A DNA stretch of 31,451 bases from an uncultured Oscillospiraceae bacterium. Lineage in GTDB: Bacteria > Bacillota > Clostridia > Monoglobales > Monoglobaceae. The notes beneath the pieces were generated by a model. It was given only the letters and a program-made list of their open reading frames with translations. It made no database searches and had not been told where the DNA came from. Each line of letters starts with the position of its first letter. Within the stretch, counting starts at the first letter, position 1. Below, piece by piece: positions 1 through 31,451 of the stretch. Position numbers and translations under genes: made by a program. Location: contig CAZTEA010000001.1 of NCBI GenBank assembly GCA_964612315.1, positions 1 to 31,451 on the forward strand, in the 5' to 3' direction.

Positions 1-1437
1 CGCCAAAGCATTTCCTTTTGCAACGGCAAGAATTTTTCCGTCAGCTTCATCGCTATCGTATCCGCAAAATACCGTAGGCTCTTTGATGAACTTGAAAATA
101 TCCTCTTCCCAAGCCGCATCCTCCATATCACCTCTTGCGATTCTTGCTCTTTCTTTCTGCTCGTTCATAAGGGCATTAAATCCGTCTTCATCAACCGAAA
201 TCCCTGCCTCATCGGCAATTTCCTTTGTAAGGTCAATGGGGAAGCCATAGGTATCGTAAAGTTTAAATGCCTTATCCCCCTCCAAAGAGGTTTTACCGGA
301 AGCTTTTATTTCCTTTATATAATCTTCCAAAATCACAAGACCCTGGTCAATTGTCTCCGCAAAGCGACCCTCTTCGTTCTTGATAACCTTTTCGATATAT
401 TCAAATTTTTCTTCAAGCTCAGGATATGCGCCCTTTGACTCTTCCATAACGGTTTTGGCAATTTTGTAAAGGAAAGAACCCTCAATTCCCAAAAGTCTGC
501 CATGTCTTGCCGCACGGCGAAGAAGTCTTCTTAAAACATAGCCTCTGCCCTCATTAGAGGGAAGAACGCCATCCGACACCAAAAATACTGTACTTCTTAT
601 ATGGTCGGTTATTACACGGATAGACACATCTGTATTCTCGTCTTTGCCGTATTCTTTACCTGCAATTTCACAAGCGTGATCCAAAACCTTTCTGATTGTG
701 TCAACTTCGAAAATTGAAGTTACGCCCTGCATAATGCACGCCATTCTTTCAAGACCCATACCCGTATCTATATTCGGATGGGCAAGGCGATTATAGTTGC
801 CTTGGTCGTCTTTGTCAAACTGTGTGAAAACCAAGTTCCAAAACTCAACAAATCGGTCACACTCACAGCCAACCGCACAATCGGGACTTCCGCAGCCGAA
901 TTCTTCGCCTCTGTCAAAATATATCTCGGAGCAAGGGCCGCAAGGACCTGTTCCGATTTCCCAGAAATTGTCCTCTTTACCCAAGTAAACAATTCTGTCG
1001 GGGCTGACGCCTACTTCTTTCGTCCAGATTTCAACAGCCTCGCTGTCGTCCTCGTAAACGCTGACCCAAAGACGGTCAACTGGAATTTCCAATACTTTTG
1101 TTATAAATTCCCATGCCCAAGCGGTTGCCTCATGCTTAAAATAATCTCCGAAGGAGAAGTTACCCATCATTTCAAAGAAAGTGCCGTGACGGGCAGTTTT
1201 TCCCACTCTCTCAATATCGGGAGTTCTGATACATTTCTGGCAAGTGGTCACTCTCTTTTTGGGCGGCACTTCTTTTCCCGTAAAATACGGCTTAAGAGGC
1301 GCCATGCCCGCATTTATCAAAAGCAAGCTTGCATCGTTTTGAGGCACCAAAGGGAAAGACGGAAGTCTTAAATGCTCCTTTGACTCAAAAAACGAAAGAT
1401 ACTTTTCTCGAATTTCATTTAATCCTAACTTCTGCAT
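1..1437 (-). CDS. alaS: Alanine--tRNA ligase, N-terminal 479 codons (runs off the left edge, so missing from the ORF track)
   Basis: Manual translation of the minus strand: [52 protein letters not shown]...[19 protein letters not shown]...[12 protein letters not shown]...DHIRS...[15 protein letters not shown]...[19 protein letters not shown] precedes the ATG at 1437 (alternative in-frame ATG at 1446). Confidence 0.97.
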
Positions 1438-1488
1438 AAAAACCATTCCTTTATTTATTATAAGCTTTCGCATAATATACCAAATAAC

Positions 1489-1517
1489 ATTATAACAACA
1501 AATCCCCGATTAGTCAA
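1489..1517 (-). promoter_or_regulatory. Sigma-A promoter for alaS (TTGACT-17-TATAAT)
   Basis: Minus strand reads ttgact aatcggggatttgttgt tataat, about 50 nt upstream of the alaS start and just downstream of a terminator. Confidence 0.8.
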
Positions 1518-1526
1518 GAAAAATAC

Positions 1527-1553
1527 AAAAAAAGGACGGGAAATCCGTCCTTT
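1527..1553 (-). terminator. Intrinsic terminator ending the putative ncRNA
   Basis: Minus strand AAAGGACGG-auuuc-CCGUCCUUU, running into a 7-U tract in total. Confidence 0.85.
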
Positions 1554-1700
1554 ATATTAAAATCAGATTACAGACTCCCTCGTTTTCCGGTCCCCGCCGT
1601 TGCAGCTAAGGGGTTGATGAGATAATAACTTAACTGCAACGGAGACCTAATAATGAGGAGTACCGGCAATCTGAATGCCGGTCAAAACCGTATTATTTAC
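1527..1700 (-). ncRNA. Putative ~175-nt structured non-coding RNA of unknown family (6S-like rod or pseudoknotted fold)
   Basis: Bracketed by a perfect promoter and an intrinsic terminator; no ATG on the transcribed strand; several nested helices including a 12-bp stem with G-U pairs (GUUGCAGUUAAG/CUUAGCUGCAAC). No T-box motifs. Family not recognised. Confidence 0.7.
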
Positions 1701-1706
1701 TTTTTT

Positions 1707-1735
1707 ATTATACATAAAGCTTCCTATTTTGTCAA
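1707..1735 (-). promoter_or_regulatory. Consensus sigma-A promoter (TTGACA-17-TATAAT) driving the putative ncRNA
   Basis: Minus strand reads ttgaca aaataggaagctttatg tataat. Confidence 0.85.
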
Positions 1736-1804
1736 CGAAAAAGCCATATTTAATAAAATTCGCAAAGAACTTCATAAAATTCATCAAATTTTTCAAATTT
1801 CCTA

Positions 1805-1832
1805 TTGACAAATGCCAAAATCGTGCTATAAT
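1805..1832 (+). promoter_or_regulatory. Sigma-A promoter of the ctsR operon (TTGACA-16-TATAAT, extended TGn)
   Basis: ttgaca aatgccaaaatcgtgc tataat upstream of ctsR. Confidence 0.85.
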
Positions 1833-1841
1833 GTAATCATA

Positions 1842-1864
1842 GGTCAAAGAAAGTCAAAGTCAAA
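1842..1864 (+). promoter_or_regulatory. CtsR operator (heptad direct repeat) plus an extra partial half-site
   Basis: GGTCAAA-GAA-AGTCAAA matches the established RGTCAAA-NAN-RGTCAAA consensus and is followed by GTCAAA; it lies just downstream of the -10 of the ctsR promoter. Confidence 0.9.
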
Positions 1865-1883
1865 AAGGTTTAAGGTGGATAAA

Positions 1884-2333
1884 ATGAAACTAAGTAATTT
1901 AATTGAAGAATTTATAAAAGATATGATGGAAACGGAAAACGGGGCGGTGGAGCTTCAAAGAAACGAGCTTGCCCTTCGATTCAATTGTGTTCCCTCTCAA
2001 ATCAACTATGTTATTTCGACAAGATTTTCACCCGAAAAAGGGTATATTGTAGAGAGCAAGCGAGGCGGCGGCGGATATATCAAGATTACCAGAGCCTCGT
2101 TCGGCGACAGCGAAAACTATGTAAAAAAAGTTCTGTCGCTTATCGGCGATTATCTTTCTCAAACCGATATGAACGCAATCGTTCAAAATCTTTACGAGCT
2201 TGATATTTTAACGGAACGAGAAGGTAAAATCATTATTGCGGCGCTTCGTGACAATGCAATTTCCGTTCAGCCGCCACAACGAGATTTTATAAGAGCAAAA
2301 ATGCTCAAAAACATATTGGTAAATATTTTATAG
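1884..2333 (+). CDS. ctsR: Class III stress gene repressor CtsR
   Basis: MKLSNLIEEFIK...LQRNELALRFNCVPSQINYVISTRF...VESKRGGGGYIKI (tetraglycine thermosensor loop). Start moved to the ATG at 1884 because the ORF-track start overlaps the promoter. Confidence 0.96.
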   Translation: MKLSNLIEEFIKDMMETENGAVELQRNELALRFNCVPSQINYVISTRFSPEKGYIVESKRGGGGYIKITRASFGDSENYVKKVLSLIGDYLSQTDMNAIVQNLYELDILTEREGKIIIAALRDNAISVQPPQRDFIRAKMLKNILVNIL

Positions 2334-2345
2334 GAGGTAATAATT

Positions 2346-2843
2346 ATGAAATGTCAAAATTGCAATGAACGGGAAGCCAACACCCACATTCAAAAAATCA
2401 TAAACGGAAAGAAAACCGAATATCATCTTTGCGAAAAATGTGCCTCTGAACTCGGAGATTTTTCATTCAGCTTCAGCGACGATTTCGACAACTTCTTCGG
2501 AAACTTTTTTAACACATCTTCAAAAAATCTGAAAATGCCCGTTAAAAATCTTTGTCCCGAGTGTCAAATGTCACTGCGTGATTTTTCCACCAAAGGGCTT
2601 TTGGGCTGTGGAAAATGCTATGAAAGCTTTAAAGAAGCTCTCTCAAAGCCGCTGCGGCAAATTCACGGAAGCGTTTCGCACACAGGCAAGATACCGCAAA
2701 AAAGTATGAAGAAAATCAGCACAAAACAGAAAATTCAAAAACTTCAGGCAGAGCTTGATGCGGCAGTTTCGAACCAAGAATTTGAAAAAGCGGCAACTCT
2801 CCGTGATAAGATACTTGAACTTCAGAAAGGAGCGAATGAATAA
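2346..2843 (+). CDS. mcsA: McsA, zinc-finger/UVR-domain activator of McsB
   Basis: Four CxxC motifs (CQNC, CEKC, CPEC, CGKC), C-terminal UVR motif (QEFEKAATLRDKI), AGGAGG RBS, position between ctsR and mcsB. Confidence 0.95.
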   Translation: MKCQNCNEREANTHIQKIINGKKTEYHLCEKCASELGDFSFSFSDDFDNFFGNFFNTSSKNLKMPVKNLCPECQMSLRDFSTKGLLGCGKCYESFKEALSKPLRQIHGSVSHTGKIPQKSMKKISTKQKIQKLQAELDAAVSNQEFEKAATLRDKILELQKGANE

Positions 2844-3844
2844 TGTGGTACACAAAATTCGGCAATATGGGCGATGTAATTTTGTCCTCACGGGTACGCC
2901 TTGCCAGAAATCTTAACGACTTTCCTTTCCCGCACAAAGCCGACAGCGTTCAAATCGAACAAATCACCGACATCTTAAGCCGTGCGGCTTTAAAAATAAA
3001 AGATACGAAATTTTTTGACCTTTCCGCCATGAGCAAAACAGAAAAAACCGCTCTTTCCGAGCGGCACATTATCAGTCCCGCCATGATAGACAACAGCATA
3101 AAGAGAGGTCTTGTCCTATCGGACGACAATGCCCTCAGCATTTTGATAAACGAAGAAGACCATCTTCGGATTCAAGCCATGAAGGAGGGCTTTAACCTTG
3201 ACGAATGTTTAAATGTCGCCATGGAAGCGGACGACATCATAGAAAACAGCGTTGAATACGCATTTGACGCAAAGCTTGGCTATCTTACCGCCTGCCCCAC
3301 CAATGTGGGAACAGGTCTTCGGGCTTCCGTCATGGCGTGTCTGCCCGGTCTTAAAATTGCCGGCAAGATAGAGTCTTTGACTCGCTCTCTCGCCAAGGTC
3401 GGCATAACGGTGCGAGGTATTTTCGGAGAGGGAAGCAAAAGTCTGGGAAATATTTTTCAGATATCCAATCAAGTAACTTTGGGTATGAGCGAAGAAGAAA
3501 TTATTGATAAACTCAAAGAAGTTATTGAAGAAATTATTATTCAGGAACGAGAAACCGAGCAAAAAATCTTTGCATCCGACAAAATCAGATTAAAAGATCA
3601 TATTATGAGGTCCTTCGGCACGCTGAAATATGCCGAAGTTATGACCTCGGGAGAGGCAATGAATTTATTTTCTGATGTTCGGCTGGGTATAAATTTGGGT
3701 ATAATAAAGGAAACGGACCTTGAAAAGCTCAGCGAAATTTTATACACCACTCTCCCCGCTACATTGGCACAAAATTATAACTTAGCCACCGCCTCCGAGC
3801 GTGATATCAAGCGTGCTGAGGTCATAAAAGAAAAATTGGGCTAA
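2843..3844 (+). CDS. mcsB: Protein arginine kinase McsB
   Basis: ATP:guanido phosphotransferase motifs [40 protein letters not shown]; TAATG overlap with mcsA. Confidence 0.95.
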
Positions 3845-3870
3845 AATACACCGAAAGGACGGTAATTACC

Positions 3871-6351
3871 ATGTTTGAACAAAAACTTACCGAAAGAGCA
3901 AGAGAAGCAATTGCGCTTTCCGAGGATTGCGCAAAAGAAATGGGTCACAACTATATAGGAACAGAACATCTTTTGTGGGGACTTATAAGCGAAGGCGAAG
4001 GAGTTGCCGCAAAGGTACTGTCTTCAAACGGCCTGACCCCCGAAAAAGTAGAAAAGAAAATAGATGTTTTAATCGGCACAAGAGAGCCGATTGACGAAAT
4101 CACCACAGGCTTTACACCGAGAACCAAGTCGATTTTGGAGCGTAGTTATTCCGAGGCTATGCGATTGGGACACAGCTATATCGGAACGGAACATATCCTT
4201 ATTTCCCTGCTCCGTGAGGGAGGAAGCCTGGCTGTAAGAATTTTAAGTGACAGCGGAATAAGTATTCAAAAAGTCTATAACGATATTATAAAATCCGTTC
4301 AAGAGGATTCCGAGCAGGAAGAACGCCCCGACCGTTCCTCCCGTTCCGACTCTCCGAAAGGACGAGGCAAGGGAAAAACACCGACCCTTGATAAATTCGG
4401 AAGAAATCTTACCGACATGGCAAGAGATTTAAAGCTTGACCCCGTTATCGGCAGAGACAGCGTTATTGATAGGGTTATTCAAATTCTTTCAAGGAGAACA
4501 AAAAACAATCCGTGCTTAATCGGTGAACCCGGCGTGGGAAAAACCGCCGTTGCGGAGGGACTTGCCCAAAAAATAGTCAGCGGCTCCGTGCCCGAGGTGC
4601 TTAAAAACAAAAAGGTTATAACCCTCGACCTCTCCTCCATGGTGGCAGGTGCGAAATACCGAGGCGAATTTGAAGAGCGGTTAAAAACGGCTATGGACGA
4701 AATCCGCAAATCCGGCGACATAATCTTATTCATTGACGAAATCCATACCATAGTGGGCGCCGGTGCGGCTGAGGGTGCAATCGACGCGGCAAACATTTTA
4801 AAGCCTGCACTTTCTCGAGGCGAAATTCAAGTTATCGGTGCAACAACCATTAACGAATACCGAAAATACATCGAAAAAGATACCGCCCTGGAACGCCGTT
4901 TCCAGCCTATTCAGCTGGCCGAACCCACAGTTGAGGAAGCCATCGAAATTCTTAAAGGAATTCGTGACAAATACGAGGCGCACCATAAAGTAACCATAAC
5001 CGACAAGGCAATTGAAGCCGCCGTTAAAATGTCCGTTCGTTATATCCCGGACAGATTTCTTCCCGACAAGGCAATCGACCTTATCGATGAAGCGGCATCA
5101 AAAATCAGAATGAAAACCCTGACCGCTCCGCCGAGCATTAAAGAGTTAGAGGACGAAATAGACACCGTCCGCAAGGAGAAAGAGGCGTCAATCACCACTC
5201 AGGAATACGAAAAAGCAGCAAAACTGCGTGACAAAGAGCAGGCTCTTACCCAAAAGCTTAAAGAAACCAAAGAAAATTGGGAAAGCACAAGCAATTCCGC
5301 AATAAAAACCGTTACTCCCGAGGAAATCGCCGAAGTTATCTCAACCTGGACGGGAGTTCCCGTAAAATCCATTTCGGAAAACGAGGGGCAGCGTCTTTTA
5401 AAACTCGAAGAAACTCTTCATAACCGTGTTATCGGTCAAAACGAAGCGGTTGTATCAATCGCCAAGGCTATCCGCCGTGGTCGTGTCGGGCTTAAAGACC
5501 CCAAACGCCCAATCGGCTCATTCATCTTCTTGGGTCCCACGGGCGTTGGCAAAACCGAGCTTTCAAAAGCCTTGTCCGAAGCTATGTTCGGTGACGAGGA
5601 CGCTCTTATCCGTTTGGATATGTCGGAATATATGGAAAAACACACCGTATCCAGAATGATCGGTTCTCCTCCGGGATATGTCGGTCACGAAGAAGGCGGT
5701 CAGCTTACCGAAAAAGTTCGGAGAAAGCCGTATTCCGTTATTCTGTTTGACGAAATCGAAAAGGCACATCCCGATGTTTTCAACATCCTTCTGCAAATCC
5801 TCGACGATGGCGTTTTGACGGATTCCCAAGGCAGAAAAGTGGATTTTCGAAATACCGTCATTATTATGACCTCCAATTTGGGAGCAAGACTCATTACCGA
5901 AAGTAAAAATCTCGGTTTTTCCGCCGGTGATGACAAAAATACAACCCGTGATTACGAACAAATCAAGTCCGATGTTATGGGTGAAGTAAAACGGGCTTTC
6001 CGTCCCGAGTTTTTAAACAGAGTTGACGATATTATTGTATTCCATCAGCTTACCGACGACAATATTAAAAATATTGCCGAAAAAATGCTTAACAATCTTA
6101 AAGACAGATTGGCGGCAAACGGAATAGAAGCCAATTTCACGGCAAAAACAACAGAGGCAATTGCCAAAAAAGGTTTTGACCCGATTTACGGCGCAAGACC
6201 TCTCCGCAGGGCAATTCAGTCCGACATTGAAGACCTGATTGCCGAAAAAATGCTTGACGGCAGCATAAACGAGGGCGACCGAATAACCGTTGATTATGTA
6301 AAAGATAATTTCACCGTAAAGCATCGAAAAGCGTCAACCGCAAAAGAATAA
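3871..6351 (+). CDS. clpC: ATP-dependent Clp protease ATPase subunit ClpC
   Basis: Two Clp-N repeats ([20 protein letters not shown]), Walker A GEPGVGKT and GPTGVGKT, Walker B FIDEIH and [11 protein letters not shown] coiled coil; follows ctsR-mcsA-mcsB. Confidence 0.97.
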
Positions 6352-6357
6352 TTTCTT

Positions 6358-6391
6358 ATCCCCGACAGAGATAAAGCTGTCGGGGATATTT
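6358..6391 (+). terminator. Intrinsic terminator of the clpC operon
   Basis: 11-bp stem ATCCCCGACAG/CTGTCGGGGAT followed by ATTTT. Confidence 0.75.
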
Positions 6392-6431
6392 TACTGTACG
6401 AAAACGCAAAAATTTTTATCTTTGCCACCGT

Positions 6432-6460
6432 TTGACAATATCTTTGCTCAGATATATAAT
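6432..6460 (+). promoter_or_regulatory. Consensus sigma-A promoter (TTGACA-17-TATAAT) for the aldo/keto reductase
   Basis: ttgaca atatctttgctcagata tataat. Confidence 0.8.
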
Positions 6461-6504
6461 ATAATTAAGAAGTTAGGAAATTCGGACAAGCCAAAGGAGC
6501 CACT

Positions 6505-7467
6505 ATGGAATATAAAATTTTAAACAACACGGACCTTAAGGTAAGCTCTGTTGCCCTCGGCACAGATGTCTACGGCACGGTTCTCGATACGGAGCAATCC
6601 TATAAATTACTTGACACTTATGTAAGTTCGGGCGGAAACATTATCGACACCGCCCTAATCTATGCCAACTGGTTTCATCTCGGAGAAAGCCTCAGCGAAA
6701 AACTGATTGGAAAATGGATGAAAGAACGACATAACCGTCACGAAATAATATTGTCCACAAAAGGTGCTCATCCCGAAGTTATGGGCATAAGCCGTTTATC
6801 CCGTGAAGAAATTTTGAGCGATATTGACAAAAGTCTTAAGCATCTTCAAACCGATTATATTGACATATATTGGCTTCACCGTGATGACGAAGCGCTTCCC
6901 GTCGGTCCCGTTATGGAAACTCTCGGCGAAATTGTTAAAAGCGGAAAGGCAAGATATATAGGAATGTCCAACTGGACGCATCGACGAATACAAGAGGCAA
7001 ACGACTACGCAAAAAAGCATAATCTTCCACAGCTTACGGGAAGCCAAATTCAGTATAGCGCCGCTGTGCCCAATGCGGAAAACAACGATCCCACCTTAGT
7101 CTTAATGAATGACGAGGAATACAACTATTTTACCGAAACAAAAATGAGTGTTTTTGCTTACGCCTCTCAGGCAAAGGGATTTTTTTCGAAATACGATATC
7201 GGCGGCGAGGCTAATCTGAATGAAAAGGCACGGCATCGGTATTTCAATGAGAAAACTTTGCGTCGATACAAAAAAATCAAGGAAATTTCATTACAAACAG
7301 GCAGAACCGTCGGTGAAATTGCCATCGGGGTTATTGCAAACAATCCAAATTTCCCCACCATTCCCATTGTGGGGTGCAAAAATGTTAATCAACTTAAAGA
7401 AAGTATGTCGGGAAGCAACCTTTGTCTTGACAAAGATCTGATTTCTTTTATTCACTCAAGAAAATGA
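6505..7467 (+). CDS. Aldo/keto reductase family oxidoreductase
   Basis: LKVSSVALGT, IDTALIY, STKG, SLKHLQTDYIDIYWLHR, GKARYIGMSNW, IPIVGCKNVNQLKES; catalytic D/Y/K/H present; AAGGAG RBS. Confidence 0.92.
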   Translation: MEYKILNNTDLKVSSVALGTDVYGTVLDTEQSYKLLDTYVSSGGNIIDTALIYANWFHLGESLSEKLIGKWMKERHNRHEIILSTKGAHPEVMGISRLSREEILSDIDKSLKHLQTDYIDIYWLHRDDEALPVGPVMETLGEIVKSGKARYIGMSNWTHRRIQEANDYAKKHNLPQLTGSQIQYSAAVPNAENNDPTLVLMNDEEYNYFTETKMSVFAYASQAKGFFSKYDIGGEANLNEKARHRYFNEKTLRRYKKIKEISLQTGRTVGEIAIGVIANNPNFPTIPIVGCKNVNQLKESMSGSNLCLDKDLISFIHSRK

Positions 7468-7567
7468 AATAAATTTTTATAAAACTATTGTAATGGATAA
7501 TTATTTGTGATAAAATAAATTGTGTATGTATTGTGAACATAATTGCTAAAGAAAAGCTGGTGTATAT

Positions 7568-8851
7568 ATGGAAAAATTTGTAATCTTGGGAGGTGCCGGA
7601 CTTTCCGGTACGGTAGACATAAGCGGCGCAAAAAATTCTGCCGTCGCCCTGATAGTTGCCGCCATTATGGTAGACGGCGTCTGTATAATTGAAAATGTGC
7701 CCGAAGTAACCGATACTTATGTTTTGGCTGAAATCATAAACAAGCTCGGCGGGAAAGCCGAATTTATCAATAAAGGCGTTTTAAGAATCGACTGCACCGC
7801 ACTCGATTGCTTTGAAGCCTCTTACGAAATGGTCGGAAAAATCAGAGCTTCCTCCTATCTTATGGGTGCTCTGCTCGGTCGCTTTAAGCAAGCTAAAGTT
7901 GCCCTCCCCGGCGGCTGTGACTTTGGTATAAGACCTATAAATTTGCACCTTAAAGCCTTTAACGCTTTGGGCGCAACGCATTCTATCGAATACGGACTTG
8001 TGGACATTCAGGCAGATGAGCTTAAAGGAACATCCGTTTATATGGATCAGGTTTCCGTCGGCGCAACCATAAATGCAATGTTTGCCGCAACCTTTGCCGA
8101 GGGGCAAACAATTATCGAAAATGCCGCAAAAGAGCCGCATATCGTTGATGTTGCCAATTTTTTAAACTCTATGGGTGCCAACATAAAAGGCGCCGGCACC
8201 GATATTATTAAAATCAAAGGTGTTGATTCTTTAAAGGGCGGCACTTATTCCGTTATTCCCGACCAGATTGAAGCGGGAACTTTTATGATTGCCGCTGCCG
8301 CAACGGGCGGTGATGTAATCATCAACAATGTTATTCCCAAGCATTTGGACTCGCTTTCCGCAAAGCTTATGGAAATGGGTGTCACCATCGAAGAGGGGGA
8401 TGATTTTGTTCGGGTTATTGCCGACAAGCCCCTTAAAAAAGTTAATGTTAACACAATGCCCTATCCCGGTTTCCCGACCGACCTTCAACCGCAGATGGTT
8501 GCTCTTTTAACTATCGCAAACGGAACAAGCATTGTTACCGAAAATGTCTGGGACAACAGATTTCAGTATATCAATCAACTGACCCGAATGGGTGCGGAAA
8601 TCACCGTTGACGGTAAGATTGCCGTAATTGAGGGAGTTAAAAATTTAACGGGTTCACCCGTTTCCTCCACCGACCTCCGTGCCGGTGCCGCATTGGTTAT
8701 TGCGGGACTTATGGCAAATGGTGTTACCGAGGTATTCAATCTTAAATACATCGACCGAGGCTATGAAGATTTTGTGGAAAAGCTTCGAGGCATAGGCGCT
8801 CAAATTACAAGACGAACCTTTGAAGAAAACACGACCCAGATAATTGCTTAA
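7568..8851 (+). CDS. murA: UDP-N-acetylglucosamine 1-carboxyvinyltransferase
   Basis: ISGAKNSA, KIRASSYLMGALL, LPGGCDFGIRPINLH (active-site Cys retained), IPDQIEAGT, PYPGFPTDLQPQ, TDLRAGAALVIAGL, IDRGYE. Confidence 0.96.
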   Translation: MEKFVILGGAGLSGTVDISGAKNSAVALIVAAIMVDGVCIIENVPEVTDTYVLAEIINKLGGKAEFINKGVLRIDCTALDCFEASYEMVGKIRASSYLMGALLGRFKQAKVALPGGCDFGIRPINLHLKAFNALGATHSIEYGLVDIQADELKGTSVYMDQVSVGATINAMFAATFAEGQTIIENAAKEPHIVDVANFLNSMGANIKGAGTDIIKIKGVDSLKGGTYSVIPDQIEAGTFMIAAAATGGDVIINNVIPKHLDSLSAKLMEMGVTIEEGDDFVRVIADKPLKKVNVNTMPYPGFPTDLQPQMVALLTIANGTSIVTENVWDNRFQYINQLTRMGAEITVDGKIAVIEGVKNLTGSPVSSTDLRAGAALVIAGLMANGVTEVFNLKYIDRGYEDFVEKLRGIGAQITRRTFEENTTQIIA

Positions 8852-8874
8852 ATATATTGATTGAGGTGAAAAAT

Positions 8875-9972
8875 ATGAAAAAATTTGTCAGCTTTCTTAT
8901 CAGCGCAATAATGATTATCGGAACAATGCCGGTTTTTGCTCAAACGCACACCGCATTGCCCGCCACCTTTAATGTATATGTAGACAGCGAAATGTTTCTC
9001 TCCGATAAACCCGTTTTGGTTATTGACGGAAGCACATATCTTCCGCTTAAAGCCACAGGAGAGGCCTTGGGCGTGTCCGTTCTTTGGAACAGCGACAAAA
9101 GATGCGTTGAAGTAAGCAGTACAAAAACAGCCCCCTCATCCGAAAACACCGTTAATGCGGTTGCCAACTTGAAAGACAGTTTCACGGCAGAAGATGCAAC
9201 ATTTAAAATTTATGTAAATAACAACGAATTTGTTTCGGATAAACCGATTTTGGTTATCGACGGAAGCACCTACCTCCCTCTTAAAGCATTGGGCGATATT
9301 TTGGGAGTGGATGTTTCATGGAACGACATCTGCAAGCGTGTGGAAGTTGGAAATTGCTACAATCTTATTGCCGACACCGCAGAAAAGAAAGCCGTTGCCG
9401 ATATTGTTACAAATTACAGCAAAAGCTTAATGTCTTTAAGCATTGACGAAGCTTTGGAAAATATAGCGCCAAACAGCGCTCTTTATCAAGACATCCTTAG
9501 TATGGGCGACATTTCAAAAGAAAGCATCGTGGACGGAATTATTACCGCTCTTGATGAATACGCTTCCGAGAACGATATGGAAGGGCTTTTTAACAAGTGC
9601 CAACCTGCCGCTGAAAAGCTCGTGGATGATATTTTTGCGTTATTCTCGCTGAGAGTTAACAACATAGATATCAGCGAAAACAAAGCAATCATACGCTGCA
9701 CGGCAACGGTTCCCGATTATACCCAAATTGATTTGGCAAGTATTCCGGAACAGACCGAAAAGCTGATGACCTCAGAAAAATATGCCGCTAAAATTGCCGA
9801 CATTATGATTTCTCCGAGCGATGAGGCTTTCGCTATGTTCCAAGAGTTGATTGCTGAAATAATATATGATGTTATGTCATCCGACTTAAAAAATCTTCCC
9901 GCAACAAAGACAGACACAACCATTACTTTGGAGAAAATCAACGGTCATTGGCTTATAACCGCTGACGAATAA
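8875..9972 (+). CDS. Secreted protein with two copper-amine-oxidase N-terminal-like (stalk) repeats and an alpha/beta C-terminal domain of unknown function
   Basis: GAGGTG RBS then MKKFVSFLISAIMIIGTMPVFA signal peptide; two repeats with the PVLVIDGSTYLPLKAxGExLGVxVxWN pattern; C-terminus ends TITLEKINGHWLI. Confidence 0.8.
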   Translation: MKKFVSFLISAIMIIGTMPVFAQTHTALPATFNVYVDSEMFLSDKPVLVIDGSTYLPLKATGEALGVSVLWNSDKRCVEVSSTKTAPSSENTVNAVANLKDSFTAEDATFKIYVNNNEFVSDKPILVIDGSTYLPLKALGDILGVDVSWNDICKRVEVGNCYNLIADTAEKKAVADIVTNYSKSLMSLSIDEALENIAPNSALYQDILSMGDISKESIVDGIITALDEYASENDMEGLFNKCQPAAEKLVDDIFALFSLRVNNIDISENKAIIRCTATVPDYTQIDLASIPEQTEKLMTSEKYAAKIADIMISPSDEAFAMFQELIAEIIYDVMSSDLKNLPATKTDTTITLEKINGHWLITADE

Positions 9973-9985
9973 TTAAGCAAATTTT

Positions 9986-10015
9986 AAAGACGAATGCGTT
10001 TGCATTCGTCTTTTT
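9986..10015. terminator. Probable bidirectional intrinsic terminator
   Basis: AAAGACGAATGC-gttt-GCATTCGTCTTT with a T-run on the right and an A-run on the left. Confidence 0.8.
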
Positions 10016-10104
10016 ATAACTATAGATGCGTCTTATTTCAAATGATTCGACTGTAGCATACGCCACAGCAATATTGCCATCTCTGCACCGCTTTACACAA
10101 AATG

Positions 10105-10137
10105 AAAAAAGCGTACCGGATTTCCAGTACGCTTTTT
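10105..10137 (-). terminator. Terminator immediately 3' of tRNA-Lys
   Basis: AAAAAGCGTAC...GTACGCTTTTT inverted repeat abutting the tRNA CCA end. Confidence 0.75.
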
Positions 10138-10212
10138 GGTACACCATCACGGACTCGAACCGTGGACACCCTGATTAAGAGTCAGGTGCTCTACCAACTG
10201 AGCTAATGGTGC
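10137..10212 (-). tRNA. tRNA-Lys (anticodon CUU), 76 nt, CCA encoded
   Basis: GCACCAT TA GCTC AGTTGGTA GAGC A CCTGA CT-CTT-AA TCAGG GTGTC CACGG TTCGAGT CCGTG ATGGTGT A CCA folds into a complete cloverleaf. Confidence 0.97.
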
Positions 10213-10242
10213 ATACTTGCCGCAACTCATTGCGCAAGTAAT

Positions 10243-10271
10243 ATTATACTACGGTTTTTCCCATTTGTCAA
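10243..10271 (-). promoter_or_regulatory. Consensus sigma-A promoter (TTGACA-17-TATAAT) for tRNA-Lys
   Basis: Minus strand reads ttgaca aatgggaaaaaaccgtag tataat region directly upstream of the tRNA (-35 at 10266-10271, -10 at 10243-10248). Confidence 0.8.
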
Positions 10272-10442
10272 GTAAAATTTTAAATTTTTTTATTTTTTTC
10301 CGAAAAACATTTTCAAACGGTATATAACGACAAATTTTCGCCTTAAAAATCGGAAAATTTATCATAATATTTGACTTACGATAATGTTTTATGGTATTAT
10401 GATAGTATACAGACAGATTATGCGTTTGAAAGGTTGGATAAT

Positions 10443-11690
10443 ATGAACGAGCTTGAAATCAAAGGTCAAATGGCAAAGGCGGCATCGGCTTTTCTCGGCA
10501 CGGCATCAAGCGAAGACAAAAACCGAGTTCTTCTTGCCATGGCAAATGCCATTTACGATAACACCGAGTATATAATTAAGGTAAACGGCGACGATATTGA
10601 AACGGCACGGCAAAACGGATTAAATGAAGGCTTTATCGAGCGCCTTACCCTAACGCCATCAAGAATTGCCGGAATTGCCAAAGGAATTCGCCAAGTGGCA
10701 GAGCTTGACGACCCAATCGGAACATTTATTTCAAGAGATAAACGCCCCAACGGCTTGGAAATCGACAAGGTTAGAGTTCCTCTCGGCGTTATCGGAATCA
10801 TTTACGAGTCACGGCCGAATGTTACGGCAGATGCAGCGGCTTTATGTTTAAAATCAGGCAACTCCTGTATTCTTCGAGGCGGCAAGGAGGCGCTTTGCAC
10901 CAACCTTGTGCTTGTAAACATTATGCAAGAGGCTCTTATAAAGGAAGGTTTTCCGAAAGGCTGTATTAACTTGGTTGAAGATACCTCACGAGAAACCGCA
11001 ACCGCTCTTATGCGGCTTAATAAATATCTTGATGTTATTATCCCCCGAGGCGGAGCGGGACTTATCCGTGCGGTGGTTGAAAACGCTACCGTTCCGGCAA
11101 TCGAGACGGGAACCGGGAACTGTCATGTTTATGTAGATAAATACGCCGACCTTTCTATGGCACGAGATATCGTTATTAACGCCAAAACCTCTCGACCCTC
11201 TGTTTGCAATGCGGAGGAAAAGTTGCTTGTGCACAAAGATATTGCCGACAGATTTTTGCCCGCAATGATTTCCGCATTAACGGAAGAGGGTGTTGAAATT
11301 GTAGGCGACGAAAAGGTTTGCGCTATGTATCCAAACGCTTCTGCCGCAACGGAAGAAGACTGGGGTGAAGAATATCTTGCGCTTAAAATCGGCATTAAAG
11401 TAGTTGCGTCGATTGAAGAAGCCATTGCGCATATTAACAAATACGGAACGCTTCACTCTGAGGCAATTGTGACCGAAAATATGCCCAATGCGCAAAAATT
11501 CTTAAAAGAAGTTGATGCGGCGGCAGTATATGTAAACGCCTCAACAAGATTTACGGACGGATTTGAATTCGGATTCGGAGCGGAAATCGGAATAAGCACA
11601 CAAAAAATCCATGCTCGTGGACCTATGGGACTTAACGAGCTTACAACATCAAAATATCTAATCCGTGGCAACGGACAAATAAGGGGATAA
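10443..11690 (+). CDS. proA: Gamma-glutamyl phosphate reductase (glutamate-5-semialdehyde dehydrogenase)
   Basis: RVPLGVIGIIYESRPNVT, LCLKSGNSCILRGGKEA, IPRGGAGLI, GTGNCHVYVD, SVCNAEE, VYVNASTRFTDGFEFGFGAEIGISTQKIHARGPMGL; AAGGT RBS before the ATG at 10443. Confidence 0.96.
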   Translation: MNELEIKGQMAKAASAFLGTASSEDKNRVLLAMANAIYDNTEYIIKVNGDDIETARQNGLNEGFIERLTLTPSRIAGIAKGIRQVAELDDPIGTFISRDKRPNGLEIDKVRVPLGVIGIIYESRPNVTADAAALCLKSGNSCILRGGKEALCTNLVLVNIMQEALIKEGFPKGCINLVEDTSRETATALMRLNKYLDVIIPRGGAGLIRAVVENATVPAIETGTGNCHVYVDKYADLSMARDIVINAKTSRPSVCNAEEKLLVHKDIADRFLPAMISALTEEGVEIVGDEKVCAMYPNASAATEEDWGEEYLALKIGIKVVASIEEAIAHINKYGTLHSEAIVTENMPNAQKFLKEVDAAAVYVNASTRFTDGFEFGFGAEIGISTQKIHARGPMGLNELTTSKYLIRGNGQIRG

Positions 11691-11694
11691 AATT

Positions 11695-12897
11695 ATGAAT
11701 TTACTTGTTGGACAATCGGGCGGACCCACCGCCGTTATAAACGCTTCCTTGGCAGGAGTGATTGAAGGCGGTTTGAAATCGCCGAAAGTGGAAAAAATCT
11801 ACGGAATGGTTGGAGGAATTGAGGGTGTTTTGGAAGACCGAATTATGGAGCTAACCGACTTTTCCTCCGATAAAATCAAGCTTTTAACACAGACGCCGTC
11901 ATCATTTCTCGGCTCTTGCAGAAAAAAACTGGGAGACGATTCCGAAACATACGAAAAGATTTTTGAAATTTTCCAAAAATACGATATCGGCTTTTTCTTC
12001 TACATCGGCGGAAACGATTCGATGGATACCGCCGCAAAACTTAGCCGCTACGCAAATGAAATCGGTTCGGATGTGAGAATTTGCGGCGTCCCTAAAACAA
12101 TCGATAATGACCTTGTAATCACAGACCACACGCCGGGTTACGGCTCTGCCGCAAAGTTTGTTGCAAACATCGTGCGGCAATTGGCGCTTGACACTATGGT
12201 TTATAAAATGCACTCCGTGGTTGTTCTTGAAATTATGGGCAGAAATGCCGGTTGGCTCACAGCGGCCGCGGCGCTCGGCAATGACGAAAGCTTGCTCGGC
12301 ACCAATGTAATCTGCCTTCCCGAAAGGGTTTTTGACCCCGATAAATTTTTACAAAAGATTGCCAAAAATATGGAGACAAACACCGCTCCGATTATTGCAA
12401 TTTCCGAAGGAATTAAGGATGCCGACGGAAGATACATAGGCGAAGGCATCTCATTAAAGGAGGCAAACGACGGATTTGCTCATGCTGCGTTGGGCGGAGT
12501 CGGACGAATTGTGGAAAATCTTATTTCAAAAGAGCTTAATATAAAGACCAGAACCATCGAACTTTCCACCTTGCAAAGATGTTTTTCGCAAGGCGCATCC
12601 GCTTGCGATGTGCAAGAGGCTTTCGCTGTGGGTTATGAAGCGGTTAATCTTGCCGCAGCGGGCGAAACAGGATTTATGCCTTGCTTTAAGCGAATTTCCG
12701 ATTCTCCTTACGAAATGGAAATCGTGCCGCATTCAGTATCGGAAATTGCAAATTTCGAAAAATCCGTTCCAAATTCTATGATAACTGCCGACGGTATGGG
12801 TGTTACCGACGAATTTATCAAATATGCCCGTCCTCTTATTTTGGGCGAGCCGGACAGAATTTATGAAAACGGAATATTAAAATTTATAACAAGATAA
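11695..12897 (+). CDS. 6-phosphofructokinase, probably pyrophosphate-dependent
   Basis: GQSGGPTAVIN, YIGGNDSMDT (Asp at the G104-equivalent position), PKTIDNDL, EIMGRNAGWL. Confidence 0.88.
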   Translation: MNLLVGQSGGPTAVINASLAGVIEGGLKSPKVEKIYGMVGGIEGVLEDRIMELTDFSSDKIKLLTQTPSSFLGSCRKKLGDDSETYEKIFEIFQKYDIGFFFYIGGNDSMDTAAKLSRYANEIGSDVRICGVPKTIDNDLVITDHTPGYGSAAKFVANIVRQLALDTMVYKMHSVVVLEIMGRNAGWLTAAAALGNDESLLGTNVICLPERVFDPDKFLQKIAKNMETNTAPIIAISEGIKDADGRYIGEGISLKEANDGFAHAALGGVGRIVENLISKELNIKTRTIELSTLQRCFSQGASACDVQEAFAVGYEAVNLAAAGETGFMPCFKRISDSPYEMEIVPHSVSEIANFEKSVPNSMITADGMGVTDEFIKYARPLILGEPDRIYENGILKFITR

Positions 12898-12924
12898 GCA
12901 TTCTGTTACGAAAGGAAAATATCA

Positions 12925-13089
12925 ATGAAAAAAGTTTATTTATCTCCTGAAATCTCCGACATCATTTTAGAGACCGAGGATATTGTTACAGCCAGCGCCT
13001 CTCTTATCGGAGGCGACCACCATGCCGGCGGAGCTTCTGCTACCGTAAGCGAAACCGCTTGGAGAGAAGAATTGAGCACAGGATTATAA
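12925..13089 (+). CDS. 54-aa small peptide with a RiPP/lasso-leader-like N-terminus (below the ORF-track cutoff)
   Basis: AAAGGA RBS 8 nt upstream; translates as MKKVYLSPEISDIILETEDIVTASASLIGGDHHAGGASATVSETAWREELSTGL*; fills the gap between pfk and the next gene, whose ATG is 2 nt after the stop. Confidence 0.75.
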   Translation: MKKVYLSPEISDIILETEDIVTASASLIGGDHHAGGASATVSETAWREELSTGL

Positions 13090-13091
13090 TT

Positions 13092-13523
13092 ATGAAGAAA
13101 ATAAGTATTCTTACAGCTTTTATGTTAATACTGGCTTGGTATCCCTGTTTTGCAACAAACTATGTATCCGTAAATTTAAACAGTACCCCAATAAATCTCA
13201 ATATGCCTGCAAGAATTATAAACAGAACAACTATGGTTCCCATGCGCTCATTTTTTGATGAATTCGGGGCAAAGGTGTATTGGTATGACAAGCACCAAAT
13301 GATTGTGGCGTCTTACGGTTCTACCCTCGCCACTATGAAAATCGGCTCAAATGTTATGCTCGTTCAAGATGCTTTTTCCGATGAAAACGCAATCAAAACA
13401 TTAGACGCCCCACCGCTTTTAATTGACGGAAATACTTTTATTCCGCTCCGAGCGGCGGCAGAGTGTTTTAACGCACAAGTTTTGTGGGACAGCGCCTCAT
13501 ACTCGGTAAATTTAACTATATGA
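13092..13523 (+). CDS. Secreted protein consisting only of a copper-amine-oxidase N-terminal-like (stalk) domain
   Basis: MKKISILTAFMLILAWYPCFA signal peptide; PARIINRTTMVPMRSFFDEFGAKVYW...TMKIGS...LDAPPLLIDGNTFIPLRAAAECFNAQVLWD. Start set at the ATG at 13092. Confidence 0.85.
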   Translation: MKKISILTAFMLILAWYPCFATNYVSVNLNSTPINLNMPARIINRTTMVPMRSFFDEFGAKVYWYDKHQMIVASYGSTLATMKIGSNVMLVQDAFSDENAIKTLDAPPLLIDGNTFIPLRAAAECFNAQVLWDSASYSVNLTI

Positions 13524-13542
13524 TAAACGAAAGAGAGATATT

Positions 13543-15033
13543 ATGAAAAAAGTTTTAAGTGTTATTCTAATTCTGACATTACTGCTTACCGCAGCCTCTG
13601 TCTCTGCTTTTTCTGCACCAAACGATACCGCCACAGTCACCGTCATCGGAAAAGACAGCGGATATTACGAAACTCTGGACGGCACTAAAACAGGGCTTCT
13701 TAGGTTTCTTGCAAAAATTGACTTTCAAAACAGTTATGACCTTTCCTCTTACGGAATGAAGTTTATTCCGCTCAGCATTTTTGACAACGAAAGCGTAACC
13801 TCGAAAACATGGGCAAGCGTTACAAACAATAACTCCTCAAACTTCAACAGCGGTAACACTTTTACCGCAGACCTTGAAAATATATCCGAAACCTTTTTCG
13901 GCGAAGATTTTTTGGGCGTTGCCTTTGCTTCCTTTCAAGGCTGTGACGATGTAGTGTTCAGCGAACCAAGCTCCATGTCCGTAAATAAAGTTGACCAAAG
14001 CAAAAAGCTCGGGATAAAGCAAAATTTACAATGCGACGCAAACGGCGATTTCAGAATTTTGATTGTTGCCGACCCTCACGGAAGTTGGGAAGCCTCTGCC
14101 GCAAATCTTGAAACCTTGCTGACAAAAACAAATCCCGATTTTGTAATTATTCACGGAGATATTTATATGTCCGCTTACGGCGCTATGGATACCGACGGCT
14201 TTAATACATTGGTTACGCCGCTGACCGAAAGGGGAATTCCTTGGACGATAACCAACGGCAATCACGACCCGTATACCGATTCCGATTGGGCAACTTTTAC
14301 AAGCTACAACGGATTCTTAGGTGAAAAAGTTTCCTCTTCAGATCCCAACTATGTAGCGGAAAGACCCGTAAATTATGTTCTTCCGATTTACGCAAACGAC
14401 GGCAAAACGCCCGTTTTCAACATTTGGGCAATGGATACGGGTAAAAACACCTCATCTGGCAAATACGACGGCGTGACCGCCGCTCAAATTGATTGGTATA
14501 AAGCAAAGTCAGCCGAGCTAAAAGCCCTTTACGGCAAAGACTTAGCAGGGCTTATGTGTATTCATATTCCGCCAACGGAAATGATTGACCTTTATTACAG
14601 CAAAATCGGCGGCGGAACAAGTACGGTGGGAACAGCGGGCAATGCCAATTTACCAATTTACGGACAGGTTTACGGTAACTTTGCGGGCGTTACCGACTAT
14701 ACCACATCCACCGGCACATTTATTTCCTCTACCGCGATGAACGCCACACACCCTTCCAACAACCGTGGCTTATTCACCGCTATAAAAGAAACGGGAAATA
14801 TCAATGTCTTAATCTCGGGACATGACCATTTAAACAATTTTATCGGAAACTATCAAGGGATTTTAATGGGCTTTACCGGAAGAATTGTTGACGAGACTTA
14901 CAGTCGAGGCGCAAGAATTATCGACTTCAATCAAGAAAGTCCGAATGCTTTCACCGCAAGCTGGATCTCTCTTTACGACGGCGGAGAAGACCAACCGCCC
15001 ATTTATCAAGACGGAAGTATTGCATACCGATAA
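13543..15033 (+). CDS. Secreted calcineurin-like metallophosphoesterase with an uncharacterised N-terminal domain
   Basis: Signal peptide MKKVLSVILILTLLLTAASVSA; metallophosphoesterase motifs FRILIVADPH, VIIHGD, NGNHD, HIP, GHDHLN. Confidence 0.85.
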   Translation: MKKVLSVILILTLLLTAASVSAFSAPNDTATVTVIGKDSGYYETLDGTKTGLLRFLAKIDFQNSYDLSSYGMKFIPLSIFDNESVTSKTWASVTNNNSSNFNSGNTFTADLENISETFFGEDFLGVAFASFQGCDDVVFSEPSSMSVNKVDQSKKLGIKQNLQCDANGDFRILIVADPHGSWEASAANLETLLTKTNPDFVIIHGDIYMSAYGAMDTDGFNTLVTPLTERGIPWTITNGNHDPYTDSDWATFTSYNGFLGEKVSSSDPNYVAERPVNYVLPIYANDGKTPVFNIWAMDTGKNTSSGKYDGVTAAQIDWYKAKSAELKALYGKDLAGLMCIHIPPTEMIDLYYSKIGGGTSTVGTAGNANLPIYGQVYGNFAGVTDYTTSTGTFISSTAMNATHPSNNRGLFTAIKETGNINVLISGHDHLNNFIGNYQGILMGFTGRIVDETYSRGARIIDFNQESPNAFTASWISLYDGGEDQPPIYQDGSIAYR

Positions 15034-15070
15034 CAATAAACGGAGTGCTTTTGGCACTCCGTTTATTGTT
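15032..15070. terminator. Perfect 17-bp inverted repeat; probable terminator of the proA operon
   Basis: AACAATAAACGGAGTGC-ttttg-GCACTCCGTTTATTGTT directly after the phosphoesterase stop. Confidence 0.8.
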
Positions 15071-15097
15071 GCAACCGCAAAGAAAATGTGTTATAAT
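15069..15097 (+). promoter_or_regulatory. Sigma-A promoter (TTGCAA-17-TATAAT, extended TGn) for the rlu-addA genes
   Basis: ttgcaa ccgcaaagaaaatgtgt tataat, overlapping the right end of the inverted repeat. Confidence 0.7.
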
Positions 15098-15165
15098 TGG
15101 CGTATGAAGAATTTTCGGCGATAACGCCGTCAAAACATAACAGCGCCGCAAAGGAGGGCTTTGTC

Positions 15166-16050
15166 GTGAAACAAATTATTATTAACAGCAACGATGCTGG
15201 ACAACGGCTGGATAAATTCCTGACGAAATATTTTAAGCATCTCCCTTCGAGTATGATTTATAAATGGCTGCGGAAAAAGAAAATTCGACTTGACAAAAAA
15301 CATCCTAAAAATGATGTTATTGTAAACGAGGGAAGTATTTTGGAGCTTTATGTCAACGACGAATTTTTCCCTGCCGAAAAGAAAATTCCAAGTTTTCTTT
15401 CGCAGGCTCCGAACCCTAAAATTGTCTATGAGGACAAAAATATAATAATAACCGACAAACCTTCAGGCATTTGCGCTCACGACGGTGAAAACAGCCTTAT
15501 AAATATGATTTTGGGTTATTTGTACCGCAAAGGGGAATATAACCCTCTAACCGAAAACACTTTTGCGCCGGCACTTTGCCACCGAATTGACAGAAATACA
15601 TCGGGGCTTGTAATCGGAGCAAAAAACGCAAAAGCTCTCCGCTTTTTTAACGAAAAAATTCGCAATAGAGAAATTAAAAAAATCTATTTTCTTCAAATTG
15701 AAGGCAGCCTCGAAAACAACGAAGGCACAATAGAAGGTTATATTAAAAAAGATGAACAAAGTAACAAGGTTATATTTTCGCAGCAAGAAAAAGAAGGCTT
15801 TAAAAAGGCAATAACCGCTTATCGCAAGGTAGACGGCGGAGTTGAAGCCGAGCTTATAACCGGCAGAACTCACCAAATCAGAGCTTCATTTGCCTATATC
15901 GGTCATCCGCTGTGCGGCGATGTTAAATATGGCGCAAAAAAGAACGGGCGTAACGATTTTCAGCAATTATGCGCCCGAAAGCTTATTTTTGATTTTTGCG
16001 ATAACGGCGATTTTAAATACCTAAACGGAAAAATATTTGAGGTGAAATAA
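15166..16050 (+). CDS. RluA-family (RluC/RluD-like) RNA pseudouridine synthase with S4 domain
   Basis: AGQRLDKFL S4 domain, DKPSG, catalytic HRIDRNTSGL, TGRTHQIR, GHPLCGDVKYG; AAGGAGG RBS supports a GTG start at 15166. Confidence 0.92.
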   Translation: MKQIIINSNDAGQRLDKFLTKYFKHLPSSMIYKWLRKKKIRLDKKHPKNDVIVNEGSILELYVNDEFFPAEKKIPSFLSQAPNPKIVYEDKNIIITDKPSGICAHDGENSLINMILGYLYRKGEYNPLTENTFAPALCHRIDRNTSGLVIGAKNAKALRFFNEKIRNREIKKIYFLQIEGSLENNEGTIEGYIKKDEQSNKVIFSQQEKEGFKKAITAYRKVDGGVEAELITGRTHQIRASFAYIGHPLCGDVKYGAKKNGRNDFQQLCARKLIFDFCDNGDFKYLNGKIFEVK

Positions 16051-19000
16051 TGAATTGGACTCCCGCCCAACAAGAAGCAATTGAATATCGAGGAAAAAAT
16101 GTTCTCCTGTCGGCGGCGGCAGGCTCAGGTAAGACCGCCGTCTTGGTTCAGCGTGTAATTGAGATGATTATCAAAGATTCCGTTTCTGTCAGCGAACTTT
16201 TGATTCTTACCTTTACGGAAGCTGCCGCAAAAGAAATGAAACACAAGATTGCCGCCGCAATTGACCGTGAATTTCTTGCCAATCCGCAAAACACGCATCT
16301 TAAAAATCAGCGCATTCTTATAAACAGCGCAAATATTTCCACAATTCACGCTTTCTGTTTGGAAGTAATCAAAGGAAATATTCATAAAACCGATATTCCC
16401 GTTAATTTCTCAATTATTTCGGAAATTGAAAACACAATGCTTAAAGAAAAAGCGTTGGATGCGGTATTGTCCGCATTTTACAAAAACATAGACATTTTGC
16501 CCTCTTTCAAGCAGCTTGCATTGGGATACGGTTCGGATAAGGGCGACAAAAATTTGCGTAAAACAATTCTCGGAATAATGAATTTCGCCTCCAGTATGCC
16601 CTATCCTTCCAAATGGCTGAACTGTGCCGCAAAAGACTATAAATTCGAGACTTTTACACAATCGCCTTGGCATAAGCGCCTGTTTGAATACAGCCTTAAG
16701 CTCGCAGATAATCTGGAAGAAATTTATAATGAAATACTTGGTATTATCGATAGCAATTTTCCAAAAGAGCACTCTTATTACTCCTTTTTTATTAACGAGA
16801 AAAATCAGCTTTCACCCATTAAATCCGCAATCGCCGAAAAAAGCTACGATAATACTCGCTTAGCAATTAAAAACTTCAAGTTCGAACGCATACCGCCCAA
16901 ATCAAAAAAGGATACGGAACTACATCTTGCGCAAGATAAAGTTAAAAGTTTTAGAGAGCTGGCAAAATCCGTATTTAAAGACCTTGCGGGATTATTTACG
17001 GTGAGTGAAGAGCGAACCGTACAGCAGCTTAAAGATACAGAGCCCGTGGTAAGAACTCTTAAAAATATCGTCTTAATGACAATGCGACTTCACAAAAATA
17101 TGAAGCGAGCCAAAGACTTTCTTGATTTTAACGACTTAGAACACGAGCTCCTTCATCTTCTTGCCCGAAAAGACGGACACCCCACCAAGGTTGCTCTTTC
17201 TCTCAGGGAGAAATATCGGGAAATTCTTGTGGACGAATATCAAGACTCCAACTATATCCAAGAATATATTTTCTCTCTGATTTCACGAAACGAAACAAAC
17301 ATCTTTGCCATAGGCGACATTAAGCAAAGCATCTATAAATTCAGAAACGCTGTTCCCGATATTTTCACAGCAAAATACGCTCGATATGAGCATAACGACG
17401 GCGGACATTTAATCGCCTTATCCCAAAATTTCAGAAGTCGTTCAAATGTTATCGACTTCACCAACTTCATTTTCGAAAAAATTATGACCCCTAAAATAGG
17501 TCAAATTGAATACGGAGAAAAAGAAAAATTGGTTCAGGGCGCCCACTTCCCTACTCCAAATATCCCTGTGCTTTACGGAACGGAGATAAACATTGTTGAC
17601 GGACGTGAAACGGAAAATGCTACAATTTCTGAAGCACTTAGTATCGGTCGGTACATTTTAAAAACCGTTAACGAGAAAAAACTTCTAATCACCGATTCGA
17701 AAACAAGCGAGCTTCGCCCAGTTCAATTTTCCGATATTGTAATTCTTATGCGGAACACAAAATCAACCGCCCCTGTTTTTGAAGAGGTTTTCGAAAAACT
17801 CGGAATACCTTTATACAGCGAAAGCGGCCGAAGCTATCTCACAACCGTTGAGGTTCAAACAGTATTGTCTTACCTGCAAATAATAGACAATCCACATCAA
17901 GATATTCCGTTAATTGCGGTTTTGCGCTCGCCGATTTGGAAATTTACTCCGGATATGCTGGCAACAATCCGCTCAAAGCAACGAAAAACCGATTTTTACG
18001 ACGCACTACAAGAAGCCGCCAAAAGCGGCGATGTATCTTGCGCAAGATTTATTGGCGAATTGGAAGAGCTAAGATTTAAAGCGGAATTTTTAAAGGTTTC
18101 TGATTTAATTTTGACCATCTGTGAAAAATATCATTATACCGAAATCGTTTCCGGAATGAAAAACGGTAGACAAAAAGCCGAAAATCTCCGTTTACTTTTT
18201 GAAAGAGCGGCTGAATTTGATACCGGCTCACTCGGAACTCTTTCGGGATTTATGCTTTATATTCAGGCGATATTAGACTCCGATAAAGATTTGTCTCCCG
18301 CAAGGATAGACGGTGAAAATTCGGATTCCGTGACCATTATGAGTATCCATAAATCAAAGGGGTTGGAATTTCCCGTCGTTATTCTTGCCAACGCTTTCAG
18401 CGAATTTAACACCGATGACATTCGACAAAATATTTTGCGTCACGACAGATACGGCCTGGGGCTTAAATTCGCCGACACGGAAAAAAGGATAATTTATCCG
18501 TCGGTTCCCCACAAAATCATTACCGGCACTATGAAAGAAGAGCTTCTTGCCGAGGAAATACGGCTTTTATATGTAGCTCTTACCCGTGCAAAAGAAAAGC
18601 TCGTCATATCAGCTGTCATAAAAAACCGCACAAGTGCATGGGCTTCGCCATATCTTGCGCAAGACAGGCTGTTAACAGCCGGAATTTTAAGCGCTCGCTC
18701 TCTCGGTGATTTTATTTTGTATGCTTTGGCAACTCACCAATCCTCAGATGTTTTGGATGATATGTATAAAATTTTATACGAAAAAAGAATTGCCAAAGAT
18801 GATAAATTTGTTAAAATCTCAGTTGTATCGGGCGAAAATGCGGACGATGTTGGTTTATCCTCCGAAGAAACAAAAAATGACGCCGAGGATAAAATTGATG
18901 CTGCTCTTAACGATAAACTCAGCTATTCCTATGCTTATGCCGGCGATAGACAAATCCCCCTTAAAATATCGGTCAGCGAAGCCAAGCATCATCTCATCGA

Positions 19001-19610
19001 GGAGGGATTTTATACCCCTCAAGCATTTTCCGTTCCAACCCTGTCAGCAACACAAGCTTCTATGATTTCTCCGACAGACAAAGGAACAATAACCCATTTT
19101 GTTCTCCAGCACATAAATGTTTCAAAAACCGCTACTCTTCGTGAAATCACCGAAGAAATTGAGCAAATGGTTGTATTGGGACTTATCGGCAAAACTCAAA
19201 TGGCCGCAGTAAGCGCCAAATCCATATATGCCTTCTTCCAAAGCGATATTGGACGCCGGTTAAAAGATGCCAAGCAAATATGGAAGGAGTTTAATTTTTA
19301 TACAGAAGTCGATGCAAAAGAGATTTACCCCAATCTTGCGCAAGATGCAGATAAAATTCTTTTACAAGGAACAATCGACTGCTTTTTCGAAGAAAAAGAC
19401 GGAAATATTGTGTTGCTTGACTACAAAACCGACCGTATCGCAGAGAATGAAATCCTATCAAGAGGGCAAAAATATATTCCCCAACTAAAATATTATAAAA
19501 AAGGACTTGAAGATATTTTGGAAAAGCCCATAAACGATGTTTTTCTGTACTTCATAAGCTTGGGGGAAGAAATCAATATTAACGAGTTAACCAAAGGCTG
19601 TGGCTTTTAG
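16050..19610 (+). CDS. addA: ATP-dependent helicase/nuclease subunit A (AddAB)
   Basis: WTPAQQEAI, SAAAGSGKT, LTFTEAAAKEMK, VDEYQD, GDIKQSIYKFR, NFRS, SIHKSKGLEFP, EEIRLLYVALTRAKE; C-terminal RecB-type nuclease QGTIDCFFEE...LLDYKT; 1186 aa. Confidence 0.93.
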   Translation: MNWTPAQQEAIEYRGKNVLLSAAAGSGKTAVLVQRVIEMIIKDSVSVSELLILTFTEAAAKEMKHKIAAAIDREFLANPQNTHLKNQRILINSANISTIHAFCLEVIKGNIHKTDIPVNFSIISEIENTMLKEKALDAVLSAFYKNIDILPSFKQLALGYGSDKGDKNLRKTILGIMNFASSMPYPSKWLNCAAKDYKFETFTQSPWHKRLFEYSLKLADNLEEIYNEILGIIDSNFPKEHSYYSFFINEKNQLSPIKSAIAEKSYDNTRLAIKNFKFERIPPKSKKDTELHLAQDKVKSFRELAKSVFKDLAGLFTVSEERTVQQLKDTEPVVRTLKNIVLMTMRLHKNMKRAKDFLDFNDLEHELLHLLARKDGHPTKVALSLREKYREILVDEYQDSNYIQEYIFSLISRNETNIFAIGDIKQSIYKFRNAVPDIFTAKYARYEHNDGGHLIALSQNFRSRSNVIDFTNFIFEKIMTPKIGQIEYGEKEKLVQGAHFPTPNIPVLYGTEINIVDGRETENATISEALSIGRYILKTVNEKKLLITDSKTSELRPVQFSDIVILMRNTKSTAPVFEEVFEKLGIPLYSESGRSYLTTVEVQTVLSYLQIIDNPHQDIPLIAVLRSPIWKFTPDMLATIRSKQRKTDFYDALQEAAKSGDVSCARFIGELEELRFKAEFLKVSDLILTICEKYHYTEIVSGMKNGRQKAENLRLLFERAAEFDTGSLGTLSGFMLYIQAILDSDKDLSPARIDGENSDSVTIMSIHKSKGLEFPVVILANAFSEFNTDDIRQNILRHDRYGLGLKFADTEKRIIYPSVPHKIITGTMKEELLAEEIRLLYVALTRAKEKLVISAVIKNRTSAWASPYLAQDRLLTAGILSARSLGDFILYALATHQSSDVLDDMYKILYEKRIAKDDKFVKISVVSGENADDVGLSSEETKNDAEDKIDAALNDKLSYSYAYAGDRQIPLKISVSEAKHHLIEEGFYTPQAFSVPTLSATQASMISPTDKGTITHFVLQHINVSKTATLREITEEIEQMVVLGLIGKTQMAAVSAKSIYAFFQSDIGRRLKDAKQIWKEFNFYTEVDAKEIYPNLAQDADKILLQGTIDCFFEEKDGNIVLLDYKTDRIAENEILSRGQKYIPQLKYYKKGLEDILEKPINDVFLYFISLGEEININELTKGCGF

Positions 19611-19622
19611 CCACGTCCTTTT
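19593..19622. terminator. Hairpin between convergent addA and DMT genes; possible bidirectional terminator
   Basis: AAAGG-ct-GTGGCT-ttt-AGCCAC-gt-CCTTT overlapping both gene ends. Confidence 0.5.
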
Positions 19623-20526
19623 AAAACATTGTAAGCAAGCCTGCCAATGTAGCAATTATCCACATAGAAAGCTCAAGTTTTTGAGGTTTTTCTTTAAATA
19701 AAAATCTTGAAGCAATATAAAGGCACACACTCCCCGCTCCCACATTAAAAAGAGTATATGTGCTCAGCGGCATGGTTTTAAGCACATGGGCGCTGATTAG
19801 TGTCGACGGATTCTGACAAATAGTGTATAACGGGATAAACAAAAAATAAATCGGTTTAACCATTTTGATTTCTTGTATAACACCGCATCCCCCATTAACT
19901 CTTCTTGCCGAAAAGCAAAATACTCCTATCATTATAAATACCAAAAATACATTTGTATAAAAGCACATTGCGCTAACGGTCTGACTCGTAGTGGTTGGAA
20001 GCTTATAATATATCTGGGTCAAAAGAGTTCCTCCGCCGCTTACCAAAATGTTCAAAATCCCAATAAAATAAGAAGACCCCTTCATCTTTATCCCCTTTGC
20101 ATTTTGCTTAACAAAGAGAGGTGCAATCACGGTGACAAAAATCAATGTTACTGCCAGAATATCTGTCCATTTAATCATTTCATCAAAACCCAAAACACCT
20201 ATCAACCAGCTTATAATAACATTTCCTTTTCCAAATACCGACCAAATTATCAAATTCATCCGTGCATACGCCAAAAATTGTATAAATATTAACGCCGAAC
20301 AAATCCCGGCATATACTAAGCCGAAAATCAACGCATTTCTGTCTTGCGCAAGATTTCCGCCCGACATAATATAAAAGAACAAAAGCGCCAAAACAGAAGT
20401 CCCCACAGAATAAAGATAAATAGACTGACTTCGTTGAAAAACCAATTGCCCGTATTTTTTCTGCGCACCCATTGACCCTTGCCCCATAATACAAAGAAGT
20501 ACAATAAGAAAATAGTTAACAGCCAC
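19621..20526 (-). CDS. DMT/EamA-superfamily membrane transporter (about 10 TM)
   Basis: About 300 aa, roughly ten hydrophobic segments in two similar halves, with a DMT-like ending (PLSTYTLFNVGAGSVCLYIASRFLFKEK); GAGAGGTG RBS favours the GTG at 20526 over 20535. Confidence 0.7.
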   Translation of the reverse strand: MAVNYFLIVLLCIMGQGSMGAQKKYGQLVFQRSQSIYLYSVGTSVLALLFFYIMSGGNLAQDRNALIFGLVYAGICSALIFIQFLAYARMNLIIWSVFGKGNVIISWLIGVLGFDEMIKWTDILAVTLIFVTVIAPLFVKQNAKGIKMKGSSYFIGILNILVSGGGTLLTQIYYKLPTTTSQTVSAMCFYTNVFLVFIMIGVFCFSARRVNGGCGVIQEIKMVKPIYFLFIPLYTICQNPSTLISAHVLKTMPLSTYTLFNVGAGSVCLYIASRFLFKEKPQKLELSMWIIATLAGLLTMF

Positions 20527-20605
20527 CTCAATCACCTCTCTGGGATTAAGATATCATATTTAATAGTCATACGCAAGAATATCTTTAACTATTTTAAGAC
20601 AAAAT

Positions 20606-21388
20606 TTAACCTGTATGTACTTTGTCGTCATTTTTTCGATATTCCGTAGGAGTTACTGTCATATACTGCTTGAATGCTCGGTTATAGCTGCGAAGATTGC
20701 AAAATCCGGTTTCATACGCAATTTCCGTTATTGAAAGATTTGTATTTTTCAACATTTCCAAAGATTTGGCAACACGAAAACGATTTAAATATGAAATAAA
20801 TGAAAGCCCGGTCGCCTTAGAAAAATTCCTGCTTAAATAGACATAATGACAGCCAATATTCTTTGCAACCGATTTAAGACTTATATCCTCGTTATAATGG
20901 TTATAGATATTTTTCAAAGCACTTAGAAAAATCTCGTTATGCATCTCATCTACCGATAAAACACGGTTGTCCTTAAAAAAATCAGATATCAAGGGATAAA
21001 GTATCGCCTTAATATCAACCATACTTTTATCAGACTTCAGCATATTTTTTTCTGCATAATCTAAAGCATTTTCGCTTATATTGACACTATGTTTTTCAAA
21101 AACCGCTCCAATTTGAAGCTCCTCAACAAATTCAGGCGAGAAAACAATCACAACCGCTTGATTATACTGCTTTGAGCTGTAGGAATGAATTTCATACGGC
21201 ATAAACAACATTCCTTCGCCGCATTTCAAGTCATTAGTTTTTCCTTCCCAGCCCACTTCAAGTGTTCCCTCTGTAACAAAAACAAACTCCATCATATAAT
21301 GAAGATGGTCCTGACATTCAACAGCTTTATGCTTGACAATAGAAAAATACTGTTTAGGAAACAGATCCCCTATCAATGTTTTTCCCAT
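20606..21388 (-). CDS. AraC-family transcriptional regulator (cupin plus double HTH)
   Basis: Cupin motif HLHYMMEFVFVTEG...MLFMPYEIHSY; C-terminal ISLKSVAKNIGCHYVYLSRNF...RFRVAKSLEML...SITEIAYETGFCNLRSYNRAFK; start at 21388 lies downstream of the promoter. Confidence 0.93.
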   Translation of the reverse strand: MGKTLIGDLFPKQYFSIVKHKAVECQDHLHYMMEFVFVTEGTLEVGWEGKTNDLKCGEGMLFMPYEIHSYSSKQYNQAVVIVFSPEFVEELQIGAVFEKHSVNISENALDYAEKNMLKSDKSMVDIKAILYPLISDFFKDNRVLSVDEMHNEIFLSALKNIYNHYNEDISLKSVAKNIGCHYVYLSRNFSKATGLSFISYLNRFRVAKSLEMLKNTNLSITEIAYETGFCNLRSYNRAFKQYMTVTPTEYRKNDDKVHTG

Positions 21389-21422
21389 ACTCCAATCTCT
21401 CCATATGTTAAATTTTGTCTTA

Positions 21423-21451
21423 ATTATACCCTTAAAGTCTTGCATTGTCAA
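21423..21451 (-). promoter_or_regulatory. Consensus sigma-A promoter (TTGACA-17-TATAAT) for the AraC gene
   Basis: Minus strand reads ttgaca atgcaagactttaaggg tataat. Confidence 0.8.
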
Positions 21452-21525
21452 TCATGTTATGTTAAAATAATGTTGTAAAGTTTGAAAAATTTTACATTTT
21501 TATAAATACTATGCGAGTTGATTTT

Positions 21526-22284
21526 ATGTTAGTGAAACTGTTTCTTTGGTTTATTTTCTACAGCGTTTTCGGATGGCTGTGGGAGGTTTGCCTGTATCTT
21601 GCAGAAGATAAAAAATTTGTTAACCGAGGCTTTTTGAACGGCCCATATTGTCCTATTTACGGAGCAGGAGCTATTTTGGATATTTTGCTTCTGGGCAAAA
21701 TTGAAAATTCCGGTCTGCTGTTTGTTCTGGGGGTTCTCGTCACAGGAGTTTTGGAATATTTAACAAGCTATATTATGGAAAAGATTTTCCACGCCAGATG
21801 GTGGGATTATTCGGAGCGCAAGTTCAACATAAACGGCAGAGTTTGTCTTGCCGGAATGATTGCCTTTGGCTCTTTATCCGTAATTTTAATAAAACTCGTT
21901 CATCCTCCGATTGTACGGCTGACCGACAAGTTGTCAAGCACAGCCCTTTATCTATCAGCGGGAACCATAGGCGCTCTTTTTATCTTTGATATTTTGTATA
22001 CCCTTCTCAAAATTAAAGGCTTTGATAAAAAATTGGCTGAAATCAACGGCAGAATTCACGAAAATATTCATTCAGGATTCAGCAAAACCCATACCGCAAC
22101 TATGCTGGAAAGAGTTAAGCAGAACTTTGAGGACATCGATTTAAGAGAAAAAATCGATGAAGTTGTTGCAAACTTTAAGAAAAATCGTCTTAACCGTCAG
22201 GAAATACGACTTATTAGGGCATTCCCGAAACTTAAATCAACCAAATACAGCGATATAATCGAAAAACTGCGTAACCGAAAGTAA
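21526..22284 (+). CDS. Putative ABC transporter permease-like membrane protein (ABC_trans_CmpB/DUF1113-type)
   Basis: FIFYSVFGWLWE...FVNRGFLNGPYCPIYGAG...LEYLTSYIMEKIFHARWWDYS..KFNINGRVCL, followed by a charged C-terminal tail ending RLIRAFPKLKS. Start at 21511 or 21526. Confidence 0.85.
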   Translation: MLVKLFLWFIFYSVFGWLWEVCLYLAEDKKFVNRGFLNGPYCPIYGAGAILDILLLGKIENSGLLFVLGVLVTGVLEYLTSYIMEKIFHARWWDYSERKFNINGRVCLAGMIAFGSLSVILIKLVHPPIVRLTDKLSSTALYLSAGTIGALFIFDILYTLLKIKGFDKKLAEINGRIHENIHSGFSKTHTATMLERVKQNFEDIDLREKIDEVVANFKKNRLNRQEIRLIRAFPKLKSTKYSDIIEKLRNRK

Positions 22285-22291
22285 GTTAAAA

Positions 22292-22326
22292 TAAAACGGC
22301 ATAAATCAAAGATTTATGCCGTTTTA
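22292..22326. terminator. Bidirectional terminator between the convergent CmpB-like gene and fabZ
   Basis: Perfect inverted repeat TAAAACGGCATAAATC-aaa-GATTTATGCCGTTTTA. Confidence 0.85.
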
Positions 22327-22327
22327 A

Positions 22328-22747
22328 TTAGTCTCTATCCACCAAAGCAAAAGAAAATTCCAAGCTTACACAAAGTTTTCCGTTTACATACCCCTCGCCT
22401 TTTCCAAAGCGGAAATGTCCTTTTTCTTTGGTTATAACACATTTTGTCTCAAATGTGTCTCCGGGTTTTACCTGATTTCTAAACTTCACCTTATCAAGTC
22501 CCGTAAAGAACGGAAGTTTTCCCGCCATCTCACCGTTCATGGTAAGTCCGCAAGCAGATTGGGCAACAATTTCGCAAAGAATAACTCCCGGCACAACCGG
22601 ATTGCCCGGAAAATGACCGTTTAAAAACCATTCGTCCCCCGTTATGTATTTTTTCCCGCAGCTTGCACCGTCAATAATTTCCACCTCATCAATAAGAAGC
22701 ATATCATCTCTGTGAGGAATAAGCTGCATAATTTCTTCTTTATTCAT
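22328..22747 (-). CDS. fabZ: 3-hydroxyacyl-ACP dehydratase
   Basis: QLIPHRDDMLLIDEV, EWFLNGHFPGNPVVPGVILCEIVAQ, VKFRNQVKPGD. Confidence 0.92.
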   Translation of the reverse strand: MNKEEIMQLIPHRDDMLLIDEVEIIDGASCGKKYITGDEWFLNGHFPGNPVVPGVILCEIVAQSACGLTMNGEMAGKLPFFTGLDKVKFRNQVKPGDTFETKCVITKEKGHFRFGKGEGYVNGKLCVSLEFSFALVDRD

Positions 22748-22758
22748 ATTTTCACCGC

Positions 22759-23985
22759 CTATATTTTCTTAAATGCAAGGCAGGCATTATGACCGCCAAA
22801 ACCAAGTGATGTGGAATATGCCGCACAAATATCCGCTTTAACCGCTTTGTTCGGGGTGCAATCTACATCACACTCCGCATCGGCTTTTTTGTATCCGATG
22901 GTCGGCGGAATGATACCCTTATCAAGCGCCATAAGAGACGCAATTGCTTCAACGGCACCTGCCGCTCCAAGCATATGACCTGTCATAGATTTTGTAGAAC
23001 TCATATGAATATCCTTTACACCGTCACCAAACGCTCCCTTAAGTGCCGCAGTTTCGGTCTTATCATTTAACGGTGTGCTGGTTCCGTGGGTATTTACATA
23101 AACATTTGTCTCGCCTTCAAGGTTGCCCTCTTTCATCGCATCCTTAATTGCTTTGGTAACCCAGGTTGCGTCCGGATCCGGTGCTGTTACATGATATGCG
23201 TCGCAGGTGCTTCCGTAGCCGACGATTTCGCCATATATTTTTGCGCCCCTTGCAACCGCTCTCTCATATTCTTCAAGCACTAAAATGCCTGCGCCTTCGC
23301 CCATAACAAAGCCGTTTCGTCTTGCATCAAATGGAATAGATGCCGCATCCTTATCCTCTGCCGTTGAAAGTGCCATACAGTTAATAAAACCGGCAAAAGC
23401 AAGAGGCGTGATTGCCGCTTCGCTACCTCCGGCAATCATAGCTTCGGCATAACCATGCTTAATTGCACGATAAGCCTCTCCGATACAATGTGAGCCTGTT
23501 GCACAAGCAGTTGTTACGCAAAAGCAAGGTCCGTTAAAGCCATATTTAATGGCAATATTTCCTGCTGCAATATTTGTAATCATCTTTGGCACAAACAAAG
23601 GTGATACTCTTCTTTCCCCTTTTTCTTTAAGATTTGTATGTTCATCGCAAAGAGTATTTATGCCGCCAATACCCGAGCCAACATAAACTCCGACCTTATC
23701 GCTGTCAATCGTACCGATAATTTTACTGTCTTCGACCGCCTCTGCCGCCGCAGTCAAGGCATACTGTGCATAAAGATCCGTTTTTCTTGCCGTACCCTTA
23801 TCCATAACAACTGTAGGGTCAAAATCCTTAACCTCTGCCGCAAGCTTCGCTTTAAAATTGCTTGCATCGAATTTGGTTATGGTATCGATTCCGTTTCTAC
23901 CGTTTATAAGACCTTCCCAGAAGGTGTTCACATCGTTTCCGATAGGAGTCACAGCTCCCATACCGGTTACAACAACTCGATTCAT
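22759..23985 (-). CDS. fabF: Beta-ketoacyl-ACP synthase II
   Basis: RVVVTGMGAVTPIGN, catalytic TACATG, NTHGTSTPLND, KSMTGHMLGAAGAVE, SLGFGGHN. Confidence 0.96.
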   Translation of the reverse strand: MNRVVVTGMGAVTPIGNDVNTFWEGLINGRNGIDTITKFDASNFKAKLAAEVKDFDPTVVMDKGTARKTDLYAQYALTAAAEAVEDSKIIGTIDSDKVGVYVGSGIGGINTLCDEHTNLKEKGERRVSPLFVPKMITNIAAGNIAIKYGFNGPCFCVTTACATGSHCIGEAYRAIKHGYAEAMIAGGSEAAITPLAFAGFINCMALSTAEDKDAASIPFDARRNGFVMGEGAGILVLEEYERAVARGAKIYGEIVGYGSTCDAYHVTAPDPDATWVTKAIKDAMKEGNLEGETNVYVNTHGTSTPLNDKTETAALKGAFGDGVKDIHMSSTKSMTGHMLGAAGAVEAIASLMALDKGIIPPTIGYKKADAECDVDCTPNKAVKADICAAYSTSLGFGGHNACLAFKKI

Positions 23986-23997
23986 TCTCTCTCCTCC

Positions 23998-24720
23998 TTA
24001 CATCGCCATTCCGCCGTCAATGCGGATAACTTCACCTGTTATATAATCCGTTTCGCTTAAAAATACCGCCAAATGAGCAATTTCCTCCGGTTTTGCCATT
24101 CTTCCCATGGGAATTGCCGCCAAAACCTCCGGGCGATCTTTAAAACTTTCGGTCATAGGCGTTTCAACAAATCCCGGCGCTATGGCATTAACGCAAATTC
24201 CACGGGAAGCCAGCTCCTTTGCAACCGACTTTGTAAGACCCACAACTCCGGCTTTGGAGGCGGAATAATTTGTCTGTCCCGCATTGCCCATAAGCCCTGA
24301 AACAGAGCTTAAATTTACAATTTTGCCGCTTCTCTTTTTCATAAAATGAGCATAGCAAGCCTTCATCATATTGAAAGTCCCCTTAAGATTTACTTCAATT
24401 ACGCTGTCAAAATCTTCTTCCTTCATCCGAAGCATAAGAGTATCTCTTGTGATGCCCGCATTGTTGATAAGAACATCAACTCCACCCAAATCTTCGATAA
24501 TTTGCTTAACGGTTTGGGCACATTCCTCGGTATTTCCCACTTGACAGCAGTACGCTTTTGCCTCTTTTTTTGAAACAGCGCTGCATTCTTTTGCCGTTTC
24601 CTCTGCCGCTTCCTTGTTAAGGTCTAAAATTGCAAGCTTTTCACCCTTTTGAGCAAACGCCAAAGCAATCGCTTTGCCTATTCCTCGGCTTCCGCCTGTT
24701 ACAACAACCACTCTATCCAT
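23998..24720 (-). CDS. fabG: 3-oxoacyl-ACP reductase
   Basis: VTGGSRGIG, NNAGITRD, YSASK, NAIAPGF. Confidence 0.95.
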   Translation of the reverse strand: MDRVVVVTGGSRGIGKAIALAFAQKGEKLAILDLNKEAAEETAKECSAVSKKEAKAYCCQVGNTEECAQTVKQIIEDLGGVDVLINNAGITRDTLMLRMKEEDFDSVIEVNLKGTFNMMKACYAHFMKKRSGKIVNLSSVSGLMGNAGQTNYSASKAGVVGLTKSVAKELASRGICVNAIAPGFVETPMTESFKDRPEVLAAIPMGRMAKPEEIAHLAVFLSETDYITGEVIRIDGGMAM

Positions 24721-25633
24721 TATTTTTCACCGCCTCAACTGTATTTGCCAAACTTTCGGCATCTTCAACATTATAGATATTTGCCTCAGGTGCAATTTTC
24801 TTGATAAGACCCGTCAACACCTTGCCAACACCTGTTTCAATAAAGGTATCAAAACCGTCCGCCACCATATTTTCAATGGTGGTTTGCCATTTAACGGGAT
24901 TTATGATTTGCTCAACAATGGTCTCCTTAACATTTTCTTCGTAAGGAAGAGCCGTTTTATTGGCATAAACGGTCATCTTCGGATTTTGTATGTCATATTC
25001 CGAAAGAACCGCCTTCATGCCCTCCGCCGCAGAATTCATATACGGCGAATGAAAGCCTCCGGCAACTGCCAAATCCATAATTCGGCATTTTTTATCTGCC
25101 ATAATCTCTTTAAACTTTTCAATGCCCTCTTTTTCACCTGCAATAACAGTCTGAATCGGGCTGTTATAATTAACCGGATAAACACCCTCTACCAGTGCAC
25201 AGCCCTCCTCAACGGTTTTGCTGTCCACTTTAAGAACCGCCGCCATGGAAGTTTCCTTTTCTTCTGCCGCTTTCTGCATCAAAATACCTCTTTGAGTCAC
25301 AATTTTGAAGCCGTCTTCATAAGAATATGCTCCCGCATATGCAAGAGCAGCAATCTCTCCCAAAGAGAACCCTGCAACCGCATCGGGCATTACGCCTTTT
25401 TCCGAAAGAGCAAGCGCCGCACCCAAATCCGCAAGATACATACACGGCTGTGTATTACTTGTGATTTTAAGCTCTTCCGCAGTCCCCTCAAAGGATTGCT
25501 TAATTGTACCCTGTCTGATTTTTTCCGCATCATCGTAAAGCTTGCAAACAGCAGGGGAAATTTCATAAAGCTCTTTTCCCATTCCGCCGTACTGCGAACC
25601 CTGTCCCGAAAAAACAAATGCTATCTTACCCAT
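24713..25633 (-). CDS. fabD: Malonyl-CoA:ACP transacylase
   Basis: FVFSGQGSQ, TSNTQP, GFSLGE nucleophile elbow, GGFHSPYM, PVKWQ, ETGVGKVLTGL. Confidence 0.95.
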   Translation of the reverse strand: MGKIAFVFSGQGSQYGGMGKELYEISPAVCKLYDDAEKIRQGTIKQSFEGTAEELKITSNTQPCMYLADLGAALALSEKGVMPDAVAGFSLGEIAALAYAGAYSYEDGFKIVTQRGILMQKAAEEKETSMAAVLKVDSKTVEEGCALVEGVYPVNYNSPIQTVIAGEKEGIEKFKEIMADKKCRIMDLAVAGGFHSPYMNSAAEGMKAVLSEYDIQNPKMTVYANKTALPYEENVKETIVEQIINPVKWQTTIENMVADGFDTFIETGVGKVLTGLIKKIAPEANIYNVEDAESLANTVEAVKNNG

Positions 25634-26565
25634 ATATTTGCTCCTCCCAACACTTTTTCGGCTTGTGCCATAACTTCTTCAACAATTTCTTGTGATGTTT
25701 GTTCTCTGTTTACCATACCTGCTATCTGACCGCATGGGAAACAGCCCTTTTTGTCATCGCCCTCAATTGCCGCAAGACGAAGCGCTCCAACTCCCATTGC
25801 TTCCAGTTCGTCATCAGAAACTGCGCTATATTCCGCTTTTTGATAGCCTTTCGAGAAAGGAGTTTTAATGCTTCTTACGGGATGACCGAGGCGTTTTCCC
25901 GTAACAATCGTTGAAATGTCACTTGCTTTTAACACTTTGTTTTTGTAATTCTGATGAACTCCGCATTCCTTTGCCACCAAAAATCTTGTTCCCATCTGCA
26001 CGCCCACAGCGCCCAGCATAAATGATGCCGCAACCCCTCTGCCGTCACCGATACCGCCTGCCGCAATAACGGGAATTGACACCGCATCGCAAATTTGTGG
26101 AATAAGCGCCATTGTGGAAAGGTCTCCTACATGACCACCCGATTCTCCGCCTTCGGCAATAACAGCACAAGCACCGCAGCGCTCCATTTTTTTCGCCATG
26201 GCAACGGAAGCAATAACCGGAATAACCTTAATGCCGCTGTTTTGCCACATTTCCATATAAGATGACGGATTTCCCGCACCGGTTGTAACTACAGCAACCT
26301 TCTCTTGAGCAACGATTTGTGCCACCTCCTCCACATGAGGACTCATAAGCATAATGTTTACTCCGAACGGTTTATCGGTTTTTTCTTTGGCAATTTTAAT
26401 TTGCTCTCGAAGATAATCTCCGCCCAAATTCATTGCTGAAATTATTCCCAAACCGCCGGCATTAGACACCGCCGCCGCAAGATTGCCGTCTGCAATCCAT
26501 GCCATGCCGCCTTGAAAAAGCGGATATTTAATGTTAAGCATTTCACAAATAGGTGATTTTATCAT
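25621..26565 (-). CDS. fabK: Enoyl-ACP reductase II (FMN-dependent)
   Basis: YPLFQGGMAWIA, KPFGVNIML, EGGESGGH, AAGGIGDGRG, MGTRF; GGAGGA RBS before the ATG at 26565. Confidence 0.93.
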   Translation of the reverse strand: MIKSPICEMLNIKYPLFQGGMAWIADGNLAAAVSNAGGLGIISAMNLGGDYLREQIKIAKEKTDKPFGVNIMLMSPHVEEVAQIVAQEKVAVVTTGAGNPSSYMEMWQNSGIKVIPVIASVAMAKKMERCGACAVIAEGGESGGHVGDLSTMALIPQICDAVSIPVIAAGGIGDGRGVAASFMLGAVGVQMGTRFLVAKECGVHQNYKNKVLKASDISTIVTGKRLGHPVRSIKTPFSKGYQKAEYSAVSDDELEAMGVGALRLAAIEGDDKKGCFPCGQIAGMVNREQTSQEIVEEVMAQAEKVLGGANIWVR

Positions 26566-26575
26566 ATTTTTCCTC

Positions 26576-27529
26576 CTACCACTCAATTAAGCACACGCCG
26601 CTTGAAAGTCCGCCGCCGAATGCTGTTAAAATTATCTTATCGCCTCTTTTTAGCATTCCGTTTCGATTCATTTCGTCAAGGGAAATCGCTATGCTGGCGC
26701 CGCCTGTATTACCGTATTTTGAAAGATTCATAAAAATCTTATCAGAGCTGATTTTAAGCCGCTTTGAAGCAAACTGAATAATTCTCGCATTTGCTTGGTG
26801 AGGCACAATATAAGCAATGTCTTCTACCGTAAGGCTGTTTCTGTTCATAATTTCAATGACATCGTTGCACATACTTTCAACAGCAAACTTAAAGGTTTCC
26901 TGTCCGTTCATATATATGTACGGAGCATTGTTCTCCCCCGTATAAAAGGGTGAGGTTCCCGCATAAGACGGAATTTTTATAACATCATCCCCGCCGATTG
27001 TCTTGATTATGGAATCTTTATAATTATCGCCTTCCTTAAGAACAACTGCACCTGCTCCGTCACCGAAAATAACACAAGTATTTCTATCGTTGTAATCCAC
27101 CAATTTCGAAAGTCGTTCGGCGGCAACCACCAATGCCTTTTTGACTTTTCCACCAGCAAAATAACCGTAAGCCGTTTCCAAAGCAAACAAAAAGCCCGAA
27201 CACGCACTACTTACATCAAAAGCGGGGCATTTTGCGCCAATTGCCGCCTGAACTTTTGCCGCAACCGAGGGGCAAACATCCTCGCCGCTAATGGTTGCGC
27301 AAATAATAACATCAAGCTCCTCGCCTTTTATGCCGCTGTTTGAAAGAGCAGCCTGCGCCGCACGGATTCCCAAATCCGATGTGGTTTCCTCTGTGCAAAT
27401 CCGTCGTTCGGAAATTCCGACTCTTTTTTGAATCCATTCATCGCTGGTTTCAACCATAGTTTCGAGTTCATCATTTGTAAGAACTCGATTCGGGACATAC
27501 ATTCCTGTTCCCAAAATCTTAAAATTCAT
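26576..27529 (-). CDS. fabH: Beta-ketoacyl-ACP synthase III
   Basis: ILGTGMYVP, SACSGF (Cys), DRNTCVIFGDGAGA, VPHQAN, GNTGGASI, FGGGLSSG. Confidence 0.95.
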   Translation of the reverse strand: MNFKILGTGMYVPNRVLTNDELETMVETSDEWIQKRVGISERRICTEETTSDLGIRAAQAALSNSGIKGEELDVIICATISGEDVCPSVAAKVQAAIGAKCPAFDVSSACSGFLFALETAYGYFAGGKVKKALVVAAERLSKLVDYNDRNTCVIFGDGAGAVVLKEGDNYKDSIIKTIGGDDVIKIPSYAGTSPFYTGENNAPYIYMNGQETFKFAVESMCNDVIEIMNRNSLTVEDIAYIVPHQANARIIQFASKRLKISSDKIFMNLSKYGNTGGASIAISLDEMNRNGMLKRGDKIILTAFGGGLSSGVCLIEW

Positions 27530-27552
27530 ACGCTTTCCTCCAATAAAATATT

Positions 27553-28017
27553 TTAACGCTTAACTGCTGCTTTCTTCATAAAATATTCCGTCAGCTTCTC
27601 CAAGGATTTAAGTACCGCAGTCAGTTCTTCATCGGAAATGGCATCTGAAACGAAATTCACCAATTCATCGTGAAAAGCTTTGTGCCTGATATTGACCTCG
27701 GTTCCCTTGTCTGTGGGACTGACCAAAACTACTCTGCGATCTTTTTCACTTCGTCTTCGTTTAACATAGCCCTTGTTAACCAAAGCATTAACCGCCGTTG
27801 TCAGCGAACCCGGTGAAACAGAAAGCACTCTCGCAATATTTGCCATAGTGTTAAGTCTTTGCCCCTCCAAAATATCAATCGCTTCAATGATATGCATTTC
27901 TCGAACGGATATATCCGCTCTTCCCACCTGCCGAAGACTTTGATCCTCCCACGCAAGAATTTGATTAAAAGCCATAACAAAAAATCCGTTAAGTTTTTCT
28001 TTTTGCTCCTGCGTCAA
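27553..28017 (-). CDS. fabT: MarR-family regulator of fatty-acid synthesis (FabT-like)
   Basis: ISVREMHIIEAI...MANIARVLSVSPGSLTTAVNALVNKGYVKRRRSEKDRRVV winged HTH; first gene of the fab cluster. Confidence 0.85.
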   Translation of the reverse strand: MTQEQKEKLNGFFVMAFNQILAWEDQSLRQVGRADISVREMHIIEAIDILEGQRLNTMANIARVLSVSPGSLTTAVNALVNKGYVKRRRSEKDRRVVLVSPTDKGTEVNIRHKAFHDELVNFVSDAISDEELTAVLKSLEKLTEYFMKKAAVKR

Positions 28018-28036
28018 TTTTTCTGCCTCCCCTTTT

Positions 28037-28070
28037 ACTTTATTACTTCAAATAGTTTGAACTTAAAAGT
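28037..28070. promoter_or_regulatory. Two adjacent 17-bp FabT-like quasi-palindromic operators
   Basis: ACTTTATTACTTCAAAT and AGTTTGAACTTAAAAGT lie between the -10 and the RBS of fabT and resemble streptococcal/enterococcal FabT boxes (recalled, not aligned). Confidence 0.6.
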
Positions 28071-28099
28071 ATTTTAACATAAGTCTCTTGTAATGTCAA
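28071..28099 (-). promoter_or_regulatory. Sigma-A promoter of the fab operon (TTGACA-17-TAAAAT, extended TGn)
   Basis: Minus strand reads ttgaca ttacaagagacttatgt taaaat. Confidence 0.8.
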
Positions 28100-28265
28100 T
28101 AAAATTTTATAATTTTTTGCGAAAAACAGATTTTGTCAAGCACAATTCCTCGTCTGCCTACATAATAAAGCAAAAAATACATCATAAGCTTTTGCCTTTG
28201 AAGTCTAACTTCGGTAAGAGCTATTAAAGGGGGAATACACAGCCAATACCTATCATTTGGCAAGA

Positions 28266-28302
28266 AAAAGCCACTATATCTTGCGTAAGATATTGTGGCT
28301 TT
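28266..28302 (-). terminator. Intrinsic terminator of the glycoside hydrolase gene
   Basis: Minus strand AAAGCCACAATATCTT-acgc-AAGATATAGTGGCTTTTT just after the stop codon. Confidence 0.75.
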
Positions 28303-28307
28303 GATTC

Positions 28308-30260
28308 TTATTCAACTACAATGATATCATAAATTTCAAGTTTATCCAGCGTTGTTTTCATTGCTCCGTTACTGTATTCAAATTCCAAACGGCGATTTTG
28401 TGGTATAAGCGTAACTTTCTTCGGACATTTTGCCATTTTTAATTCAATATCCAACGGCCCTATGCTCGGAATTTCATCGAACACGGCAACCCTTGAATTA
28501 TCGTGTTCACCATAGGTATTTATAAGGTTAATTGCTGTTTTTCCGTCTTTCTCATTAAGTGTCAGCTCAAGATGCTGTGAACCGGTAACCTTTAGCCTCA
28601 GCCTATCGGTTACGGATAAAATCGTCTCGTTTAACATCTTGCGCAAGATAGGGCTTCTGTGTTTTGAATATTCGCTTCCGAAATCAAAATATATACCTAC
28701 AGCTTTACCTTTTCCTACTTTCCTTACAGTTGCCCCCACATTATGTGAAGCATTTTGTGCACCGTTTTTGTATGCCTCAAAAAGGACTTCGGCATCTTTA
28801 ACTTCAATCTTCGGAAGAACGGTTTCGGGAATTGTTATGTAAGAACCGTTATCTCGTATAACCGGATTTTCTATGACCGCAGACTTGCCCACTTTAACCC
28901 CTAAAGCATCTTCAAACAGTCGTGCCGGACGAGCTCCGATAATTATAAGAGCTCCGCCGTTTTCAGCATATTTTACCAATTCATCTTTATTTCCTATGAT
29001 TTCCCATTCGGGAACAATAACTACCGCATATTCATTTATTGTATTCTTTAAATGATGCTCCGATACCACATCTACCACAAGTCCCGCATCAATAGCGCAC
29101 TCCATAATGCCTCTGCATTCGTTTTGAACTTCATCATAAAAGACAAACGGAACGCTTTCAGCATTAAAGCAGCCATCGGTGCTTAAAAGAATTGCGATTT
29201 GAGGTATACTTTGCCATTTGTGGCAATATGCCTGTCGTTCACGGCAAAACTTAGCTACCCCTTCAGCCGTTTTTACTTTATCCAACCAAACCGAACCGTC
29301 GCTGTTCTGAGTGTAGTAAATCTGAAACCCTCCGCCCTGAGCCAAAACAACTGCCGCTTCCTGGCAAAGGGCAACAACAGATTTCGTGTTATTGCGTCCC
29401 TGTTTTTCCGAAAAATTAAATGACCAAGCCATCAAATCCCACGGCTTTCCTTGTTTTGAAAGATATCTCGCCTCGTGTCTTGCTCCGTTAACCGAATCAA
29501 GGGGCGGCAAATCACCCGAAAGGTAGTCCAGATTGGCACAAACCGGAGCAGGGATATAGGTCGAAAATGCCCAATTACTCGCAATTTCCATATTGGGACA
29601 CACCTTATGAATTTCATCAACATAATGGTTTAGGTATTTAAAAAAGCTTCGGCGGGTGAAGTTAATATATTCTTTGGGAACATTTCCGTTTTCGTCAGGG
29701 ACGGGAACTTCCTTTCCCGTTTCTGACTTATATGCAGCCTTCGCCGTTTCCGAATAATCGGGATAAACGCCCCAACATTCACCATCGACCCACGCTCCGT
29801 CAATTCCATATTCTTCGTAAAGCTCTTTGATTTGAGGAATTAAAATCTTGTCTGCATATTCACCGTGCAACGCCGTACATTTATGATTGGGATTATCAAA
29901 CGCACCTATGAACTTTCCGTTATTGTCACAAGCGCCCCAACTCGGATTTTTCTCTACTGCCGCATTGTCTACCACGCCCGAATAATGAACATATAGAGAA
30001 ACATCATTCTCTTCCGTTGCCTTTCTCCAGATTTTGAGCGCATCTTCAGTAACCCCGGGAGCTGAATTTCCCAGCTTTGTTGCATAACTGGCATAGCCCG
30101 GATGGCCCTTGCAATCACATTGCATAAAATCAGGATGAACCGTATCTATAATTTCGGTAATCATCTCCAAAGTTGTGTTTTTTCCTATATTCTTATTTTC
30201 CTTACCGGCATGAAAATCAAAATGCAAACCGAAAAAACCTTCGCTTCTTTTCTTTTTCAT
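28308..30260 (-). CDS. Cytoplasmic glycoside hydrolase-like protein (GHL6/GH151 alpha-L-fucosidase-like TIM barrel plus class I GATase-like domain)
   Basis: FFGLHFDFHA, DFMQCDCKGHPGYASY, YVHYSGV, YGIDGAWVDGECW, GKPWDLMAWSF; central AVVIVPEW...LVKYAENGGALIIIG resembles a beta-galactosidase trimerisation domain; no signal peptide. Substrate not established. Confidence 0.65.
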   Translation of the reverse strand: MKKKRSEGFFGLHFDFHAGKENKNIGKNTTLEMITEIIDTVHPDFMQCDCKGHPGYASYATKLGNSAPGVTEDALKIWRKATEENDVSLYVHYSGVVDNAAVEKNPSWGACDNNGKFIGAFDNPNHKCTALHGEYADKILIPQIKELYEEYGIDGAWVDGECWGVYPDYSETAKAAYKSETGKEVPVPDENGNVPKEYINFTRRSFFKYLNHYVDEIHKVCPNMEIASNWAFSTYIPAPVCANLDYLSGDLPPLDSVNGARHEARYLSKQGKPWDLMAWSFNFSEKQGRNNTKSVVALCQEAAVVLAQGGGFQIYYTQNSDGSVWLDKVKTAEGVAKFCRERQAYCHKWQSIPQIAILLSTDGCFNAESVPFVFYDEVQNECRGIMECAIDAGLVVDVVSEHHLKNTINEYAVVIVPEWEIIGNKDELVKYAENGGALIIIGARPARLFEDALGVKVGKSAVIENPVIRDNGSYITIPETVLPKIEVKDAEVLFEAYKNGAQNASHNVGATVRKVGKGKAVGIYFDFGSEYSKHRSPILRKMLNETILSVTDRLRLKVTGSQHLELTLNEKDGKTAINLINTYGEHDNSRVAVFDEIPSIGPLDIELKMAKCPKKVTLIPQNRRLEFEYSNGAMKTTLDKLEIYDIIVVE

Positions 30261-30451
30261 AAAAGCAATCTCCTCAATCTATGTAATAATCTTATCTTAA
30301 CACACTAAGTCTTACAAAGCAAGTCATTTATTAAATTATTAAAGACAAATTTTAACTTCATCATATATGTTTGCAATGCTTCTGCGTAAAAATATCCACC
30401 ACATAAGGTGGTATTTCATTTTTTTGCATATTCCTAATACTATCTTTATAC

Positions 30452-30486
30452 AAAAAAATACCGTTGACGAGAGTCAACGGTATTTT
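30452..30486 (-). terminator. Intrinsic terminator of tuf
   Basis: AAAATACCGTTGAC-(4 nt)-GTCAACGGTATTTT with a U-tract on the minus strand. Confidence 0.88.
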
Positions 30487-30501
30487 AAATGCGAATTTAA
30501 A

Positions 30502-31451
30502 TTATTCGATGATAGATGTTACAACGCCGGAACCAACTGTTCTTCCGCCTTCACGAATAGCGAAACGGAGACCTTCTTCCATAGCGATATGTGTTGTAAG
30601 TTCAACTGTCATGGTAACATTGTCACCGGGCATACACATTTCTGTGCCTTCCGGAAGGTTAACGATACCGGTAACATCAGTTGTTCTGAAATAGAACTGA
30701 GGTCTGTAGTTTGTGAAGAACGGAGTATGACGACCGCCTTCTTCCTTTGTTAATACATAAACCTCACCTGTAAACTTAACATGAGGTGTGATTGAACCCG
30801 GTTTTGCGAGAACCTGTCCTCTTTCGATTTCGTTTCTCTGAACACCACGGAGAAGAGCACCGATGTTGTCACCAGCTTCAGCCTGATCAAGAAGCTTTCT
30901 GAACATTTCGATACCTGTAACAACAACCTTGCGGCTTTCGTCTGTAAGACCAACGATTTCAACTTCGTCAGAAACTACGAGAGTACCTCTTTCAACTCTA
31001 CCTGTAGCAACTGTACCACGACCTGTGATAGAGAATACATCTTCGACAGGCATAAGGAAGGGAAGATCGCTCTTTCTTTCCGGTGTGGGGATATATCTGT
31101 CAACTTCAGCCATAAGCTCATGAATACAAGCATATTCGGGAGCGTTCGGATCTGTTGAAGCACATTCCAATACTTGAAGACCGCTACCTTTAACGATCGG
31201 GATATCGTCACCCGGGAAATCATATTCAGAGAGAAGTTCTCTGATTTCCATTTCAACGAGTTCGAGAAGTTCGGGATCGTCTACCTGGTCAACCTTGTTC
31301 ATAAATACTACGATGTAGGGAACGCCAACCTGACGGGAGAGAAGAATGTGTTCTCTTGTCTGGGGCATAGGACCATCAGCAGAAGAAACAACGAGGATAG
31401 CACCATCCATCTGTGCTGCACCTGTGATCATGTTCTTTACATAGTCAGCGT
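30502..31451 (-). CDS. tuf: Elongation factor Tu, 3' part (5' end beyond the right edge)
   Basis: [88 protein letters not shown]. Confidence 0.99.

Follow-up and report, generated by a model that had tools for sequence, protein, structure and literature searches.

The window, a stretch of 31,451 nucleotides from an uncultured Oscillospiraceae bacterium, contains between alaS and ctsR a genuine, structured RNA gene of ~175 nt, which its own promoter and terminator suggest is separately transcribed. It belongs to a previously undescribed family that is confined to four closely related uncultured gut and rumen Clostridia and whose members keep a common fold and two invariant motifs. We propose that the family consists of trans-acting, base-pairing small RNAs (sRNAs) that would block translation initiation, with glmU as the best target, and we give this proposal an even chance of being correct.

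The RNA gene between alaS and ctsR

The gene lies on the minus strand and is flanked by alaS and by the ctsR-mcsA-mcsB-clpC operon. Its sigma-70-type promoter (1707-1735) consists of TTGACA (1735-1730) and TATAAT (1712-1707) separated by a 17-nt spacer; it scored 12/12, in keeping with the perfect promoter described in the earlier note, and would place the transcription start site (TSS) near 1700. An AU-rich spacer is followed by an intrinsic terminator (1524-1553, minus) with a 9-bp G+C stem (1553-1531), a 5-nt loop and a U run. From these two signals, which set both of its ends, we predict a primary transcript of ~174 nt (1527-1700). No ATG-initiated frame in the list of open reading frames falls between promoter and terminator, as had been claimed for this region, and the sole frame in the interval (33 aa, starting with TTG) has no visible ribosome-binding site ahead of it. 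Small-ORF readings were rejected on either strand, as the RNA strand has no ATG or ribosome-binding site and the covariation of its first hairpin (P1, below) is unlike that of a protein. Downstream, alaS has a promoter of its own (TTGACT-17-TATAAT with a TG, 1517-1489, minus) between the RNA terminator and the start codon at 1437. The earlier note had pointed to this second promoter and had read the element as a free-standing RNA gene and not as the alaS leader, and the separate signals of the two genes bear out that reading. The 174-nt transcript has a predicted minimum free energy (MFE) of -65.8 kcal/mol, compared with -40.2 ± 3.8 kcal/mol in dinucleotide shuffles (z = -6.8), and none of the 200 shuffles was as stable.

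Two other elements of this intergenic region were noted in passing. In the alaS 5' UTR (1445-1488, minus), the segment UAUUAUGCGAAAGC could form a GC-GAAA-GC mini-hairpin; it is conserved across most of the aligned congeners, two showing a change of 1-2 bases, and is independent of the sRNA insertion. Towards ctsR, tandem GTCAAA repeats resembling a CtsR operator (1836-1866 and 1805-1832, plus) overlap a 12/12 consensus ctsR promoter and are invariant in all six aligned congeners. Farther away in the window (10140-10212, minus) lies a tRNA gene (Rfam tRNA, 69.8 bits) with the anticodon loop CUCUUAA, probably tRNA-Lys(CUU).

In five congeners, the ctsR-alaS intergenic region is otherwise alignable but lacks a ~200-bp block that is present in this genome (1527-1715) and that runs from the -10 region of the RNA gene through its terminator. 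The divergent ctsR/alaS order, the CtsR operator, and the alaS promoter and 5' UTR are all conserved in the same five congeners. The earlier note had suggested that homologs be collected from the alaS/ctsR intergenic regions of related genomes; the congeners lack the block there, and covarying homologs were found at other loci. The alaS/ctsR arrangement itself is not an assembly artefact, since a 9.7-kb contig from run X3 spans it with one difference, and contigs from two further studies (X4 and X5) carry a ~90%-identical variant of the RNA gene joined to ctsR.

Searches of the region 1400-1900 against Rfam returned nothing at gathering thresholds, and at E ≤ 10 gave chance-level matches only (best E = 0.17), the best of them being an L20 leader (20 bits against a cut-off of 58.7) and mir-3914. 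The loci of two paralogs (copies B and D, below) and of the orthologs in G005 and G002 likewise gave chance-level matches only at E ≤ 1, and none of the copies searched matched a known riboswitch or ribozyme class or RsaE. The earlier note had made novelty conditional on such a search, and no Rfam family matched. Its observation that T-box features are absent agrees with the lack of an RF00230 match at E ≤ 10, and we rejected a T-box also because the alaS promoter is kept in congeners without the element. Its suggestion of a divergent 6S-like RNA had to be abandoned. The 6S model RF00013 (gathering threshold 46.4 bits) had no match at E ≤ 10 in 1400-1900, and all nine congeners, including G002, G003 and G005, carry a canonical 6S RNA at another locus (84-91 bits), which led us to reject a 6S identity. 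The model also found no 6S RNA across the whole metagenome-assembled genome (MAG) studied here, though 9/9 congeners have one; the assembly consists of 291 contigs and is 91% complete, and this absence is probably an assembly hole. The RNA does resemble 6S RNA in its rod-like fold with an internal loop, its strong promoter and its alternative pairings. It differs in failing the covariance model, in being much shorter and in ending at a terminator hairpin, and its family is multicopy and lineage-restricted and coexists with canonical 6S RNA in the same genomes.

Family members, fold and invariant motifs

Starting from a BLAST fragment that led to G005 (public record SVKF01, Oscillospiraceae bacterium), we searched for homologs with a motif pattern and with two covariance models, R1 and R2. 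The family so defined has six members in four independent lineages. Three are diverged paralogs within this genome, namely copy A at the alaS/ctsR locus (R2, 100.5 bits), copy B at C148:355-474 (98 bits) and copy D at C149:1090-1216 (77 bits), and the remaining three are T1 orthologs, one each in G002, G003 and G005 (128-136 bits). The RNA is accordingly no 'orphan', as the earlier note had called it. The T1 carriers are this genome's closest relatives (AlaRS identity 97%). Nothing credible was found with the models and pattern in the six other genomes of the genus, and no credible member in the other 111 genomes of the bacterial family or in the order (151 genomes, 147 besides the four carriers). 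In public genome collections there was no member beyond the G002, G003 and G005 records, which were the only true matches of a first pattern scan with 19 specified bases; its other matches were chance occurrences in unrelated phyla. Tighter pattern scans gave nine chance matches in metagenome collections, all discarded by the model, and none among viral contigs. Weak model matches in G029, G035, G047, G072 and others (E > 0.01, poor pairing) were taken as noise, and a short match inside a DUF2344 gene of G001, from a BLAST of the locus against 60 relatives, was read as chance.

All members share the same order of elements: P1 (7 bp, with a 6-7-nt loop), the motif GUACUCCUCAUU, three or four A/U, P2 (5-6 bp), a bulge or small internal loop, P3 (10-14 bp), an apical loop of 18-23 nt ending in CUCAUCAACC, a 3' linker, a tail, an AU-rich spacer and a terminator, the spacer 5' of the terminator being common to copies A, D and T1. 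In copy A (minus strand throughout), P1 (1662-1682) pairs ACCGGCA with UGCCGGU (1682-1676/1668-1662) over 7 bp and is closed by the 7-nt loop UUCAGAU. Motif 1, GUACUCCUCAUU (1663-1652; segment 1648-1663 with the AUUA that follows), is invariant in all six members. The long hairpin (1589-1647), defined by MFE and covariation, comprises P2 (1647-1643/1593-1589), a 3-nt bulge (1596-1594), P3 (1642-1629/1610-1597) and an 18-nt apical loop (1628-1611), the 3' side of which holds motif 2, CUCAUCAACC (1612-1621). Motif 2 is also invariant in all members and is our proposed seed. These are the two invariant segments of the family, and both contain CUCAU. Beyond the hairpin follow the variable 3' strand of an internal loop (1588-1582), the purine tract GAGGGAGU (1581-1574) and the 3' tail AAUCUGA (1563-1569). 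The helices that had been picked out by eye in the earlier note, P1, the pairing of ACUCCUC with GAGGGAGU (1661-1655/1581-1574) and the outer GGUCU../..GACC helix, are all present, and its 12-bp stem with an 18-nt loop corresponds to a stem of 12-14 bp here.

Covariation among the members supports this fold. In a six-sequence alignment that was fitted to the model and draws on four independent lineages only, 97% of cells are paired and both sides of a pair have changed in 14 of the 23 pairs of P1, P2 and P3 (11 of 16 in P2 and P3 together). None of 500 shuffles reached 14 and slid controls gave at most 4, so the covariation check that the earlier note had proposed came out in favour of conserved pairing.

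The 3' tail adds a second layer of structure. In copy A, it is complementary to UCAGAUU (1674-1668) of the P1 loop, as had been noticed from the sequence, and the same relationship recurs in every lineage with a sequence of its own: UCAGAUU/AAUCUGA in A, AUAUAGU/ACUAUAU in B, UCCGGC/GCCGGA in T1 and AGCCG/CGGCU in D. The complementarity extends over 5-7 bp, and the best partner of each loop is its own tail. By our estimate a perfect 6-7-bp match in a ~40-nt tail would arise by chance about once in 100-500 trials per lineage, and because of this rarity the loop-tail helix appears to be selected. Pairing of a hairpin loop with a downstream strand, kept by covariation, points to an H-type pseudoknot. 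Alternatively, the tail can pair with the first bases of motif 1 and the P1 3' strand, and this opens P1 and yields a rod whose base the tail forms; motif 1, single-stranded in the P1 form, is then partly paired with the tail, and its ACUCCUC (1661-1655) finds its partner in the purine tract. Between G005 and G002/G003, a base of the P1 3' strand changes from A to G together with both of its alternative partners, in P1 (U to C) and in the tail (U to C). This triple covariation is a single event, and it is what a two-state RNA predicts. One position thus covaries with both partners, and selection appears to act on the pseudoknot as well as on the rod, in agreement with the two folds that had been envisaged for this RNA. 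The energy gap between rod and P1 form is 0-6 kcal/mol, with the pseudoknot helix left uncounted.

Natural variants of copy A fit the same picture. Over 278 nt, the X4/X5 variant has about 28 differences and three indels. Among the differences listed, motif 1, motif 2 and the 5' strands of P2 and P3 are free of change, and the changes within helices are compensatory or wobble-compatible: in P1, 1678 C>T and 1666 G>A together turn a G-C pair into A-U, and the changes at 1606 and 1593 turn U.G into U-A. Both promoter hexamers are unchanged, and differences fall in the spacer (1720, 1725, 1727) and the TSS region (1699-1702). All three bulge bases (1596-1594) and the 3' linker have changed, and position 1622, next to motif 2, varies. 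Changes at 1574, 1577 and 1580 disrupt the MFE register, and a shifted 5-bp register stays possible. In X3, 1680 G>A converts a P1 pair to U.G.

The surroundings of the six members bear on whether the RNA might instead act in cis or be a mere repeat. T1 lies 3' of pnp, with a convergent AraC-type gene on its other side; in G005, where this was checked, it has its own promoter (TTGAAA-17-TATAAT) and terminator. A promoter, an intrinsic terminator and a non-coding interior, as expected of an independent transcription unit, are thus found for both copy A and the G005 ortholog. Copy D ends in a terminator, beyond which rnhA has a promoter of its own. Copy B, ~40 nt ahead of a GH3 glycosidase gene, has no recognisable terminator and a weak promoter only. 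At the site 3' of pnp in this genome (C25, ~5100-5300, minus), a promoter and a tRNA gene take the place that T1 has in the sister species; the loci of T1 and of this genome's copies are therefore not syntenic.

A cis-acting leader or attenuator of alaS, the GH3 gene (copy B) or rnhA (copy D) might be suspected from the same-strand gene that lies downstream at three of the four loci, and above all from copy B, which precedes its GH3 start with no intervening terminator. We consider such a role very unlikely. Beyond the RNA terminator, alaS and rnhA have promoters of their own; the alaS promoter and 5' UTR persist in congeners without the element; T-box features are absent; and the downstream genes are mutually unrelated. 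The G005 ortholog, with its own promoter and terminator and a convergent neighbour, cannot be a leader. The element could also be a functionless MITE-like hairpin, mobile or decaying: it is multicopy, missing at the syntenic site of congeners, and differs in location between species, with a tRNA gene in this genome at the pnp-araC site of its sisters. Against this stand strongly diverged copies that keep their pairing by compensatory changes, two invariant motifs, a promoter and a terminator, and a copy number of only three. The copies share motifs and fold only, and there are no terminal inverted repeats and no target duplications at the block borders, on which grounds we rejected a MITE and judge a repeat of this kind highly improbable.

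Candidate targets and proposed mode of action

We return to the proposal that the family pairs with mRNAs in trans. Invariance of an apical-loop sequence amid otherwise diverged paralogs is the hallmark of a pairing seed, and CUCAUCAACC, predicted to be accessible, is unchanged in 6/6 members and in the X4/X5 variant. The idea that the 18-nt loop pairs with a target, raised in the earlier note, fits this conservation. Exact complements of motif 2 (GGUUGAUGAGA) are few in the T1 carriers, and the one location that recurs is the start region of glmU (GlmU identified by NF010934, 616 bits). In G005 and G003, where the glmU start reads GAAAGGUUGAUGAGA-AUG, the complement runs from the Shine-Dalgarno sequence (SD) up to position -1 relative to the start codon; in G002 (...GAGU-AUG), 10 of its 11 bases are present. 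The predicted duplex between the T1 loop and glmU has 14-15 contiguous bp covering SD and AUG, with -24.5, -21.8 and -18.5 kcal/mol in the three carriers; background start regions that were equally strong numbered 0-1, 6 and 15-28 of 1438, by ortholog loop scored. Across the glmU start regions of 21 relatives, the match is found in 3/3 sister carriers and 0/18 non-carriers, and as the three carriers are close kin it counts as one evolutionary event. In the nearest non-carrier, G008, the glmU start reads GGUUGAUUGGUU (-12.6 kcal/mol). The 5' end of glmU is missing from this MAG, in which contig C29 begins at residue ~185, and copy A would pair over 11 bp only. On the sequences available, glmU is the best candidate target.

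Two side observations concern glmU and its gene cluster. A bifunctional GlmU is present in this genome and in G002, G003, G005 and G008; in G001, G004, G006, G007 and G009, five congeners that lack the sRNA, no GlmU (TIGR01173) scored above cut-off and only a 230-aa hexapeptide acetyltransferase was found, which could mean that the genus is truly divided in this respect or that the assemblies have a gap in common. Within the cluster on C29 (1796-1807, plus), a 12-mer identical to motif 1 occurs in the mfd coding sequence; it is in sense orientation and was judged a chance match.

The strongest candidates in this genome are two: a secreted-protein gene on C121, through its 5' UTR, and a gene on C18 for a 1469-aa secreted or surface protein, through its start region. 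The C121 UTR (~155 nt, its TSS placed behind a TTGACA-17-TAAGAT promoter) contains an exact 11-nt complement of motif 2 and, 27 nt downstream, a 9-10-nt complement of motif 1, in the right order for simultaneous antiparallel pairing with both motifs. Outside the family loci, no other zero-mismatch case occurred in four genomes, and each of the three paralogs is predicted to form duplexes of about -19 and -16 kcal/mol with this UTR. The site is not conserved in the orthologous UTRs of the sister species, and when the sRNA sites were blocked in constrained folding of the UTR, SD accessibility was predicted to stay the same. The start region on C18 contains GGUUGAUGAG. In a duplex scan of 1438 start regions of this genome, the top scores, including that of a site upstream of aspartokinase, were not above those of shuffled seeds, and predicted targets taken by themselves are accordingly weak.

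The C121 gene has a long structured 5' UTR (1752-1930, minus), the predicted fold of which hides the SD with an upstream U/C-rich tract. Its protein has a signal peptide (MKKLIGIF...) and no Pfam or NCBIfam match, and UTR and gene have paralogs on C18 (7165-7600) and orthologs in G002, G003 and G005. Upstream of copy D, a 335-aa ORF with no Pfam domain (C149, 1595-2602, minus) shares a C-terminal module of ~80 aa (54% identity) with the 1469-aa protein (C18, 6656-6892).

Given the glmU match in the sister species and the C121 UTR match in this genome, we propose that the apical loop occludes SD and AUG. The RNA would fold into P1, a single-stranded GUACUCCUCAUU pyrimidine tract and the P2/P3 hairpin, whose apical loop would display CUCAUCAACC; the 3' tail would either pair with the P1 loop, giving the pseudoknot, or invade P1 to give the rod. 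The loop motif would then bind GGUUGAUGAG sequences over the SD-to-start region of target mRNAs, and this pairing would block initiation of translation. Motif 1, which resembles an anti-SD sequence, may provide a second contact, its availability set by the equilibrium between pseudoknot and rod.

The features that support pairing in trans can be read in other ways. The RNA might bind or sequester a protein, as a sponge or scaffold in which the CUCAU tracts serve as recognition sites on a rod. In favour of this, the consensus promoter points to an abundant RNA, an internal loop interrupts the rod, CUCAU is shared by the two sequence-invariant tracts, and target prediction from pairing alone was not significant. 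The rod, however, is only ~120 nt long with a 7x7 loop, the 3' strand of that loop is not conserved, the four loci have no candidate protein partner in common, and the 6S form of this explanation is excluded by the silent RF00013 and the canonical 6S RNA of nine congeners; we regard it as rather unlikely. We find it less likely still that the RNA is a signal-responsive switch, with near-isoenergetic forms responding to a ligand, temperature or another trigger, or a self-cleaving catalytic RNA. Both alternative pairings do look selected from the triple change between G005 and G002/G003, and the two forms lie close in energy when the pseudoknot helix is not counted; that change is nevertheless one event, the terminator is outside the alternative pairing, conserved bases occur on one strand of the internal loop only, no known riboswitch or ribozyme family matches, and the sequence gives no hint of ribozyme activity. 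To a similarly low degree, we entertain a combination of the two ideas, in which a trans-acting bistable RNA would sense a signal through its pseudoknot/rod equilibrium, gate its two seeds accordingly and control glmU together with envelope proteins. The simpler proposal, a trans-acting sRNA that would repress initiation through its loop, is the one that we carry into the comparisons below.

Comparison with known regulatory RNAs

To our knowledge, the uncultured Clostridia of gut and rumen have so far yielded very few regulatory RNAs. The family adds a well-supported fold, with three covarying helices and a covarying pseudoknot/rod alternative, and it offers a concrete putative seed and a testable candidate target in the glmU ribosome-binding site. 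Its wider impact is limited, as its distribution is narrow and its function putative. Young, multicopy and changing its loci, it is a small natural case of sRNA origin, duplication and target acquisition.

RsaE/RoxS and the multicopy LhrC are base-pairing sRNAs of Firmicutes that occlude Shine-Dalgarno regions with pyrimidine-rich loop seeds. The family described here is like them in being encoded by stand-alone genes of ~100-200 nt with their own promoter and Rho-independent terminator, in carrying accessible C/U-rich motifs that are conserved among paralogs, in having several diverged copies per genome, and in its predicted pairing over SD and start codon. It is unlike them in showing no sequence or covariance-model similarity (no Rfam match, RsaE included), in its proposed seed, which is CUCAUCAACC and not UCCC/CCCC, and in its restriction to four species. 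A bistable pseudoknot/rod architecture is, as far as we know, no feature of the RsaE/RoxS and LhrC families.

Amino-sugar synthesis is under RNA control elsewhere in bacteria, through GlmY/GlmZ acting on glmS in enterobacteria and through the glmS ribozyme in Firmicutes. The RNA described here has no homology to either of these; its link to the pathway is predicted only, its candidate target is glmU and not glmS, and the predicted mode of action is occlusion of SD and AUG, in contrast to activation or self-cleavage. Were the bistable variant of our proposal true, the family would correspond in function to GlmY/GlmZ and to the glmS ribozyme while having an unrelated fold. If the glmU prediction holds, what all of these RNAs would share is control over a step of UDP-GlcNAc synthesis.
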